DNA of 64,000 bases from NCBI GenBank assembly GCA_040767195.1, contig JAXGPA010000005.1, positions 1 through 64,000 on the forward strand, given 5' to 3'. Origin of the DNA: Syntrophales bacterium. GTDB taxonomy: Bacteria > Desulfobacterota > Syntrophia > Syntrophales > UBA6807. Below, one piece after another: positions 1-64,000 of this stretch (within the stretch, counting starts at the first letter, position 1; each line of letters begins with the position of its first letter). Under the pieces are notes generated by a model, which saw only the letters and a program-made list of their open reading frames with translations, had not been told where the DNA came from and did no database searches. The translations under genes and the position numbers were made by a program.

Positions 1-589
1 TCTTCATCCGCATCTTTTCGAGAATGTGGGTGCGATAGGTGCTGATCGTCTTGACGCTCAGGCACAGCTCGTCGGCGATGGCGGAAACCGTCTTGCCCGA
101 GGCGATCATGAGCATGACCTGGTACTCCCGGTCCGACAGGAGTTCATGGGGCGGCCGGGTCATGTCCGAGCCGAGAAACTCGGTGAGGCGTTCCCCCAGG
201 GTGGCGCTGATGTATTTCCCGCCCTCGGCGACTTTCCGGATGGCCGAGATGAGTTCGTTGGGGGCGCTGGCCTTGGTCAGGTAGCCCGAAGCCCCAGCCC
301 GGAGGGCCCGGATGGCATACTGCTCCTCGGGATACATGCTGAGAATCAGAACAGGCAGTTTCGGCAGTTCCTCTTTCAGCTCCTTGAGGACTTCCAGTCC
401 GCTCCGGCCCGGCATGGAGATATCCAGAAGGATGACATCGAGCTTCTTTTTCCGGACACAGGCCATGACCTCCTGGCCGTTTCCCGCTTCGTCGGTCACT
501 TCCATGTCGGGGGTGTCCGAGAGGACCTGCTTGAAGCCGGCCCGCACGATGGGATGGTCGTCGGCGATGAGGATGCGGATTTTCTTCAT
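1..589 (-). CDS. NarL/LuxR-family (UvrY-like) response regulator, 3' end beyond window edge
   Basis: Hand-translated from ATG 589 (not in the ORF track): MKKIRILIADDHPIVRAGFKQ...VILLDISMPGRSG...GYLTK...LSDREYQVMLMIASGKTVSAIADELCLSVKTISTYRTHILEKM. Receiver domain plus LuxR HTH; ATGA overlap with the kinase stop. Confidence 0.93.
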   Translation of the reverse strand, partial: MKKIRILIADDHPIVRAGFKQVLSDTPDMEVTDEAGNGQEVMACVRKKKLDVILLDISMPGRSGLEVLKELKEELPKLPVLILSMYPEEQYAIRALRAGASGYLTKASAPNELISAIRKVAEGGKYISATLGERLTEFLGSDMTRPPHELLSDREYQVMLMIASGKTVSAIADELCLSVKTISTYRTHILEKMRMK

Positions 590-2826
590 GGGGCTTCTCC
601 TGTGTTCTCATAGGGAATGCGGACGTTGACCGTGGTGCCTTTCCCCTTTTTTCCCGCGATCTTCACCTCGCCTCCCCAGTGAAACACCCGCTCCCGGATT
701 CCCAGAAGGCCGTAGGAATTCGGCTTGGCCATCTGCTCTTCCGTGATGCCCTTCCCGTTGTCCTTGACGGTGAGGCGGATTTCCCGTCCCGCCTTTTTCA
801 GGGAAACCTGGACCCGCTTGGCCTCGGCGTGGCGGGAGATGTTCGTCAGGGTTTCCTGGAAGATGCGGAAGACGGCCGTGGACAGGTCCGGGTCGAGTTC
901 CATGTCCTCGGGTTCCACGGTGACCCGGCAGGGGATTCCCGTCCGCTTGGAGAACTCGCTGGCCTGCCACTCGATGGCCACGGGAAGCCCCAGGTGATCG
1001 AGCATGCCCGGCCGGAGATCCATGTAGATCCGCTTGAGCGTATTCATGGTCATGTCGACGAGACCCGACATGGTGTCGACCCGTTCCCGGAGCTCCGGCT
1101 GTCCCTCGGGGATCCGGCGGTTCAGGAGGATGATGTCCGTGTTGAGGGCCGTGAGGAGCTGACCCAGTTCGTCGTGGAGTTCCCGGGCAATGCGGGTTCG
1201 CTCCTTCTCCCGGACGGACTGGAGGTGGGCGGAGAGGTTCCGCATCTCCTGGCGTGATCGTTCCAGTTCGTCCTTGGCCCGTTTCCGCTCGGTGATGTCC
1301 TCGTAAGTGATGACGATCCGCCTCTCCTGGAGGCTCTCTCCCGTCCGGGAGGCGCTGACGAGGCACTCGATGTCGGTCCCGTCCTTCCGGCGGCAGGGAA
1401 ATTCGATGCTGTGGGTGCGCTGGGCTTCCAGGGTGGAGTAGAGCTCCCGGGCGATAGCTTCCCAGTCCCTGTCGCTTCGATAGAAGACCCGGGTGGTGGC
1501 GCCGATGAGTTCCTCCGCCCGCCAGCCGAAGACGTGCTCGACCCCGTCGTTGGCAAAGATCACCCGGCGGTCCTGGAGCCCGATGACGGCATGGGGGATG
1601 GCCTCCAGGATCGAGGCCTCGAGGGCCTCCAGCTTGGCCAGTCTCTCCCGGGCCTCGATCTGCTCGGTGATGTCCATGGAATTGCCCAGTACGGCCCGGC
1701 GTTCCTTGTGGAGGATGAAGGTGACCGTTTCCATGATCCACCGGATTCGCCCGTCTTTCGTTATGATCCGGAACTCGTGGGGGGAAGTCCTCTCCCGGTG
1801 GAGCAACCGGTGGGCGTTTTCCTTCACCATGAGGCGGTCTTCCGGGTGGACGAGCTGCATGGAGTTCATGCCCGTGAGTTCCTTCTGGCTGTACCCGGCG
1901 TATCCGGCAGCGTTCTCGTTGACGAACTGGAAGACCCCGTCCTGGACGATGTAGACCCCCGCCTGGGAACTGTCGGCCATGGTCCGGTAGGCTTCCTCGG
2001 CGAGCTTTCGGTCCGTGATGTCCTCGAAGGTGATGACGATGTTTTTTTCCTTGAGGCTCTCGCCGATCCGGGAAGCGTTTATGAGGCACGCGATGTGGCG
2101 CCCGTCCTTCCGGCGGCAGGGGAACTCGATGCTGTGGGTGCTCCGGTTTTCCAGGGTGGAATAGAGTTCCCGGGCGATGGCCTCCCAGTCGCTGTCGCTC
2201 CGGTAAAGGACCCGGGTGGTGGCGCCGATCAACTCCTCCGCCCGCCAGCCGAAAACCCGTTCGACGCCGTCGTTGGCAAAGATGATGCGGCGGTTCTTGA
2301 GACCGATGACGGCATGGGGAATGGCCTCCAGGATCGACGCTTCGAGGGCTTCCAGCTCCGCCAGCTTGTCCCGGGCCTCGATCTGCTCGGTGATGTCCAT
2401 GGAGTTGCCCATGACGGCCCGGCGTCCCTTGTAGCGGATGGAAGTGATGACCTCGGTGATCCAGCGGATGTCGCCGCTTTTGGTGATGGTGCGGAACTCG
2501 TACGAGGAGGTCCGGTTGCCCCGGAGCATCTGGATGGCCGCCTGGCGGACCCGCTCCCGGTCCTCCGGGTGGACGAGACTCGTGGATTCCATGCCGATGA
2601 TTTCCTCCCGAGGGTATCCCCAGTAATCGGCGGCATGCTGGTTGACGAAACAGAACTTCCCGTCCTGGACGACGTAGATGCCCGCCCGCGAGGTGTGCTC
2701 CAGGGTCCGGTAGAGCCCTTCCACGAGGAGGCGGTCCGTTCCCGACGGGGCCAGTTTCTCGAGCTTCCTGCGCAATTGACCGATCTTGCGGACCAGTTGT
2801 TCCCTGCTTGTGGCCTTCTCCTGCAC
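586..2826 (-). CDS. Cytoplasmic multi-PAS sensor histidine kinase (HisKA_3, NarX/UhpB type)
   Basis: Four PAS/PAC segments (VHPEDRE..., DITE/DRK ends), H-box RIARELHDELGQ, N-box FQETLTNISRHA, DNGKG and GLLGIRER boxes; no transmembrane segment; GTG start with GGAGGT RBS. Confidence 0.93.
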   Translation of the reverse strand: MQEKATSREQLVRKIGQLRRKLEKLAPSGTDRLLVEGLYRTLEHTSRAGIYVVQDGKFCFVNQHAADYWGYPREEIIGMESTSLVHPEDRERVRQAAIQMLRGNRTSSYEFRTITKSGDIRWITEVITSIRYKGRRAVMGNSMDITEQIEARDKLAELEALEASILEAIPHAVIGLKNRRIIFANDGVERVFGWRAEELIGATTRVLYRSDSDWEAIARELYSTLENRSTHSIEFPCRRKDGRHIACLINASRIGESLKEKNIVITFEDITDRKLAEEAYRTMADSSQAGVYIVQDGVFQFVNENAAGYAGYSQKELTGMNSMQLVHPEDRLMVKENAHRLLHRERTSPHEFRIITKDGRIRWIMETVTFILHKERRAVLGNSMDITEQIEARERLAKLEALEASILEAIPHAVIGLQDRRVIFANDGVEHVFGWRAEELIGATTRVFYRSDRDWEAIARELYSTLEAQRTHSIEFPCRRKDGTDIECLVSASRTGESLQERRIVITYEDITERKRAKDELERSRQEMRNLSAHLQSVREKERTRIARELHDELGQLLTALNTDIILLNRRIPEGQPELRERVDTMSGLVDMTMNTLKRIYMDLRPGMLDHLGLPVAIEWQASEFSKRTGIPCRVTVEPEDMELDPDLSTAVFRIFQETLTNISRHAEAKRVQVSLKKAGREIRLTVKDNGKGITEEQMAKPNSYGLLGIRERVFHWGGEVKIAGKKGKGTTVNVRIPYENTGEAP

Positions 2827-2868
2827 CCTGACCTCCCGGGACGGCCCTCATTTGTGAAATTCTTAAAT

Positions 2869-2897
2869 TTTATAGCAAGTATGCCCCTCCGGCGCAA
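2869..2897 (-). promoter_or_regulatory. Putative sigma70 promoter of the kinase/regulator operon
   Basis: Minus strand TTGCGC-17 nt-TATAAA with extended TG, about 40 nt upstream of the GTG start. Confidence 0.5.
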
Positions 2898-3211
2898 GGA
2901 TCGAATGACCGGTCGATGCAGCTGGAATCAGGCGAACCTGAAAAAATGTCGGCTGGAAAGGACGGAGGGTTTGGTGAAATCCCCGGGGCAGCGGCAGGAA
3001 TCGGAGAACGGCGAAGATCGGGAATCCGGTTTCCCATGCTTTGTCGGAAATCCTGCCTTTGCCCCGGGGCCTGGGGCGACGAGGCCCACAGCGCATCGGT
3101 ACTTGAAGGAGGTAGTGTCCGTGACGGGATTTCCGAAGGGGGCTCTCGTCAGGCCGTCCGGTTCATTATTGTCGAGAAGGAGTTATGGCAGCAAATGGGA
3201 TCTTTTCTGTG

Positions 3212-3358
3212 TCAATAGCCTTCCCAGACCGCATCATGGAGACGTTCGATATGGAAATTCCGCTGTCTCCCGCGGGTCGTTCTTTTCATGCCGGCCTGCC
3301 GGGCCGCGGTTTCTTCTCTCTCCACCATCCAGCCTTTTCTGCCCTCTGTTGTTTTCAT
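3212..3358 (-). CDS. Small protein, paralog 3 (48 aa), unknown function
   Basis: Hand-translated MKTTEGRKGWMVEREETAARQAGMKRTTRGRQRNFHIERLHDAVWEGY*; AAGGAG 7 nt before ATG; C-terminus shared with the two ORFs at 3683-4104. Not in the ORF track. Confidence 0.75.
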   Translation of the reverse strand: MKTTEGRKGWMVEREETAARQAGMKRTTRGRQRNFHIERLHDAVWEGY

Positions 3359-3462
3359 GGATCGACTCCTTTCCTTTGGATCGAATGGTGTTCGTTTTAC
3401 GTCCCTTTACCCGTGGTGGTTCAGGCGGTCTCTCCGTCTTTTCCCGTCTGCCCTATGGCTGC

Positions 3463-3575
3463 ATATTACCGCTCTGAAATTATTGATACAATCAGAAAGG
3501 GTCTGAAAAAAGGATCGGATGGACGAACGGCTTTTCGCAAGACAAACGGCCTTCCGGGGATCGGTGTTTGTCCGA
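3463..3575 (-). promoter_or_regulatory. Promoter module A: sigma70 -35/-10 plus two 15-bp palindromic boxes
   Basis: Minus strand TTGTAT(3491-3486)-17-TAATAT(3468-3463); TCAGAAAGGGTCTGA 3492-3506 abuts the -35; TCGGTGTTTGTCCGA 3561-3575. Confidence 0.65.
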
Positions 3576-3682
3576 CGGCCTCCGCGGAGATCTTGCCTCC
3601 TGTGACGCCCGGTTTGCGTCCGGCTGTACGGCAGGCGGTCCGGCACCGGCGGGGCCGCGAAGCGAGCAAGGGTTGAAACCTG

Positions 3683-3859
3683 TTAAAAGCCCTCCCAGAC
3701 GGCGTCACGGAGGCCTTGGATGTTCAAACGCGCCGGCCTCCTGCCGTGTGTCCTCTTCCCGGTATCCTCCCGAGTGAAGAACCATTCCGTTTCCACGTTT
3801 TCCAGGCCGGCCCCTTCCCGACCGGTCACCTGTATCCTATTCCACTCCGTCCTTTTCAT
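3683..3859 (-). CDS. Small protein, paralog 2 (58 aa), unknown function
   Basis: MKRTEWNRIQVTGREGAGLENVETEWFFTREDTGKRTHGRRPARLNIQGLRDAVWEGF*; AAGGAG 7 nt before ATG 3859; aligns without gaps to paralog 1. Confidence 0.75.
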   Translation of the reverse strand: MKRTEWNRIQVTGREGAGLENVETEWFFTREDTGKRTHGRRPARLNIQGLRDAVWEGF

Positions 3860-3927
3860 GTCGCAGCTCCTTTCAGCCAGGTGCTCCCCGTTCCCGGAAG
3901 CCCAGGCATGACGAGGACCGTTGCCTC

Positions 3928-4104
3928 TCAATAGATGCCCCAGACAGTGTCGTGGAGAAAACCGACATTGAAATCCGCCTGCCTCTTGTGGACCGTTGTT
4001 TTCACCCCGGTCTTGAGCGCGAGGGTCCATTCCACTTTGCCGTGTCTCCTGCCGATCGCTTCCTGGTGGACCATCAATCCATCATGCCATTCCGGTCTTT
4101 TCAT
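3928..4104 (-). CDS. Small protein, paralog 1 (58 aa), unknown function
   Basis: MKRPEWHDGLMVHQEAIGRRHGKVEWTLALKTGVKTTVHKRQADFNVGFLHDTVWGIY*; AAGGAG 7 nt before ATG 4104. Confidence 0.75.
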   Translation of the reverse strand: MKRPEWHDGLMVHQEAIGRRHGKVEWTLALKTGVKTTVHKRQADFNVGFLHDTVWGIY

Positions 4105-4218
4105 GGCCCGTCTCCTTTGATTGTTTCGTTTATGTTTTCGAAGCCTCCCGCTCATGCTGCCGTTCAGGCGGCCCCGTCTTGTTTTTGTCTCTTCCTCTAT
4201 TTTCCTTCTGTTGGTCGT

Positions 4219-4331
4219 ATCTTACAGAGGCGATTTTGATGGTGCAATCGGGGAGGATCTGAAAAGCAGATCGGATGCGAAGACAACCGGCCGCAAGACA
4301 AAGGACCTTCCGGGGGTCGGTGTTTATCTGA
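4219..4331 (-). promoter_or_regulatory. Promoter module B, diverged copy of module A
   Basis: Minus strand TTGCAC(4247-4242)-17-TAAGAT(4224-4219); TCGGGGAGGATCTGA 4248-4262 abuts the -35; TCGGTGTTTATCTGA 4317-4331; same 69-nt box offset as module A. Confidence 0.65.
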
Positions 4332-4536
4332 TCGGTCTTTTCTCCGACAAAGGATATCCCGAAAGCGGGAAAGAAAGAGCGGGGAAGCGGACAGGGGAAA
4401 GCCGGCAAGGCGGAACCATCGGGCCAGGGCCTCCGGCGAGATATGGATTGATGAATTCATGAAAGATCTGGTAAGGTTTTCGTCGGCAAAGACCGTATCA
4501 AGGGGACCCCGCAATGATTTTTTGGAGAATCCTTCC

Positions 4537-6744
4537 ATGACGTCCACGACCGCCGGCGATCTGACCGTTCTCCAGGGCCAGATCGAAAGAGTGACGTACA
4601 CCAACGAGGAAAACGGGTACACCATCGCCCGGGTCAAGGTGTACGGGCGGCGGGATCTCGTCACGGTGATCGGGAACATGGTCAACCCCACCCCCGGCGA
4701 GATCGTCCGGATGGAGGGGGCCTGGGGAACCCACCCGAAATACGGCGAGCAGTTTCGAATCGTCCACTGCCGGAGCACGACCCCGGCCACGGTCCACGGC
4801 ATCGAGAAATACCTGGGATCGGGCCTCATCAAGGGGATCGGTCCCGTCATGGCCCGCCGGATCGTGAAGCGGTTCCGGGAGGAAACCCTGGATGTCATCG
4901 AGAAGGACATCGAACGGCTGGCCGAGGTCGACGGGGTCGGCGAAAAACGCATCGACATGATCCGGAGGGCCTGGGCGGAGCAGAAAGAGATCCGGGAAGT
5001 CATGGTTTTCCTCCAGTCCCACGGTGTCAGCACCGCCTACGGAGCGAAGATATACAAGCAGTATGGCCGGGACGCGATCTCGATTGTCCGGGAGAACCCC
5101 TACCGCCTCGCCGCGGACGTTTTCGGCATCGGTTTCGTCACCGCCGACCGGATCGCCGAGAAACTCGGGTTCGCCAGGGATTCGGACCTCCGGGCCCAGG
5201 CGGGCCTACTCTACGCACTCCATGAAATGGCCGACGAGGGACACGTATACGGCCCCTATGAGACCCTGGTAGAGAAATGCCGGGAGCTTCTCGGCATCGA
5301 CCGGGACGTGATCCTTCGGGCCCTGGCCGCCGCGGCCCTGGAGAAACAGGTGGTCATCGAGGACCTGAACGAAGACGGCCCGGAATTCCGGGAAAACCAC
5401 AAGGCGGTCTATCTCGCCGGGTATCACGTGGCGGAAACCAACGCCGCCGCCCGGCTCCGGGCCCTTCTCGACACCCCTCCGGCGGTTCGGAAGATCGACG
5501 CCGACAAGGCCCTCCCCTGGGTCCAGGAGAAGCTCTCCATCCGCCTGGCGGAAAAACAGGTCGCCGCGGTCCGGTGCGCTTCCGAGAACAAGATGATGGT
5601 CATCACCGGGGGGCCCGGGACGGGAAAAACCACGATCATCAACGCCGTTCTGAAACTATACTCCGCCGTGGGGACGAAAATCCTGCTTGCCGCCCCCACG
5701 GGAAGGGCGGCGAAGCGGATGAGCGAGACCACGGGGCAGGAGGCGAAGACCATACACCGTCTTCTCGAATACAACCTGAGAAAGGGGGGCTTTCAGAAAA
5801 ACGAGAACGCGCCCCTCGACGTGGATCTTCTCGTCATCGACGAGGCTTCCATGATCGACACGATCCTCATGCATCACCTCCTCAAGGCCGTTCCCGGAAG
5901 GGCCACCCTGATCCTCGTGGGGGACGTGAACCAGCTTCCGTCCGTCGGTGCCGGGAACGTCCTGAAGGACATCATCGATTCGGGTGTCGTCCCCGTCGTG
6001 GCGCTCAGTGAAATCTTCCGCCAGGCCCGGGAGAGCTCCATTATCGTCAACGCCCACCGGATCAACGGGGGGACCCTGCCCGTGTTCGAAAACGCCGGGG
6101 ACGGCCTCGACGATTTTTACTTCATCGAGCAGGAAGACCCGGAAAAGGTGCTGGAGATGATCATCCGTCTCGTCGGGGAGAGGATCCCGAAACGGTTCGG
6201 GCTCTCGCCGGTGACGGACATCCAGGTCTTGACCCCCATGCACCGGGGCACCGTCGGGGCGGCCAACCTGAATGTGGCGCTTCAGAAAGCGCTCAACCCC
6301 GGTGAAGGCGGGGTCACCCGGGGCGGAAACACTTTCCGGGTCGGTGACCGGGTCATGCAGATCGTGAACGACTATGACCGCGAGGTTTACAATGGGGACA
6401 TCGGGCGAATCATCGCCATCGACGGCGAGACCGCCGAAGTCACCGTGGTCATCGACGGCCGGGAGGTCGTTTACGATTTCTCCGATCTCGACGAGCTCGT
6501 TCTCGCCTATGCCGTGTCGGTCCACAAATCCCAGGGATCCGAGTACCCCGCCGTGGTGATCCCCGTCCTCACCCAGCACTACATCCTTCTCCAGAGAAAC
6601 CTTCTTTACACGGCGGTGACCCGGGGGAAAAGGCTCGTTATCCTGGTGGGAACGAAAAAGGCGGTGGCCATCGCCGTCCGGAACAACCGGACGGAAATGA
6701 GGTACACGGGGCTCAGAAGGAGGCTGGCGCGCCGCGAGCCTTGA
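4537..6744 (+). CDS. recD2: ATP-dependent RecD2 (RecD/TraA-like) SF1B helicase
   Basis: N-terminal OB/HhH region (YLGSGLIKGIGP, ENPYRLA), Walker A GGPGTGKT, DEASM, VGDVNQLPSVG, YAVSVHKSQGSE, LLYTAVTRGK; ATG 4537 has a GGAG RBS (ORF open from 4459). Confidence 0.93.
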   Translation: MTSTTAGDLTVLQGQIERVTYTNEENGYTIARVKVYGRRDLVTVIGNMVNPTPGEIVRMEGAWGTHPKYGEQFRIVHCRSTTPATVHGIEKYLGSGLIKGIGPVMARRIVKRFREETLDVIEKDIERLAEVDGVGEKRIDMIRRAWAEQKEIREVMVFLQSHGVSTAYGAKIYKQYGRDAISIVRENPYRLAADVFGIGFVTADRIAEKLGFARDSDLRAQAGLLYALHEMADEGHVYGPYETLVEKCRELLGIDRDVILRALAAAALEKQVVIEDLNEDGPEFRENHKAVYLAGYHVAETNAAARLRALLDTPPAVRKIDADKALPWVQEKLSIRLAEKQVAAVRCASENKMMVITGGPGTGKTTIINAVLKLYSAVGTKILLAAPTGRAAKRMSETTGQEAKTIHRLLEYNLRKGGFQKNENAPLDVDLLVIDEASMIDTILMHHLLKAVPGRATLILVGDVNQLPSVGAGNVLKDIIDSGVVPVVALSEIFRQARESSIIVNAHRINGGTLPVFENAGDGLDDFYFIEQEDPEKVLEMIIRLVGERIPKRFGLSPVTDIQVLTPMHRGTVGAANLNVALQKALNPGEGGVTRGGNTFRVGDRVMQIVNDYDREVYNGDIGRIIAIDGETAEVTVVIDGREVVYDFSDLDELVLAYAVSVHKSQGSEYPAVVIPVLTQHYILLQRNLLYTAVTRGKRLVILVGTKKAVAIAVRNNRTEMRYTGLRRRLARREP

Positions 6745-6888
6745 AAGGGGTGCCGGTTTTCAAAAGAAGACGATTGTTCATTTCGAAGGGGTGTGCTATT
6801 TAGGGGCCCGGTTTCGCCGGGGCCTTAACAGGGGCCGGCGGCGGCCGGGGGGCCCGCGAAGCGGGTCGCCGTCACAGGGAGAATCGGG

Positions 6889-7194
6889 TTGTTTGTCTTT
6901 GGACTGACCGTATCACTCATCGGCATGGGCACCGTTCTCTTCGCTCTGGTCCTTCTCATGGGGCTTATCAAGGCCCTGGGAAGGTTTGCGGCCCTCGCCG
7001 GGAAGGACACGCCTCCCGAGGTGGGGAAACGGCGAAGGAACCACCGGAAGCCGGCGGCCGAAACCCGGGAGCCGGTGGCTAAAGTCCAGGTAGCGGCAGA
7101 GGTGCAAAGGGGTGATGAAATCGAGGTCGTCATCGCGGCGGCCTTGGCGGCCTGCCTTCAGGAACCAAGGGAAAACGGTCGACCGGGGGTTTGA
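6889..7194 (+). CDS. OadG-family (gamma/delta) subunit of a Na+-translocating decarboxylase
   Basis: N-terminal TM helix with GMGTVLFAL, linker, C-terminal EVVIAAALAA; TTG start with GGGAG RBS; directly upstream of biotin carrier and beta subunit. Confidence 0.8.
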   Translation: MFVFGLTVSLIGMGTVLFALVLLMGLIKALGRFAALAGKDTPPEVGKRRRNHRKPAAETREPVAKVQVAAEVQRGDEIEVVIAAALAACLQEPRENGRPGV

Positions 7195-7298
7195 AGAAAA
7201 CAGGTTTTCCCGGGGACAGGAGGACCATAACGGGTCAGGCCGGACTCACCCCGACGAAAGAATGAGGCCGACGGCCGGAAAGGGCGGAGCAGACCGTC

Positions 7299-7655
7299 AT
7301 GAGAAAATTCCGCATTCATCTGAATGGAAAGACCTACGAGGTCGCCGTGGAGGAAATCGGCGGCGCCGAAAGTGAGGCCGGGCGTTCGGGGAAACCCTAC
7401 CAGGCGGCTCCCGTGACGCTCGTTCCCGGTGCCGTGCCGGGCGATGAGATCATCACGACGCCCATGCCCGGGAAAATTTTGAACATTCACGTGGAGGTGG
7501 GTCAGAAAGTCGTGGAAGGGGATCTCATCCTGTCCATGGAGGCCATGAAGATGCAAAGCGACATTTTCTGCGGCCGGGCCGGCACGGTGAAGAAAATCGC
7601 CGTTCAGGAAGGGGATTCCGTCAATGCCGGCGACGTGATGGCGATCATCGGTTAA
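7299..7655 (+). CDS. Biotin carboxyl carrier subunit of a Na+-translocating decarboxylase
   Basis: Biotinylation motif EAMKM; N-terminal FRIHLNGKTYEVAVEE; PMPGKI. Confidence 0.92.
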   Translation: MRKFRIHLNGKTYEVAVEEIGGAESEAGRSGKPYQAAPVTLVPGAVPGDEIITTPMPGKILNIHVEVGQKVVEGDLILSMEAMKMQSDIFCGRAGTVKKIAVQEGDSVNAGDVMAIIG

Positions 7656-7670
7656 GAGGAGTCGGTTTTC

Positions 7671-8846
7671 GTGGAAATCAACCTGGTCAAGATCCTCCAG
7701 GACCTGTGGATGAGCACCGGGTTCGTCACCGTATCCCCTGCCCAGATCGTCATGCTGTCCGTTTCGTTCCTTCTTCTGTACCTGGCCATCGTCAAGGGCT
7801 TCGAGCCCCTTCTTCTCGTTCCCATCGCTTTCGGCATGCTTCTCGCGAACCTGCCCGGGACGGGGCTCATGGCACCGCCGTCGGTGACCATCGACCCGGC
7901 GACGGGCGCCGAGAAGACCGCCCTGGGGGGGCTTCTGTGGTACCTCTACCAGGGGGTGAAACTGGGGATTTACCCGCCCCTCATCTTTCTCGGCGTCGGG
8001 GCCATGACGGATTTCGGTCCCCTCATCGCCAACCCCAAGACGCTTCTTTTGGGCGCGGCGGCCCAGCTCGGCATATTCGGAACCTTCATGGGGGCCCTGG
8101 GCCTCGGGTTCACCGTTCAGGAGGCCTCCTCCATCGGCATCATCGGCGGGGCCGACGGGCCGACGGCCATCTTCCTCACCGCCCGGCTGGCGCCTCACCT
8201 TCTCGGGGCCGTCGCCGTCGCGGCGTATTCCTACATGGCCCTCGTCCCCATCATCCAGCCTCCCATCATGAGGCTCATGACGACGAAGAAGATGCGCCTC
8301 GTCGTCATGGATCAGCTTCGGCCCGTTTCAAAAACCGAGCGGGTCGTTTTTCCCGTTGCCGTGACCGTCATCGTTTCCCTCCTGGTTCCCGATGCGGCGC
8401 CTCTCGTGGGCATGCTCATGCTGGGAAACCTTTTTCGGGAATCGGGGGTGGTGAGGCGGCTGAGCGAGACGTCCCAGAACGCCCTGATCAATATCGTGAC
8501 GATTTTTCTGGGCCTCACGGTGGGGGCCACGGCGAATGCCGGCGTTTTCCTGTCCCTTGAGACCATACTCATCATCCTTCTCGGAATGGCCGCCTTCTGC
8601 GTGGGAACGGCGGGGGGCGTTTTCTTCGGGGTCGTCATGTATTTCGCCACGGGGGGCAAGGTGAACCCCCTCATCGGGTCGGCGGGCGTGTCCGCCGTTC
8701 CCATGGCCGCCCGGGTCTCCCAGGTCGTGGGACAGAGGGAAAACCCCCGTAACTTTCTTCTCATGCATGCCATGGGTCCCAACGTGGCCGGCGTGATCGG
8801 TTCGGCCATCGCCGCCGGCGTCATGCTCGCCATGTTCAAGATTTAG
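7671..8846 (+). CDS. oadB: Na+-translocating decarboxylase beta subunit (OadB/GcdB/MmdB family)
   Basis: [63 protein letters not shown]. Confidence 0.95.
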
Positions 8847-8956
8847 CGTGGCGGATCGGTCATCCGGTGACGGGGGTCCGCCTTCAGGGGGCTCGTTCCT
8901 TGACGGCGGGGGCTTTATTTGATGAACTCGTAAAAGCCAAAAAATGTTCAGTTATC

Positions 8957-9082
8957 GACGGCTTTGTAAAAAGATCCAGAGGCAAGGCGCCCAAATCCCG
9001 AGGAATGAGACGTACGTATTGGTACGTCGCAATGACGAGGGATGAAGGGCAACACAGCCTATGGGCTTTTTACGAAGTCGTC
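8957..9082. mobile_element. 126-bp MITE-like element with 17-bp terminal inverted repeats
   Basis: Left GACGGCTTTGTAAAAAG versus reverse complement of right end GACGACTTCGTAAAAAG (15/17); internal hairpin GACGTAC-gtattg-GTACGTC; intergenic; extra end-like copy GATGAACTCGTAAAAG at 8921. Confidence 0.7.
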
Positions 9083-9113
9083 TTGAAATAAATGGAAAGT
9101 GAGACCTAAGAAC

Positions 9114-9554
9114 ATGAACAAGCTGAATCTCCAGTGGGACCTGCCGGACCTGAAACCCGGCCTTTCCAGGACCATTCAGAAAACCATCGGCGAATCGGAC
9201 AACCTGGCCTACGGGCACGGCGCGCTCACCGAGCTCCTGCCCACGCCGCCGCTCACCGCCCTCATGATCGAGGCGGCCATCCAGGTCGTGGACCCGCTCC
9301 TCCCGCAGGGGTATGTGACCGTCGCCACGTCCTTTTCCGTCACCTATCTCAGCCCGACCTTCCTGGGGGCGACCATCACCGTGGTGGCGACGCTGGTGGG
9401 CGTGGAGGGGAAAGGGCTGGTTTTCGATCTCATGGCCTTCGACGAGCTCGGCCAGGTCGGCCGGGGGCGCCACGAACGGTACATCGTCAATTCGGAACAC
9501 TTCATGGACACGGCCCGAAAACGCTGCGAGCCGATCAGGAAAATAATAAAATGA
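9114..9554 (+). CDS. Hotdog-fold thioesterase, FlK (fluoroacetyl-CoA thioesterase)-like
   Basis: LLPTPPLTALMIEAA, GYVTVA..V.YLSPTFLG, GRGRHERYIV pattern; alternative GTG start 9099. Confidence 0.8.
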   Translation: MNKLNLQWDLPDLKPGLSRTIQKTIGESDNLAYGHGALTELLPTPPLTALMIEAAIQVVDPLLPQGYVTVATSFSVTYLSPTFLGATITVVATLVGVEGKGLVFDLMAFDELGQVGRGRHERYIVNSEHFMDTARKRCEPIRKIIK

Positions 9555-9599
9555 CGGGGTAACGCAAGCCCGGCGGGTCCTGAAGAAAGGAAAAGAGAC

Positions 9600-11534
9600 A
9601 TGACGTTCACGCACCTTTTCGAGCCGGTCAGGATCGGCGACATGACAATCCGGAACCGGATTGTCATGCTCCCCATGACGACGGGATACGGGGAATCCGA
9701 TGAAACGGTGGGACGGCGGTTCATCCGGTTTTTCGCCGACAGGGCCCGGGGCGGAGCGGGGCTCATCATTATCCCCTTTTCTCCCGTCCGGGCGGGTTCT
9801 CCCGAAGAACCGGGACTCTTTCACGACCGTTTCGTTCCGTTCCTCCGCCCGTTGACGTCCCGGTTGCGGGACGAGGGGGCGAAATCGGCGGCCCAGCTCA
9901 TCACGTCCTATCACATCGCCTTCGGGGACAGCGGCCCCGAGGTCGTGGGACCGTCGCCGGTGATGAACCAGATGATGCGGGTCACCCCAAGGGTCCTGAC
10001 GGTCGATGAAATACGGTTTGTCGTCGCGGAATACGGCAAGGCGGCCCGCCGGGCCCGGGAAGGGGGATTCGACGCCGTGGAAATCCTCGTCGGCGGCGGG
10101 TATCTTCTCAACCGTTTCCTTTCACCCGTCAGCAACGAGCGAAACGACGGATACGGCGGGACCCTGGAGAACCGGATGCGGATCATCCTGGAGATCGTCG
10201 CCTCTATCCGCGAGGAAGCGGGAAAGGATTTCCCCGTAGGCTGCCGGCTCAACATCGAGGAGCAGATGACGGGGGGGCACACCCTGGCGGAATCGAAAGT
10301 CGTCGCCCGGGCCCTGGAAGAAGCGGGCGTCGCCATGATCAACGTGTACACGGGATGGCACGAGTCGCCCGTCCCCACGGTGGCCCCGTCCCTGCCGCCG
10401 GGGGCCTTCGCCCACCTGTCCGGGGGCATCCGGGAGGCCGTCGGCATTCCTGTCATCGCCGCCAACCGGATCAACGACCCCTTCATTGCCGAGAAGATCC
10501 TGGCGGAGGGAAAAGCCGACCTGGCCGGCATGGGCCGGGCCCTTCTCGCCGACCCGGAACTCCCGAACAAGGCCCGGGAAGGCCGGACCGACGAGATCGT
10601 TCCCTGCCTGGCCTGCTCCCACTGCCTGGGAGAGATCATGGGCACCTACAAAAACTGGGGCCGGATTTTTTCCACTTCCTGCGTCGTCAACCCCCGGGCG
10701 GGAAGGGAGGAGGAAACGGAGCCCCGCCCCGCCGACAGCCGAAAACGGGTCTTCGTGATCGGCGGCGGACCGGGGGGCCTGGCGGCGGCCCTGGCGGCGG
10801 CCGAGAGGGGCCACGATGTGACCCTTTTCGAGAGGGAAAGAGACCTGGGCGGCCGCCTTCTCACGGCGGCCCTCCCGCCCTTCAAGGAGCCGATCGGGAC
10901 CCTCGCCCGGAGCCTGGCGGCCCGGGCGACAAGAGCCGGGGTTCGCTTCCGCCTCGAATGCCCCGCGGAGCCCGAAAGGATCGGGGAGGAAAAGCCGGAT
11001 GTTCTCATCGTGGCGACGGGCGCCGACAGCCTCGTTCCGGACATACCCGGTGCCGGCGGGCCCCGGGTCGCCGGGGCGGAAGAGGTGCTCGCGGGACGGA
11101 AGACGGTGAGGGGGACCGTGATCGTCATCGGGGGCGGCATGGTGGGCTGCGAGACGGCGGAGTTTCTCCTCGAAAGGGCGAAAGGCGTGACCCGGGTCAT
11201 CGTTCTTGAAATGATGGACCGCATGGCCCAGAACGTTTCTCCCACCTACAGGCCTTTTTTCCTGGCCCGGCTGAAGAAGATGGGCGTGGAACTCGAAACG
11301 GGGACCACCGTCACCGAGATAACGGGCGACGGGGTCAAGGTGCTCCGGAAGGGTTCCCCCGAATTCGTGGCCGCCGATTCCGTCGTTCTGGCCGCGGGTT
11401 ACAGGGCCGATCCGTCGAAAACGGCCGCCTTCAGGAATGCCGCTCCGGAGGTTTACGCCGTGGGGGACTGTGCCGGGGCCCGGATGATCAAGGACGCCAT
11501 CGAGGAGGGTTTTCACACCGGGAGGTCCCTGTAG
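9600..11534 (+). CDS. NADH:flavin oxidoreductase, OYE TIM barrel plus FAD domain (2,4-dienoyl-CoA reductase/enoate reductase-like)
   Basis: IRNRIVMLPM, GFDAVEI..GGYLLNRFLSP..N.R.D.YGG.LENR, GRALLADP, Fe-S motif CLACSHC...C.VNP, GGGPGG and GGGMVG Rossmann motifs. Confidence 0.9.
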   Translation: MTFTHLFEPVRIGDMTIRNRIVMLPMTTGYGESDETVGRRFIRFFADRARGGAGLIIIPFSPVRAGSPEEPGLFHDRFVPFLRPLTSRLRDEGAKSAAQLITSYHIAFGDSGPEVVGPSPVMNQMMRVTPRVLTVDEIRFVVAEYGKAARRAREGGFDAVEILVGGGYLLNRFLSPVSNERNDGYGGTLENRMRIILEIVASIREEAGKDFPVGCRLNIEEQMTGGHTLAESKVVARALEEAGVAMINVYTGWHESPVPTVAPSLPPGAFAHLSGGIREAVGIPVIAANRINDPFIAEKILAEGKADLAGMGRALLADPELPNKAREGRTDEIVPCLACSHCLGEIMGTYKNWGRIFSTSCVVNPRAGREEETEPRPADSRKRVFVIGGGPGGLAAALAAAERGHDVTLFERERDLGGRLLTAALPPFKEPIGTLARSLAARATRAGVRFRLECPAEPERIGEEKPDVLIVATGADSLVPDIPGAGGPRVAGAEEVLAGRKTVRGTVIVIGGGMVGCETAEFLLERAKGVTRVIVLEMMDRMAQNVSPTYRPFFLARLKKMGVELETGTTVTEITGDGVKVLRKGSPEFVAADSVVLAAGYRADPSKTAAFRNAAPEVYAVGDCAGARMIKDAIEEGFHTGRSL

Positions 11535-11828
11535 GATATCCCGAGCGTTTTCCCTTCCCCGCCGTTACCCCCGCGTCGCCGCCGGAAGTCCCTGTTTCCC
11601 CTTTTTTCCAGATCCCGAGGGGGCGGATCACGGAAAATTCCGGCGGGCGTTTCCGCCCCCTTTCCCGCACCGGACGGATGCCCCGTGGCAGGCCGGTGCC
11701 TTGCGAGGGTCCGTGAAAGCGTGTCCCGGTGTCTTGATTCCTGCGCCTGAATAGCATATATAAAGCGGTTCAACGGAACGTCACCATCGCGCCTCGTTCT
11801 CCGGGGCGCGTGAAAGCGGTTTGCGGTA

Positions 11829-13190
11829 TTGAAAAGGATTCTTGTTGTCGATGACGACGGGCGGGCCCGTTCATCCCTGTGCGCCCTTCTTCATGAAGGG
11901 GGATATGAAACGGACGAGGCGGCCACCGAAATCGAGGCGATGCGGCGCCTGGAACGAGGCGTCCACGAACTCGTCATTACCGATCTCTGCGCCCCGGACT
12001 GCGCCTGCATGGGGCTCCTGCACTGGATTCGGGATCACTACCCCCGGACCGACATCATCATCGTCAGCTCTTACGGTTCCGTCGACTGTGTCGTCCGGAC
12101 CATCAAGATGGGCGTCCTGAACTACGTGATGAAGCCCGTGGACGGCCCGGAATTCCTGAACCTCGTCCAGGAAGCCTTTCTTCGGCGTGAACATCACCTC
12201 CTGTCGCTGCGCCGGGTGAATGAGCCCTACTGTTATGTCGTCGACCGGGTGGTGGGCGTCTCCCGGAGCATGGAAAAAGTGCTCGAAACGGCTCTTCGGG
12301 TCACCGAGGTAGACAGCGGGATCCTGATCCATGGGGAAAGCGGAACGGGGAAGGAACTCGTCGCCCGGATCATCCACAACCGCAGCACCACCCGGGGCAA
12401 AAGAGAATTCGTCGCCATCAACTGCTCCGCCATCCCGAACGACATCCTGGAGAGCGAACTCTTCGGGTACGCCCAGGGGGCCTTCACGGGGGCGGGCCGG
12501 AGCCGCATGGGCCTCATCGAAGTGGCCGACGGCGGGACCCTTTTCATGGACGAGATCGGCGACACGACCCCCCAGTTCCAGTCGAAGCTTCTCCGGGTCA
12601 TCCAGGAAAAGGAAATCCGGCGCCTCGGAGATAACGAACGCCGTTCCGTGGATGTTCGGATCGTCGCCGCCACGAACCGGAACCTCCGGCAGATGGTCCG
12701 TGAAGGCGCCTTCCGGGAGGATCTTTACTACCGCTTGAGCGTCATCGACATCGTCCTCCCGCCTCTCAGGGAACGGCGGGAGGACATCGAGCCCCTGGTG
12801 TCGTACATCCTTCAGGAAATCAACGGCCGCCTGGGGAATGAAAGAAAAGGGGTTTCCGACGAGGCCATGGCCGTTCTCACGGCCTACCCGTGGCCGGGAA
12901 ATGTCCGGGAACTCAGGAACAGCCTGGAGCGCGCCGCCGTCCTGTCCGATCACCGGGTTCTTCAGCCCGGTGACTTTCCCCTGGCCCTGGATCACTACCT
13001 GAAAGGGTTGAAGACGGGCGGCGACGAAGACATCGTTCCCCTCAAGGAAATGGAGCGGCGGTACCTTCTCAAGGCCATGCACAAGTATAACTACAACCAG
13101 AAACTCGTGGCCCGGAAACTGGGCATCGGTTACACGACCCTGTGGCGGAAGCTCAAGTTGAACGACAAGGACTTCAAGTCGACCCCCTGA
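11829..13190 (+). CDS. Sigma54-dependent response regulator (NtrC family)
   Basis: Receiver (ILVVDDD, ITDL, KP), AAA+ GESGTGKE, ESELFG, GAFTGA, LFMDEIG, WPGNVREL, Fis-type HTH. Confidence 0.93.
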   Translation: MKRILVVDDDGRARSSLCALLHEGGYETDEAATEIEAMRRLERGVHELVITDLCAPDCACMGLLHWIRDHYPRTDIIIVSSYGSVDCVVRTIKMGVLNYVMKPVDGPEFLNLVQEAFLRREHHLLSLRRVNEPYCYVVDRVVGVSRSMEKVLETALRVTEVDSGILIHGESGTGKELVARIIHNRSTTRGKREFVAINCSAIPNDILESELFGYAQGAFTGAGRSRMGLIEVADGGTLFMDEIGDTTPQFQSKLLRVIQEKEIRRLGDNERRSVDVRIVAATNRNLRQMVREGAFREDLYYRLSVIDIVLPPLRERREDIEPLVSYILQEINGRLGNERKGVSDEAMAVLTAYPWPGNVRELRNSLERAAVLSDHRVLQPGDFPLALDHYLKGLKTGGDEDIVPLKEMERRYLLKAMHKYNYNQKLVARKLGIGYTTLWRKLKLNDKDFKSTP

Positions 13191-13214
13191 AGACGTGCGA
13201 AGTACGCACGGTCA

Positions 13215-13227
13215 TTTCATTCTGAAA
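13215..13227. promoter_or_regulatory. Palindrome, candidate upstream activator site for the nuo sigma54 promoter
   Basis: TTTCA-TTC-TGAAA about 150 nt upstream of the -24/-12 element, with an AT-rich tract (13300-13321) between them. Confidence 0.45.
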
Positions 13228-13376
13228 GACTTTCCTCTCACCCTCCGATTCGGCAAAGCCGTGATGCGAGACGGCGCTGACATGTCGGCGCCCCTGCCGT
13301 ATTTTAATAATCATAAATAATCCCGATGGACTGCACCGGATACCCGCGGGCCGGTCCTCTCCCGGCGGGTCCCCTG

Positions 13377-13392
13377 TGGCATGGCCGTTGCA
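13377..13392 (+). promoter_or_regulatory. Sigma54 -24/-12 promoter of the nuo operon
   Basis: TGGCATGGCCGTTGCA = GG-N10-GC, 41 nt upstream of the nuoA ATG, just downstream of a sigma54 activator gene. Confidence 0.8.
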
Positions 13393-13433
13393 CAAAAGGC
13401 AACCATTACGCTGAACCGAGGGTGACCCATTCC

Positions 13434-13787
13434 ATGTCAACGGCCTGGTCTCTTGCTTTTTTCCTTTTCCTTGTCGCGGGGTCTGTGACGGCCATACTCC
13501 TGGTGTCCCACCGGGTGGGCCGCCGGCCCCTGGCGGCGGAAAAGGATGTTCCCTACGAGTGCGGCATGCTTCCCCTGGAGAAGCCCGACTCCCGGTTTTC
13601 CGTCCGCTTTTACAAGGTGGCCCTTCTTTTCGTCATCTTCGATGTTGAAATCGTCTTTCTTTACCTGTGGGCCCTCGTCGTCCGGGACCTCGGCGGGTTC
13701 GGGATCGTGGAGATGTTCGTCTTCATCGCCGTTCTCCTGGCGGCGCTCTTCTATGTCTGGCGAAAAGGGGACCTGGAATGGGAATAG
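13434..13787 (+). CDS. nuoA: NADH-quinone oxidoreductase subunit A
   Basis: [32 protein letters not shown]; start set at MSTAWS. Confidence 0.93.
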
Positions 13788-14257
13788 ACCGGATCGGTGA
13801 GAGCCGCGTCATCCGAGGGAACTTGGACAGGATCGTCGCCTGGGGGCGCCGGAATTCCCTGTGGCCCATGACTTTCGGGCTTGCCTGCTGCGCCATCGAG
13901 ATGATCGCGACGGCCGCCGCGCGCTACGACATCGCCCGGTTCGGCATGGAGGTTTTCCGGGCCTCGCCCCGCCAGGCCGACGTGATGATCGTCGCCGGGA
14001 CGGTGACGAAAAAAATGGCGCCCGCCGTGAGGAGGCTTTACGACCAGATGGCGGAACCCCGGTGGGTCGTCGCCATGGGATCCTGCGCCTGTTCGGGCGG
14101 CCTTTTTCCCACCTACGCGGTGGTCCAGGGGGTGGATTCCCTTCTGCCCGTGGACATCTATATCCCCGGGTGTCCCGTGAGGCCCGAGGCCCTTCTCGAC
14201 GGCCTCATCCGCCTCCAGGAAAAAATCGCCCGGGAGGCGAAGGAGGGGCTCCGATGA
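13778..14257 (+). CDS. nuoB: NADH-quinone oxidoreductase subunit B
   Basis: [39 protein letters not shown]. Confidence 0.95.
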
Positions 14258-14709
14258 TCGTCGAGGCCATCAGCCGGCGTTTCGGGGAATCCGTGGTAAA
14301 CGCGACGGTGTTCCGGGGGGAAACCACGATTACGACGGAGCGGAAGGCCCTCCTTCCCCTGGGGCGCTTCCTCCGGGACGAGCCCGGGCTCGCTTTCACC
14401 TTCCTTTCCGATCTGTGCGCTGTCGATCTCCATCCCCGGGCGCCCCGCTTCCAGGTGGTTTACCACCTCTTCGCACCGGACACGGGACACCGGCTGCGGG
14501 TCAAGGTGCCCCTGGACGGGGAAGACGCCGTCATCGACTCCGTCACGGGGATCTGGGAGACGGCGGACTGGCACGAAAGGGAGTGTTTCGACCTCTTCGG
14601 GATCCGGTTCAGGAACCACCCGGACCTGCGGCGGATCCTTCTCCCGGAGGCTTTCGAGGGACACCCCCTCCGCAAGGATTTTCCCCTGGGAGGGCGGACG
14701 GAGCCATGA
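14254..14709 (+). CDS. nuoC: NADH-quinone oxidoreductase subunit C
   Basis: [40 protein letters not shown] overlap with nuoB. Confidence 0.93.
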
Positions 14710-15875
14710 ACGAAAGAACCCTGACCCTCAACCTGGGCCCTCAGCACCCCAGCACCCACGGCGTCCTCCGGGTGATCCTGGAACTGGACGGCGAGACGGT
14801 CGTCGACGCCCGGCCCGACATCGGCTTTCTCCACCGGGGCATCGAGAAACTTGCCGAGTCGAGAACCTGGAACCAGTGCATCGTTCTCACGGACCGTATC
14901 GACTACCTGGCCGCCATGAGCAACAACCTGGCCTACGTGACGGCGGTGGAAAAGCTCATGGGCCTCGACGTTCCCCGGCGGGCCCAGTATGTCCGGGTCG
15001 CCCTGGCGGAACTCCAGAGAATCGCGAGCCACCTGTTCTGGCTGGGGACCCATGCCCACGACATGGGGGCCATGACGCCCCTTTTCTACGCCCTCAGGGA
15101 ACGGGAGGTCATCATGGACATTTTCGAGTCCCTGGCGGGATCCCGTCTCATGCCGAGTTTCCTGCGGATCGGCGGGCTCGCCGCCGACATCGACAGCGGT
15201 TTCGTAAAGTCCGTCCTGGGTTTCACCGAGTCCTTTTCCCGGCGCGTGGACGAGTACGAAAGTCTCCTCACGGACAACCCCATCTGGAAGCTTCGGACCC
15301 GGGGCGTCGGCATTCTCGACGGGGAAAACTGCCTCCGCCTGGGCATCTCCGGTCCCATGCTCCGGGGGGGCGGCGTGGGGTGGGACATTCGCAAGTCCCA
15401 CCCTTACAGCGGTTACGAGGACTTTCAATTTGAAATACCCGTCGGGATGGAGGGGGACGTCTACGACCGCTACCTCGTCCGGGTCCGGGAAATGCGGGAG
15501 AGCGCCCGGATCGCCCGGCAGGCCGTCGAGGGACTTCCGGAAGGAAGGTGGATCGCCGACGACCCGGCGGCCGTCTTTCCTCCCCGGGAGGATCTGAAGA
15601 ACAACGTGGCGGCCATGATCCGCCACTTCGGCCTCGTCATGGAAGGTATGAAGCCGCCCGCCGGGGAAGTCTACCAAGCCATCGAGTCACCCCGCGGGGA
15701 GCTGGGGTTCTATCTCGTCAGCGACGGGGGGCCGCGGCCGCTGCGCTTCAAGGTCCGGCCGCCTTCCTTCGTGAACCTCCAGGGGCTCGTGAAAATGATA
15801 CGGGGAAGGCTCCTGGCGGACGTCATGGCCGTCATCGGGGCCCTGGACATCGTCCTGGCCGAGGTGGACCGCTGA
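14706..15875 (+). CDS. nuoD: NADH-quinone oxidoreductase subunit D
   Basis: NLGPQHPSTHGVLR, GFLHRGIEK, DRIDY, ESPRGELG, ends EVDR; no NiFe CxxC ligands. Confidence 0.95.
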   Translation: MNERTLTLNLGPQHPSTHGVLRVILELDGETVVDARPDIGFLHRGIEKLAESRTWNQCIVLTDRIDYLAAMSNNLAYVTAVEKLMGLDVPRRAQYVRVALAELQRIASHLFWLGTHAHDMGAMTPLFYALREREVIMDIFESLAGSRLMPSFLRIGGLAADIDSGFVKSVLGFTESFSRRVDEYESLLTDNPIWKLRTRGVGILDGENCLRLGISGPMLRGGGVGWDIRKSHPYSGYEDFQFEIPVGMEGDVYDRYLVRVREMRESARIARQAVEGLPEGRWIADDPAAVFPPREDLKNNVAAMIRHFGLVMEGMKPPAGEVYQAIESPRGELGFYLVSDGGPRPLRFKVRPPSFVNLQGLVKMIRGRLLADVMAVIGALDIVLAEVDR

Positions 15876-15920
15876 ACAGGAGAGATGAAGGAAATAGGCG
15901 AAAGGAAAGAATGAACAGCC

Positions 15921-16415
15921 ATGAGGCAGGAACTTGTGAATCGATTTTCCGGGGAGACAATGGCGCGGGTCGACGGCATCATTGCGGAATACGGAAAAAC
16001 ACCGGGAGCCCTTCTCGTCGTCCTGGAGAAAGTGCAGGATGAGACCCGGTACCTCCCCGTCGAGCTCCAGCGCTACATTGCCGGAAAGATGGGGATTCCC
16101 CCGAGCCGGGTCTTCGGGGTGGCGACCTTCTATTCCTATTTCAGCATCGTCCCCCGGGGCCGGAAGGTCGTCAAGGTCTGCAGCGGGACGGCCTGTTACG
16201 TGAAACGGGCCGGTGAAATCATGGATCGGCTGAGACGGAAAATCGGCGTGGAAGGCGGGGAAGTGTCCCCCGACGGGGAGTATTCCATCGAGGAGGTGCG
16301 CTGTCTCGGGGCCTGCGGGCTCGCGCCGGTCGTTGTCATCGGTGACCAGACCTTCGGGCTCATCGACCCGGAAAACGTGGAAGAAATTATCGAGAAAGCG
16401 GGTGAGGGATCATGA
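15921..16415 (+). CDS. nuoE: NuoE/HydC/HndA-like [2Fe-2S] subunit
   Basis: GVATFYSYF, VCSGTACYV, RCLGACGLAPV. Confidence 0.9.
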   Translation: MRQELVNRFSGETMARVDGIIAEYGKTPGALLVVLEKVQDETRYLPVELQRYIAGKMGIPPSRVFGVATFYSYFSIVPRGRKVVKVCSGTACYVKRAGEIMDRLRRKIGVEGGEVSPDGEYSIEEVRCLGACGLAPVVVIGDQTFGLIDPENVEEIIEKAGEGS

Positions 16416-16804
16416 CCTTTCAGGAACTGAAGGACATCAAGGACCGTTACATCGACGACCGGAAAAAGGAACAGGAGTCGGGCGTCATCGTCGTGGACGT
16501 CCACATGGGGACCTGCGGGATCGCCGCGGGGGCCCGGGACATTTTTCAGGTTCTCGAAAGGGAGAAGGAGCGGCTGAATCTCGACTACCTGCGCCTCCGT
16601 GTCACGGGGTGTGCCGGGCTCTGCAGCATGGAGCCCATGATCACCGTCCAGCGGCCCGGGGAGGCGCCCGTCAAGTACGGGAAACTGAACGGGGAAAAGA
16701 CCCGGGAGATCGTTTTCAGCCATATCCTCGGCGGACACCCCAAGACGGAGTACGCCATCGGCCGGGGCCTCGAGAAACCGCAGAAAAGGGTCGGCATGGA
16801 ATGA
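16412..16804 (+). CDS. Thioredoxin-like (2Fe-2S) ferredoxin-domain subunit, HndB/HydD-like
   Basis: VHMGTCGIAAGAR, VTGCAGLCSMEP, VKYG; overlaps both neighbours by 4 nt. Confidence 0.85.
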   Translation: MTFQELKDIKDRYIDDRKKEQESGVIVVDVHMGTCGIAAGARDIFQVLEREKERLNLDYLRLRVTGCAGLCSMEPMITVQRPGEAPVKYGKLNGEKTREIVFSHILGGHPKTEYAIGRGLEKPQKRVGME

Positions 16805-18588
16805 TCTCGTCGGTCAGCAAGATCGCCTACTGCACGAGCGGGAAGTGCAAGTTCCGTAAGAACATCGACGTCCGGGCCCTCCTCGAGAAGGCCCTCGACG
16901 AAATGGGCGGCCGGGACCGGATCGACCTCGTGGAAACGGAGTGCCTCATTTCCTGCTACCAGGGGCCCTCCATCATGTTCCTCCCGGGGGGGAAGGTCTT
17001 CCAGGTCCTTGCGGAAGACCGGTTCACCGAGACCCTGAAGTCGTTCATCGAGGCCCAGCGGCACCCCCTGTCGCCCTTCCAGGCGGAACCCCGGACGGAC
17101 GGGGACATCCCGGGCATCGAAAACCTGGACTTCTTCGGTCGCCAGAACCTCGTCGTTCTCCGGAACCGGGGGCACATCGACGGCGAAAGCATCGAGGAGT
17201 ACATCGCCCACGACGGCTATCTTGCCCTCTACAAGGCCCTGACGGTCATGACCGCCGAGGAGGTCATCGGCGAAATGAAGCGTTCCGGGCTCCGGGGCCG
17301 CGGGGGGGCCGGCTTTCCCACGGGCGTGAAGTGGGAGGAGGCCCGGAAGTACCGCCGGTTCCCCAAGTATGTCATCTGCAACGGGGACGAAGGCGACCCC
17401 GGGGCCTTCATGGACCGGAGCATCATGGAATCGGACCCCCACGCCGTCCTGGAAGGCATGATCATCTGCGGCTATGCCACCGGCGCCCGCCAGGGTTACA
17501 TCTACGTCCGGGCGGAATACCCCCTGGCGCTGCGCATGCTCCGGACCGCCATCGACAGTGCCCGGGAGAAGGGTTTCCTGGGACGGAACATCCTGGGGAC
17601 GGGTTTCGACTTCGACGTGGACATCTATCCCGGCGCCGGCGCCTTCGTCTGCGGCGAGTCGACGGCCCTCATGTATTCCATCGAGGGGAAGCGCGGCATG
17701 CCCCGCATCAAGCCGCCCCGCTCCACCGAGTCGGGCCTCTGGGGGAATCCGACCTGCCTCAACAACGTGGAGACCTTCGCCAACGTACCCCGGATCATCC
17801 TCGAGGGGGCCGAGTGGTTTCGGAGCATCGGCACGGCGGACTCGACGGGAACGAAGGTGTTCTCCCTCACCGGCGCCGTCAGGAACGTGGGTCTCGTGGA
17901 AGTTCCCATGGGGACGGACCTCCGGACCATCATCTTCCAGATCGGCGGGGGCATCCGGGGAAACGCCCGGTTCAAGGCCGTCCAGCTGGGCGGACCGTCG
18001 GGCGGGTGCCTCACGGAAAAACACCTTCACCTGCCGGTGACCTTCGACTCCCTCCAGGATGCCGGCGCCATGATGGGTTCCGGCGGCATCGTCGTCATGG
18101 ACGACACGAACTGCATGGTGGACGTGGCCCGGTTTTTCACCCAGTTCTGCGTCGACGAGTCCTGCGGCAAGTGCGTCCCCTGCCGGGTGGGCCTGAACGC
18201 CATGCTGGAAACCCTGGAAAAGATCATCGAGGGCCGCGGGGAGCCCAAGGACCTGGAGCGGCTGGAAGGGATGGCCAGGCACGTCGCCGCCACGGCTCAC
18301 TGCGGGCTCGGCCAGGCGGCCCCGAACCCCGTATTGAGCACTTTGAGATATTTCAGGGACGAGTACGAGGCCCACATCCGGGAGAAGCGCTGCCCCGCCC
18401 GTGTCTGCGTGGACCTTCTCCGGTTCGAGGTGGACGGGGAGGCCTGCCGCCGCTGCGGCCTCTGCGCCCGGGTCTGTCCCGTGGACGCCATAACCTGGAA
18501 GAAAGGAGACGTCGCCGTTATTGACCGGGACCGCTGCATCCGCTGCAAATCCTGCATCCGGGCCTGCCGCTTCAAGGCGATCGTTTAG
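16801..18588 (+). CDS. nuoF: Long NuoF/HydB/HndC-like FMN, NAD(P)H-binding subunit (595 aa)
   Basis: N-terminal Cys domain (CTSGKC...CLISC), SGLRGRGGAGFPTG, NGDEGDPGAFMDR, GAGAFVCGESTAL, GGPSGG, ESCGKCVPCR...CGLG, H...CP...C, C-terminal CRRCGLCARVCP and CIRCKSCIRAC. Confidence 0.92.
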   Translation: MISSVSKIAYCTSGKCKFRKNIDVRALLEKALDEMGGRDRIDLVETECLISCYQGPSIMFLPGGKVFQVLAEDRFTETLKSFIEAQRHPLSPFQAEPRTDGDIPGIENLDFFGRQNLVVLRNRGHIDGESIEEYIAHDGYLALYKALTVMTAEEVIGEMKRSGLRGRGGAGFPTGVKWEEARKYRRFPKYVICNGDEGDPGAFMDRSIMESDPHAVLEGMIICGYATGARQGYIYVRAEYPLALRMLRTAIDSAREKGFLGRNILGTGFDFDVDIYPGAGAFVCGESTALMYSIEGKRGMPRIKPPRSTESGLWGNPTCLNNVETFANVPRIILEGAEWFRSIGTADSTGTKVFSLTGAVRNVGLVEVPMGTDLRTIIFQIGGGIRGNARFKAVQLGGPSGGCLTEKHLHLPVTFDSLQDAGAMMGSGGIVVMDDTNCMVDVARFFTQFCVDESCGKCVPCRVGLNAMLETLEKIIEGRGEPKDLERLEGMARHVAATAHCGLGQAAPNPVLSTLRYFRDEYEAHIREKRCPARVCVDLLRFEVDGEACRRCGLCARVCPVDAITWKKGDVAVIDRDRCIRCKSCIRACRFKAIV

Positions 18589-18613
18589 CGTGATGAAGGA
18601 GCCGGGAAAAAAC

Positions 18614-20995
18614 ATGATCATCTTGCGCATCAACGACCGGGAGATCACCGTGCCCCAGGGGAGCACGATCCTGGAAGCGGCCCGGAAGGCCGGCGTTTAC
18701 GTCCCCACGCTGTGTCACGACGAGCGGGTCACCCCTTACGGGGCCTGCCGCCTCTGTGTCGTGGAAAACCGCGGGAAGCCGGGCGCCCTCCTGCCTTCCT
18801 GTTTCACCCCCGCCCGAAACGGCATGGACATCGTCACCGACTCGGAGACCGTCCTGAACGCCGTCCGGACGCAGTTGCAGCTCATTCTCATCAACCACCC
18901 CCTGGACTGCCCCGTCTGTGACAAGGCCGGGGAGTGCGTCCTCCAGGACCTGGTGATCCGTTACGGCATTTCCGAGGTCCCCTTCACCGTCGACCCCGTT
19001 CCCCGGCTCGTGGACAACGGGTCGCCTCTCATCGTGAGGGACATGAACCGGTGCGTTCTGTGCGGCCTCTGTGTCCGGATCTGCGGGGAACTCCAGGGAA
19101 GAGGGGAACTCGATTTCATACACCGCGGGTACCGGACCGAGGTGGGAACGGACGGAGGCCGACCCCTGGACTGCGATTTCTGCGGCCTGTGCGTTTCCGC
19201 CTGTCCCGTGGGGGCCCTGGGAGACAAGCTGTTCAGAAACCGGACCCGGGTGTGGAAACTGGACCGCGAAACGACCGTGTGCAGCCACTGCGGCCTGGGC
19301 TGCCGCGTCGAGTTTCATCTCGAGGAAGAACAAATCCGGCGGGTTGTACCCGGAAAGGGGAACAACGGCGGGAAAGGCCTCCTCTGCGTGCGGGGACAGT
19401 TCGGCTGGCGGGCCTTCGAGGACCCCGCCCGGCCCGTGAAGCCGCGAATCCGCCGGGCCGGCCGGCACGAGGAAGTCTCCTGGCCCGATGCCGTTGAATT
19501 CACCGCAAAACGCCTTCAGACGTTTCTCGGGGCCCATGGGGGCGACGCCCTGGCCGTGGTCACGGCGGATCACCTCACCACGGAGGAGGCCGGCACCTGC
19601 GGGACGTTCCTTCGGGAAACCCTCGGGTGCGGGAATGTCGGTTCCCTCCAGGCGGGGGGGTACCGGCGGATCGTTTCCGTTCTTCAGGAGAAAATCGGGG
19701 AAGACCGGTTTCCCGTGACTTTTCGGGACATCACGGAAGCGGACATTCTCCTGGTCATAGGCGGCGGTGCCGCCGAGCATCACCCCGTTCTCAAGCCCTT
19801 CATCAACGGCTTCCTGAAATCACCGGGGAAGGAACTGGTGGTGCTTTCGTCCTGGCCGGATTACGTCCTGGAACGGGCCACTCTGCCTCTTCTCATACCG
19901 CCGGAACGGTTCGACGAATTTTTGAAGGAAACGCGGGAGGCCTTTTCGCAAGATCGAGCGGGATCTAACGGGGACATCGACCGTTTTTCCATCCCCACGG
20001 ACCGGCTGGCCCGGTTCATCGGCCTTCTCGAATCGCGCCGGGACACGGTCGTCCTGGTCGTTCCCGACCTGTTCGGAGACAGCGGGGAAAGGGCCCGCAT
20101 GGCTGCGTTCCTGCAGAGCCGGGCCCGGGCCATCCTGCCGCTTGGGGGGCAGATGAACAGCCGCGGGGCCGTTCTCGATGCCGGGCTGGGTTCCCGCGGC
20201 GCCGTGAGGGACCGCCAGGCCTTTCTGAAAGCCCTGGAGGAAGGGCGGATCCGCGGCCTGTGGCTTCTCGGGGAGGACCCCCTGGAGAGGCTCCCCGGCG
20301 GGGACCGGCTCCGGGCGGCCCTGGAAAAGCTCGAACTGATCATCTGCCAGGGTCCCTTCGAAACGGCGGTGACCGGCCTGGCTGACGTTATTCTGCCCTC
20401 GTCCCTGCCGGTGGAAAAAGGGGGGACCGTCCGCTCTATGACCGGTGAAAGGAAAACCCTCCGCCCGATCCGGCCCCGATTAGGGGAGGCCCGGCCGGAC
20501 GGGGACATTTTCGAGGATATCGAACAGGCCCTCCGGAGAGCGGGCGGTGTTTCTTCAAGACCATTTTCGGAATGGAATCCAGCTGGAGAGGCTTTCCCGG
20601 AACCCGGGCGCCATGAGCCTGCGGGCGCTTTTTCGAGGGAAAAACCTCTTGACGACCTCACAGTATCCGGCGGTTTCCCCTGCACCCTCGTCGCCGTGCC
20701 GTCCCTCTTCGGGGACGGGTCCCTGTCGCTGCGAAGCCCCGATCTGGGGGATCTCCGCCGGGGGATTCAGGTTCTCCTGAATATCGCCGACTTCGAGGAA
20801 ATGGGTTTCGCGGACCGGGAAGAGGTGTCCGTCCGGACATCCCTCGGTACCGCCCCGGCGGCGGTCCGCCCGTTCAGGGGGGGAAGCCGGGGAGTGGCCC
20901 TCATTCGCCATGTCACGGGAAAGCCGGAAGCGCTTTCCCTCCTGCCGCCGGGAAGAGCCGCCGTGCAGGCGGTCATCGAAAGGAGGCGCCTGTGA
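18614..20995 (+). CDS. nuoG: NuoG-like Fe-S subunit with degenerate molybdopterin-oxidoreductase fold
   Basis: PTLC...GACRLC...SC, HPLDCPVCDKAGEC, CVLCGLCVRIC, CDFCGLCVSACP, CSHCGLGC...LCVRG; alternative start 18593. Confidence 0.88.
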   Translation: MIILRINDREITVPQGSTILEAARKAGVYVPTLCHDERVTPYGACRLCVVENRGKPGALLPSCFTPARNGMDIVTDSETVLNAVRTQLQLILINHPLDCPVCDKAGECVLQDLVIRYGISEVPFTVDPVPRLVDNGSPLIVRDMNRCVLCGLCVRICGELQGRGELDFIHRGYRTEVGTDGGRPLDCDFCGLCVSACPVGALGDKLFRNRTRVWKLDRETTVCSHCGLGCRVEFHLEEEQIRRVVPGKGNNGGKGLLCVRGQFGWRAFEDPARPVKPRIRRAGRHEEVSWPDAVEFTAKRLQTFLGAHGGDALAVVTADHLTTEEAGTCGTFLRETLGCGNVGSLQAGGYRRIVSVLQEKIGEDRFPVTFRDITEADILLVIGGGAAEHHPVLKPFINGFLKSPGKELVVLSSWPDYVLERATLPLLIPPERFDEFLKETREAFSQDRAGSNGDIDRFSIPTDRLARFIGLLESRRDTVVLVVPDLFGDSGERARMAAFLQSRARAILPLGGQMNSRGAVLDAGLGSRGAVRDRQAFLKALEEGRIRGLWLLGEDPLERLPGGDRLRAALEKLELIICQGPFETAVTGLADVILPSSLPVEKGGTVRSMTGERKTLRPIRPRLGEARPDGDIFEDIEQALRRAGGVSSRPFSEWNPAGEAFPEPGRHEPAGAFSREKPLDDLTVSGGFPCTLVAVPSLFGDGSLSLRSPDLGDLRRGIQVLLNIADFEEMGFADREEVSVRTSLGTAPAAVRPFRGGSRGVALIRHVTGKPEALSLLPPGRAAVQAVIERRRL

Positions 20996-21951
20996 TTTCC
21001 TGGGATCTCATCGCTGGTATCCTGCGGATTGTCGTTTTCTTCTCCGTCATCATGGGGATCGTGGCCTACATGACCCTCATGGAGAGGCGGTTTCTGGCCT
21101 TTTTCCAGGTCCGCCGGGGACCGAACCGCGTGGGTCCCCTCGGTCTTCTTCAGCCCATCGCCGACGGGATCAAGCTTTTCTTCAAGGAAGACCTGACCGT
21201 TTCCCATGCGAACCGCTTCTACTTCATCCTGGCGCCGGCCGTGGCTGTCGTGTCGGTCCTCGCGTGCTTCGCCGTCGTGCCCGTCTCCCCCGGCGTCGTC
21301 GTGGCCGATCTTCCCGTCGCCGTCCTCTATCTCCTGGCCTTTTCCTCCCTGGGGATTTACGGGGTCCTCCTGGCGGGGTGGTCGTCCAACAACAAGTTCT
21401 CCCTCCTGGGGGGACTGCGGGCCGCCGCCCAGATGGTCAGTTACGAGATTCCCCTGGCCCTGGCCGTGACGGCCATCGTCGTTCTCGCCGGTTCCATGAG
21501 CCTGGTGGACATCGTGCGGGCCCAGGAAGGCCTCTGGTTCGCCGTGAAGCAGCCCCTGGGATTCCTGATCTTTCTTATCGCCGTCTCGGCGGAGACGAAC
21601 CGCACGCCCTTCGATCTCCTGGAATGCGAGAACGAACTGGTTGCCGGCTACCAGACCGAATACGCCTCCATGAAATTCGGCCTTTTCTACATGGCCGAGT
21701 ACGCCCACATCCTCCTGGCGTCATGCCTCGTCAGCCTTTTTTTCCTCGGGGGCTGGAACGGCCCGTTTTTCCCGCCGCCGGTCTGGTTTTTCGGCAAGGT
21801 ATTTCTCGTTTTTGCGGTCTTCGTCTGGGTCCGGGCGACTTTTCCGAGAGTCCGTTATGACCAGCTCATGACGTTCTCCTGGAAGGTTCTCATGCCGCTT
21901 GGATTTCTGAACCTCATGGTGACGGCCCTGGCGGTCGTCTATCTTGCCTAA
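20992..21951 (+). CDS. nuoH: NADH-quinone oxidoreductase subunit H
   Basis: RRGPNRVGPLGLLQPIADGIKL, AAQMVSYE, ETNRTPFDL, RATFPRVRYDQL. Confidence 0.95.
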   Translation: MISWDLIAGILRIVVFFSVIMGIVAYMTLMERRFLAFFQVRRGPNRVGPLGLLQPIADGIKLFFKEDLTVSHANRFYFILAPAVAVVSVLACFAVVPVSPGVVVADLPVAVLYLLAFSSLGIYGVLLAGWSSNNKFSLLGGLRAAAQMVSYEIPLALAVTAIVVLAGSMSLVDIVRAQEGLWFAVKQPLGFLIFLIAVSAETNRTPFDLLECENELVAGYQTEYASMKFGLFYMAEYAHILLASCLVSLFFLGGWNGPFFPPPVWFFGKVFLVFAVFVWVRATFPRVRYDQLMTFSWKVLMPLGFLNLMVTALAVVYLA

Positions 21952-21960
21952 GGAGCTGTT

Positions 21961-22401
21961 ATGGTCAACGGGCTGATCCGGGGGCTGGCCCTCACGTTCA
22001 GGACCTTTTTCAGCCGTTCCGTCACGGAGGAATACCCCGAGGTCAAGCGGCCTCTGCCGGAACGTTTCCGGGGACGGCCGGTCCTTCTCGCCGGAGAGGA
22101 CGGGCGGCCCCGCTGTGTCGCCTGTGGTCTTTGTGAAAAGGTCTGCCCGTCTCAGTGCATTACCGTCGTTCCCGGGACGGGCCCCGGCGGCGGGAGGACC
22201 CTCCGCCATTACGGGCTCGATCTCGGCCGGTGCGCTTTCTGCGGCCTGTGCGTTTCGTCGTGTCCCGTGGAGGCCCTGGCCATGGGCGGGGAATACGAAC
22301 TGGCCGTCGAGAACCGGAAGGCCCTTTTATACACGGCGGACCGGCTTCTCGCCCTGCCGGGAGATCCAGGGAATGATGTCGCGACAAAGGGGGACAAATG
22401 A
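21961..22401 (+). CDS. nuoI: NADH-quinone oxidoreductase subunit I
   Basis: TEEYPE..RFRG, CVACGLCEKVCP, CAFCGLCVSSCP. Confidence 0.93.
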   Translation: MVNGLIRGLALTFRTFFSRSVTEEYPEVKRPLPERFRGRPVLLAGEDGRPRCVACGLCEKVCPSQCITVVPGTGPGGGRTLRHYGLDLGRCAFCGLCVSSCPVEALAMGGEYELAVENRKALLYTADRLLALPGDPGNDVATKGDK

Positions 22402-22456
22402 TTATTTTCGGAGTCGTTCTCATCAATTTTCACGGAAAGGGGGTACGAAACCGGTG

Positions 22457-22972
22457 ATGGACACCCTGGTTTTCTGGATCCTCGCCGGCACGGCCGTCCT
22501 GTCGGCCCTCGCTGTCGTGGTCCTGAAAAATCCCATGAACAGTGTCGTGGCCCTCCTGGTGACCCTTCTCGTCACGGCGGGGCTTTATCTTCAGATGGGT
22601 GCCTTCGTCATCGCCCTCTTCCAGGTGATCCTGTATGTCGGGGCCGTTCTTGTCCTCTTTCTTTTCGTGATCATGACCCTCGACCTGAAGTCCTCCCGGG
22701 AAAGGCCCGTCCTTTCGCCGAGGGGACTGGCAGCCGCTGTCACGGCCGGCATTTTTTTCATCGCAGGGGCGGGCTGGTTTGCAAGCCGGGGCGGTTTTTT
22801 CCCAAAAACGGCGGTCTCCCCGGGTGTTCCGGGCAACGGTCCCGGGATCCGGGAGATCGCCCTGGATCTCTTCACGGGCCATCTCCTGGTTTTCGAACTC
22901 GCGTCGGTGCTGCTCCTGGCCGCCGCCGTCGCGGCCCTCGTGATCGTCCGCAAGGAAAGGAGCCGCCCATGA
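22457..22972 (+). CDS. nuoJ: NADH-quinone oxidoreductase subunit J
   Basis: NPMNS, QVILYVGAVLVLFLFVIM, FELASVLLL. Confidence 0.92.
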   Translation: MDTLVFWILAGTAVLSALAVVVLKNPMNSVVALLVTLLVTAGLYLQMGAFVIALFQVILYVGAVLVLFLFVIMTLDLKSSRERPVLSPRGLAAAVTAGIFFIAGAGWFASRGGFFPKTAVSPGVPGNGPGIREIALDLFTGHLLVFELASVLLLAAAVAALVIVRKERSRP

Positions 22973-23268
22973 GCCTCGAATCGGTCATGGTCACCGGGAT
23001 CGTCCTTTTCATCATCGGGGCCTCGGGGTTTTTGCTCCGTGGCAATGCCATCGTTCTGCTCCTTTGCATCGAGGTCATGCTGAACGCTGTCAATCTCATC
23101 CTGGTGGGTTTCGCCCGTTACCTTTACGGCACGGAGGGACAGGTGTTCGTTTTCATCATCATGACGGTGAGCGCCGCCGAAGCCGCCGTGGGACTGGCCA
23201 TCGTCGTGGCGCTGGTCCGGCTCTTCGGGACGGCCGACATGACCAGGATCAATCTCCTGAAAGGGTGA
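22969..23268 (+). CDS. nuoK: NADH-quinone oxidoreductase subunit K
   Basis: IEVMLNAVNL, GQVF, VSAAEAAVGLAI. Confidence 0.93.
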   Translation: MSLESVMVTGIVLFIIGASGFLLRGNAIVLLLCIEVMLNAVNLILVGFARYLYGTEGQVFVFIIMTVSAAEAAVGLAIVVALVRLFGTADMTRINLLKG

Positions 23269-23271
23269 ACC

Positions 23272-25143
23272 ATGTCGCTTTCCTCGTTCCTGTGGATCCT
23301 TCCCGCCCTTCCGGCCCTGGGTGTCCTGGTTAACGGCTTTTTCGGAACGTCCTGGCGGGAGAAAAAAATCGCCTCCATGTCCGTCGGTTCCGTGGGCCTG
23401 GCCCTGGCCTTTGCCCTGGTGTTCGCCGCGGAACTTTTCGCCCGGCTTCCCGGCGACAGGCGCCTGTCCATGAGCCTGTACCGGTGGCTTTCCGACGGCT
23501 CGCTGACCGTCGATCTGGGGCTTTTCCTAGATCCCCTTTCCATGGTCATGGTCTTCGTCGTTCTCTTCGTCGGTTTTCTCATCCATCTTTACTCGGCCGG
23601 CTACATGACGGGCGATCCCGGGTACCGCCGCTATTTCGTCTTTCTCAATCTCTTCATCTTCTTCATGCTTCTTCTCGTGCTGGCGGACAACCTCGTTCTC
23701 ACCTTCGTCGGATGGGAGGGGGTCGGGCTTTGTTCCTACCTCCTCATCGGTTTCTGGTACGAAAAGACCTCGGCCTGCGATGCCGGCCGGAAGGCCTTCG
23801 TGGTGAACCGCGTCGGAGATTTCGGGTTTCTTCTCGGCATCCTTCTCGCCGCCGTCGTCTTCGGCACGGTGAATTATGGGGAGATCGCCCGCCTCCTCGG
23901 GTCAGACCCCGCCGTCGCCCCGGGCATCACGGCGGCCGTGGCCCTGCTTCTTTTTCTGGGGGCCATGGGAAAGTCCGCCCAGTTTCCCCTTCACGTGTGG
24001 CTTCCCGATGCCATGGAAGGGCCCTCGCCGGTGTCGGCCCTCATCCACGGCGCAACCATGGTCAACGCCGGCGTCTACCTGCTCTGCCGGATTTCCCCCC
24101 TCCTGGAGGCGGCCCCCGCTGTCTTTCCCGTCATCGCCTCGGTGGGGCTGGCCACGGTCCTCTACGCGTCCCTCTCCGCCCTGGGTCAGCGGGACATCAA
24201 GCGGCTTCTCGCCTACTCGACGGTGAGCCAGATCGGCTACATGTTTGTCGCCGTGGGCTGCGGTCTCTATTCCGCCGGCATGTTCCACCTCATGGCCCAC
24301 GGCATCTTCAAGGGCCTTCTCTTCCTCGCCGCCGGCGCCGTCATACACGCCCTCGACGGCAGGCAGGACCTGGAAGAAATGGGGGGACTGGGGAAGGAAC
24401 TTCCCGTTGTTTCCCTCACCTTTGTCGCCGGGACCCTGGCTCTGGCGGGGGTCTTTCCCCTTTCTGGCTTTTTCAGCAAGGACGCCATCCTCTGGGGAAG
24501 CCTCGGGCGTTACGGCCTCCTCTTCTGGATCGCCGCCTTCACGGGGGCGCTCGTCACGGCCCTTTATTCGGGAAAGCTGCTGGCTGCTTTCCTGGGGGAA
24601 AAACGTTTCGAGGGATCCCTGCACCGCCCCGGAACGGTTGTTGTTGTTCCCCTTCTGGTCCTGGCCCTGTCGACGCTCGCCGCCGGCCTTCCGGGACTGC
24701 CCCTTTTCACGGAAGAGACCTTTTTCGCCCGATTCCTCGGAATGCCCGCCCACACGTTCCTGGCGGGGGAACACACGCTCGAGGGGGTCCTCATGGTCGG
24801 CCAGCTGGGTCTGATCGTCATCGTGCTTTGTGCCGCCGCGCGCTTTTTCACGGTGTCCCGGAAAGCGCCGGTATCGGAGGCCCTTGCGAGCGGTTTCGGC
24901 GTCGACCGCCTCTATGAGCGGCTTTTCGTCCGGCCACTGAAAACCATGGCCCGTTTTTGCTTTTCCGTCATCGACAGCCGTTTCGTCGACGGCCTGGTCA
25001 ACGGTTTCGGGGCCCTTTCCATGGCCCTTGGAACCCTCGTGGCGGGATATCAGTCGGGCTTCCTTCGCCGCTACGCCGCCTCTCTCGCGGGGGGCGCCGT
25101 GGCACTCATCGCCTTGAGTATCTGGTTCCAGGGAGGTTTCTGA
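23272..25143 (+). CDS. nuoL: NADH-quinone oxidoreductase subunit L
   Basis: GWEGVGLCSYLLIGFW, KAFVVNRVGD, GKSAQFPLHVWLPDAMEGP, AYSTVSQIGYM. Confidence 0.95.
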   Translation: MSLSSFLWILPALPALGVLVNGFFGTSWREKKIASMSVGSVGLALAFALVFAAELFARLPGDRRLSMSLYRWLSDGSLTVDLGLFLDPLSMVMVFVVLFVGFLIHLYSAGYMTGDPGYRRYFVFLNLFIFFMLLLVLADNLVLTFVGWEGVGLCSYLLIGFWYEKTSACDAGRKAFVVNRVGDFGFLLGILLAAVVFGTVNYGEIARLLGSDPAVAPGITAAVALLLFLGAMGKSAQFPLHVWLPDAMEGPSPVSALIHGATMVNAGVYLLCRISPLLEAAPAVFPVIASVGLATVLYASLSALGQRDIKRLLAYSTVSQIGYMFVAVGCGLYSAGMFHLMAHGIFKGLLFLAAGAVIHALDGRQDLEEMGGLGKELPVVSLTFVAGTLALAGVFPLSGFFSKDAILWGSLGRYGLLFWIAAFTGALVTALYSGKLLAAFLGEKRFEGSLHRPGTVVVVPLLVLALSTLAAGLPGLPLFTEETFFARFLGMPAHTFLAGEHTLEGVLMVGQLGLIVIVLCAAARFFTVSRKAPVSEALASGFGVDRLYERLFVRPLKTMARFCFSVIDSRFVDGLVNGFGALSMALGTLVAGYQSGFLRRYAASLAGGAVALIALSIWFQGGF

Positions 25144-25144
25144 T

Positions 25145-26713
25145 ATGCCCGTTTCTCCCTTTCCGTTACTGTCCCTCATGGTTCTTCTTCCCCTTGCGGG
25201 AAGCGCCGTCGTCCTTTCCGGACGGGAACGGTGGGCCCCCCACGGGGCGCTGGCCGTGACGACGGCCACCTTTCTTTTGACCCTTGTGCCCCTCTTTTTC
25301 TTCCGGCCTGGGCAGACGGGCTTCCTGTTCGTAGAAAAATATTCCTGGATCAGCGCCCTCGGCATCTCGTACCACCTGGGCGTGGATGGGCTTTCCCTGT
25401 TTCTTCTTCCCCTGACGGGCTTTCTTTCCGTCATCGCGGTCCTCGTCTCCTGGAACGCCGTGAAGGAGAAAGTGAAGGCCTACTTCGTCTCCTTCCTCGT
25501 CCTGGAGGCGGCCATGCTGGGGGTCTTCGTCGCTCTCGACGCCATCCTGTTTTACCTGTTCTGGGAAGCCATGCTCATTCCCATGTTCCTCATCATCGGC
25601 ATCTGGGGGAGCCAAAACCGCCGCTATGCCGCCGTGAAGTTCATCATCTACACCGTGGCGGGAAGCCTTTTCCTTCTCGTGGGGTTTATCATCACGGCCT
25701 TTCTCTCCGACTCCCTGGGCGCGGGTTTCTCATTCGACGTGACCCGGTGGGGCCTCCTGGCCGTGCCGGAAGTACACCAGCGCTGGCTTTTCCTTCTCTT
25801 CTTTGTCGCTTTTGCCGTCAAGGTGCCTCTCGTGCCGTTTCACACGTGGCTGCCCGACGCCCACACGGAAGCGCCGACAGCGGGAAGCCTCATTCTCGCC
25901 GGGGTCCTTCTCAAGATGGGGGTATATGGCATGCTGCGCTTCTGCTTTCCCCTCTTTCCGCAGGCCGTGGCCTTTTTCACCCCCGCCGTCATGACCCTCG
26001 GCCTCGTGGGAGTCGTTTACGGGGCCCTGGTGGCCTTCGCCCAGAAGGATCTGAAAAAACTCATCGCCTACTCGAGCGTGAGCCACATGGGGCTTATCAT
26101 CGTGGGGATTTTCACCATGACCGCGGCGGGCCTGAAAGGCGGAATCGTACAAATGGTGAACCACGGGCTGAGCACCGGCGCCCTTTTCATCCTGGCCGGG
26201 GCCGTTTACGAGCGGAAAAGGACGCGGAACCTGGACGAGCTCGGGGGGCTGGCGGGGAAAGCCCCTATCCTCTCCGTTTTTTTCGTCATAGCCATGCTTT
26301 CCTCGGTGGGGCTTCCCGGGCTGAACGGTTTTGTCGGGGAATTTCTCCTTCTTCTGGGGAGCTTCCAGTTCCGGTGGTGGGTGGGGGCGCTCGCCGCCAC
26401 CTCGGTCATTCTCGGGGCCGTCTATCTCCTGTGGATGACCCAGCGGGTCCTTTTCGAGAGAGACAGGTCTCCCGAGGCCGGTCCTTTCAAAGATTTCTGT
26501 CTGCGGGAACGGCTGGTCATGACGTCCCTGGCCTTTCTCATGTTTGCCATCGGTTTTTTCCCGTCGGGTCTGACGGACCGCCTGGAATCGACGGCGGGGA
26601 AGTTTAAAGCCGCCGCGGCGGCAACCGGGCCGGCGGTGGCCGCCATCGCCGTCGGGGATGAAAAAATCAGCTTCGAGGGAGTCACCTATGAATTTCGCCT
26701 TGCCGGACATTAA
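25145..26713 (+). CDS. nuoM: NADH-quinone oxidoreductase subunit M
   Basis: FWEAMLIPM, PFHTWLPDAHTEAPTAGS, LLKMG, KKLIAYSSVSHMG, GLPGLNGFVGEF. Confidence 0.95.
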   Translation: MPVSPFPLLSLMVLLPLAGSAVVLSGRERWAPHGALAVTTATFLLTLVPLFFFRPGQTGFLFVEKYSWISALGISYHLGVDGLSLFLLPLTGFLSVIAVLVSWNAVKEKVKAYFVSFLVLEAAMLGVFVALDAILFYLFWEAMLIPMFLIIGIWGSQNRRYAAVKFIIYTVAGSLFLLVGFIITAFLSDSLGAGFSFDVTRWGLLAVPEVHQRWLFLLFFVAFAVKVPLVPFHTWLPDAHTEAPTAGSLILAGVLLKMGVYGMLRFCFPLFPQAVAFFTPAVMTLGLVGVVYGALVAFAQKDLKKLIAYSSVSHMGLIIVGIFTMTAAGLKGGIVQMVNHGLSTGALFILAGAVYERKRTRNLDELGGLAGKAPILSVFFVIAMLSSVGLPGLNGFVGEFLLLLGSFQFRWWVGALAATSVILGAVYLLWMTQRVLFERDRSPEAGPFKDFCLRERLVMTSLAFLMFAIGFFPSGLTDRLESTAGKFKAAAAATGPAVAAIAVGDEKISFEGVTYEFRLAGH

Positions 26714-28118
26714 CCTCCTTGCCGTTCTTCCCGAGTTGATCCTCCTCGCCGCAGCCGTGGGGGTTCTCTTTTTTCGGGCGCCGGGGTCGAACGGGACGGC
26801 GCTGGGAACGGCCCTGGCCGCCGTGGCCCTGTCTGTCCTCGTGACACCCTTCCTGTACGGGGATTTGAGCGGGACGGCGTTTTCCGGGGCCATCGCGAAG
26901 GATGACGCCACCCTTTTCTTCATCTTCCTGGCGGACCTGGCGGTCCTGGTCGCCCTTGTCCTTTCCCGGAACGACACCATGGGAGACGGGAACGGAGAGG
27001 CTTACTACGGCCTTCTTCTCTTCGCCCTTTTCGGGATGCACGTCATGATCTCCGCCCGGGACCTGCTCGTCCTGTTTCTGGGCCTGGAGATCCTGTCCCT
27101 CCCTTTTTACGTTCTGACGGGCTTTCACAGGAAAAGAAAAGAAGGTCTCGAGGGGGCTGTCAAGTATTTCCTCCTCGGCAGTTTTTCCTCCGCCCTCTTT
27201 CTCCTGGGGATGGCCCTCTATTACGGGGGTGCGGGAACCACAAGCCTCGGGGCTCTTTTCTCCGCCGGTCAGCCGGTGTTTCTTTTCGCGGGCCTGGCCT
27301 TCGTCACGGCGGGCCTGGCCTTCAAGATCGCCGCCGTTCCCTTTCACATGTGGGCGCCCGATGTTTACGAGGGGGCGCCCCTCAGCGTGGCCGCCTGCAT
27401 TTCCGTGGCCCCCAAGGTCGCCGCCTTCGCCGTACTCCTTCACCTCGGCCTCCTGTATGCCGGGAGCGGGGCAGATTTTTTCCCCTGGGCCGTCGCCGCC
27501 ATGGCGGCGGCGGGCATGGTCGTGGGAAACCTCGCCGCCCTGCGGCAGGAAGGGCTGGTGCGCATGCTTGCCTACTCCGGTATCGCCCAGGCGGGGTACA
27601 TCCTCATGGGGCTGCCCCTTCTTTCCCCTGAGGGCCATTCGGCCATCGCCTTTTATCTTTTTGTCTACCTGGTCATGAACCTGGGCGCCTTCGCGGCGGC
27701 GATAACCATGGCCGCGCCGGGAAAAACGGGGCCGCGGATCATCGATCTTGCCGGCCTTGCGTCACGGCGGCCCTTTCTCGCCTTCGCCATGGCCGTTTTC
27801 ATGGTTTCCCTGGCGGGGCTTCCCCCAACGGGCGGTTTTTTCGCCAAGTTTTTTATCTTCAAGGCCGCCGTCGGGGCGGGGTGGCTGACCCTTGTCCTCC
27901 TGGCCGTCGTGATGTCCGTCGTTTCACTTTTTTATTATCTCAAGGTTATCGTGGTCATGTATATGAGGCCGGGGGAAGGCACAGAGGACAGGGAGGTGGA
28001 ATCGCCGTTTTCCGGGGCGCTCATCGCCTTCATGGCCCTGGTCACCCTGGCGACGGGCCTTCTTCCGTCACCTCTTTTCCACGGCATTCAGTCCCTTTTT
28101 TCCAGGATCATCCTGTGA
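26688..28118 (+). CDS. nuoN: NADH-quinone oxidoreductase subunit N
   Basis: EGAVKYF, FKIAAVPFHMWAPDVYEGAP, RMLAYSGI, SLAGLPPTGGF; ATG 26688 with GGAG RBS. Confidence 0.95.
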   Translation: MNFALPDINLLAVLPELILLAAAVGVLFFRAPGSNGTALGTALAAVALSVLVTPFLYGDLSGTAFSGAIAKDDATLFFIFLADLAVLVALVLSRNDTMGDGNGEAYYGLLLFALFGMHVMISARDLLVLFLGLEILSLPFYVLTGFHRKRKEGLEGAVKYFLLGSFSSALFLLGMALYYGGAGTTSLGALFSAGQPVFLFAGLAFVTAGLAFKIAAVPFHMWAPDVYEGAPLSVAACISVAPKVAAFAVLLHLGLLYAGSGADFFPWAVAAMAAAGMVVGNLAALRQEGLVRMLAYSGIAQAGYILMGLPLLSPEGHSAIAFYLFVYLVMNLGAFAAAITMAAPGKTGPRIIDLAGLASRRPFLAFAMAVFMVSLAGLPPTGGFFAKFFIFKAAVGAGWLTLVLLAVVMSVVSLFYYLKVIVVMYMRPGEGTEDREVESPFSGALIAFMALVTLATGLLPSPLFHGIQSLFSRIIL

Positions 28119-28146
28119 GCTTTTCGGGGCTGTTGTCAACAATCCC

Positions 28147-28174
28147 TTGACTTCCCGTCGTCGGCGCGTATAAT
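28147..28174 (+). promoter_or_regulatory. Near-consensus sigma70 promoter
   Basis: TTGACT-16 nt-TATAAT, about 350 nt upstream of the next + strand ORF. Confidence 0.6.
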
Positions 28175-28523
28175 AAAACCAATGTAATCGGCCGTACCGG
28201 CGACGTCGTGAAAAACCCGCTCGCAGTGGCATTCAACCTCCCGTGTGGGGGTCTCGGCCGGAAGGACGCGGCCTCGGGCGGCGGGTTCCCGCCTTTGCGG
28301 TTTTTCAGGAATGCACGCCATAGCAGAGGGTTTTCAGAGTTCTCACGATTCTGGCGTTGATGTAAGTTTCAGCATCTTCAATTCGTTACAGGCCTCCAAT
28401 TCCCTGATTAAAGCCCTGTCCGTTGCATCCAGGCAGAGTTTTTTCTTTCGGCCGCTTTCCCCAGGGGGAAGCGTTAACCCCGTAAGGGGCCATGATAGAT
28501 AAAGGTGTTTAGTAGGTTGTGGT

Positions 28524-28838
28524 ATGAAAGTACATCTGATTGAGACGGATTCCATGAATTTCAATCTCGTGGAGGGTGACCTCTGGGAAAACGGTTGCTG
28601 GGACCTGAAGGAGGACCAGGCCGAACTTCTCATCGGAAGTGAAATCTTTTTTCACCGGACGAGAACGGAACCTTCCTTTTACGGAGGAATCATCCGGGGA
28701 TACCGGGTTGAGCGGGAAGGGGAGAACGAGGGGCAGATCGTCTTCGAGTTCCAGTACAATAAAATCTGCCGGGACATCAGGACGGATCGAAACGGGTGGG
28801 CCCGGAAGATGAAGATCGTGAAAGAAACGACGGAATGA
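28524..28838 (+). CDS. Hypothetical protein (104 aa)
   Basis: Globular, aromatic-rich composition (WENGCW, IFFH, PSFYGG); fills the gap before a convergent gene; no family recognised. Confidence 0.7.
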   Translation: MKVHLIETDSMNFNLVEGDLWENGCWDLKEDQAELLIGSEIFFHRTRTEPSFYGGIIRGYRVEREGENEGQIVFEFQYNKICRDIRTDRNGWARKMKIVKETTE

Positions 28839-28887
28839 CGGTCCGATTTCCGTCTAGCCGGCGATATTTCCGGGCGTCAGAAGCAAC

Positions 28888-29346
28888 TCACGGGGAAAAC
28901 CCTTTTCCCCCTTTTTTGATTCGCTTCTTTTGTGCGAGGACCTTCTCCATCCAGGCACCGTCCTCCCGGAGATAAATCTCCGCCAGCCGGTTCCATTCCT
29001 CGGCCTGGTAAGGGTCGCCTTTGAGGATCCAGGCCTCGGCGAGATAAAAGCAGTTGTACCCGTTCGCCGGCGAGATGTTCGTGGCCCGCTCGAAGAGGCT
29101 CATGGCTTCGTCGACGCGGCCCCTTTCCAGGAGTATCCGCCCCTGCTCCGTCAGGTTCATGGCGGCCAGCGTTCTCGGGTCTTCGGGCGCATCAGGGCGT
29201 TTTCCCTCGGAAGGCGGAACCTTTGTCGCGGGGACCGTCCCGGGGGGGATGCGGACGGGGGCCGGGCACCCCGTGACATGAACCCACAGAAGAAGGAGAA
29301 GGAGAAAAAGCAGGCAGCGGGGGCCGTTCAGGGTGTTCCTCACCAT
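28888..29346 (-). CDS. TPR-repeat lipoprotein (LpoP-like candidate PBP1b partner)
   Basis: Hydrophobic signal with VTGC lipobox, Pro-rich linker, TPR helices (ERATNISPANG, YLAEAWILKG); overlaps the mrcB 3' end. Confidence 0.75.
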   Translation of the reverse strand: MVRNTLNGPRCLLFLLLLLLWVHVTGCPAPVRIPPGTVPATKVPPSEGKRPDAPEDPRTLAAMNLTEQGRILLERGRVDEAMSLFERATNISPANGYNCFYLAEAWILKGDPYQAEEWNRLAEIYLREDGAWMEKVLAQKKRIKKGGKGFSP

Positions 29347-31649
29347 GGCACCCCCCCGCCCATTCCGCCGGCGTGGCCGTACCGGTGAACCGGGCAGGAT
29401 TCACCGGGCGCGTTTTTCAAAAGAAAGACTTCCGTCACCGTTTCGGGACAGGCGTTCGGAACCGCCAGCCTCCCGCTCTCCCGGCAGACTGTCCGGGTGA
29501 CCACGCCCGGGGGCTGCCGAAACCAGCGGCCCGATATGTATTGGGGAATCGACTTCATCAGGTCCGCCCAGATGGGAAGGGCAGCCACCGAGCCCTCGGC
29601 GTGGACGGGGTCGCCGTTGTCGAATCCCACCCAGACCAGGGCCAGGATGTCCGGCGTGTATCCGACGAACCAGGCGTCCCGGTTGTCGTTCGTCGTTCCC
29701 GTTTTTCCCGCCGCGGGGAAGGAGATTCCCATGGAAAGAAGGGAATGGGCCGTTCCCTCGGTCACGACGCTCCGGAGAAGAGAATTCATCACATAGGCCT
29801 TTTCCGGTGAAACCCGTCTCTCGATCTTCAGGTGCCGTTTTTCCAGGAGATTTCCCTTTTCATCCACCAGGGCACGCATGAAAAGAGGGTTTGGCTGAAC
29901 GCCCTCGGCGGCGAAGGTGCAGAAGGCCCGGGCCAATTCGAGAGGAATGACCTCGAACGCCCCCAGGGCGAGGGACGGCCAGGGCTTGAGGGGAGTTGAA
30001 AATCGAAAGTTCATGGCCGTGTTCATGATCCTCAGAAGGCCCGTTTTCACCGCCAGATCGACCGTTGCCAGGTTGTCCGACACGGCCAGGGCCCGTCTCA
30101 GGGTCAGGCCGTCCTCGGCCACGGGATGGGTGTTTCTCGGCTGCCAGGTCCGGCCGTCCATGTCATAAGATCTCGGTTCGTTGGACAGAACGGAGGATGG
30201 GGTGAAACGGTCCAGGGCGGTGAGGTACACGAAGGGTTTGAAGGCGCTTCCCGGCTGCCGTTTCGCCTGCGTGACCCGGTTGAACTGGCTTGCGGTGTAA
30301 TCCCGCCCGCCCGCCATGGCCAGGATGTAGCCTGTCCGGGGCTGCATGACGACAACGGCGCCCTGAAGTTTCTCCCCGTCCTCCCGGCGCCTCAGCGCTG
30401 GATTGTTTCTTTCCAATTGCCTCAATCCCGCATCCAGAGCCTCCTCCGCCGCTGTCTGGACCTGCGTGTCCAGGGTCGTGAAAAGGGAAAGCCCCCGGGA
30501 AGAGAGATCATCGGGGTCATAATAGACCGGGAGCTGGCTGACAAGATAGTCGATGAAGTAGGGGGCTTTTTTCCCGTAGGCGGCATAGCCCGCCGGTTCC
30601 ACCGGTGCCGCCAGCGCCTCGTCACATGCCTCGGGAGAGATCCAGCCATTGGAAAGGAGTTCCCGGAGAACCCAGTCCCGCCGTTCCCGGCATCGGTTCG
30701 CGTTTTCATAAGGGGAATAGCGGTTGGGGCCCTTGATCAACCCGGCCATCGCGGCGGCCTCGGACAGGGAGAGCCTTTCCACGGATTTGCCGAAATAGAA
30801 GCGGGAGGCCTCCCCGACGCCGCAGACGGCGATGGACCCCTTCTGGGCGAGATAGATCTCGTTCAAGTATATTTCGAGGATTTCGTCCTTGTTGTATGTG
30901 AGTTCCATGGCGACGGCCATGAAAAATTCCTTGAGCTTTCGTTTCAACGTCCGCTCCGGCGTGAGAAAATAATTCTTGACGAGCTGCTGGGTCAGCGTGG
31001 ATCCTCCCTGGCGGACCTCCCCGTGGCGGATATTCGTGTAAAGGGCGCGAAGTATTCCCCGGACGTCGAACCCGTGATGTTCGTAAAAACGGCTGTCTTC
31101 CGCGGCGATCACGGCGTATTTGAGATGGGCGGGCACCTGGTTGATGGACACCAGTTCACGCTGCTCCCGTTCGGCACCGAAGAGGAGGGTGATCTCCTCC
31201 GGTTCGATTTCCAGGAGGGACAGGGTTTCGCCGGTGTCGGTTCGGACAATGGACGAAATCTCCCTGTCTTGGATGTCCATTTTCACGGGGAATCCGTCTC
31301 GCCGTTTCGACGGCATGTCGAGATCATGGAGAAAGATTTCAAGAAGATTTCCCTGCCAGCGCATTTCTCCCATCCGGCCGGGTTCGGCCGCCACGGTCCG
31401 ATAGGCCAGGCGCCGAAGCTTTTCCTTCAGGGTTTCTTCGTTGATCCTCTGGCCCGGAAAAAGGAGCGTGCTGTCCGAATAAATCGTGGAGGGGACGCTC
31501 CATCGGCGGGTGGAAAAGCGTTTGTCGATGACGGCGGAAAGATGCCACAGGTATGCTCCGAGCAAAAGGGCGGCCGAAGCCAGGGCTGCCGCTAAAAGCA
31601 GAAACAGGCGCTTTCCCGTTTCCCTGTTTTCCTTTACCTTCGTTTCCAT
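29340..31649 (-). CDS. mrcB: Class A penicillin-binding protein PBP1b
   Basis: N-terminal TM, UB2H-like region, EDSRFYEH, GGSTLTQQLVKN, transpeptidase SAFK, SDN, KTGT. Confidence 0.9.
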   Translation of the reverse strand: METKVKENRETGKRLFLLLAAALASAALLLGAYLWHLSAVIDKRFSTRRWSVPSTIYSDSTLLFPGQRINEETLKEKLRRLAYRTVAAEPGRMGEMRWQGNLLEIFLHDLDMPSKRRDGFPVKMDIQDREISSIVRTDTGETLSLLEIEPEEITLLFGAEREQRELVSINQVPAHLKYAVIAAEDSRFYEHHGFDVRGILRALYTNIRHGEVRQGGSTLTQQLVKNYFLTPERTLKRKLKEFFMAVAMELTYNKDEILEIYLNEIYLAQKGSIAVCGVGEASRFYFGKSVERLSLSEAAAMAGLIKGPNRYSPYENANRCRERRDWVLRELLSNGWISPEACDEALAAPVEPAGYAAYGKKAPYFIDYLVSQLPVYYDPDDLSSRGLSLFTTLDTQVQTAAEEALDAGLRQLERNNPALRRREDGEKLQGAVVVMQPRTGYILAMAGGRDYTASQFNRVTQAKRQPGSAFKPFVYLTALDRFTPSSVLSNEPRSYDMDGRTWQPRNTHPVAEDGLTLRRALAVSDNLATVDLAVKTGLLRIMNTAMNFRFSTPLKPWPSLALGAFEVIPLELARAFCTFAAEGVQPNPLFMRALVDEKGNLLEKRHLKIERRVSPEKAYVMNSLLRSVVTEGTAHSLLSMGISFPAAGKTGTTNDNRDAWFVGYTPDILALVWVGFDNGDPVHAEGSVAALPIWADLMKSIPQYISGRWFRQPPGVVTRTVCRESGRLAVPNACPETVTEVFLLKNAPGESCPVHRYGHAGGMGGGVPW

Positions 31650-32112
31650 GGGACCGGTGCCGGGAATCCTTTTCCCTTCATGGAGTCATATCGAGCGCTT
31701 TCGCCAGGGAAGGCTTTCCGGGATTCCCTTCGGGCCTTCTCACCGGAGAGAGACCATATCACGGAATGAAGAATTCATGAACGGCAAATGCTGCCCGTCA
31801 TCCTTCCGCCCCGGGGGATATTCAGGAAAAAGGAGGAACGTGGTCCTGTTGTCCTGGCCTGGGAGAACGGGATTTTCGTGCGTTAAAGCCCGGGAGCCGG
31901 TCCTTTCAAGGGACCGGCTCCCAGGTGATAGGAAAAGTGGATTCGGGGAAATTTCTTTTCAGGAGGGGAGGGAGGCCGCCACGTCCCGCGCTGGACGACG
32001 GGTCAATCCCCGAATCCACCCGTGGATGGGCTTGTGAAACATCTCAAAAGGGGTCTTCTGAAACGCCGTTGCCGGTTTCTGCTTCAAAACCAGGGCTTTC
32101 ATTTTCCGTCGA

Positions 32113-33297
32113 TCAGACGATCCCTTCTTCCTTCAGACCGTTCAGTTCCTCCGGCCTGATGCCGACGGACCCGAGGACCGCTTCCGTGTGTTCGCCGAGG
32201 AGCGGGGAGGACTCCCGGACCCCGCCCGGCGTTCCGTACATTTTGATGGGCACGCCCTGGATTTTCAGGGGGCCCATGATGGGGTGACTGATTTCAACGA
32301 GCATTTCCCGTGCTTCGATCTGCGGGTGACTGGCAATCTGATCGATGGTGTAGATGGAGGAGACGGGAACGCCCTTTTCACTGAGACAGGCCTCGACCTC
32401 CTCCCTCAGCCTCGCCGTGGTCCATTCGCGGATGATGGCCGTCAGCTCGGTTCTGTTGGTACACCGGAGATCGTTGTTGGAAAATTTGCCGTTATTGGGC
32501 AGGTCCGCCTGGCCCATGGCCTCGCAGAGCCGGTTGAAGGTGTTGTTGTTCGCAGCGGCGATGACCACGTGCCCGTCCCGGCATGGGTAGAGATCATAGG
32601 GGCTCGTGGCCGGGTCGACGTATCCCACCCGGCTCAGGCTGTCTCCCTTGACGGCGTAGATGGGCAGGGCGTTTTCCAGGATGGAAAAGATCGTGTCGAG
32701 CATGGCCACGTCCACTCTCTGGCCTTCCCCTGTTTTCTCCCGCTTGTAAAGGGCCATGCAGATGCCCAGGGCGAGGTACGTGCCCGTGTAATTGTCGGCG
32801 ATGGCGGGGCCGGCCTTCATGGGGGGGCCGTCGGGAGATCCCGTGATTTCACACAGGCCGCCCATGGCCTGGGCGATGACGTCATAAGCGGCCCGGTCTT
32901 TCATGGGCCCGTATTGACCGAAGCCGGAGCTTTCGGCCAGGATGATGCGGGGGTTGATCGCCTTCAGAACATCGAACCCGAAACCCAGGCGGTCCATGGT
33001 TCCCGGTCTGAAGTTGTTCACCACCACGTCCGCCGTTTTGACGAGCTTCTTGAATATTTCTTTTCCCTTGTCTTTCGTGATGTCGAGACTGATGCTCTTC
33101 TTGTTCCGGTTGATGGCCGCGTAGTAGCCGCTTTCACCGTTTTTGATCGGCGGCCATTCCCGGGTCATGTCGCCGATGCCGGGTTTTTCGATTTTCAGGA
33201 CCTCCGCGCCGTGATCGGCCAGCTGCATGGTGCAGAAAGGACCATTGTAGGCATGAGTCAGGTCGATGATCCGGACTCCTTCAAGTGCGCCACCCAT
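32113..33297 (-). CDS. Family III CoA-transferase (CaiB/BaiF)
   Basis: LEGVRIIDL, GPFC, NRNKKS, NFRPG, SGFGQYGP, YDVIAQA, catalytic Asp in IADNYTG, PLLGEHT; AGGAGGT RBS. Confidence 0.93.
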   Translation of the reverse strand: MGGALEGVRIIDLTHAYNGPFCTMQLADHGAEVLKIEKPGIGDMTREWPPIKNGESGYYAAINRNKKSISLDITKDKGKEIFKKLVKTADVVVNNFRPGTMDRLGFGFDVLKAINPRIILAESSGFGQYGPMKDRAAYDVIAQAMGGLCEITGSPDGPPMKAGPAIADNYTGTYLALGICMALYKREKTGEGQRVDVAMLDTIFSILENALPIYAVKGDSLSRVGYVDPATSPYDLYPCRDGHVVIAAANNNTFNRLCEAMGQADLPNNGKFSNNDLRCTNRTELTAIIREWTTARLREEVEACLSEKGVPVSSIYTIDQIASHPQIEAREMLVEISHPIMGPLKIQGVPIKMYGTPGGVRESSPLLGEHTEAVLGSVGIRPEELNGLKEEGIV

Positions 33298-33322
33298 AAT
33301 AACCTCCTTCATGGGTTGATCT

Positions 33323-33351
33323 CCCCGGGCATCCTCATGGGATGCCCGGGG
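33323..33351. terminator. Intergenic 12-bp stem-loop between brnQ and the CoA-transferase gene
   Basis: CCCCGGGCATCC-tcatg-GGATGCCCGGGG; no U-tract on the coding strand, so may be a stability hairpin. Confidence 0.45.
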
Positions 33352-33382
33352 GGTGGTTTGTCGTTGATGCTCGGGGCCGGTT

Positions 33383-34717
33383 TCAGGCAGCCGTGCCGAG
33401 AGCCAATACTTTCTTCTTGTCGTAGAGATAATAGCCGACCGCCGCTCCGATGGCCGTCGGAATAAGCCACGCCAGGCCGTATGCGGCGCCGGGCATGAGA
33501 TTGTAAAGGGCCTTGATGCCCGCCGTGTTCACGGAGGCGATGTCCAGGTAGCCGATGAGGCAGTCGAGAACGCCCCAGGCGAAAGCGACGATGGTGGCCC
33601 CGCCGATGGTCCCGTAGTTACGGTTCCCCAGGATGACGTAGCCGAGGACGAGGGCGATGCAGGGGGGATAGACGAGGCTCAGGATGGGGGCGGTCAGCTT
33701 GATGATCGTCGTCAGGCCGAAGGAGCTGATCAGGGCGCTGATGGCGAGCGTGACGATGGCCACGTTCCGGTAGGACCACTTCTTGTTGCTGGCTTCCTCG
33801 AAATAGGCGGCCGTGCCGGCGGCAAGACCGACGGCGCTGGTCAGAGCCGCCAGGAAAAGGGCGATGTTGAACACCGTTCCGCCCACGACACCCCAGAGCT
33901 GAAGGATGATGGTCGCATAGAGCTTCGCATAGGTCACGTCTTGAAAGAGATATCCCGTGGAAGCCCCGACGAGCATTTGCAGAAAATGGCTCACCGCCAG
34001 GACACCGAACCCGATAGCCCCGACCATGAGAAGGCCCTTGCTCAGTTTACGTCCTTCCATCTTGTTGGCCTTCAGGTCAGCGATGATGATGACACCGTAA
34101 ATCAGGGCCGCCGGCAGGTCCATGGTCTGGTACCCGTTAATGAACCCGTAGGCGAAGCCGCCCTCCGGGTACATTTTGGGCATCCATTCGGAGAGGGGGC
34201 TGAGCAGGGACTTGGCCACCACGGCCACAATCGTTACCACGAGAACCGGGACAAGGAATTTCCCGATCTTGGGGAGGACTTCCTCGAGCTTGAAGAGGAA
34301 CCAGTAAGTGATGAGATAGTAGACGACGGCGAAGATCAGGGCGGGGATCATCTGGTCGGAATTCCAGTTCCCAATCTTGCAGATGGCGTCCCAGGAGGCG
34401 GCGCTCATCCGGGGAATCACGAAAAGGGGCCCGAGGACGGCCACCGTGAGGCCGCCGAAGATAAAGGCGAACTTTTCATTGATGCGGCTGGCCAGCGTGT
34501 AGAAGGAGCCTTCGCCGCGGACGATGGCCAGGTATCCGAGGAAGGGGAAAATGATGGCCGTGATCATGATTCCCAGGGCCGCCGGCAGGACCGAGCTTCC
34601 GCTCTGCTGTCCCCAGGTCACCGGCCAGAGCATGCAGGACGCTCCGAAGTGCATGGAAAATACGGCCACACCGAACATGATGATCATCCATAATTTTGCT
34701 CCGTTATTGTTTTGCAT
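33383..34717 (-). CDS. brnQ: LIVCS/BrnQ-family branched-chain amino acid:cation symporter homolog
   Basis: GVAVFSMHFGA, GPLFVIPR, IGKFLVP, GYQTMD, LTSAVGL, PILSLVYP; about 12 hydrophobic segments. Confidence 0.8.
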   Translation of the reverse strand: MQNNNGAKLWMIIMFGVAVFSMHFGASCMLWPVTWGQQSGSSVLPAALGIMITAIIFPFLGYLAIVRGEGSFYTLASRINEKFAFIFGGLTVAVLGPLFVIPRMSAASWDAICKIGNWNSDQMIPALIFAVVYYLITYWFLFKLEEVLPKIGKFLVPVLVVTIVAVVAKSLLSPLSEWMPKMYPEGGFAYGFINGYQTMDLPAALIYGVIIIADLKANKMEGRKLSKGLLMVGAIGFGVLAVSHFLQMLVGASTGYLFQDVTYAKLYATIILQLWGVVGGTVFNIALFLAALTSAVGLAAGTAAYFEEASNKKWSYRNVAIVTLAISALISSFGLTTIIKLTAPILSLVYPPCIALVLGYVILGNRNYGTIGGATIVAFAWGVLDCLIGYLDIASVNTAGIKALYNLMPGAAYGLAWLIPTAIGAAVGYYLYDKKKVLALGTAA

Positions 34718-34861
34718 AAAACCAAGGTCTCCTTTCACCGAAGCGGGATTCTTATTTAAATTGAACGATAAATCAAGAGGTGATACCTTCCTGTAATCGT
34801 TGTGTTTTCAGTTTTGCCGTCTTATAGCCCGCCAGTGAAGTTCTCGATGAAATCGCGAAAA

Positions 34862-34877
34862 TACCGAACGGTCGGTA
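34862..34877. promoter_or_regulatory. TetR-type operator upstream of brnQ
   Basis: TACCGA-ACGG-TCGGTA inverted repeat. Confidence 0.65.
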
Positions 34878-34909
34878 GACGACATGGTCAAAAAAAACCG
34901 CTCCATGAA

Positions 34910-35716
34910 TCAGTCTTTCTTCATTCCGTGCTCTTTCATCCTCCTTTCGAGAAACGTCTTTTCGTTTCCGCCGCCGCCGACGGCCATGAGATGGGCCGCC
35001 TCGATCTCCAGAATCTGCTCGAAGCTGCAGTGCAGGCCCTGATCGATGGCTGATCGGGTCAACCGCAGGGAAAGGGGCGATCGCTTACCGATGGTCTCGC
35101 AGATGGCCAGGGTTTTCTCCTCCAGTTCAGCGGCGGGAAAGACGTAGTTGACCATCCCGATCCGGAGTGCTTCAGAGGCATCGATGAACTCGCCTGTGAA
35201 GGCCAGTTCCTTGGCCTTGCCCAGGCCGACGATCTGCGACAGGAGCTTCGTTCCGGCCTGGGTGATGGTCAGGCCGATCCCCGTTTCAGGAAACCCGAAC
35301 TTGGCCGTTTCATCGGCGACCCGGAAGTCGCAGCTCAGGGCGAACTCGCATCCACCGCCGACGGCATAGCCCCGAACCATCCCAATGAGCGGTTTGTTCA
35401 GTCTCAAGGTGAGCCTCTGGACGTCCTGGAGCTTGTCCGCTTCCTTGATCCATTTCTCGAAGCTCTTCCCGGAGGATGTTTCTTTCAGGTCTTCGCCGGC
35501 ACAGAAAGATCTTCCCGCGCCGGTCATGATGACCGTGACGGCTTCATCGTCCTCCATGGCCTTGATCAGGGCGGCCATGAAGTCGTCGAGAAACCCCTCG
35601 TTGATGGCGTTCAGCCGGTGGGGCCTGTTGAAAGTGATGAAACCAACATTCCCCTTTCGGCTGTAGAGCACGGATTTTTCCTTTTTTGGCTGTAAAGCAC
35701 TGACTGTCCCTTCCAT
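34910..35716 (-). CDS. Enoyl-CoA hydratase/isomerase (crotonase family)
   Basis: NRPHRLNA, FCAGEDL, GYAVGGGCE, FGFPE; both crotonase Glu positions present; GGAGGT RBS. Confidence 0.92.
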   Translation of the reverse strand: MEGTVSALQPKKEKSVLYSRKGNVGFITFNRPHRLNAINEGFLDDFMAALIKAMEDDEAVTVIMTGAGRSFCAGEDLKETSSGKSFEKWIKEADKLQDVQRLTLRLNKPLIGMVRGYAVGGGCEFALSCDFRVADETAKFGFPETGIGLTITQAGTKLLSQIVGLGKAKELAFTGEFIDASEALRIGMVNYVFPAAELEEKTLAICETIGKRSPLSLRLTRSAIDQGLHCSFEQILEIEAAHLMAVGGGGNEKTFLERRMKEHGMKKD

Positions 35717-35833
35717 TGCAATAACCTCCAGTTGCATATTCTAAGGCTGCCCGAAAAGGGGAAGCCCTGGTTGGGCTCGAAACACTTGAAGGACCTGCCG
35801 CGGGCCGTTTTTTTGGCGAATCCACCCCTATAT

Positions 35834-35849
35834 TAACGACCGGTCGTTA
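35834..35849. promoter_or_regulatory. TetR-type operator upstream of the hydratase gene
   Basis: Perfect 16-bp palindrome TAACGACCGGTCGTTA. Confidence 0.7.
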
Positions 35850-35866
35850 GTTAAATAGGCAAAAAT

Positions 35867-36451
35867 TTATTTGTTAACCTTCAATCCGTCAAAAATAAAC
35901 TTTGTGTAGATGTCGATGACCTCCTCTTTCGAGAGGTGCCCCAGGGGGTTGAACCATGTGGACGTCTGGGTGCACAGGGTGATGATGGCATTGGCCACGA
36001 CCCGGGGGTCCTTGTTGATGAATATCCCTTCGTTAACCCCCTGCTCGATGATGTCTCTCACCTTCCTGTCGTATTCATCGCGAAGCCTGATGTACGATCT
36101 CAAGTTGTCCGCCGTAAGGCCCCGCATCTCCGAGTCCGAGATGATGACTTCTTTCTGGCGGTCCATGTGGAAGGCCAGGTGGTTCCGGATGAGCGCCTTG
36201 AGGCGCATCTCGGTGCCCTCGACGCCTTCCAGGCTCTCCGCGAGGCTCTCGTTCAGATCCTCCATGGTGTCCTTGACGATACCGTAGAGGAGTTCTTCCT
36301 TGTTCAGGTAGTGATAGTAGATGCTCGATTTCTGGATGCCGACCCTTTCCGCGATGTTGCTGATGCTGCAGGCGTGGTATCCCTTCTGGTAGATGAGCTG
36401 GATGGCGATGTCCTTGATTTTGTTTTTCATGTCGCTGGGGAGTTCCGCCAT
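35867..36451 (-). CDS. TetR/AcrR-family transcriptional regulator (KstR2/PaaR-like C-terminus)
   Basis: KGYHACSISNIAERVGIQKSSIYYHYLNKEELL HTH; WFNP.G.LS C-terminal pattern. Confidence 0.9.
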   Translation of the reverse strand: MAELPSDMKNKIKDIAIQLIYQKGYHACSISNIAERVGIQKSSIYYHYLNKEELLYGIVKDTMEDLNESLAESLEGVEGTEMRLKALIRNHLAFHMDRQKEVIISDSEMRGLTADNLRSYIRLRDEYDRKVRDIIEQGVNEGIFINKDPRVVANAIITLCTQTSTWFNPLGHLSKEEVIDIYTKFIFDGLKVNK

Positions 36452-36468
36452 AACAATGTTCCTTCGTA

Positions 36469-36519
36469 GAACGGTCGGTCGGTAAGTTGACAAATACGCC
36501 TCACCGTCCATCTTGTCAA
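36469..36519 (-). promoter_or_regulatory. tetR promoter with imperfect third operator (probable autoregulation)
   Basis: Minus strand TTGACA (36519-36514), then TACCGACCGACCGTTC (36484-36469) just before the start codon. Confidence 0.5.
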
Positions 36520-36841
36520 GTTTTTTTTGGGGGGGGTGACGAATCGATTGTTTTTTATCCTGCGGCCGCAGCCAATTTCGCTTTTGTTTCCCGCTGCTGT
36601 CACCCATGCCGGGAACCCCTGTCGTCTGCCGGAAACGGCTGTTCCATGGGACTGCGATGCAGGGGTGTTTCATCCCGTTGCCTCATGAATACATGATGCC
36701 GAGTTCCTTGAACCACCGCCTTCGGTAAAATTTAATGTGAGGCCATTCGCCGTCTCCCCCGGTTGATTCTTTCCGGGGATTCATGTCATCATAAAAAGAT
36801 CTGATGCGTTAAGATCCTTTGGATCGGAAACGAGGACCGGG

Positions 36842-37774
36842 ATGAGTTTTTCTGTCACGTCAATCAGCCGGCGCCTCGTGGTGACCATGGCGATGAATCT
36901 CGTCATCCCCGCCGTGCAGATCGTCGCCGGTGTTGTCGCGGGAAGCGTCGCCCTTATCAGTGACGCCCTTCACAACCTGGGCGATTTCACCGCGACGCTG
37001 ATCGGTTACATTGCCCACCGGGTGGGTGAAAAGCCGTCAACGCCGAAACTGACCTTCGGGTACCGGCGGGTCGAGGTTCTCGCAGCGATCCTCAACACGG
37101 TCCTTCTTTATGGTGCGTGCCTCTACATCGCCCTCGAGGCGTGGGATCGCTTTCAGGACCCGCGGCCCGTTCGGGGAACCATCGTGGCGGCCGCCGCGTT
37201 CCTCGGCTTCGCGGCGAACATGGTTTCCGTCGCGATTCTTCATCCCGGGGCCCGTTCCAGTCTCAACATCCGGGGCGTCTTCCTGCACATGATGGCCGAT
37301 GCCATGACGTCGCTGGCCGTGGCCGCCCTCGGTGTCCTCTGGATCTTCAAGCCCTGGTACCGGCTTGACCCGGTGGTTTCGTGGGTCATCGTCATCGTCA
37401 TCCTCTACAGTGGTTGGGGAATCCTGAAAGAGGCGGTTCAGGTGCTCATGAACGCGGTTCCTCCCGGTCTCGACATCGGGGAGATTCGGGAAACGATTCT
37501 CCGTTCCGGGCCGGTCGATGATGTCCACCACATTCATGTGTGGCCTATTTCCGAAGATGAGATCGCCCTGGCCGCCCATGTCGTGGTTTCCGACCGGATG
37601 CTCAGCGACGTGGACCGGCTGGCGGAAAATATCCGGGAAATCCTCTTTCGTCGCCACGGGATCGTCCACCCCACGCTTCAGTTCGAAACAAGACGATTCG
37701 AACCGGCGCAGTGGCTTTCCGGCGGCGCGGCTCGAGGCGGTGAAGACCCTGGAGATGGAGGGCATGAGGGGTGA
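36842..37774 (+). CDS. Cation diffusion facilitator (CzcD/ZitB-like) metal exporter
   Basis: SVALISDALHNLGD, TFGYRRVE, FLHMMAD, HHIHVW, HPTLQFE. Confidence 0.92.
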   Translation: MSFSVTSISRRLVVTMAMNLVIPAVQIVAGVVAGSVALISDALHNLGDFTATLIGYIAHRVGEKPSTPKLTFGYRRVEVLAAILNTVLLYGACLYIALEAWDRFQDPRPVRGTIVAAAAFLGFAANMVSVAILHPGARSSLNIRGVFLHMMADAMTSLAVAALGVLWIFKPWYRLDPVVSWVIVIVILYSGWGILKEAVQVLMNAVPPGLDIGEIRETILRSGPVDDVHHIHVWPISEDEIALAAHVVVSDRMLSDVDRLAENIREILFRRHGIVHPTLQFETRRFEPAQWLSGGAARGGEDPGDGGHEG

Positions 37775-37871
37775 CACAATGAGAAAATTAGCCGGGATAG
37801 CCGGGGAGGCTTGAAGAGATGACCCGTTCCGCCGGGTTGATCCGGTCTTCTATATCGGCCGGCGGAATGAA

Positions 37872-37896
37872 GATCCCGGCCCGGGCGGCCGGGATC
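37872..37896. terminator. Stem-loop between convergent genes
   Basis: GATCCCGGCC-cgggc-GGCCGGGATC. Confidence 0.45.
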
Positions 37897-37909
37897 CCCG
37901 GGATGGTCA

Positions 37910-38344
37910 TCAGTATTTTCCTGAAATGTAGTTGCTCAATTGCTCGATGAGCATCTCCTGCTTGGATATGATGGATTTGACGACGTCACCGATGGAGACG
38001 ATGCCGACGAATTTCCCCTTGTCGAAGACGGGGAGGTGCCGCACGTGCTTGCCCGTCATGAGAATCATGCACTCCTCCACGGAGTTCTCCGGCTTCACGT
38101 TGATGAGGGTCGAGGACATGACTTCCTTGACCATCGTCTCTTTCGATGATTTTCCCTTGAGAATGATCTTACGGGCGTAATCCCGCTCTGAAATGATGCC
38201 GACGACCTTTTCTCCTTTCATGACGATGAGCGCCCCGATTTCTCTGTCGCTCATCTCCTTGAGGGCATCGTACACCGTCGCGTCCGGTGAAATGGAATGA
38301 ACTTCCTTGCTCTTGCCGTTCAGGATGTCTCTGACGTAGGTCAT
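37910..38344 (-). CDS. Stand-alone CBS-domain pair protein
   Basis: GIISERDYARK, VRHLPV, GIVSIGDVVK; AGGAGG RBS. Confidence 0.92.
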   Translation of the reverse strand: MTYVRDILNGKSKEVHSISPDATVYDALKEMSDREIGALIVMKGEKVVGIISERDYARKIILKGKSSKETMVKEVMSSTLINVKPENSVEECMILMTGKHVRHLPVFDKGKFVGIVSIGDVVKSIISKQEMLIEQLSNYISGKY

Positions 38345-38505
38345 GATGATCCTCCTTTCCTGCCCCGTTTTATTATTTCAGTTTAGGATATTTTTTCAGG
38401 CTTGTAAATTTAAAAGAGAAGGGCGGAACGGGACGGGGAGGGGGCTCCGGACAAGACCGGCGGCGAAGGGTCACCTGCGGGTTACAGTGTCCATACCCAT
38501 CGGGA

Positions 38506-38739
38506 TCAGCGCTTTTTGTTTTTCAATGAATTCTCGATGCCGAGAAGGTTGAGTAAATAGATCATTTGAGAGCCGATCAGGGGAAAATCCGTTTCCAGCG
38601 GCATTTCACCGGAAGTCGGGTCCGTCCATGGGAGATCCCCTTGTTGCCCTTTCCGCTGTCCCTTCCCCGTTTCGGGACAACCGGGAGCCGGTTCGGTTTC
38701 GATTTCGTTTTCTCTCATCCATTCCACAAAAAGAAACAA
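38506..38739 (-). CDS. Possible small hypothetical protein (77 aa)
   Basis: TTG start with AAGGAG RBS in an otherwise empty 560-nt gap; no motif recognised. Confidence 0.35.
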   Translation of the reverse strand: MFLFVEWMRENEIETEPAPGCPETGKGQRKGQQGDLPWTDPTSGEMPLETDFPLIGSQMIYLLNLLGIENSLKNKKR

Positions 38740-38902
38740 GACCTGTCTCCTTCCGGTGCGTTCAACTTCGTTTGCAGCGGCTTACCCATCCCGTTCATGG
38801 ATGCCGAATGAACGGGGGAAGAAAGGGATGACGGACAGCCAGGCGCTGGCGTTTACGGCACAGCTTCAACACGGGTTCCGCCCTCCGCCGCCGGGCAACC
38901 GG

Positions 38903-39562
38903 TCAGGTTTCACCGGGATGAGACCCCCGCACGACAAGATGAACGAGATCGCAGATGTCGGTCAGGGCGGAATCGGCAAGCCTGCCCGGTTCTTCGTCGA
39001 TCCCGCTGACAGCCGCTTTTTCGATCATTGCGTGGATACTGTCCCTTCTTTCCGCGAAGAAAGCATCCACGGCGGCGCTTTCGATGAGAATCCCCCGCCG
39101 GAGAATCGAAAAGAAGCGGCTGACGGAGCCCGTGTCGAGGATCCTGACATACACGAGGCCGGGGGGCTCGTTTTCACGCTCCCTTTTGGTTTCTTCCCGA
39201 AACGGCCCGTCATCCGCCGGGATTTCATTCACGGTGATGTCGCCCATGGAGGCCGCCTCCCCCAGGTCTTGAATGCCGAGCCTTTCCCGGAGAAAGTGAA
39301 AGACGCTTTTCCCCGGGTCCACTTGGCAGAGAAATCCCTCCCGGAGGAGAGGCAGGAAATCTCTCGCACTTTCCGGTTTTGCCGTGATCAAAAGAGAGGA
39401 GACCCGAAGGGCCGTGGCTTTTCCTTCATCCCTGGCCGCGCCGGGCGGCCCCGTCTTTCTTTCAAAGGGGCGAGACAGACGGGGTTCTTCCCGTTTTCTC
39501 GCTGGGCTTTTCCATTCGCCCCCGGGCAACGGGGAAGCGTCCGCAAACCTGTTCTCAACCAT
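38903..39562 (-). CDS. Hypothetical protein downstream of aor
   Basis: ATG 39562 overlaps the aor stop region; C-terminal two thirds look globular (FLPLLREGFL, FSILRRGILI); true start may be further downstream. Confidence 0.55.
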   Translation of the reverse strand: MVENRFADASPLPGGEWKSPARKREEPRLSRPFERKTGPPGAARDEGKATALRVSSLLITAKPESARDFLPLLREGFLCQVDPGKSVFHFLRERLGIQDLGEAASMGDITVNEIPADDGPFREETKRERENEPPGLVYVRILDTGSVSRFFSILRRGILIESAAVDAFFAERRDSIHAMIEKAAVSGIDEEPGRLADSALTDICDLVHLVVRGSHPGET

Positions 39563-41291
39563 TGTGCACCTTGTCAAGATCTTCGTCACCGACCATGAAT
39601 GTCGTTCCGTGGGGCTCCAGGGGCTGTGTGTGAAAAAAGCGGGGAAGCCGGTCGTGCTCCCCGTTGAACCCGGCCCGGCGGTTGAAATCCCGCTCGATCT
39701 CGAGGATCCTTTTGCCCAGGTTCGCCACATCCTCCCCGGTCATGGAAAGCCCGTAAAAGGCGTTGATCATGTCGATGAGGGCCTGGAACGTTTCCGGCTG
39801 GTCCAGGACGGCGAAAGCGATGAAAAGACACATCCCCGTGGAATCGACGGCCGCCGTGGCGACCTGGAGGTTACGGGAGAGCGCGATCTGTCCCTCCGTT
39901 TTCAAGGGATCGACGAAGCCGCCGACCTTGAGGATGTTCGTGGCGATGGCATAGCCCGCCGTGTGGTCCGCCCCCATGGTGCTCGTGGCATAGGTGACGC
40001 CGATACCCTGGATGGCCCGGGGATCATAGGCCGGCAGGGCCTGCCCCTTGACTGCCGGCACCCTGTCGAGGCCGAAACACCGGGCCGTGACTTCCGCTCC
40101 GTTTCCCAGGATGCGCCCCAGGGGCGTTCCCTTTCCCACCTGGTGGATCAGATCGATGGCGCCCGCCCCGTCTCCGAAAGGGATGATCCCGGCTTCCATG
40201 GCCAGGGCGATGGAAACACCCGTCTCGATCGTGTCGAGGCCGTAGTTGTCGTCGAGAAAATCGAGCATGGCGATGGTGTCCAGGTCGTCGATGCCGCAAT
40301 TCGCCCCGTGGGCCCAGACCGTTTCATATTCGGGCTGCTTGGTCACGTAGCGGCCGTTTTTGTCGACGTAGATCCCGGAACAACGGATGGTGCAGCCGCG
40401 ATGGCATCCGTGGGTGGCCGAGCCTCCCCGGCGCGTCTCCAGGTCCGCCTGGTATTCGCCGCTGATTTTGGAGACCTCTTCGAAACGGCCCTGCCGGAAA
40501 TTGCGCGTCGGGTAGGCGCCCGCTTCGTTGATGACGTTGGCCAGTACGTTGGTCCCGTAAGCCGGGAGAGCCTCACCGGTGACGGGATGGCTTCGAAGGC
40601 CTTCCACGAAGGTCTTGTTCGCCCTTCGAAATTCCGCGGGATTCGCCGGTTCCCGTGTTGCCGTTTTCCCTTCGTCGAGGATGATGACCTTGACCCGCTT
40701 CGAGCCCATGACGGCCCCGACACCGCCTCTCCCGGCGTGCCGGGTCGGCCGGAGCTCCATGTCCGTGCAGGCGATGGAGGCGGCACCCATTCGCATTTCG
40801 CCGGCGGGGCCGATGGACAGGCAGCAGATCCCGTCTCCATAGCGCGCCTTCATTTTTTCGATGAGGTCATAGTTCGGAAGGCCCTTGAGGGCGTTGTCCA
40901 TCTCGATCCGGGCTCCGTCCCTGTCGATGACGATCTTGTACAGATCGTCACCGGCGGGCACCCCCTCGAGAACGACGGCGCCGTATCCCAGCCTCGCCAG
41001 GACCTGGGCCGGCTGGCCCCCGGCGTTCGATTCCTTGATGGTTCCCGTCAGGGGGCTCTTGCACCCGATGGAGAGCCGCCCCGACATGGCGGCGGAGGTG
41101 CCGCTCAGAAGACCCGGCGCGATGACCAGCTTGTTTTCCGGCCCCAGGGGGTGGCAGAGCGGCGGCACCTCCCGGGCGATGAGGGCCGATGTGAGGCCCC
41201 GGCCGCCCAGGCCGGCGTAATCGTCCATTCCGTTCCGGGACACGGCGGGTCCTCCCGGGGACCCCATGTTGATTCTGAGAAGACAATCCAT
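39555..41291 (-). CDS. aor: Aldehyde:ferredoxin oxidoreductase (tungsten-pterin AOR family)
   Basis: GLGGRGL, KSPLTG.IKESNAGG, IGPAGE, AGRGGVGAVMGSK, CHRGCTIRC, PEYET, GLDTI, YDPR, GADH, DSTGMC. Confidence 0.92.
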   Translation of the reverse strand: MDCLLRINMGSPGGPAVSRNGMDDYAGLGGRGLTSALIAREVPPLCHPLGPENKLVIAPGLLSGTSAAMSGRLSIGCKSPLTGTIKESNAGGQPAQVLARLGYGAVVLEGVPAGDDLYKIVIDRDGARIEMDNALKGLPNYDLIEKMKARYGDGICCLSIGPAGEMRMGAASIACTDMELRPTRHAGRGGVGAVMGSKRVKVIILDEGKTATREPANPAEFRRANKTFVEGLRSHPVTGEALPAYGTNVLANVINEAGAYPTRNFRQGRFEEVSKISGEYQADLETRRGGSATHGCHRGCTIRCSGIYVDKNGRYVTKQPEYETVWAHGANCGIDDLDTIAMLDFLDDNYGLDTIETGVSIALAMEAGIIPFGDGAGAIDLIHQVGKGTPLGRILGNGAEVTARCFGLDRVPAVKGQALPAYDPRAIQGIGVTYATSTMGADHTAGYAIATNILKVGGFVDPLKTEGQIALSRNLQVATAAVDSTGMCLFIAFAVLDQPETFQALIDMINAFYGLSMTGEDVANLGKRILEIERDFNRRAGFNGEHDRLPRFFHTQPLEPHGTTFMVGDEDLDKVHNG

Positions 41292-41552
41292 TTTTATGAC
41301 CTCCTGTCAGCTTGATTTGAAATGATAGGCTTTTTGGGAGCGTTGCCACGGGCGGCTTCCCGGGGGGCTGCTACAAAACACCTCTCGTAAAGCATAGGCC
41401 GGTTGATCATGGCTGCCTTTTCCTTTCCTGAACAGGAATGGCTGGGGACCGGAAAACGATCCTGCAGGACGGAGCAAGCAAAATGCGTGCTATTTTATAT
41501 ATTACTGTAATTATTAATTATTATGTTTAAGGAGGGAACAAAGACCCCGCCT

Positions 41553-41594
41553 GTTGGCGGGAAAATGGTTGGCACGAGTTGGCAGGTGTTGGCA
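41553..41594. repeat. Phased direct repeats upstream of aor
   Basis: GTTGGCA at 41568, 41578 and 41588 (10-bp period) plus GTTGGCG at 41553. Confidence 0.55.
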
Positions 41595-41609
41595 GCCGGG
41601 TGTGGCCCT

Positions 41610-42182
41610 TTAGAGATATGTGGTCATTTCGCTTGCCTTTTTGCGGGGCGTTTTAGCGAGCGTTCCCGAGGGCTTCCCCAGGCAGACGAGAGCGACCGGG
41701 TCTTTCTTTTCATCGATGCCGAGGATGGCCCGGAGGTCCCTTTTTTCGAACAGGGTGAACCAGAGCGTTCCCAGGTCGAGGCCGCAGGCGGCCAAAAGCA
41801 TGTTCTGGATCGCCGCCGCGCAGGCCTGCTGGTATCCCAGGCCGGCGCCTTCCTCCAGGAACATGTCCGCTCCCGATTTCCCGGGGTTCCCGACGACGGC
41901 GATCAAAAGGGGAGCTTCCTTCAGAAAGGTCAGGGAGTATTTTTCAAGCCACTTCCATCCGCTCTTTTCCAGGAGCTTCACCTTGCAGGCGTCGGAAGCC
42001 CCGGCGATCCGGTCCCGGATTCCGGCGTCCCGGATGACGATGAATTCCCAGGGCTGGTTGTTGGCCGGCGAGGGGGCCAGGGTGGCCGCTTCCAGGATTT
42101 TGGCGAGGGCTTCTTCCGTCACCGGCTCGGGGGAAAATTTCCGGCAGCTTCTCCGGTTCGCAAGGGCTTCGAACAAATCCAT
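41610..42182 (-). CDS. Nitroreductase-family protein
   Basis: RRSCRKF, APSPANNQPWEF, AAIQNMLLAA..LDLGT; AGGAGGT RBS. Confidence 0.92.
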   Translation of the reverse strand: MDLFEALANRRSCRKFSPEPVTEEALAKILEAATLAPSPANNQPWEFIVIRDAGIRDRIAGASDACKVKLLEKSGWKWLEKYSLTFLKEAPLLIAVVGNPGKSGADMFLEEGAGLGYQQACAAAIQNMLLAACGLDLGTLWFTLFEKRDLRAILGIDEKKDPVALVCLGKPSGTLAKTPRKKASEMTTYL

Positions 42183-42290
42183 GATGCACCTCCTGTTTTC
42201 TCCGCAGGGACCGAATTTATCATGCGGGCCTTCGGTCCTCGGCCGATTTGTTTCAAACAGTATCACGGGTATTCCCGGCTGGTCAAAGGG

Positions 42291-42330
42291 AAAGAAAAAG
42301 GCGGGTTTCGCGTTCACGAAACCCGCCTTT
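42291..42330 (-). terminator. Intrinsic terminator of the secreted-protein gene
   Basis: 14-bp stem AAAGGCGGGTTTCG/CGAAACCCGCCTTT running into a U-rich tract on the minus strand. Confidence 0.75.
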
Positions 42331-42417
42331 CCGAAGGAGGAGGAATGCCACAGAGAGGAGAAATGTTTTCTTGTCGGTCCCCCGTTTCTTAGTCCCGTCG
42401 ATCCGTCCGAAGGATCG

Positions 42418-43518
42418 CTATTTTTTCTTTCCCCGGTTTTCCTTTTCGTCCTTGTCTTTTTTCTCGTCCTCGGACGTTGGATCCTCTTCAGAGTCTTCGT
42501 CTTCGTTTTTGTTCTGAATCAGTCCGTTCATGCGGGACTGGCCCTTCTTGAGAATGGTGATCGTGTCGGAACCCACGAATCGGGAATTACCATCAGTCGC
42601 GTAAGAACGCCCTTCCAGGGTCAGGCTCACCAGATCGCCGTCGTTCAGGGTCTCCAGGTCCAGGGCGGCGAGGATCGCCTGGGTGTCGAATTTGAGCGTC
42701 AGGTCTTCGAAGCCGTCCGTCGCGTAAGCGATCAATCGCTGTTCCGTGACCTCGGGCAGAGGTTCTCCCGGAGCGCCGACATCCTCGTAAGCGGAACGGA
42801 GGGGCGCCACGCCGGCCAGGCGGATGGAAGCGGGATCGACGGTCCGGACGTCGAAATCTTCCGAACCGAGGAGGGCCACGGGAAGAACGCCCCGGCTTTT
42901 CACGTTCACCGGGTTGACATCGGAACCGGGCTTGATGTCCACAACAACAGGGACGAGTTGGTAAATTTCGCCGGTTACCGTTTCGAGAAAATCGGACATG
43001 CCGATGATTGTTTCCTGATCGTCTAAGATGAGATCGGGCACCCCGCTATAGGAGGCTGACAGTTCAATCCTGTACCCCGGGTCATTCTGGAGCGCCCCGC
43101 TGGCTTCGATGGTGAATGAAAGGTTGGGGGGATCATCCGTCTTGGTTGTGTAAACAACGATGGGATCAAGGAGAAACTCGAATAATGTCCCATCCGAACT
43201 TAAATCATTATACCACGGAAGCTCGATCGAATTTTCAAGAACCAGCGTTCCGTCGACATACAGCGTCTTGTATGAACCAGGCCCGGTTTCTTCCACCTCA
43301 TCCAGGGACGCGCCGTAAAGCTCAAAACCGTCTCCAATTGCTTCCAACTCGTTCCCGTCCTGTCCTTCTCCACCGCCCAAGAAGTATTCGTACCATGTGC
43401 CGGCCACCGCTCCTTCGCTTCCCAGGGTCCACTCGCCGGTGGTGGGCTGTGCCGGGGCCGCCGTGGCGATGACGAGGGAGAAAAACAAAACCGCCATAAT
43501 TCCTGCCGCTTTCTTCAT
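42418..43518 (-). CDS. Secreted acidic protein of unknown function with a C-terminal 'DIKPGS' domain
   Basis: Signal peptide MKKAAGIMAVLFFSLVIATAAPA; acidic beta-rich body; VDIKPGSDVNPVNVKSRGVLPVALLG...DGFEDLTLKF; charged low-complexity tail. Confidence 0.8.
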   Translation of the reverse strand: MKKAAGIMAVLFFSLVIATAAPAQPTTGEWTLGSEGAVAGTWYEYFLGGGEGQDGNELEAIGDGFELYGASLDEVEETGPGSYKTLYVDGTLVLENSIELPWYNDLSSDGTLFEFLLDPIVVYTTKTDDPPNLSFTIEASGALQNDPGYRIELSASYSGVPDLILDDQETIIGMSDFLETVTGEIYQLVPVVVDIKPGSDVNPVNVKSRGVLPVALLGSEDFDVRTVDPASIRLAGVAPLRSAYEDVGAPGEPLPEVTEQRLIAYATDGFEDLTLKFDTQAILAALDLETLNDGDLVSLTLEGRSYATDGNSRFVGSDTITILKKGQSRMNGLIQNKNEDEDSEEDPTSEDEKKDKDEKENRGKKK

Positions 43519-43654
43519 GCCCTGTTCTCCTTTCCTGTTGAAAAATACTGAAGAAGTTCTCCGTCGTCTAACGGAACACCGAACCGGTTTGAAAGGGTCA
43601 CGCGGAAGCTGCGGCGGGTTTTTCTTCGGGAGGCCGGAACCAGGCACGGAAAAC

Positions 43655-43690
43655 AAAAAAATGCCTTTGTGCTCCGGCACGCAAAGGCAT
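43655..43690 (-). terminator. Intrinsic terminator of the riboswitch expression platform
   Basis: Minus strand ATGCCTTTGCGTGC-CGGA-GCACAAAGGCAT followed by a T run, 10 nt after the aptamer. Confidence 0.85.
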
Positions 43691-43700
43691 CCGTTTCTGA

Positions 43701-43789
43701 ATTATTCGGCAACCCGGCGATCATGGCCCCTCGGCTTTAGACCCGTAGCTTTGCGTCACCGCCTTTCGACGGTTTTGCCCTTTCGTAAT
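43701..43789 (-). ncRNA. Cyclic di-GMP-I (GEMM-I) riboswitch
   Basis: Minus strand AAAGGGCAAAACCGTC-GAAA-GGCGGTGACGCAAAGCTACGGGTCTAAAGCC..GGCCATGATCGCCGGGTTGCCGAA: GGCAAA/GCAAAG core, GAAA tetraloop, CTAA/ATG receptor, 3' GCCG. Confidence 0.92.
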
Positions 43790-43802
43790 TTTTATTTGTC
43801 CC

Positions 43803-43831
43803 AAAATGGCAGATTCCCGTCCTGCTGTCAA
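43803..43831 (-). promoter_or_regulatory. Sigma70 promoter for the riboswitch transcript
   Basis: Minus strand TTGACA-17 nt-CATTTT with extended TG, positioned to start just before the aptamer. Confidence 0.6.
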
Positions 43832-44102
43832 TTATCAAATCGCGAAATTACGAAACCCGGAAAAGAGGTTCCTATCCCCCACGAAAAAGCGGAAAAGTCC
43901 GGGAGATGCAACAGGCCGGTAACGATCCATGACGAAATCCTACAAGGATGTATGTTTTTGACGCCCTGTTTCTGCCCGGAGCCGGTCGAGAGCAGATAGT
44001 TTAATGATTTTGGTATGTTATTTTGAGGCACAGTGTTTGCAAACGAAGACGGCAAACGGGGAGGGACGGAACCCCCGGCACCCCGGCACGGGAACGGAAA
44101 AA

Positions 44103-44987
44103 ATGCCTCAGAAAAACGCTTTGAACGACAAAGGGAACGGTGCCATTCCGTTTACCAAGATGTGCGGTCACGGGAACGATTTCATCGTCATGAGCGATGT
44201 GAAGGGCGCCCTGAAAAGGGGGTGGCGGCAAGAGGCCCGCCTGTGGTGCCGTCGCAGGACGGGTATCGGCGCTGATGGTCTGCTCGTTCTCGAGGCCGGC
44301 GGCCGGGGGGATTTCCGGCTTCGGATTTTCAACGCCGACGGCAGCGAGGCCGAAATGTGCGGAAACGGCGCCCGCTGTGCCGCCGCCTACGCCGTGGAAA
44401 ACGGCCTGGCGGGGCAAAACATGACCTTTGAAACCCTGGCGGGAATGATCGAGGGGGAGGTGAGCGGCCGGGATGTGACGATCCGTCTCACCGACGTGAC
44501 CGAATCCAGGAAGGGCCTGTCGGTCGATCTGGGGAAAGAAGCGGTCCTGCAGGCCCATTTCGTCAACTCGGGCGTTCCTCACGCCGTCCTGTTCATGGAC
44601 ACGCTCCAGCAGATACCCGAATTCAGGGTCCCCCTGAAAGACGTGGCGGGCGAATTCGTCCGGAAGATCGGCCGGATGGTCCGCTTTCACCCTGTATTCG
44701 GCGCCGCCGGGACGAACGTGGATTTCGTCGAAGCAGCCGGGCCGGGGCACATCGTCGTCCGCACCTATGAAAGGGGCGTGGAGGATGAGACCCTGGCCTG
44801 CGGCACCGGGGCCGTGGCGTCGGCCATCGCGGCAAGTGAAAGCGTGAACGGGGGATCCCCGCCCGTCCGTGTCGACATGGCCGGCGGAACCCTCCGGGTG
44901 AATTTCGACAGGAGAGGTTCCCGGTTCGAGTCGGTCCGGCTGGCCGGTCCGGTCCAGAAGGTTTATTACGGCTTTATCACGGTATGA
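44103..44987 (+). CDS. dapF: Diaminopimelate epimerase
   Basis: FTKMCGHGNDF, GIGADG, NADGSEAEMCGNGARC, GVPH, ERGVEDETLACGTG. Confidence 0.95.
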   Translation: MPQKNALNDKGNGAIPFTKMCGHGNDFIVMSDVKGALKRGWRQEARLWCRRRTGIGADGLLVLEAGGRGDFRLRIFNADGSEAEMCGNGARCAAAYAVENGLAGQNMTFETLAGMIEGEVSGRDVTIRLTDVTESRKGLSVDLGKEAVLQAHFVNSGVPHAVLFMDTLQQIPEFRVPLKDVAGEFVRKIGRMVRFHPVFGAAGTNVDFVEAAGPGHIVVRTYERGVEDETLACGTGAVASAIAASESVNGGSPPVRVDMAGGTLRVNFDRRGSRFESVRLAGPVQKVYYGFITV

Positions 44988-45000
44988 AAGGATGTGTGCG

Positions 45001-46164
45001 ATGACTGGCGTCATGGCCGACAGGCTTCGAAACATGCCCCCCTATCTCTTCGCCCGGATCGACGAGATGAAGGCCGAGGCCCTTTCCCGGGGGGTGGATG
45101 TGATCGACCTCGGGGTCGGGGACCCCGATATCCCCCCGCCGGAGAAAGTCGCCCGGCGTCTTGCCGAGGCGGTCCATGAAAGGGGCTCTCATCATTACTC
45201 CTCCTACAGCGGCATCGCGAAACTGCGGGAGGCCTTCGCCGGGTGGTTCGAGAAGCGTTTCGCCGTGGTCCTGGATCCGGACAGGGAAATCCTTCCCCTC
45301 ATCGGGTCCAAGGAGGGCATCGGCCACATCTATTTCGCCCTCGTCAATGCAGGGGAAGAGGTCCTCATCCCCGACCCGGGGTACCCCGTTTACACCGCCG
45401 GGGCGACCCTCGTCGGCGCCGCGGCCCGGTATTTTCCCCTCCGGGAGGACCAGGGGTTCCGGCCCGACATGGAAATCCTGGAAAAGCAGGTGACGGCGAA
45501 AACGAGGCTGCTGTGGCTCAACTACCCCTCCAACCCGACGACGGCCCTGGCCGGGCTCGAGGATTACGAGAAGGTGGTTCATCTCGCCCGGGCCGGCGGT
45601 TTTGTCGTCTGCCACGACGCGGCCTACTCGGAGATCGTGTTCGACGGCCGGAAATCGCCGAGCATCCTCCAGGTTCCGGGAGGGAAGGAAGCGGCCGTGG
45701 AATTTCATTCCCTTTCCAAGACCTTCTGCATGCCCGGGTGGCGGGTGGGTTTCGCCGTGGGAAACCGGGACGTCATCGCCGCCCTGGCCAAGGTGAAAAC
45801 GAATCTCGATTCGGGCATCTTCCTTCCCGTCCAGGAGGCGGCGGTGACCGCTCTTCGGGAATGCGGCGAGGACACGGAAAAAATCAGGGCGGTCTTCGAA
45901 GCCAGGCGGAACCGGTTCGTTTCGGCCCTGGGGGCGGCGGGCTGGCATGTCCCCGCGCCGGCGGCGACTTTTTACGTCTGGATGAGGGTTCCCGAAGGGT
46001 CCTCTTCCATGGGCTTCGCTTCCCGGGTTCTGAAAGAATGTGGTATCGTGTGCACGCCGGGGGTCGGTTTCGGGTCCAACGGGGAGGGCTTCATCCGCAT
46101 GAGCCTGACTCTTCCGGAAGAACGGCTGGATCAGGCCATCGACAGGCTTGTCCGGCTTCGCTAG
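45001..46164 (+). CDS. dapL: LL-diaminopimelate aminotransferase (class I/II PLP)
   Basis: PPYLFARID, DLGVGDPD, LIGSKEGI, NYPSNPT, DAAY, SLSKTF.M.GWRVG, KTNLDSG; adjacent to dapF. Confidence 0.85.
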   Translation: MTGVMADRLRNMPPYLFARIDEMKAEALSRGVDVIDLGVGDPDIPPPEKVARRLAEAVHERGSHHYSSYSGIAKLREAFAGWFEKRFAVVLDPDREILPLIGSKEGIGHIYFALVNAGEEVLIPDPGYPVYTAGATLVGAAARYFPLREDQGFRPDMEILEKQVTAKTRLLWLNYPSNPTTALAGLEDYEKVVHLARAGGFVVCHDAAYSEIVFDGRKSPSILQVPGGKEAAVEFHSLSKTFCMPGWRVGFAVGNRDVIAALAKVKTNLDSGIFLPVQEAAVTALRECGEDTEKIRAVFEARRNRFVSALGAAGWHVPAPAATFYVWMRVPEGSSSMGFASRVLKECGIVCTPGVGFGSNGEGFIRMSLTLPEERLDQAIDRLVRLR

Positions 46165-46176
46165 GAAAGGAGCGCC

Positions 46177-47625
46177 ATGGGTTGCCAGGGTTCTCGCGGC
46201 GTCCCGGGGGTTTCCCGGGGATTGAAGGATTTCTGCGGCGTTTTCGGCATATTCGGGGATAAAGAGGCTGTCGGCAAGACCTATTTCGGCCTCTACGCCC
46301 TCCAGCACCGGGGCCAGGAGAGCACGGGGATCGCCGCGGCGGACGGCGGGACCATCCATCTTCACCGGGGGACGGGTCTCGTCGCTTCCGTTTTCGCTCA
46401 CGGCCGCGACTTCCGGAATCTCACCGGGCCGGCGGCCATCGGACACAACCGGTACTCCACAACGGGCATTTCCGGGCTGACCAACGCCCAGCCCCTCCGC
46501 ATCCGGTTCAAGGGCGGGGAGATCGCCGCGGCCCACAACGGCAACGTGGTGAACGCCTATGAGCTGAGAAAGGCCATGGAGGAAAAGGGATCCATCTTTC
46601 AGACCACATCGGACAGCGAGATCGTTCTCCATCTCATCGCCCGGTCCCGGAAGAGGGACATCGAGGAAATGATCCGGGACGGCCTTGCCAGGCTCGTCGG
46701 CGCTTACTGCTTCCTCTTTCTCACACCGGAGAAGCTGGTCGCCGCCAGGGACCCCCACGGGTTCCGGCCCCTGTGCCTGGGCAGGCACGGCGATGCCGTC
46801 CTCGTGGCGTCCGAGTCCTGCGCTTTCGACATCCTCGGCGCCGAATACGTCCGGGACGTCGAACCGGGGGAGGTGGTCGTCATCGACGGGGGCGGCGTGC
46901 GGTCCCTCCGTCTTCCGCCGGCGGGCCGGCGGGCTTTCTGCGTTTTCGAATTCATTTACTTTTCCCGTCCCGACAGCATCATCTTCGATGAAAAAGTCGA
47001 CAAGGTCAGGCGTACCCTGGGGAAAAAGCTGGCCCTGGAGGCCCCGGCGGCGGCGGACATCGTCATCGCCGTCCCCGACTCGGCAAACACGGCGGCGCTG
47101 GGATACGCCCAGGCCTCGGGACTTCGGTTCGAGCTGGGGCTCATCCGCAATCACTACGTGGGCCGGACCTTCATCGCCCCCGATCAGAAGGAACGGGACC
47201 TGGACGTGCAGGTCAAGTTCAACCCCGTTTCGGGCGTGCTGAAGAACAAGCGGGTGGTTCTCGTGGAGGATTCCATCGTCCGGGGGACGACGCTCAAAAA
47301 ACTGGTCCGGCTCATCCGGAAGGCCGGCCCGTCGGAAATCCATGTCCGGGTCAGTTCCCCTCCCATTATTTCCCCCTGCTATTACGGGATCGATATTTCC
47401 AGGAAGGAGGAACTCATCGCCGCCTTCCACCCCGTGGAGGAGATTTGTCGGTATATCGGGGCCGATTCCCTGGCGTATCTCACCGTGGACGGCATGCTCG
47501 ACGCCGTTCCGGAAAGAGGCGACTACTGCACGGCCTGTTTCACCGGGGACTATCCCACGGCCATCCCGGCGTCCTTTGAAAAGAACTGGTTCCCCTGCTG
47601 CGGCGCGGGCATGGAAGAAGAGTAG
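46177..47625 (+). CDS. purF: Amidophosphoribosyltransferase (propeptide, Fe-S type)
   Basis: CGVFG after a propeptide, LQHRGQE, GHNRYST, HNGN, VEDSIVRGTT, PCYYGID, CTAC. Confidence 0.95.
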   Translation: MGCQGSRGVPGVSRGLKDFCGVFGIFGDKEAVGKTYFGLYALQHRGQESTGIAAADGGTIHLHRGTGLVASVFAHGRDFRNLTGPAAIGHNRYSTTGISGLTNAQPLRIRFKGGEIAAAHNGNVVNAYELRKAMEEKGSIFQTTSDSEIVLHLIARSRKRDIEEMIRDGLARLVGAYCFLFLTPEKLVAARDPHGFRPLCLGRHGDAVLVASESCAFDILGAEYVRDVEPGEVVVIDGGGVRSLRLPPAGRRAFCVFEFIYFSRPDSIIFDEKVDKVRRTLGKKLALEAPAAADIVIAVPDSANTAALGYAQASGLRFELGLIRNHYVGRTFIAPDQKERDLDVQVKFNPVSGVLKNKRVVLVEDSIVRGTTLKKLVRLIRKAGPSEIHVRVSSPPIISPCYYGIDISRKEELIAAFHPVEEICRYIGADSLAYLTVDGMLDAVPERGDYCTACFTGDYPTAIPASFEKNWFPCCGAGMEEE

Positions 47626-47859
47626 AAAAGGACGGCGCTTCGTGGTATAAGTAGCGATTTTCCGGGAATTCCCGGTGGCCCCGGGAAAACAGGCAAAGGC
47701 GACGTTTCCGGGAAGGACTCATGGGAGGGCCGGGGGCGGCAGGATTCGGATCGGCGTTTTTTTCAGGACGGCCCGCCTGCCGGGTCAGGGGGGAAAACCG
47801 GGATTTCGCCTGCCGGCGCCTGGCGAAACCGTCGCTGTTGAAGGGAAACCTTATCGGAC

Positions 47860-48942
47860 ATGAAAGCGTATCTCGCACTGGAAGACGGCAGGATTTTCGA
47901 GGGTCTTTCCTTCGGCGCGGAAGGGGAGTGCTTCGGCGAAGCGGTGTTCAACACGAGCCTCACGGGGTACCAGGAAGTGCTCACGGATCCTTCCTACCGG
48001 GGGCAGATCGTCACGATGACCAATCCCCTCATCGGCAATTACGGGGTGAACCGCCAGGACGAGGAGTCCCGGAAGCTCTGGCTCAGCGGATTCGCCGTCC
48101 GCGAGTTGAGCCCCGTGGTCAGCAACTGGCGTTCCGAATCGGATCTCGACAGCTACCTGAAAAGCCACGGCGTTCTCGGCATCCAGGGAATCGACACCCG
48201 GGCGCTGACGAAGCACATCCGCCTGGCCGGCGCCATGAAGGCCATTCTCTCCACCGTCGATGGAGACCCGGTGACGCTGGTGGGAAAGGCCCGCCGTTCC
48301 CCCGGGCTGGTGGGACGAGATCTGGTGACGGAAGTCTCCTGTGAAAGGCCCTACGAGTACGCTCTTCGGAACGAGCGCACCGTGGTCGTCTTCGATTTCG
48401 GCGTGAAAAGGAGCATTCTCGATCAGCTCGCGGAAAGGAACTGTTCCGTCCTCGTCGTCCCGGCCCGGACGACGGCGGCGGAAGTTCTGAACCTGAAGCC
48501 CGACGGGGTTATCCTGTCCAACGGGCCGGGGGACCCGGCGGCCCTGGATTTCGCCGTGGAGGCGGTCCGGGGGATCCTGGCTGCGGAAACCGTACCCGTG
48601 TTCGGCATCTGTCTCGGCCAGCAACTTCTCGGCCTGGCTCTCGGCGGGCGGACCTACAAGCTGAAATTCGGGCACCACGGGGGAAACCATCCCGTCAAGG
48701 ATCTGGAGAACGACGTCATCGGGATCACCGTCCAGAATCACGGGTTCAATGTCGATGCCGCCACCCTTGATCCGGCGGACGTGGAAATCACCCACGTCAA
48801 CCTGAATGACGGAACGGTCGAGGGATTCCGGCACCGGAGACTCCCGGCCTTTTCCGTCCAGTTTCACCCCGAGGCCGGTCCGGGTCCCCACGACGGCCGC
48901 TGCCTTTTCGACCGGTTCGTGGGGATGATGGAAACCCCATGA
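47860..48942 (+). CDS. carA: Carbamoyl-phosphate synthase small subunit
   Basis: [37 protein letters not shown]. Confidence 0.96.
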
Positions 48943-48961
48943 TGCCAAGGACAGAGGAAAG

Positions 48962-50500
<1,539 letters not shown>

Positions 50501-50516
50501 GAGAGGGGATCCGTTC

Positions 50517-53734
<3,218 letters not shown>

Positions 53735-53738
<4 letters not shown>

Positions 53739-54304
53739 AGATTCTCATCCGGGGCGGCAGCATCCCCGCCGGTCACGGCGTCACCCGGGGATACGGGGAC
53801 ACCCTTCGGGACGCCCTGGCCCCTCGAGGCATTACGGTCGTCAACCGTTCCCGGTTCGGAGAAACGTCCTTCGACGGGATCGGGACCTTCCGGGAGGAGG
53901 TTCTTCCCCTCCGGCCGGACATCCTCATCCTTCATTTCGGCATGGACGACGCCTTTTCCGCCGTCTACCGGTCCGAGTTCAAGGAAAACCTGGTGAACAT
54001 GGTCCGGGTCGCCCGGGAGGCCTTCGATCCCGCCATCTGGCTCCCCACGGGCCACATCCTCGACGATCCCTGGGACATGGACGCCGTGGCCATTTTCTAT
54101 CGGGCCATCCGGGAGGTGTCCCTGGACCTGTCCTGCCGGTTCATACCCCTTCACACGATCTGGGCGGGCGTTCTTCAGGAAAAGGGCCTCCTGAACGCCG
54201 GCCTCCTCCAGGCCGACCAGCGCTACCCCAACGAAAAAGGCCACGAAATCCTCGCGTCAATTTTATTGAGGGACGTCCTTAAAATTTCCAAATTTCACAA
54301 CTGA
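53735..54304 (+). CDS. SGNH/GDSL hydrolase-fold protein with divergent catalytic motifs
   Basis: Block pattern LIRGGSI / NRSRFGETS / LHFGMDD / [14 protein letters not shown] overlap with carB. Confidence 0.7.
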
Positions 54305-54326
54305 GGGACGTGCTTAAATTTTTCAA
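54270..54326. repeat. Two tandem 22-bp repeats, left flank of RAYT gene
   Basis: GGGACGTCCTTAAAATTTCCAA (54270-54291) and GGGACGTGCTTAAATTTTTCAA (54305-54326), 35-nt period. Confidence 0.8.
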
Positions 54327-54364
54327 TTGACAGTGAAGAAATGACCGTGGTATTGGCCTGAACC

Positions 54365-55375
54365 ATGCCGAGAACAGCCCGCTTGGACGCGCCCGGGGTG
54401 CTTCAGCATGTCATCATCCGGGGGATTGAGCGTCGAAAGATATTTCGTGATGACTGGGACAGGGATGATCTGATCAAGCGGATGGCCCTCCTTCTTCCCG
54501 AAACCCGAACGGCCTGCCTGGCTTGGGCTTTCATGCCCAATCATGCCCATTTTCTTCTCAGGACAGGCGACACGGGAATTTCCACTTTCATGGGACGGCT
54601 TCTTACGGGATACGTGGTGAAATTCAATCACCGGCACCGGCGGCAGGGTCCGCTCTTTCAGAACCGCTTCAGGTCCATCCTGTGTCAGGAGGATCTCTAT
54701 CTCAGGGAACTGGTCCGATATATTCACCTGAACCCCCTTCGGGGAAGAGTTGTTTCACATTTCAGGGAACTGGATCGCTATCCTTACAGCGGTCACAGCG
54801 TCCTCATGGGCATGGTGGAGCGGGAATGGCAGGACACAGAGGCCGTCCTCCTCGATTTCGGAGAAACGACGGACACCGGCCGGAAACGCTATCGGGCCTT
54901 CGTGGAAGAGGGGTTCACCAGGAAACCCGCCGCGAATCTCGCTGCGGGACAATGGGTACGGGGACGGGAAGGCTGGCGGACAAGAAACGGGAACAATGCC
55001 CATGATAGTGAAGACCCGGTGAAAGGGGGAGAGAGAATTCTCGGAGAGACCGACTTTGTCTCCAGCGTTCTTTCAATGGCCGATGAGAAATTCAACCGCC
55101 GGTGGGAACTCCGGAGACAGGGATACGATATCGCCAGGGTCGCCGAACGGGTGTCTGAAGTCCTCGCCGTGACGGCCGAAGACCTTTTTTCATCGCTGAG
55201 GCGGAAAGAGCTGGTGCGGGCCAGGAGCCTTCTTTGCTTTTGGGCCGTACGCGAACTGGGTGTTACTCTCACCCAGATGGCGTCTCTCCTGGGCCTCACG
55301 CCGTCCGCCGTTGGTTATGCCGTCAGCCGGGGGGAATCCCTGGCCAGGCAAGGGAAGTACGAACTTATACCCTGA
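54365..55375 (+). CDS. REP-associated tyrosine transposase (RAYT, Y1/HUH) with C-terminal helical DnaA-C-like/HTH domain
   Basis: MPR.AR, HVIIRGIERRKIF, MPNHAHFLL (HUH), LFQNRF.S, YIHLNP, YPYSG; C-terminal AR.L..FWAVRELG..L..MA..LG.T.SAV. Confidence 0.88.
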   Translation: MPRTARLDAPGVLQHVIIRGIERRKIFRDDWDRDDLIKRMALLLPETRTACLAWAFMPNHAHFLLRTGDTGISTFMGRLLTGYVVKFNHRHRRQGPLFQNRFRSILCQEDLYLRELVRYIHLNPLRGRVVSHFRELDRYPYSGHSVLMGMVEREWQDTEAVLLDFGETTDTGRKRYRAFVEEGFTRKPAANLAAGQWVRGREGWRTRNGNNAHDSEDPVKGGERILGETDFVSSVLSMADEKFNRRWELRRQGYDIARVAERVSEVLAVTAEDLFSSLRRKELVRARSLLCFWAVRELGVTLTQMASLLGLTPSAVGYAVSRGESLARQGKYELIP

Positions 55376-55379
55376 TGGA

Positions 55380-55401
55380 TTGAAATATTTAAGGACGTCC
55401 C
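55380..55401. repeat. Inverted 22-bp repeat, right flank of RAYT gene
   Basis: TTGAAATATTTAAGGACGTCCC; reverse complement matches left copy 2 at 20/22. Confidence 0.8.
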
Positions 55402-55406
55402 CATTA

Positions 55407-57203
55407 ATGGAGAATATAAGGAATTTCAGTATAATAGCTCATATTGACCATGGCAAGTCGACCTTGGCGGACCGGATGATCCAGATGGCCGGCCTCGTGG
55501 ATCAGCGGACCTTCAAGGACCAGATCCTGGACAACATGGACATCGAGCGGGAACGGGGCATCACCATCAAGAGCCAGGCCATTTCCCTGCCCTACCGGGC
55601 GAAGGACGGCCGGGAGTACACCCTGAACCTCATCGACACGCCGGGCCACGTGGATTTTTCCTACGAGGTGTCCCGGTCCCTGGCGTCCTGCGAGGGGGTC
55701 CTGCTCCTGGTGGACGCCGCCCAGGGCGTCCAGGCCCAGACGGTGGCCAACCTCTACATGGCCATGGAACACGACCTCGCCGTCATCCCCGTGATCAACA
55801 AGATCGACCTGCCAACGGCGGACATCGAGCGGGTCATGGAGCAGATCGACGGCGAGCTGGGCATCGACCCGTACAAGGCCATCCAGTGCTCCGCCAAGAC
55901 GGGAATCGGCATCGAGCCGATCTTCGAGGCCATCGTCGAGAAGATCCCGCCGCCCCGGGGCGACGCCGGCCTTCCCCTTTCGGCCCTCATCTTCGACGCC
56001 AAGTACGACCCCTTCCGGGGGACCATCGTCCACGTCCGGGTTTTCGACGGCCGGGTCCAGGGAGGTGACCTGATTCGGTTCATGCACAACGGAACGGTGT
56101 ACCGGGTCGAGGAGGTGGGCCAGTTCCTCCTGTCCCGGAGCCGCCGGGAAAGCCTCGAGGCAGGTGACGTGGGGTACATCATCGCCGGGGTGAAAACGGT
56201 GTCCGACGTCCACATCGGGGACACCGTCACCCTCGAGGAGAGACCCTGTCCCAAACCCCTCCCGGGCTTCCGGGAGGCCAAGCCCGTCGTCTTCGCCTCC
56301 ATCTATCCCATCTCGTCGGACGATTACGAGGAGCTCGTCATCGCCCTGGAAAAATACAAGCTCAACGACGCTTCCCTGGTGTACCAGAAGGATTCCTCGG
56401 TGGCCCTGGGGCAGGGCTTCCGGTGCGGCTTCCTGGGGCTTCTTCACCTGGACATCGTCCAGGAGCGCCTGGAGCGGGAGTTCGACCAGTCCATCATCCT
56501 GTCCGTGCCCAGCGTCCGGTACCGGTTCACCCTGAAATCGGGGCAGATCCTGGACATCGACAACCCGTCCCTCTATCCCGACCCCGGGCAGATAGAGAAG
56601 ACCGAGGAGCCTTACATCCGGGCGACCCTGATGTTCCCTGAAAAATATCTGGGGACAGTCATGAAGCTCTGCCTGGAAAAACGGGGTGTCAATTCCCGGA
56701 TTCACTATCCGAGCCCGGGCCGGACGGAGCTTTTCGTCGAAATGCCCCTGGCCGAGGTCATCTTCGATTTCTACGACCGCCTCAAGACGCTCACCCAGGG
56801 GTACGGGTCCTTCGACTACGAGCTCATCGACTACCGTCAAAGCGACCTTGTCCTTCTCGACATCCTCGTGAACGGGGAGAAGGTGGACGCCCTGTCCCAG
56901 ATTGTGCACCGGGAACGGGCCCGGCAGCGGGGGCTCCACGCCTGCGAAAGGCTGAAGGACGAGATACCGAGGCAGATGTTCAAGATCGCCATCCAGGGGG
57001 CCATCGGGGGACAGATCGTCTCCCGGACCACCATCTCCCCCTTCCGGAAGGACGTGACGGCCAAGTGTTACGGCGGGGACATCACCCGGAAGCGGAAGCT
57101 CCTGGAAAAGCAGAAAAAAGGGAAGAAGCGGATGAAGATGGTCGGTGCCGTCTCCATTCCCCAGAGCGCCTTCATCGCCGTCCTGAAATCGGACACGGAT
57201 TGA
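55407..57203 (+). CDS. lepA: Elongation factor 4 (LepA)
   Basis: MENIRNFSIIAHIDHGKSTLADR, ERGITIK, DTPGHVDF, NKID, RKDVTAKCYGGDITRKRKLLEKQK. Confidence 0.97.
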   Translation: MENIRNFSIIAHIDHGKSTLADRMIQMAGLVDQRTFKDQILDNMDIERERGITIKSQAISLPYRAKDGREYTLNLIDTPGHVDFSYEVSRSLASCEGVLLLVDAAQGVQAQTVANLYMAMEHDLAVIPVINKIDLPTADIERVMEQIDGELGIDPYKAIQCSAKTGIGIEPIFEAIVEKIPPPRGDAGLPLSALIFDAKYDPFRGTIVHVRVFDGRVQGGDLIRFMHNGTVYRVEEVGQFLLSRSRRESLEAGDVGYIIAGVKTVSDVHIGDTVTLEERPCPKPLPGFREAKPVVFASIYPISSDDYEELVIALEKYKLNDASLVYQKDSSVALGQGFRCGFLGLLHLDIVQERLEREFDQSIILSVPSVRYRFTLKSGQILDIDNPSLYPDPGQIEKTEEPYIRATLMFPEKYLGTVMKLCLEKRGVNSRIHYPSPGRTELFVEMPLAEVIFDFYDRLKTLTQGYGSFDYELIDYRQSDLVLLDILVNGEKVDALSQIVHRERARQRGLHACERLKDEIPRQMFKIAIQGAIGGQIVSRTTISPFRKDVTAKCYGGDITRKRKLLEKQKKGKKRMKMVGAVSIPQSAFIAVLKSDTD

Positions 57204-57204
57204 C

Positions 57205-58356
57205 GTGAAAGCCCCCTTCTCCCGCCCCGGGAATCTCCCGGGGCTTTACATTCACGTTCCTTTCTGCCTTTCCAAGTGCCCCTACTGTCATTTTTTCTCC
57301 CTTTCCCCCTTCCGGTCCGAGGATGTGGAAGCGTATCTTACGGCTCTCTTCCGGGAAATGGATCTCTACCGTTCCTTCTCCTCCTCCTTCGACACGGTTT
57401 ACATGGGCGGCGGGACGCCGTCCGTCCTGACCGTTTCCCAGATGGAAAGACTTGTCGACGGTGTGAGGGGAAGATTTGTCATCGATCCGTCCGCCGAGTG
57501 GACCCTGGAAGCGAACCCCGGTGACGGCGATGTGACGTTGCTCAGAGCCTGCCAGGAGCTCGGAATCAACCGGGTCAACGTGGGCGTCCAGTCTTTTGAC
57601 GACGGCACCCTGGCCTTTCTCGGGAGAAGGCACACCGCCCGGGAAGCCGCGGGGGCCCTGGAAGCCTGCCGCCTGGCCGGTTTCGCCAACCTGGGGGTCG
57701 ATCTCATCTATGGCGTTCCCGGCCAGGAAGAGGGCGCATGGATGGAAACCCTTGAGGAGGCCCTGAAATTCGGCCCGGAACACCTGTCCTGCTACGAGCT
57801 GACCGTCGAGCCGGGGACGCCCTTCCACGTCCTGAGACAGAGAGGGGACCTGCTTCCTTTTCCCGAAGACCGGTCCTTCCGCTTTTTCATGGAAACGTCG
57901 GAATACCTGGAGAAAAAGGGATACGAGCACTACGAGGTGTCCAACTTCGCCCGGACGGCCCGCTTCCGGTCGCGCCACAACGGCAAGTACTGGAACCACA
58001 CCCCCTGCCTGGGGCTGGGGCCTTCCGCCCACTCCTTTCTCGACGGCGTCCGGTGGTGGAACGGGGAAAGCCTGGAAGATTACGTCCTCGCCCTGGGGAA
58101 GGGAAAGAAGCCCGTCGCGGCGGCGGAGCGGCTTTCCGAAGAGGACCTTCGCCTCGAGGCCCTGTTTCTCCGGTTCCGGACCCGTGACGGCGTTCACCTG
58201 GCCGAGTTCAAGACCTTCTACGGCGTGGACCTCCTGTCGGAAAAAGGGGACATCATTTCAAAGCTGGTCCATGAGGGGATTCTCCGGCGCGATGGGGATT
58301 TCCTCCGGCCCACCCGAAAGGGCCTGGCCGTGGCGGACCGCCTCGCCCTGATATGA
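57205..58356 (+). CDS. hemW: Radical SAM heme chaperone HemW (HemN-like)
   Basis: LYIHVPFCLSKCPYC, GGGTPS, EANP, YEVSNF, HNGKYW; follows lepA. Confidence 0.88.
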   Translation: MKAPFSRPGNLPGLYIHVPFCLSKCPYCHFFSLSPFRSEDVEAYLTALFREMDLYRSFSSSFDTVYMGGGTPSVLTVSQMERLVDGVRGRFVIDPSAEWTLEANPGDGDVTLLRACQELGINRVNVGVQSFDDGTLAFLGRRHTAREAAGALEACRLAGFANLGVDLIYGVPGQEEGAWMETLEEALKFGPEHLSCYELTVEPGTPFHVLRQRGDLLPFPEDRSFRFFMETSEYLEKKGYEHYEVSNFARTARFRSRHNGKYWNHTPCLGLGPSAHSFLDGVRWWNGESLEDYVLALGKGKKPVAAAERLSEEDLRLEALFLRFRTRDGVHLAEFKTFYGVDLLSEKGDIISKLVHEGILRRDGDFLRPTRKGLAVADRLALI

Positions 58357-58482
58357 CGGGACGGACCGGCCTGGCGTCCTTTGGCGGCACCGGCGAAAAG
58401 GGGGCAACTTTTATTCCCCCGGGAGAAAAATCTGTGATAACGTGCCCCCCTGAAACCACCCTTCTCCAGTGAAGAGGGCGTC

Positions 58483-59109
58483 ATGACCCGGTACAGCCTG
58501 GCCGAAGAAATCGTCAACAGCCTCACCCATGGCATCGGAACGGTGCTGAGCATCGCCGGCCTGGCTGTTCTCGTCGTCTATGCCCTGATTTACGGCAACG
58601 CCTGGCACGTGGTCAGCTTTTCCGTTTTCGGGGGCACCCTGATTTTTCTCTACGGGACGTCGACGCTCTATCACGGTATTTCCCGGCCGGAGATCAAGAA
58701 ATGGTTCCGGAAGCTCGACCATTCGGCGATTTTTCTCCTCATCGCGGGCACCTATACGCCCTTCACACTGGTCACGCTGCGGGGGGCCTGGGGCTGGACC
58801 ATTTTCGGGATTATCTGGGGACTTGCCTTTACGGGGATCATCCTGGAGTTCACGAAGATATCCCGGCTTCGCAAACTGTCCATCGCCATTTACATCTTCA
58901 TGGGGTGGCTTTGCATCGTCGCCCTGAAGAAGATCCTGGACAGCCTGACGCCCTCCGGGTTCGCCTTTCTCCTGGCGGGCGGCCTGTTCTACACCTCCGG
59001 GGTGGTGTTCTACCTGTGGCGGAAGATCCCTTACAACCACGGCATATGGCACGTCTTCGTCCTTCTGGGAAGCACCTTTCATTATTTTTCCGTATTGACC
59101 ATGATATGA
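58483..59109 (+). CDS. trhA: Hemolysin III / PAQR-family membrane protein
   Basis: EEIVNSLTHG, STLYH, DHSAIFLLIAGTYTP, HGIWHVFV. Confidence 0.9.
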   Translation: MTRYSLAEEIVNSLTHGIGTVLSIAGLAVLVVYALIYGNAWHVVSFSVFGGTLIFLYGTSTLYHGISRPEIKKWFRKLDHSAIFLLIAGTYTPFTLVTLRGAWGWTIFGIIWGLAFTGIILEFTKISRLRKLSIAIYIFMGWLCIVALKKILDSLTPSGFAFLLAGGLFYTSGVVFYLWRKIPYNHGIWHVFVLLGSTFHYFSVLTMI

Positions 59110-59705
59110 AAAAAACCGTTTTCGACACGTCCATAATCACCGTTCCCCTGCACATCCTGTCCTCGGGGATCTTAAAAATCCTGGGCTGGCGCCGTGAAGG
59201 CCGCCTGCCCGATTTCGGGAAATTCATCCTCATCGGCGCCCCCCACACGTCGAACTGGGATTTCCCCCTCGTCCTGGCCTACGCCTTTTCCTACCGGATT
59301 AAAGTGTTCTGGCTGGGAAAGGAATCCCTCTTCCGAAACAGGGTCCTGGGGCGGCTTTTCCAGTGGTTCGGAGGGATCCCCGTGGACCGCGTGAAATCCC
59401 AGGATGCCGTTTCGCGGACCGTCGAGATCTTCAACGCCGTCGAAAAGCTCGTCCTGGTCATTTCCCCCGAGGGAACCCGGAAGAAAGTGAAGAAATGGCG
59501 GACGGGCTTCTATCACATCGCCCGGGGGGCCCGCATCCCCGTCGTCCTCGGTTTTCTCGATTACCGGCGGAAGGCCGGCGGGCTCGGCCCCGTTCTGTTT
59601 CCCTCGGGAAACCTCGGCGCCGACATGGAAAAGATCCGGGCCTTCTATGCCACGGTTACGGGAAAACGACCGGAGCTGGCGAGTCCGGCGGGGTGTCTTC
59701 CGTGA
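59106..59705 (+). CDS. PlsC-family lysophospholipid acyltransferase
   Basis: APHTSNWD, GGIPVDR, SPEGTR, GFYHIA; ATGA overlap with the upstream gene. Confidence 0.9.
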   Translation: MKKTVFDTSIITVPLHILSSGILKILGWRREGRLPDFGKFILIGAPHTSNWDFPLVLAYAFSYRIKVFWLGKESLFRNRVLGRLFQWFGGIPVDRVKSQDAVSRTVEIFNAVEKLVLVISPEGTRKKVKKWRTGFYHIARGARIPVVLGFLDYRRKAGGLGPVLFPSGNLGADMEKIRAFYATVTGKRPELASPAGCLP

Positions 59706-59721
59706 CGTGTCCGCACCCGGG

Positions 59722-60441
59722 CTAGATGCGGGCGAGGAAGCTTTTCGTCCGGTGATGCTGCGGGTTGGAGAAGAGTTCCGCGGGGGTGTTTTCCTCGACG
59801 ATGAGTCCCTCGTCCATGAAGATGACCCGGTCGGCGACCTCCCGGGCGAAGTTCATCTCGTGGGTCACCACGATCATGGTCATGCCCTCCCGGGCGAGGT
59901 CCTTCATGACATCGAGGACTTCACCGATGAGCTCGGGGTCCAGGGCGCTCGTCGGTTCGTCAAAGAGGATGCATTTCGGTTTCAGGGCCAGCGAACGGGC
60001 GATGGCCACCCGCTGCTTCTGACCGCCGCTGATGTTGTCGGGATAGACGTGGGCCTTGTCCTTGAGCCCCACCTTCTCGAGGAGATCCATGCCCAGTTTT
60101 TCCGCGTCCTTTTTCTCCATTTTCCTGACCTTGAGAGGGCCGAGGGTCACGTTGCGGAGCACCGTCATGTGGGGGAAGAGGTTGAAAAGCTGGAAGACCA
60201 TGCCCGTTTCCGCCCGGACGTAGTTGAGGTCGGTGTGCTTGTCGGTGACGTCGAAGCCGTCCACGACGACCGTGCCGGAGGTGATTTCCTCCAGGACGTT
60301 GATGCACCGCAGAAGGGTGCTTTTCCCCGAGCCGCTCGGTCCGATGATGACGACGACCTCCCCCGGCTTGACGTGGAGGTTGACGCCCCTGAGGACTTCC
60401 AGGCTCCCGAAATTTTTCCTGAGGCTCGTTATCCGGATCAT
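59722..60441 (-). CDS. glnQ: Polar amino acid ABC transporter ATP-binding protein
   Basis: [42 protein letters not shown]. Confidence 0.92.
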
Positions 60442-61109
60442 TTGATAATATTCAGTCTTCTCTCGAAATATTGCAGAAGCTTGGCGATACTCATGGTCAG
60501 GACGAAGTACATGATCGCCACGGTGAGCCAGACCTCGAAAGCCCGGAAATTCGTGGCGATGATTTCCTGGCCCTGGCGGGTCAGTTCCCCCACGCCGATG
60601 ACGACGAGGAGAGAGGTGTCCTTCAGGCTGATGATGAACTGGTTGCCCAGGGGAGGGATCATGCGCATGAAGGCCTGGGGCCAGATGACGTAAAGCAGCG
60701 TCTGCAGGTGGGAAAGCCCGATGGACCGGCCCGCCTCCGTCTGCCCCCGGTCTATGGACTGAATGGCTCCCCGAACGATTTCGGCGATGTAGGCCCCTGA
60801 GTTCAGGCCGATGGCGATGATTCCCGCCGCCAGGGGCGGGACTCGGAAGCCGACGGCCAGGGGAAGCCCGAAATAGAGAAAGAGGACCTGCACCATGAGA
60901 GGCGTTCCGCGGATGCTTTCGATGTAGACGCCGGCGAGCCGGTTCAGGATTTTCTTTTTCGACGATTTCGCGAGGCCCGCGAGGGTTCCGAAGGTAAATC
61001 CCAGGATGAGGCCGAAGACGGTGATGAAAATGGTCAGCTTGATGCCGACGAGGAGAATGGGGACGGATTCCCAGATAACGCTGTATTTGAATTGAAACTG
61101 GCCTCCCAT
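60438..61109 (-). CDS. glnP: Polar amino acid ABC transporter permease
   Basis: [31 protein letters not shown]. Confidence 0.9.
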
Positions 61110-61195
61110 GAGATCCTTTTTCAAGGGGGAGGCGGCGAACCCGGTGCGCCCGCCGCCTCCCCGGTTGTCTGCTGCCGTTCAGAGGGTGATGGAAA

Positions 61196-61933
61196 TTACT
61201 TGGGGTCGGAACCGAACCACTTACGGTAGATGTTCTTGTACACGTCCCCTTCCATGAATTTGAGGATGGTCACGGAAACCTTGTCCCGCAGGGGGCTGCC
61301 CTGGGGGAACGCGATCCCGTAAGGCTGACCCTGGTAGAGGGGCCCCACCGTCTTGACCTTGCCCTGTCCTTCCGTCTTGATGTAGTAGAGGATGGCCGGC
61401 GAATCGAAGATGACCGCGTCGGCCCCGCCCGCCTGGAGCTCCAGGTAGGCCCCGTCGATGTTGGGATAGAGCTTCACTTCCTTCGTCTTCAGGCTTTTCG
61501 CGAAGTCGGCGCTCGTCGTTCCCAGCTTGGTCGCCACGGTCTTGTTTCCCAAGTCTTCCACGCTCTTGATGTCTTTTTCACCGGCGCCGACCATGAGGAG
61601 GAGGCCCGACTGGTAATAGGGATAGGCGAAGTCGACCACTTCCTCCCTCTTGGATTTGATGGTCATGCCGGCGATGGCGACGTCGATGTTGCCCGTCTGG
61701 AGGGCCGGGATGAGGCCGTTGAAGTCCATGGGCAGGAGCTTGTATTTCAGGCCCAGGTCCTTGGCGATGGCGTCCCACAGATCGATGTCGAACCCGACGT
61801 ACTTGTCCCCCTGCTTGAATTCAAAGGGCATGAAATTGGTGTCGCAACCCACGATGAGTACCTTGTCCTCCGCCAGGGCCGTGCCGGTCATGACGAAAGC
61901 CACCATGATGAGTGCCGCAATCAGCTTCTTCAT
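61196..61933 (-). CDS. glnH: Periplasmic amino acid-binding protein (GlnH-like)
   Basis: Signal peptide, [21 protein letters not shown]...R, YYQSG, YGIAFP.GS. Confidence 0.85.
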
Positions 61934-62049
61934 TCCTACCTCCCCTTGTTCTTTTTACCGCCTCCCGCGGAATGCCGAAACGCGTGGCGCCGGCCGCGGG
62001 AAACGGGAGAAAACGTCCGCTCCCCTTCGACGAAGGGGAATCCGTTTCC

Positions 62050-63123
62050 CTATTCGGGAATGTTCGGTATCTTCGTGTACAGGCCCTGGTAGTTCTTCAG
62101 GGTGTACTCGGTGTCCGTCTTGCCCATGATGTAGTAGTCGGGCATGAGGGGGATCTTGCCGATGTTCGTGGCGATGACGTACATGGGCTGGGCGAGGCCG
62201 GTGGTGAAGCCCCGGATCCCGTCCCGGATGAGCTCGGCCCCTTTTTCCACGGGCGTCCGGAAATGATCGATCCCCGGCGCCGGTTCGCAGTAGAAAACGT
62301 AGTATGGGCGAACCCGGATGGAAAGGAGTTTCTGGTGAAGCTCCCGGAAGGTTTCTACGTCGTCGTTGATGCCCTTGAGGAGGACCGCCTGGTTCCCCAC
62401 GTTGACGCCGCAGGTGAGCAGATCGTACACGGCCCGGGCTGATTTTTCCGTGATTTCCTTGGGATGGTTGAACTGGGTGTTGATCCAGATGGGGACCCGG
62501 TGATAGCCGCTCAGAATTTTTTTCAGTCCGCCGGTGATCCGGTCGGGAAGGACCACGGGGGTTCTCGTTCCGAAGCGGATCATTTCGATGTGGGGGATCT
62601 CCCTGAGGCGGTCGATGACGTAGCCGATCCTCTCGTCGGGAAGGATGAAGGGGTCTCCGCCGGTGATGAGCACATCCCGGATCTCCGAATGTTCCCGGAT
62701 CCACTGGAGGCCTTCCTCCCAGTCGAACCGAAGCTGAAGATCGCGGTCCACGACGAGTTCCTTCCTGAAGCAGTGGCGGCAGTAATTGGCGCACGTGTCG
62801 GTGACGGTGAAGGCCACCCGGTCGTGATACTGGCGGGCGATGCAGTCGGGGCGGATCTCGTCGGTGGCGCGGTTTTCCTTCCAGACGAGATAATTGGGCA
62901 TCCCAAAGCGGTTTTCCTTTTCCTTCAGGGAGGGGATCACCTGTCTCCGCACCGGGCAGGCGGGGTCGCGGGGGTCCATGAGGGAGGCGAAGTAGGGTGT
63001 CGTTCCCCACTTGGTTTTCAACGTCCCGATGGCGGCCTCTTCCTCGGGGGTGACCTCTATGAACGCCCTCAGCTTTTCCAGGGTGTTCACCATGTTCCGC
63101 AGTTCGAAGACCCATGTCTCCAT
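62050..63123 (-). CDS. KamA-family radical SAM/PLP aminomutase homolog
   Basis: YHDRV, CANYCRHCFR, ITGGDP, IRFGTR.PV, QFNHPKE, NQAVLLKGIND, PYY, HFRTP, GKIP; ATG 63123 with AAGGAG RBS. Confidence 0.9.
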   Translation of the reverse strand: METWVFELRNMVNTLEKLRAFIEVTPEEEAAIGTLKTKWGTTPYFASLMDPRDPACPVRRQVIPSLKEKENRFGMPNYLVWKENRATDEIRPDCIARQYHDRVAFTVTDTCANYCRHCFRKELVVDRDLQLRFDWEEGLQWIREHSEIRDVLITGGDPFILPDERIGYVIDRLREIPHIEMIRFGTRTPVVLPDRITGGLKKILSGYHRVPIWINTQFNHPKEITEKSARAVYDLLTCGVNVGNQAVLLKGINDDVETFRELHQKLLSIRVRPYYVFYCEPAPGIDHFRTPVEKGAELIRDGIRGFTTGLAQPMYVIATNIGKIPLMPDYYIMGKTDTEYTLKNYQGLYTKIPNIPE

Positions 63124-63328
63124 GACGCTTCTCCTTTGAAGCCCTCTGTTCTCGATTCGACAGGTTTTGACGGGCGTCTCGGTTAAATATCCCTTTGGGT
63201 TCCGATATGTCAAGCGAATTGTCGGGACGGGGCGGGAACCCGCAGGGCCGTCCCCAGCCGCGGCGGGATCAAGCCTTTTACCGGCTCCTTCCGTTCCGGC
63301 GGGGCGATAACGTCACGGGCGTTTCCTT

Positions 63329-63371
63329 AAAAAAAGCGACGGGGGCGGGCTCTCGCCCATCCCGGCCCGTC
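63329..63371 (-). terminator. Probable typA terminator
   Basis: Minus strand GC-rich hairpin (GGGCgagaGCCC core, GACGGG/CCCGTC outer arms) followed by TTTTTTT. Confidence 0.6.
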
Positions 63372-64000
63372 ACACCTGCTTTTTTGCCGGCCTTCTGTTT
63401 TTTTCCAGTTCCATTTTCCGGAGGCGGATGCTTCTGGGGGTCACCTCCACGAGTTCGTCCCCGGCGATGAACTCGATGGACTGGTCCAGGGACAGGCGCC
63501 GGGGGGGCCGCAGGGTCACGGTGGCCTCGGCGGTGGAACTCCGGACGTTGGACAGGTGTTTTTCCTTGGTGATGTTCACGTTGAGATCGCCGCTCCGGTT
63601 TCTTTCACCGATAATCATGCCCTCGTAGACTTCCGTTCCGGCCTCCACGAAGAGTTCCCCCCGGTCCGCCATGGCCAAGCTCGCGTAATTGGTCACCCGG
63701 CCGGACCGGTCGGATACGAGGGCCCCTGCCGCCCGCTGGGGGATGGGACCGAACCAGGCCTGATAGCCCTCGAAAAGGGTGTTCATCACGCCGGCCCCTT
63801 TCGTGTCCGTGAGGAAATGGCTCCGGAAGCCGATGAGGCCCCGGGAGGGAATGGTGAATTCCATCCGGACCCGGCCGCTTCCCTTGTTGACCAGGTTGGT
63901 CATCCGTCCCTTCCTTTCCGCCAGCTTTTCCGTGACGATGCCGACGAATACCTCGGGGACGTCCAGGAAGAGCCTTTCCACGGGCTCCAGGACGGTCTTG
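63370..64000 (-). CDS. typA: Translational GTPase TypA/BipA, C-terminal part (5' end beyond window)
   Basis: [37 protein letters not shown]. Confidence 0.93.

Follow-up and report, generated by a model that had tools for sequence, protein, structure and literature searches.

ComP-ComA and DegS-DegU are two-component systems of the HisKA_3/NarL type, and GacA, in the 2009 work of Brencic, is said to act exclusively through RsmY and RsmZ. In Bacillus subtilis, ComA-P activates degQ and srfA/comS; DegQ raises the transfer from DegS to DegU, and ComS competes for MecA, as described in the part of the source drawn on here (PMC5118428). Small proteins that bind a sensor kinase include, in the excerpts cited, Sda of B. 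subtilis, with 46 aa (PMC10730256), and YoaI of Escherichia coli (PMC11429745). The MxtR/ErdR (CrbS/CrbR) system has a NarL-type regulator of acs and acyl-CoA genes, whose ErdR site is given as a short imperfect inverted repeat, GAC-N4-GTC, in the sections used (bioRxiv 10.64898/2026.09.07.749794, PMC8402216). The BvgA promoters of Bordetella carry dimer arrays in which the sites are 22 bp apart and the final one adjoins the -35 element (PMC7250471, in part).

The window analysed here, that is, the whole stretch of 64,000 nt from a Syntrophales bacterium (assembly GCA_040767195.1, contig JAXGPA010000005.1), contains three small genes, A, B and C, next to a kinase-regulator pair. Like the DegQ/Sda-type accessory proteins, their predicted products are small, cytoplasmic and genetically tied to one kinase-regulator pair, and like DegQ and ComS, in what the cited part tells of these, they would be transcribed by a response regulator. 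Unlike DegQ and ComS, however, which come from a different phylum and have no sequence match to A, B or C, they belong to a setting where one promoter type is common to several paralogues and to five or more motif families. Sda differs as a folded helical hairpin under DnaA control and YoaI as a membrane protein, both without sequence match to the three. As with GacS/GacA-RsmY/RsmZ, the predicted regulon is one of small, multi-copy products, and UvrY/GacA is the best model for the regulator; however, unlike in GacS/GacA (BarA/UvrY-CsrB/C), the products are proteins under codon selection, CsrA was not found in the genome and the kinase is a soluble PAS-HisKA_3 protein, not a membrane hybrid kinase. 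The likeness to MxtR/ErdR, within the sections used, lies in a NarL-type regulator, its predicted control (in relatives) of acs and acyl-CoA genes and a similar box, but the box here is T[CA][GA]GAC-AAAC-ACCGA, the ErdR model scored only 82 bits against a cut-off of 390, the kinase is a different one, and a micro-protein output is not among the features described in those sections. With the BvgA promoters only the geometry is shared, a 23-bp period here with the last box abutting the -35, whereas box sequence and targets differ.

Already known, as far as these excerpts reach, are small proteins that are controlled by two-component systems or act on them (DegQ, ComS, Sda, YoaI) and an acyl-CoA regulator, ErdR/CrbR. 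New are the A/B/C family itself, its predicted operator and a regulon made up largely of several motif micro-protein families. A literature search, with most subscription journals and supplements outside its scope, found nothing on this system, nor on small-protein regulation in syntrophic fatty- and aromatic-acid degraders, organisms that limit methane formation in digesters and sediments. Small-protein catalogues may list the A/B/C sequences unnamed.

Three small genes and their family

Genes A, B and C lie on the minus strand in the gap between the kinase gene and recD2 (4459-6744, plus strand) of a 2.39-Mb genome (G000, 98.8% complete). Gene A (3928..4104, 58 aa) has the tail QADFNVGFLHDTVWGIY, gene B (3683..3859, 58 aa) the tail PARLNIQGLRDAVWEGF and gene C (3212..3358, 48 aa) the tail QRNFHIERLHDAVWEGY. 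The initial annotation had read the ends LHDTVWGIY, LRDAVWEGF and LHDAVWEGY correctly, as it had the three minus-strand ORFs (4104-3928, 3859-3683, 3358-3212), the AAGGAG exactly 7 nt 5' of the ATG in each of them and every identity in the gapless alignment of A with B. The mechanical ORF list does, as remarked there, mis-start two genes, stretching A to 4155 and B to 4030; ordinary gene callers miss or mis-start such genes. Pairwise tblastn among A, B and C within the 2.39-Mb genome gave E-values of 7e-5 to 5e-4, no further match with E <0.08 was among the matches listed, and a fourth copy sought across the genome was not found. An ORF-terminal L.D.[VIL]W occurs three times in the region, and at least once in just 8 of 3000 Markov-resampled copies, for a motif picked post hoc. 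The net charge is +2 to +4 and the maximum 19-residue hydropathy -0.15 or lower; at 48-58 aa and without a hydrophobic stretch, the three products are predicted to be small cytoplasmic proteins.

Strain-level copies of the locus, whole or partial, are present on five metagenome contigs (seven matches in all). The reading frames are unbroken in the 4-5 metagenome homologues available per gene, and pN/pS is 0.22 for A, 0.17 for B and 0.28 for C; the selection check suggested from the window alone (dN/dS on homologues) thus indicates purifying selection. In three of five strain-level homologues the tail of B has LHD instead of LRD. Between nine divergent copies of the motif, codon position 3 differs in 49% of the comparisons, positions 1-2 in 25-26%. 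Judged by these substitution patterns, A, B and C are almost certainly coding genes. A small share of the stretch was contained in 12 of the 16 RNA runs listed. In the four examined closely, all as contigs and not reads, run X2 has related-strain contigs over the micro-ORF region, but over the flanks too, and may contain DNA; X6 and X7 cover the kinase and recD2 but not 3511-4446; and X8 has a single 188-nt piece at 3423-3610.

The core of the family is FNVELLHDAVWxG, with a constant part of about 14 residues (xFNVELLHDAVWxG), and an MKRTEW start is common among members, yet dispensable. In most members the motif ends at the stop codon. Of the variable N-terminus and fixed aromatic C-terminus first described for the three genes, the variable N-terminal part and the fixed C-terminal motif stand, whereas the aromatic end is not fixed, the tails of relatives ending in WEG, WPG, WKA and WDDM. 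Because of these ends, and of the internal motif copies in three proteins (two genes of G263 and P0012, with the motif twice each), a free aromatic C-terminus is not required. The members in genus g20 end in LQDAIKGIINNQVP and link the family to a broader group of helix-like peptides that end in NxVP.

The family profile matches 11 of the 277 genomes of the order that are at least 85% complete, from four families: G000, G009, all seven of genus g20, G263 and G038. In a phylum sample of 301 genomes, G000 alone scored. A 50%-representative library gave 13 profile matches, including one repeat artefact and five new divergent members. P0009 (819 aa, 12 stretches), a tandem-repeat sequence without the motif, was dropped, as was the second profile match in G090, with three stops; the matches of a motif-only profile across all 339 genomes in G050, G109, G184 and G245 (E 0.005-0.009) were unrelated genes or frames. 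The motif was found in none of 8000 candidates among longer proteins (171-2000 aa), which is weak evidence. Nothing exceeded the Pfam cut-off for A, B, C or 26 aligned members, nor the NCBIfam cut-off for the family, the PDB had 0 matches at E 10 and the ESM Atlas clusters no usable match, in agreement with the early impression that no known family was involved. AlphaFold2 on A with a 26-row family alignment was uninformative (pLDDT 52, pTM 0.17), and because it gave no confident structure, the helix proposed for the motif is based on residue spacing.

Multi-box promoters and the kinase-regulator pair

A predicted regulator-activated promoter (4219..4331, minus strand) precedes A, its assignment resting on conservation. 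It has four 15-bp boxes with a 23-bp period, from box 1 (4331-4317) to box 4 (4262-4248), then the -35 TTGCAC (4247-4242), 17 nt and the -10 TAAGAT (4224-4219). Gene C has a promoter predicted in the same way (3463..3575, minus strand), also with four 15-bp boxes and a 23-bp period (3575-3561 to 3506-3492), the -35 TTGTAT (3491-3486), 17 nt and the -10 TAATAT (3468-3463). The two are 76% identical over 91 nt, the last box abuts the -35 in both, and two weaker inverted boxes occupy the 23 and 46 positions. Overlooked in the initial annotation, they were recognised from the alignment, a simple promoter scan having listed neither. The transcripts are predicted to begin just below 4219 and 3463, by a few bases. 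No promoter of its own was found for B, which is therefore likely co-transcribed with A.

In 40 collected elements, box 1 reads T[CA][GA]GACAAACACCGA, and the proximal box TC[AG]GA-N6-C[CT]GA is followed at once by the -35 TTG, 17 nt and the -10 TAnnnT, of which T, A and T are found in 38, 37 and 30 of the 40 at the fixed distance of 17 nt. Most boxes are spaced 68-70 or 115-116; 47 and 92 occur once each, and three cases are off-period or doubtful (42, 83, 90). As an independent check, all GTDB genomes were scanned with a pattern from which the first 8 nt of box 1 had been removed; the complete box was present in 17 of the 32 matches (score ≥25, vs ≤6.3 for the rest). Each of these 17 comes from a record titled Syntrophaceae or delta-proteobacterium, and 11 of them have the kinase or regulator gene no more than 2.5 kb away; the remaining 15 matches score low and mostly belong to unrelated taxa. 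Within G000 two sites score, those of A and C (60.5 and 52.1), followed by one of 16.2, and no reversed or complemented control exceeds 14; the two window promoters had themselves been used for training, and a scan of this kind would pass over targets that are weaker or of another build. The contig (C9) also stops inside the regulator gene, where relatives often have further targets. Position and conservation point to the regulator as the protein binding the boxes, and A, B and C are likely under its control. A site resembling box 1, nearly palindromic and accompanied by a weak proximal box, is located at about 262206 of contig C1 of G000 (minus strand), some 300 nt upstream of two tRNA-like genes; it scores below the composite threshold.

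The soluble sensor kinase (586..2826, minus strand, 746 aa) has four PAS domains of two types, repeated, with HisKA_3 and HATPase_c and no transmembrane stretch. It is an internal duplication of a two-PAS unit, and its fourth PAS is closer to the second in G000 than in g20, G009 and G038, which suggests a recent homogenisation. The NarL/LuxR-family response regulator (1..589, minus strand) is truncated where the contig stops, with about 196 of its 212 aa encoded. Their operon has a sigma70-type promoter (2869..2897, minus strand; TTGCGC, 17 nt, TATAAA) without regulator boxes, kept in G009, G038 and G263. The recognition helix of the regulator, LSVKTISTYR, is essentially invariant in orthologues and different in the other NarL-type regulator of G000. 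For the G009 regulator, 94% identical to that of the window, the best NCBIfam model is UvrY/SirA/GacA (NF007018), with 181 bits, below the cut-off of 280.

Of 339 genomes, 203 have a kinase homologue. Identity of 82-90% to the kinase of the window is confined to exactly the 11 family-bearing genomes, and the next among the matches listed (150 of 348) reaches 72%, in a count of related and not independent genomes. In a regulator tree of 39 rows, with G092 left out, the ten regulators sampled from family-bearing genomes form one clade (100/99), and those sampled from other members of the same four host families are placed elsewhere. The motif thus tracks the signalling clade, not the host family. 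The association with the adjacent PAS-HisKA_3/NarL pair, which the initial annotation had proposed, thus gains support from co-occurrence across genomes as well as from the tree. The connection legible in the DNA itself is a transcriptional one, through the conserved multi-box promoters. Also, motif micro-ORFs were seen beside 3-4-PAS kinases, and none within about 4 kb on each side of nine shorter or second-paralogue kinases (G206, G209, G187, G281, G023, G257, G016, G035, G265). In G263 (contig C28, L116:457-948), a receiver-only regulator paralogue (69% over 120 aa) without a DNA-binding domain lies 34 nt behind a double-motif micro-protein gene and may be a decoy or a truncated gene.

Genes behind the promoter in relatives

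At all fetched loci, 69 distinct promoter sequences scored above threshold, 54 before a motif micro-ORF, 11 before a longer ORF and four before neither, in a set that includes strain-level near-copies and is biased by the choice of loci. In a less biased set of 17 promoters, nine stand before motif micro-ORFs and eight before a zinc-ribbon gene, which in these eight records is either fused to a CoA-transferase subunit or stand-alone before 3-hydroxyacyl-CoA dehydrogenase. The zinc-ribbon-like protein, encoded directly behind the promoter, has CxxC repeats, EIWGxGAEDL and NPWG, and its domain has no Pfam match (L132:2679-3056, L134:1462-2427, L140, L141, L147, L149, L151, L154).

The same promoter drives, in relatives, at least four further unnamed micro-protein families, at least five with the A/B/C family. 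These are WxDP[MT]xxP, EFNP, NxVP and WxxWIxxDVF. The WxDP[MT]xxP family has 104 database matches, all unnamed or hypothetical, no Pfam match, and codon position 3 varying at 0.49 vs 0.20. Sister-family genes can share an operon, number as many as four copies (G027), lie at a distance from the kinase (G018, G027) or be combined into a single hybrid chain. In the operons EFNP comes first, followed by one to three WxDPMxxP genes (L022:7601-7882, L117, L119, L197 and others), and the four copies in G027 are near-identical. A family of 28-32 aa, RNWxxWIxxDVFSFIRKxKSL, was found behind the same promoter type at L024:4263-4600 (G009) and L124:2454-2549 (G066). None of the sister families was found when sought in G000.

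Additionally, in relatives the promoter is present before acs, a protein with ATP-grasp, CoA-binding and GNAT domains, CoA-transferases and 3-hydroxyacyl-CoA dehydrogenase. The ATP-grasp/CoA-binding/GNAT architecture we take to be that of a Pat-type lysine acetyltransferase, and in four of nine 2-PAS kinase loci this gene or acs has the promoter type. There the 2-PAS kinases adjoin the Pat-like acetyltransferase or acs, and the promoter has a short 45-46-nt spacing (L098, L100 and L104 in G187, G023 and G257, L099 in G281; Pfam architecture checked for L100). In G000, a multi-box promoter was not found before any acs- or CoA-ligase-like gene, the link to acyl-CoA metabolism being drawn from other lineages. 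In Syntrophus aciditrophicus, acyl-CoA turnover and lysine acylation are central, according to the portion of the source used (PMC8942843).

Proposed function and competing explanations

Here it is proposed, with a probability of about 0.4, that A, B and C are selected micro-proteins, likely induced by the regulator, which are predicted to titrate a cytoplasmic protein through the 14-residue motif and probably tune acetate/acyl-CoA metabolism. The phosphorylated regulator would bind the 23-bp-spaced boxes as a dimer array and activate the promoter from the box abutting the -35. As the only regulator targets detected in G000, the micro-proteins would have to carry the signal onward as the output of the system. 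Their basic N-terminal part may serve as a flexible linker, the motif would fold as a short hydrophobic helix on the partner, and tandem motifs and gene copies would add avidity and dose. The partner might be an enzyme of acyl-CoA activation or a regulator of such an enzyme, a guess from the regulon of relatives, and the tuning of acetate/acyl-CoA metabolism would then take place after translation. The chances that A, B and C act on a protein outside the two-component system are put at even; should they do so, its belonging to acyl-CoA control is moderately favoured.

The motif-protein toolkit in relatives comprises chains of 24-97 residues (FNVELLHDAVWxG/NxVP, WxDPMxxP, EFNP, WxxWIxxDVF), which occur in several copies and can be joined in a single chain. 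A broader and more doubtful proposal is that of a protein counterpart of the Gac/Rsm cascade, in which a soluble, acyl-CoA/acetate-linked two-component system of syntrophs would have its output almost wholly via at least five motif-protein families titrating central proteins, metabolic or regulatory, at the post-translational level. If true, such an output would extend to proteins a principle of design known until now from small RNAs. The locus offers a defined circuit: kinase and regulator, a predicted operator whose consensus is given to the base, and several overlooked micro-protein families, with motifs short enough to be made synthetically.

The micro-proteins may instead act back on the pair itself: induced by the regulator, A, B and C would bind the PAS domains, the DHp helices or the receiver and alter phosphoryl flow in a DegQ-, Sda- or connector-like manner. 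DegQ and Sda are precedents, and the strict co-occurrence with one kinase-regulator clade (among the kinase matches listed) and the sighting of motif micro-ORFs with 3-4-PAS kinases, against 0 of 9 of the shorter or second-paralogue loci (about 4 kb each side), are in line with this reading, as is the double-motif gene of G263, whose receiver-only neighbour 34 nt away could be a phosphate sink. The family genes adjoin the kinase operon in G000, G009, G038 and G263, a clustering that fits feedback equally well; however, the cassettes in g20, G018 and G027 are away from the kinase. LHD resembles the kinase H-box no more than chance would allow, with 0.6-1.5 equal windows expected per 746 aa and an hhalign probability of 0.5%, and no sister family (E, D, N) resembles kinase or regulator beyond chance. 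Mimicry of the HisKA_3 H-box by the motif was accordingly rejected, its similarity to the phospho-acceptor helix being at chance level. No other target was found in G000, so that pure feedback would leave the system there without a detected output, which favours titration by an effector. Feedback, the main rival, is considered less probable than titration for A, B and C but remains a strong contender, and both modes may hold for different families. A protease adaptor, also among the first suggestions for this locus, is another candidate role.

In winged helices of the PhoB kind, the segment before the activation loop touches sigma70, which would suit the idea that the motif copies the helix before the OmpR/PhoB activation loop and makes the proteins anti-activators at RNA polymerase or at such a regulator; against it, the residues matched by the motif are mostly core-facing in winged helices. 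The best of 624,529 G000 windows for a 12-column profile is indeed FTREMLLDRVWG in Trans_reg_C (18.9 bits, next 15.4) and basic residues precede the motif, but the likeness was found after the fact, profile-profile comparison (hhalign) gives a probability of 0.8% (E 0.072) and just three of 14 Trans_reg_C domains exceed 15 bits, leaving this mimicry improbable. About as small are the odds that the genes encode precursors of secreted signal or modified peptides, whose mature tail would be re-imported and sensed by the soluble kinase. A basic N-terminus before a conserved C-terminal core, the RND-type efflux operon next to the g20 cassette and the internal WGG|ET junctions of double-motif proteins would suit such precursors; however, the efflux neighbour is confined to g20, and no modifying enzyme, peptidase or exporter was recognised by eye beside the A/B/C-family loci read. 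The peptide precursor named among the first suggestions for this locus is not supported, given the absence of a hydrophobic signal stretch, a motif that ends at the stop and loci in which, as far as they were read, a modifying enzyme was not seen. Already largely refuted, and the least probable, are CsrB/RsmZ-like RNAs titrating CsrA with incidental ORFs, as the UvrY/GacA model and the purine-rich transcripts might suggest: CsrA (PF02599) was found in G009 and G038 but not in G000, G263 and G088 (five tested), GGA is not enriched (28 vs 23.3 expected, 10 vs 11.3), the ORFs are under codon-level selection, and Rfam gave no match, the best being RsmY with 13.9 bits vs 57, on the wrong strand and in the wrong place.

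An attenuator or leader role for C was discarded, since the kinase has its own conserved promoter and folding of the C region is not more stable than that of shuffled sequence (z 0.69). Between C and the kinase promoter, G000, G009 and G038 have in common a non-coding element (3158-3052, minus strand), for which no Rfam match was found and BLAST gave matches in just two of 258 genomes. It has two hairpins around CTACCTCCT, an anti-Shine-Dalgarno-like stretch (3115-3107), with weak covariation (4 of 26 pairs), and could be a 3' RNA element or a small RNA.

Follow-up and report, generated by a model that had tools for sequence, protein, structure and literature searches.

A Bfu-type complex I with a predicted NADP(H) pocket in Syntrophales and related Desulfobacterota

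Introduction

Complex I is generally taught as an NADH enzyme, and its use of NADPH has so far been an engineered property. Morina et al. reportedly constructed variants of E183 in NuoF of E. coli complex I in 2011, and single changes at this residue are said to have given NADPH use. Nuo-Bfu, predicted by Schut et al. in 2022 (BfuB clades 38 and 39), was proposed to pass electrons from NADH and reduced ferredoxin forward to menaquinone, and the available text of that paper names no NADP version of it (PMC9304861). An NADP pocket is known from a soluble hydrogenase: purified T. kivui HydABC displayed 20.8 U/mg with NADP+ and <0.01 with NAD+, which corresponds to a >2000-fold preference for NADP+ (PMC8578170), and the A. 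woodii hydrogenase uses NAD+ (PMC10021017). The legend to the NADP+-bound T. kivui HydB structure names Phe205 and Arg340 as nucleotide contacts and does not state that Arg340 binds the 2'-phosphate (PMC10021017). In NfnB subunits, NAD was found at the corresponding site (PMC11829005, PMC12018979), and Glu286 of T. sibiricus NfnB forms hydrogen bonds with O2'/O3' of the adenosine, ensuring the selection of NADH over NADPH (PMC12018979). In addition, the sequence GDEGDPG in place of ADEGDPG was proposed as an NADP mark of T. kivui HydB and of group A4 enzymes including C. autoethanogenum HytB (PMC9431212).

The locus described here lies in a window of 64,000 nucleotides (positions 1 to 64,000 of contig JAXGPA010000005.1, assembly GCA_040767195.1) from a Syntrophales bacterium, and it appears to combine the two, placing an NADP-type pocket within Nuo-Bfu. 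Such a combination was not found in open-licence papers and bioRxiv, where the alignment figures of Bfu papers might already show the residues.

Gene organization of the nuo cluster

All 14 core subunits A-N are encoded together and co-directionally on the + strand in the order nuoA-B-C-D-E-X-F-G-H-I-J-K-L-M-N, with intergenic gaps of -26 to 55 bp, and nuoA-D and nuoH-K are single copy in the genome. Scores over the family cut-offs were obtained for nuoB (13778-14257, TIGR01957), nuoC (14254-14709, TIGR01961), nuoD (14706-15875, TIGR01962, 556 bits against a cut-off of 459), nuoI (21961-22401, TIGR01971), nuoL (23272-25143, TIGR01974), nuoM (25145-26713, TIGR01972), and nuoN (26688-28118, TIGR01770), and NCBIfam profile searches assigned nuoA (13434-13787, start inferred, the longest reading frame beginning at 13326), nuoH (20992-21951), nuoJ (22457-22972), and nuoK (22969-23268). 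NuoL, NuoM, and NuoN are antiporter-like, and proton translocation is predicted for the complex. His14, His18, Tyr67, and Asp119 of the quinone-site subunit NuoD are identical to their counterparts in E. coli NuoCD in the alignment, where these residues belong to the quinone site; a motif scan of NuoD found no CxxC nickel motif.

The genes of the electron-input module lie between nuoD and nuoH with overlapping stop and start codons. They comprise nuoE/bfuC (15921-16415), in which a profile search and a motif scan located the four Cys of cluster C1 (87, 92, 128, and 132), a gene for an extra subunit X (16412-16804), nuoF/bfuB (16801-18588), and nuoG/bfuA (18614-20995), whose 793-aa product carries five Fe-S motifs, scores 326 bits against TIGR01973 (cut-off 470), and shows 26% identity to E. 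coli NuoG. Subunit X has 130 aa and three Cys (35, 67, and 71), is conserved between E and F in the clade loci described below, and gave no NCBIfam match at 1e-10. A subunit of this kind is also encoded beside the second bfuB of the genome, and by resemblance X is presumably HndB/HydD-like. No hydrogenase or other catalytic partner accompanies NuoG, and it is very probable that the EFG(X) module attaches to the arm formed by the Nuo subunits.

Directly upstream of the cluster, an AtoC/NtrC-type sigma-54 response regulator is predicted (11829-13190, +), for which the best NCBIfam match was AtoC with 363 bits, below the cut-off of 714, and a motif resembling a sigma-54 (-24/-12) promoter precedes nuoA (13377-13392, +). 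All 15 same-order clade loci holding nuoA had such a motif in the 400 bp preceding this gene, but none of 9 more distant clade loci and none of 20 other nuo loci did; the genome background is 0.003 per 400 bp. A homolog of the regulator (52-82%) lay beside nuoA in 14 of the 15 same-order loci. The cluster would be placed under sigma-54 control. Four public runs, available as contigs only (one probably DNA, three labelled metatranscriptomic), were considered as a sign of expression and set aside: the cover was flat over genes and flanks alike, indicating a close relative with the same region rather than transcription.

A BfuB/HydB-type subunit with the marks of bifurcation

The preliminary description named the flavoprotein subunit NuoF, but the protein is not a canonical member of that family. 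A canonical NuoF has about 430 aa, scores over the family cut-off, and keeps a Glu at the ribose; the present protein has 595 aa, extra domains, and Ser287, and it reached 490.8 bits against TIGR01959, under the equivalog cut-off of 558.65. In the PDB search, B subunits of Bfu-type enzymes filled the first nine places, and every complex I NuoF ranked below them. The Cys ligands of B5 (11, 16, 48, and 52), B1 (455, 458, 461, and 501), and B3/B4 (549-559 and 579-589) were located, so that with C1 in NuoE/BfuC the ligands of C1, B1, B3, B4, and B5 are all present, together with a B2 metal site of three Cys and one His (Cys438, His525, Cys531, and Cys536).

The fifth B2 ligand, given as Cys or Thr in the 2022 Bfu description (PMC9304861), is replaced by Ile476, and Ile or Val occupies this position in all 18 clade rows from the same order and in 27 of the remaining 34. 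In most Bfu structures, B2 binds zinc through three Cys and one His (PMC11829005), and Ile476 therefore does not exclude bifurcation, since such a site needs no fifth ligand. Three further features, the AFM motif (Ala202-Phe203-Met204, 17404-17412, +), Phe282 (17644-17646, +), which aligns with Phe281 of T. sibiricus NfnB, and GGPSG (G397-G401), are listed as marks of bifurcating members, and marks of the AFM and Phe281 type are missing in non-bifurcating enzymes (PMC12018979). Among 121 proteins, the B3/B4 ligands and AFM were intact in all and Phe282 in 120, and the bifurcation marks are missing from the canonical NuoF subunits that other complexes of this order contain. Judged from its sequence, the subunit is a BfuB/HydB-type flavoprotein with all the marks of electron bifurcation, and the EFG(X) module is likely to bifurcate or confurcate with ferredoxin.

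The nucleotide pocket

The CGESTAL and KPPRS motifs reported in the preliminary description were borne out. Residue 287 is Ser (codon TCG, 17659-17661, +), KPPRS spans residues 304-308, and Arg307 is encoded by CGC (17719-17721). In a BLASTP alignment with E. coli K-12 NuoF, gapless over this stretch, Ser287 falls on Glu183 and Arg307 on Phe203, so the equivalence of Ser287 and E183, on which the earlier proposal depended, stands at the level of sequence. Since both residues occur in 120 of the 120 best homologs listed in the protein search (59-98% identity), they are neither a sequencing error nor chance nor a private change. The sole other NuoF-like protein of the same genome retains Glu and Phe at these positions. 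In the seven solved Bfu B chains inspected, Ser and Arg are found only in 8a6t, the NADP-only T. kivui HydB, and Glu with Phe or Tyr in the other six (7p5h, 9bov, 8oh5, 9n5u, 7t2r, and 7q4v).

Besides Ser287, which replaces the ribose-binding Glu (E. coli Glu183, T. sibiricus NfnB Glu286), the pocket includes Arg307-Ser308-Thr309-Glu310 (17719-17730, +), in which Arg307 aligns with T. kivui Arg340 and replaces the Phe or Tyr of NAD-type pockets, Phe172 of the Gly-rich loop (17314-17316, +), which by an alignment offset of 33 corresponds to T. kivui Phe205, and Gly195 of GDEGDPG (17383-17385, +). The pocket thus has no acid at the ribose position, an Arg at the 340 equivalent, and the Gly in GDEGDPG. 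Loss of the Glu would remove a charge repelling the 2'-phosphate, and Arg307, replacing an aromatic residue beside the adenosine, would bind the 2'-phosphate there; this role of Arg307/Arg340 is our own prediction. The earlier suggestion of an NADP(H) pocket was strengthened, as the NADP-only T. kivui enzyme has both swaps, Arg340 is a nucleotide contact, and the lost Glu is published as selecting NADH. By comparison with these homologs, the pocket is predicted with good confidence to prefer NADP.

The two positions covary. The 88 matches in 80 GTDB loci comprised 70 with Glu and Phe/Tyr, 18 with Ser/Gly and Arg, and none mixed. Matches spanning query residues 160-500 were then collected from all loci and identical cores merged, giving 181 distinct cores, a set enriched for this clade, of which 108 had Glu and Phe/Tyr and 73 had Ser/Gly and Arg/His (His for Arg in six), again with none mixed. 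A tree built without the motif columns implied seven changes of each trait, and the independent pairs on well-supported branches were concordant in five of five cases (sign test p = 0.0625), too few for significance. Positions 308, 180, 310, and 195 split as 287 and 307 do. The third covarying pocket position, Glu180 (17338-17340, +), is mostly Phe, Leu, or Ala in Glu287-type proteins and Gly in T. kivui, and the residue found here sets an acid near the pocket.

The calibration of the pocket comes from one tested NADP enzyme with Ser and Arg, T. kivui HydB. E341 and S342 of C. necator HoxF presumably correspond to positions of the BfuB pocket. The engineered HoxF E341A/S342R accepted both cofactors, so that specificity was only relaxed (PMC10127272). 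The Gly+Arg loci of Firmicutes were considered as a Hyt-type calibration and rejected, as they are trimeric HydABC-type clusters; the residues of HytB at 287 and 307 were not found in the accessible supplements of PMC9431212, and no NADP determinants were found in the available text of a Synechocystis Hox preprint. An AlphaFold model with 35 of the 121 homologs as input reached a mean pLDDT of 76, falling to <50 over residues 279-283 and 285-317, and its use for pocket geometry or a fold search was dropped for this low pLDDT in the pocket.

Distribution and phylogeny

Within the same order, 21 of 301 genomes gave a match at E <= 1e-222; all 21 matches carry Ser and Arg, and nuoD lies just upstream in 19. 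Of the 16 loci in this group with long flanks, 13 contain A-N (one without a J match). The other three are a locus cut off by the end of its contig, a run of A-F that gives way to unrelated genes, and a locus with E and F alone. Locus L134 holds A-F only. NuoD itself occurs in 83 of the 301 genomes. No NADP-type pocket was found in the 20 non-clade nuo loci examined (0/20), six of which, besides one cut short, gave no F match and represent complexes without NuoEF. Across the phylum, 51 of 401 genomes matched at E <= 1e-215, a threshold that lets in Glu-type proteins too, and Ser and Arg were present in 28 of the 29 best non-self loci. Among 20 phylum loci with long flanks, eight carry Ser and Arg in the best match, six of them in full nuo clusters and two in soluble clusters, one of which (L224) includes genes for ETF, acyl-CoA dehydrogenase, and HdrA. 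Clade members without nuo genes are L224, L146, which lies beside two-component genes, and L225. The same gene order recurs in four or more families.

The clade comprises 52 rows with an SH-like support of 100 (SH-aLRT 99 in a 51-row IQ-TREE run). The NADP-type Nuo-Bfu falls into one clade, which spans several Desulfobacterota families. In the tree, this clade is embedded in Desulfobacterota subunits of the Glu type and is separate from the Gly+Arg hydrogenases of Firmicutes and from two Geobacteraceae Nuo-Bfu. For this reason, we do not favour an origin of the module by a swap from NADP-type hydrogenases of Firmicutes (the tree did not include T. kivui). One clade member, L223, is back at Glu and Phe, both swaps having reverted together, and the NAD-type Nuo-Bfu relatives L216, L017, and L029 retain Glu and Phe. 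In L216, the nuo gene order is as in the Ser+Arg clusters, and this NAD-type sister would serve as a natural control.

Host physiology and energetics

The host genome (2.39 Mb, 98.8% complete) encodes a cluster for beta-oxidation, ETF, and an EMO-like protein (read from the sequence and a CCG domain), two membrane formate dehydrogenases with cytochrome b as well as soluble ones, 2-oxoacid:ferredoxin oxidoreductases, and a small 2[4Fe-4S] ferredoxin. RnfC, [FeFe] hydrogenase, and PntAB were not found in this 98.8% complete genome. A quinone pool is likely, because MenA is present over cut-off along with the EMO-like protein and the two cytochrome b formate dehydrogenases. In the same genome, MqnA/D, MqnC, MenC, and MenD were not found and MenB only at the level of crotonases, and MqnA/D were not found in five of five relatives. 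A radical SAM gene beside one menA-like gene was considered as a menaquinone methyltransferase and rejected, as it matches AhbD-type families.

Rnf is the proposed source of reduced ferredoxin for assimilation in S. aciditrophicus, where the redox loop is carried by 8-methylmenaquinone at -150 mV (PMC8805022). An exclusion between Rnf and the present clade was not retained as evidence: none of the 21 clade genomes has RnfC, but RnfC passes the cut-off in just 25 of the 301 genomes (P = 0.15), or in 32 at E <= 1e-60 (P = 0.087), and the kin compared are not independent. With published potentials of -280 mV for NAD, -380 mV for NADP, -500 mV for ferredoxin, and -150 mV for methylmenaquinone, the drop to methylmenaquinone for each electron pair is 260 meV for NADH, 460 for NADPH, 480 for NADH plus ferredoxin, and 580 for NADPH plus ferredoxin, which at 4 H+ is balanced by 65, 115, 120, and 145 mV, respectively. 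The pair NADPH plus ferredoxin would be close to equilibrium with a plausible gradient, and the enzyme could run either way. Since the products of beta-oxidation are NADH and quinol rather than NADPH or reduced ferredoxin, reverse transfer for anabolism is favoured, if only slightly; this direction is the weakest step of the argument, and the Rnf pattern lends it no statistical support. In this mode, electrons from (methyl)menaquinol would be driven uphill by the proton gradient to reduce NADP+ and ferredoxin for use in biosynthesis. The fullest form of the proposal, in which an NADP(H)-specific complex I runs backwards, its bifurcating head produces NADPH together with reduced ferredoxin in a single reaction, and the enzyme takes over the anabolic role of Rnf plus transhydrogenase in syntrophs and in several other Desulfobacterota families, is speculative and, taken as a whole, doubtful.

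Proposed function and alternative explanations

Because a BfuB/HydB-type subunit within a complete nuoA-N cluster carries the Ser/Arg swaps of T. kivui HydB, the cluster probably encodes a complex I that couples NADP(H), presumably with ferredoxin, to the quinone pool and to proton translocation. The NADP(H)-dependent complex I envisaged in the preliminary description was incomplete in this respect, as the marks for ferredoxin coupling make NADP(H) plus ferredoxin likely, possibly in reverse. In line with that description, the complex could be a non-bifurcating NADPH:quinone oxidoreductase with NADP(H) as its only soluble substrate and vestigial extra clusters, but this is unlikely: the B3/B4 ligands and AFM persist in 121 of 121 proteins and Phe282 in 120, such marks are absent from non-bifurcating enzymes (PMC12018979), and the canonical NuoF proteins of the same order do without them. 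In its favour, the 460 meV of NADPH alone would suffice for 4 H+ at 115 mV, the fifth B2 ligand is Ile or Val in all same-order and most other clade rows, and Nuo-Bfu is known as a prediction, with no assay in the accessible part of PMC9304861.

A pocket that is relaxed or prefers NADH, so that a standard Nuo-Bfu would work on NADH and ferredoxin or on both nucleotides, would fit the single calibrating enzyme, the dual cofactor use of the HoxF double mutant (PMC10127272), the extra acid of Glu180 near the site, and a beta-oxidation that gives NADH rather than NADPH. We consider it quite unlikely, given that T. kivui HydB with the same Ser, Arg, and Gly195 has a >2000-fold preference, that the two swaps change in concert, with a joint reversion in L223, and that L216, L017, and L029 of NAD type keep Glu and Phe. 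It is more improbable still that EXFG is a soluble NADP/ferredoxin enzyme, or one with another partner, beside a membrane complex of the 11-subunit type that is fed separately or uses a non-menaquinone acceptor. Clade members with ETF, acyl-CoA dehydrogenase, and HdrA (L224) or two-component genes (L146), the complexes without NuoEF in the order (6/20 loci without an F match, besides the one cut short), and the menaquinone head-group genes not found in the genome would suit such an arrangement; the position of the genes between nuoD and nuoH with overlapping stop and start codons, in the same order in at least four families, a NuoG without a catalytic partner in a genome where no [FeFe] hydrogenase was found, and the MenA, EMO-like protein, and two cytochrome b formate dehydrogenases that point to a quinone pool argue against it.

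If the NADP(H)- and ferredoxin-coupled complex is correct, a natural clade working on the NADP pool (21 of 301 genomes of the order and several other families of the phylum) would connect the proton gradient with anabolic reductant by a new route, and would be a possible answer to the source of reduced ferredoxin and NADPH in Rnf-less syntrophs. The residue package (287, 307-308, 310, 195, and 180) may also provide a test of NAD against NADP use across the large Bfu family and guide the design of cofactor switches.

Comparison with known systems

The present locus resembles the predicted Nuo-Bfu in the central placement of the BfuABC genes within nuoA-N, in all the cofactor ligands of BfuBC, and in menaquinone as the proposed third substrate. 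It differs in the NADP-type pocket, subunit X, and the sigma-54 site, whereas the two Geobacteraceae examples have Glu and Phe and branch apart. With T. kivui HydABC (PDB 8A6T; PMC8578170, PMC10021017), the subunit shares Ser in place of Glu, Arg307 (Arg340), Phe172 (Phe205), GDEGDPG, and the set of clusters; in contrast, HydABC is a soluble, NADP+-specific, bifurcating [FeFe] hydrogenase with H2 as the third substrate, and it has Gly for Glu180 and Thr for Ile476. Overall, T. kivui HydB is no closer than NAD-type Bfu subunits (673 bits versus 705 and 686). E. coli NuoF agrees in fold and position, with 44% identity over the core, but lacks B2-B5 and AFM, and the swaps seen here are natural and clade-wide. 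NfnABC/StnABC (Nfn-Bfu; 8OH5, 9BOV, 9N5U) likewise connects NADP(H), NAD(H), and ferredoxin through a BfuBC core, yet its NADP(H) is handled at a separate FAD domain of the A subunit, and a Glu at the FMN site serves NAD. In the Syntrophales complex, by comparison, the FMN site itself is predicted to be of NADP type, and the partner would be the membrane arm.

Distribution and variation of the NADP-type pocket

Members of the clade of BfuB subunits with an NADP-type pocket (Ser287 and Arg307) also occur outside complete nuo clusters. In family f35 (L224:2480-18384 and L225) such members belong to a soluble cluster whose A subunit is Fdh-like; the cluster also has genes for ETF, acyl-CoA dehydrogenases and two HdrA-like proteins. 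At another locus (L134:7470-15785, genome G013), the cluster ends after nuoF, and no nuoG-N genes were found within 8 kb beyond it, a break that may reflect a split operon, decay or an assembly problem.

The pocket itself varies. In the order Syntrophales, BfuB proteins of a distinct group (L090, L101, L106, L108, L109 and L110) carry Ser287 with His instead of Arg at position 307 and a remodelled loop, and these residues point to a possible second NADP-type pocket. A paralog within the NADP-type clade (L223, genome G445) has Glu and Phe again, with Ala at the covarying position 180, which would represent a joint reversal or conversion.

Genomic and respiratory context

Upstream of the nuo cluster, the window encodes a sigma-54 activator (window:11829-13190) with several Cys residues in its receiver domain (CAPDCAC, residues 54-60). 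Farther upstream (window:7671-11534) lie a thioesterase-like gene, a BaiCD/FadH-like flavoenzyme and a membrane protein, the last presumably resembling the beta subunit of sodium decarboxylases.

The genome of the Syntrophales bacterium (G000) encodes two MenA-like prenyltransferases (L152:8130-9101 and L151:8205-9110), an EMO-like protein and quinone-linked Fdh, and no recognisable menaquinone head-group pathway was found in the whole genome. MqnA/D were not found in five relatives either, and MenA was present in all four of those relatives tested. This overall pattern suggests salvage or an unknown route.

A candidate alternative input module and a second BfuC-X-BfuB cluster

Among 20 other loci sampled from the order, the complex I clusters of eight (L164-L169, L179 and L180) gave no match to nuoE and only a weak NuoF-like match (28-34%) between nuoD and nuoG, a candidate for a different input module. 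Genome G000 harbors a second BfuC-X-BfuB cluster (L002:9356-13338, contig C1), where X is the extra subunit. Its 1018-aa B subunit retains Glu and Phe, and a GltD-like NADPH/FAD domain is fused where the ferredoxin end would be. Matching open frames of about 1020 aa were found repeatedly across the order. This cluster could link NADH with NADPH.
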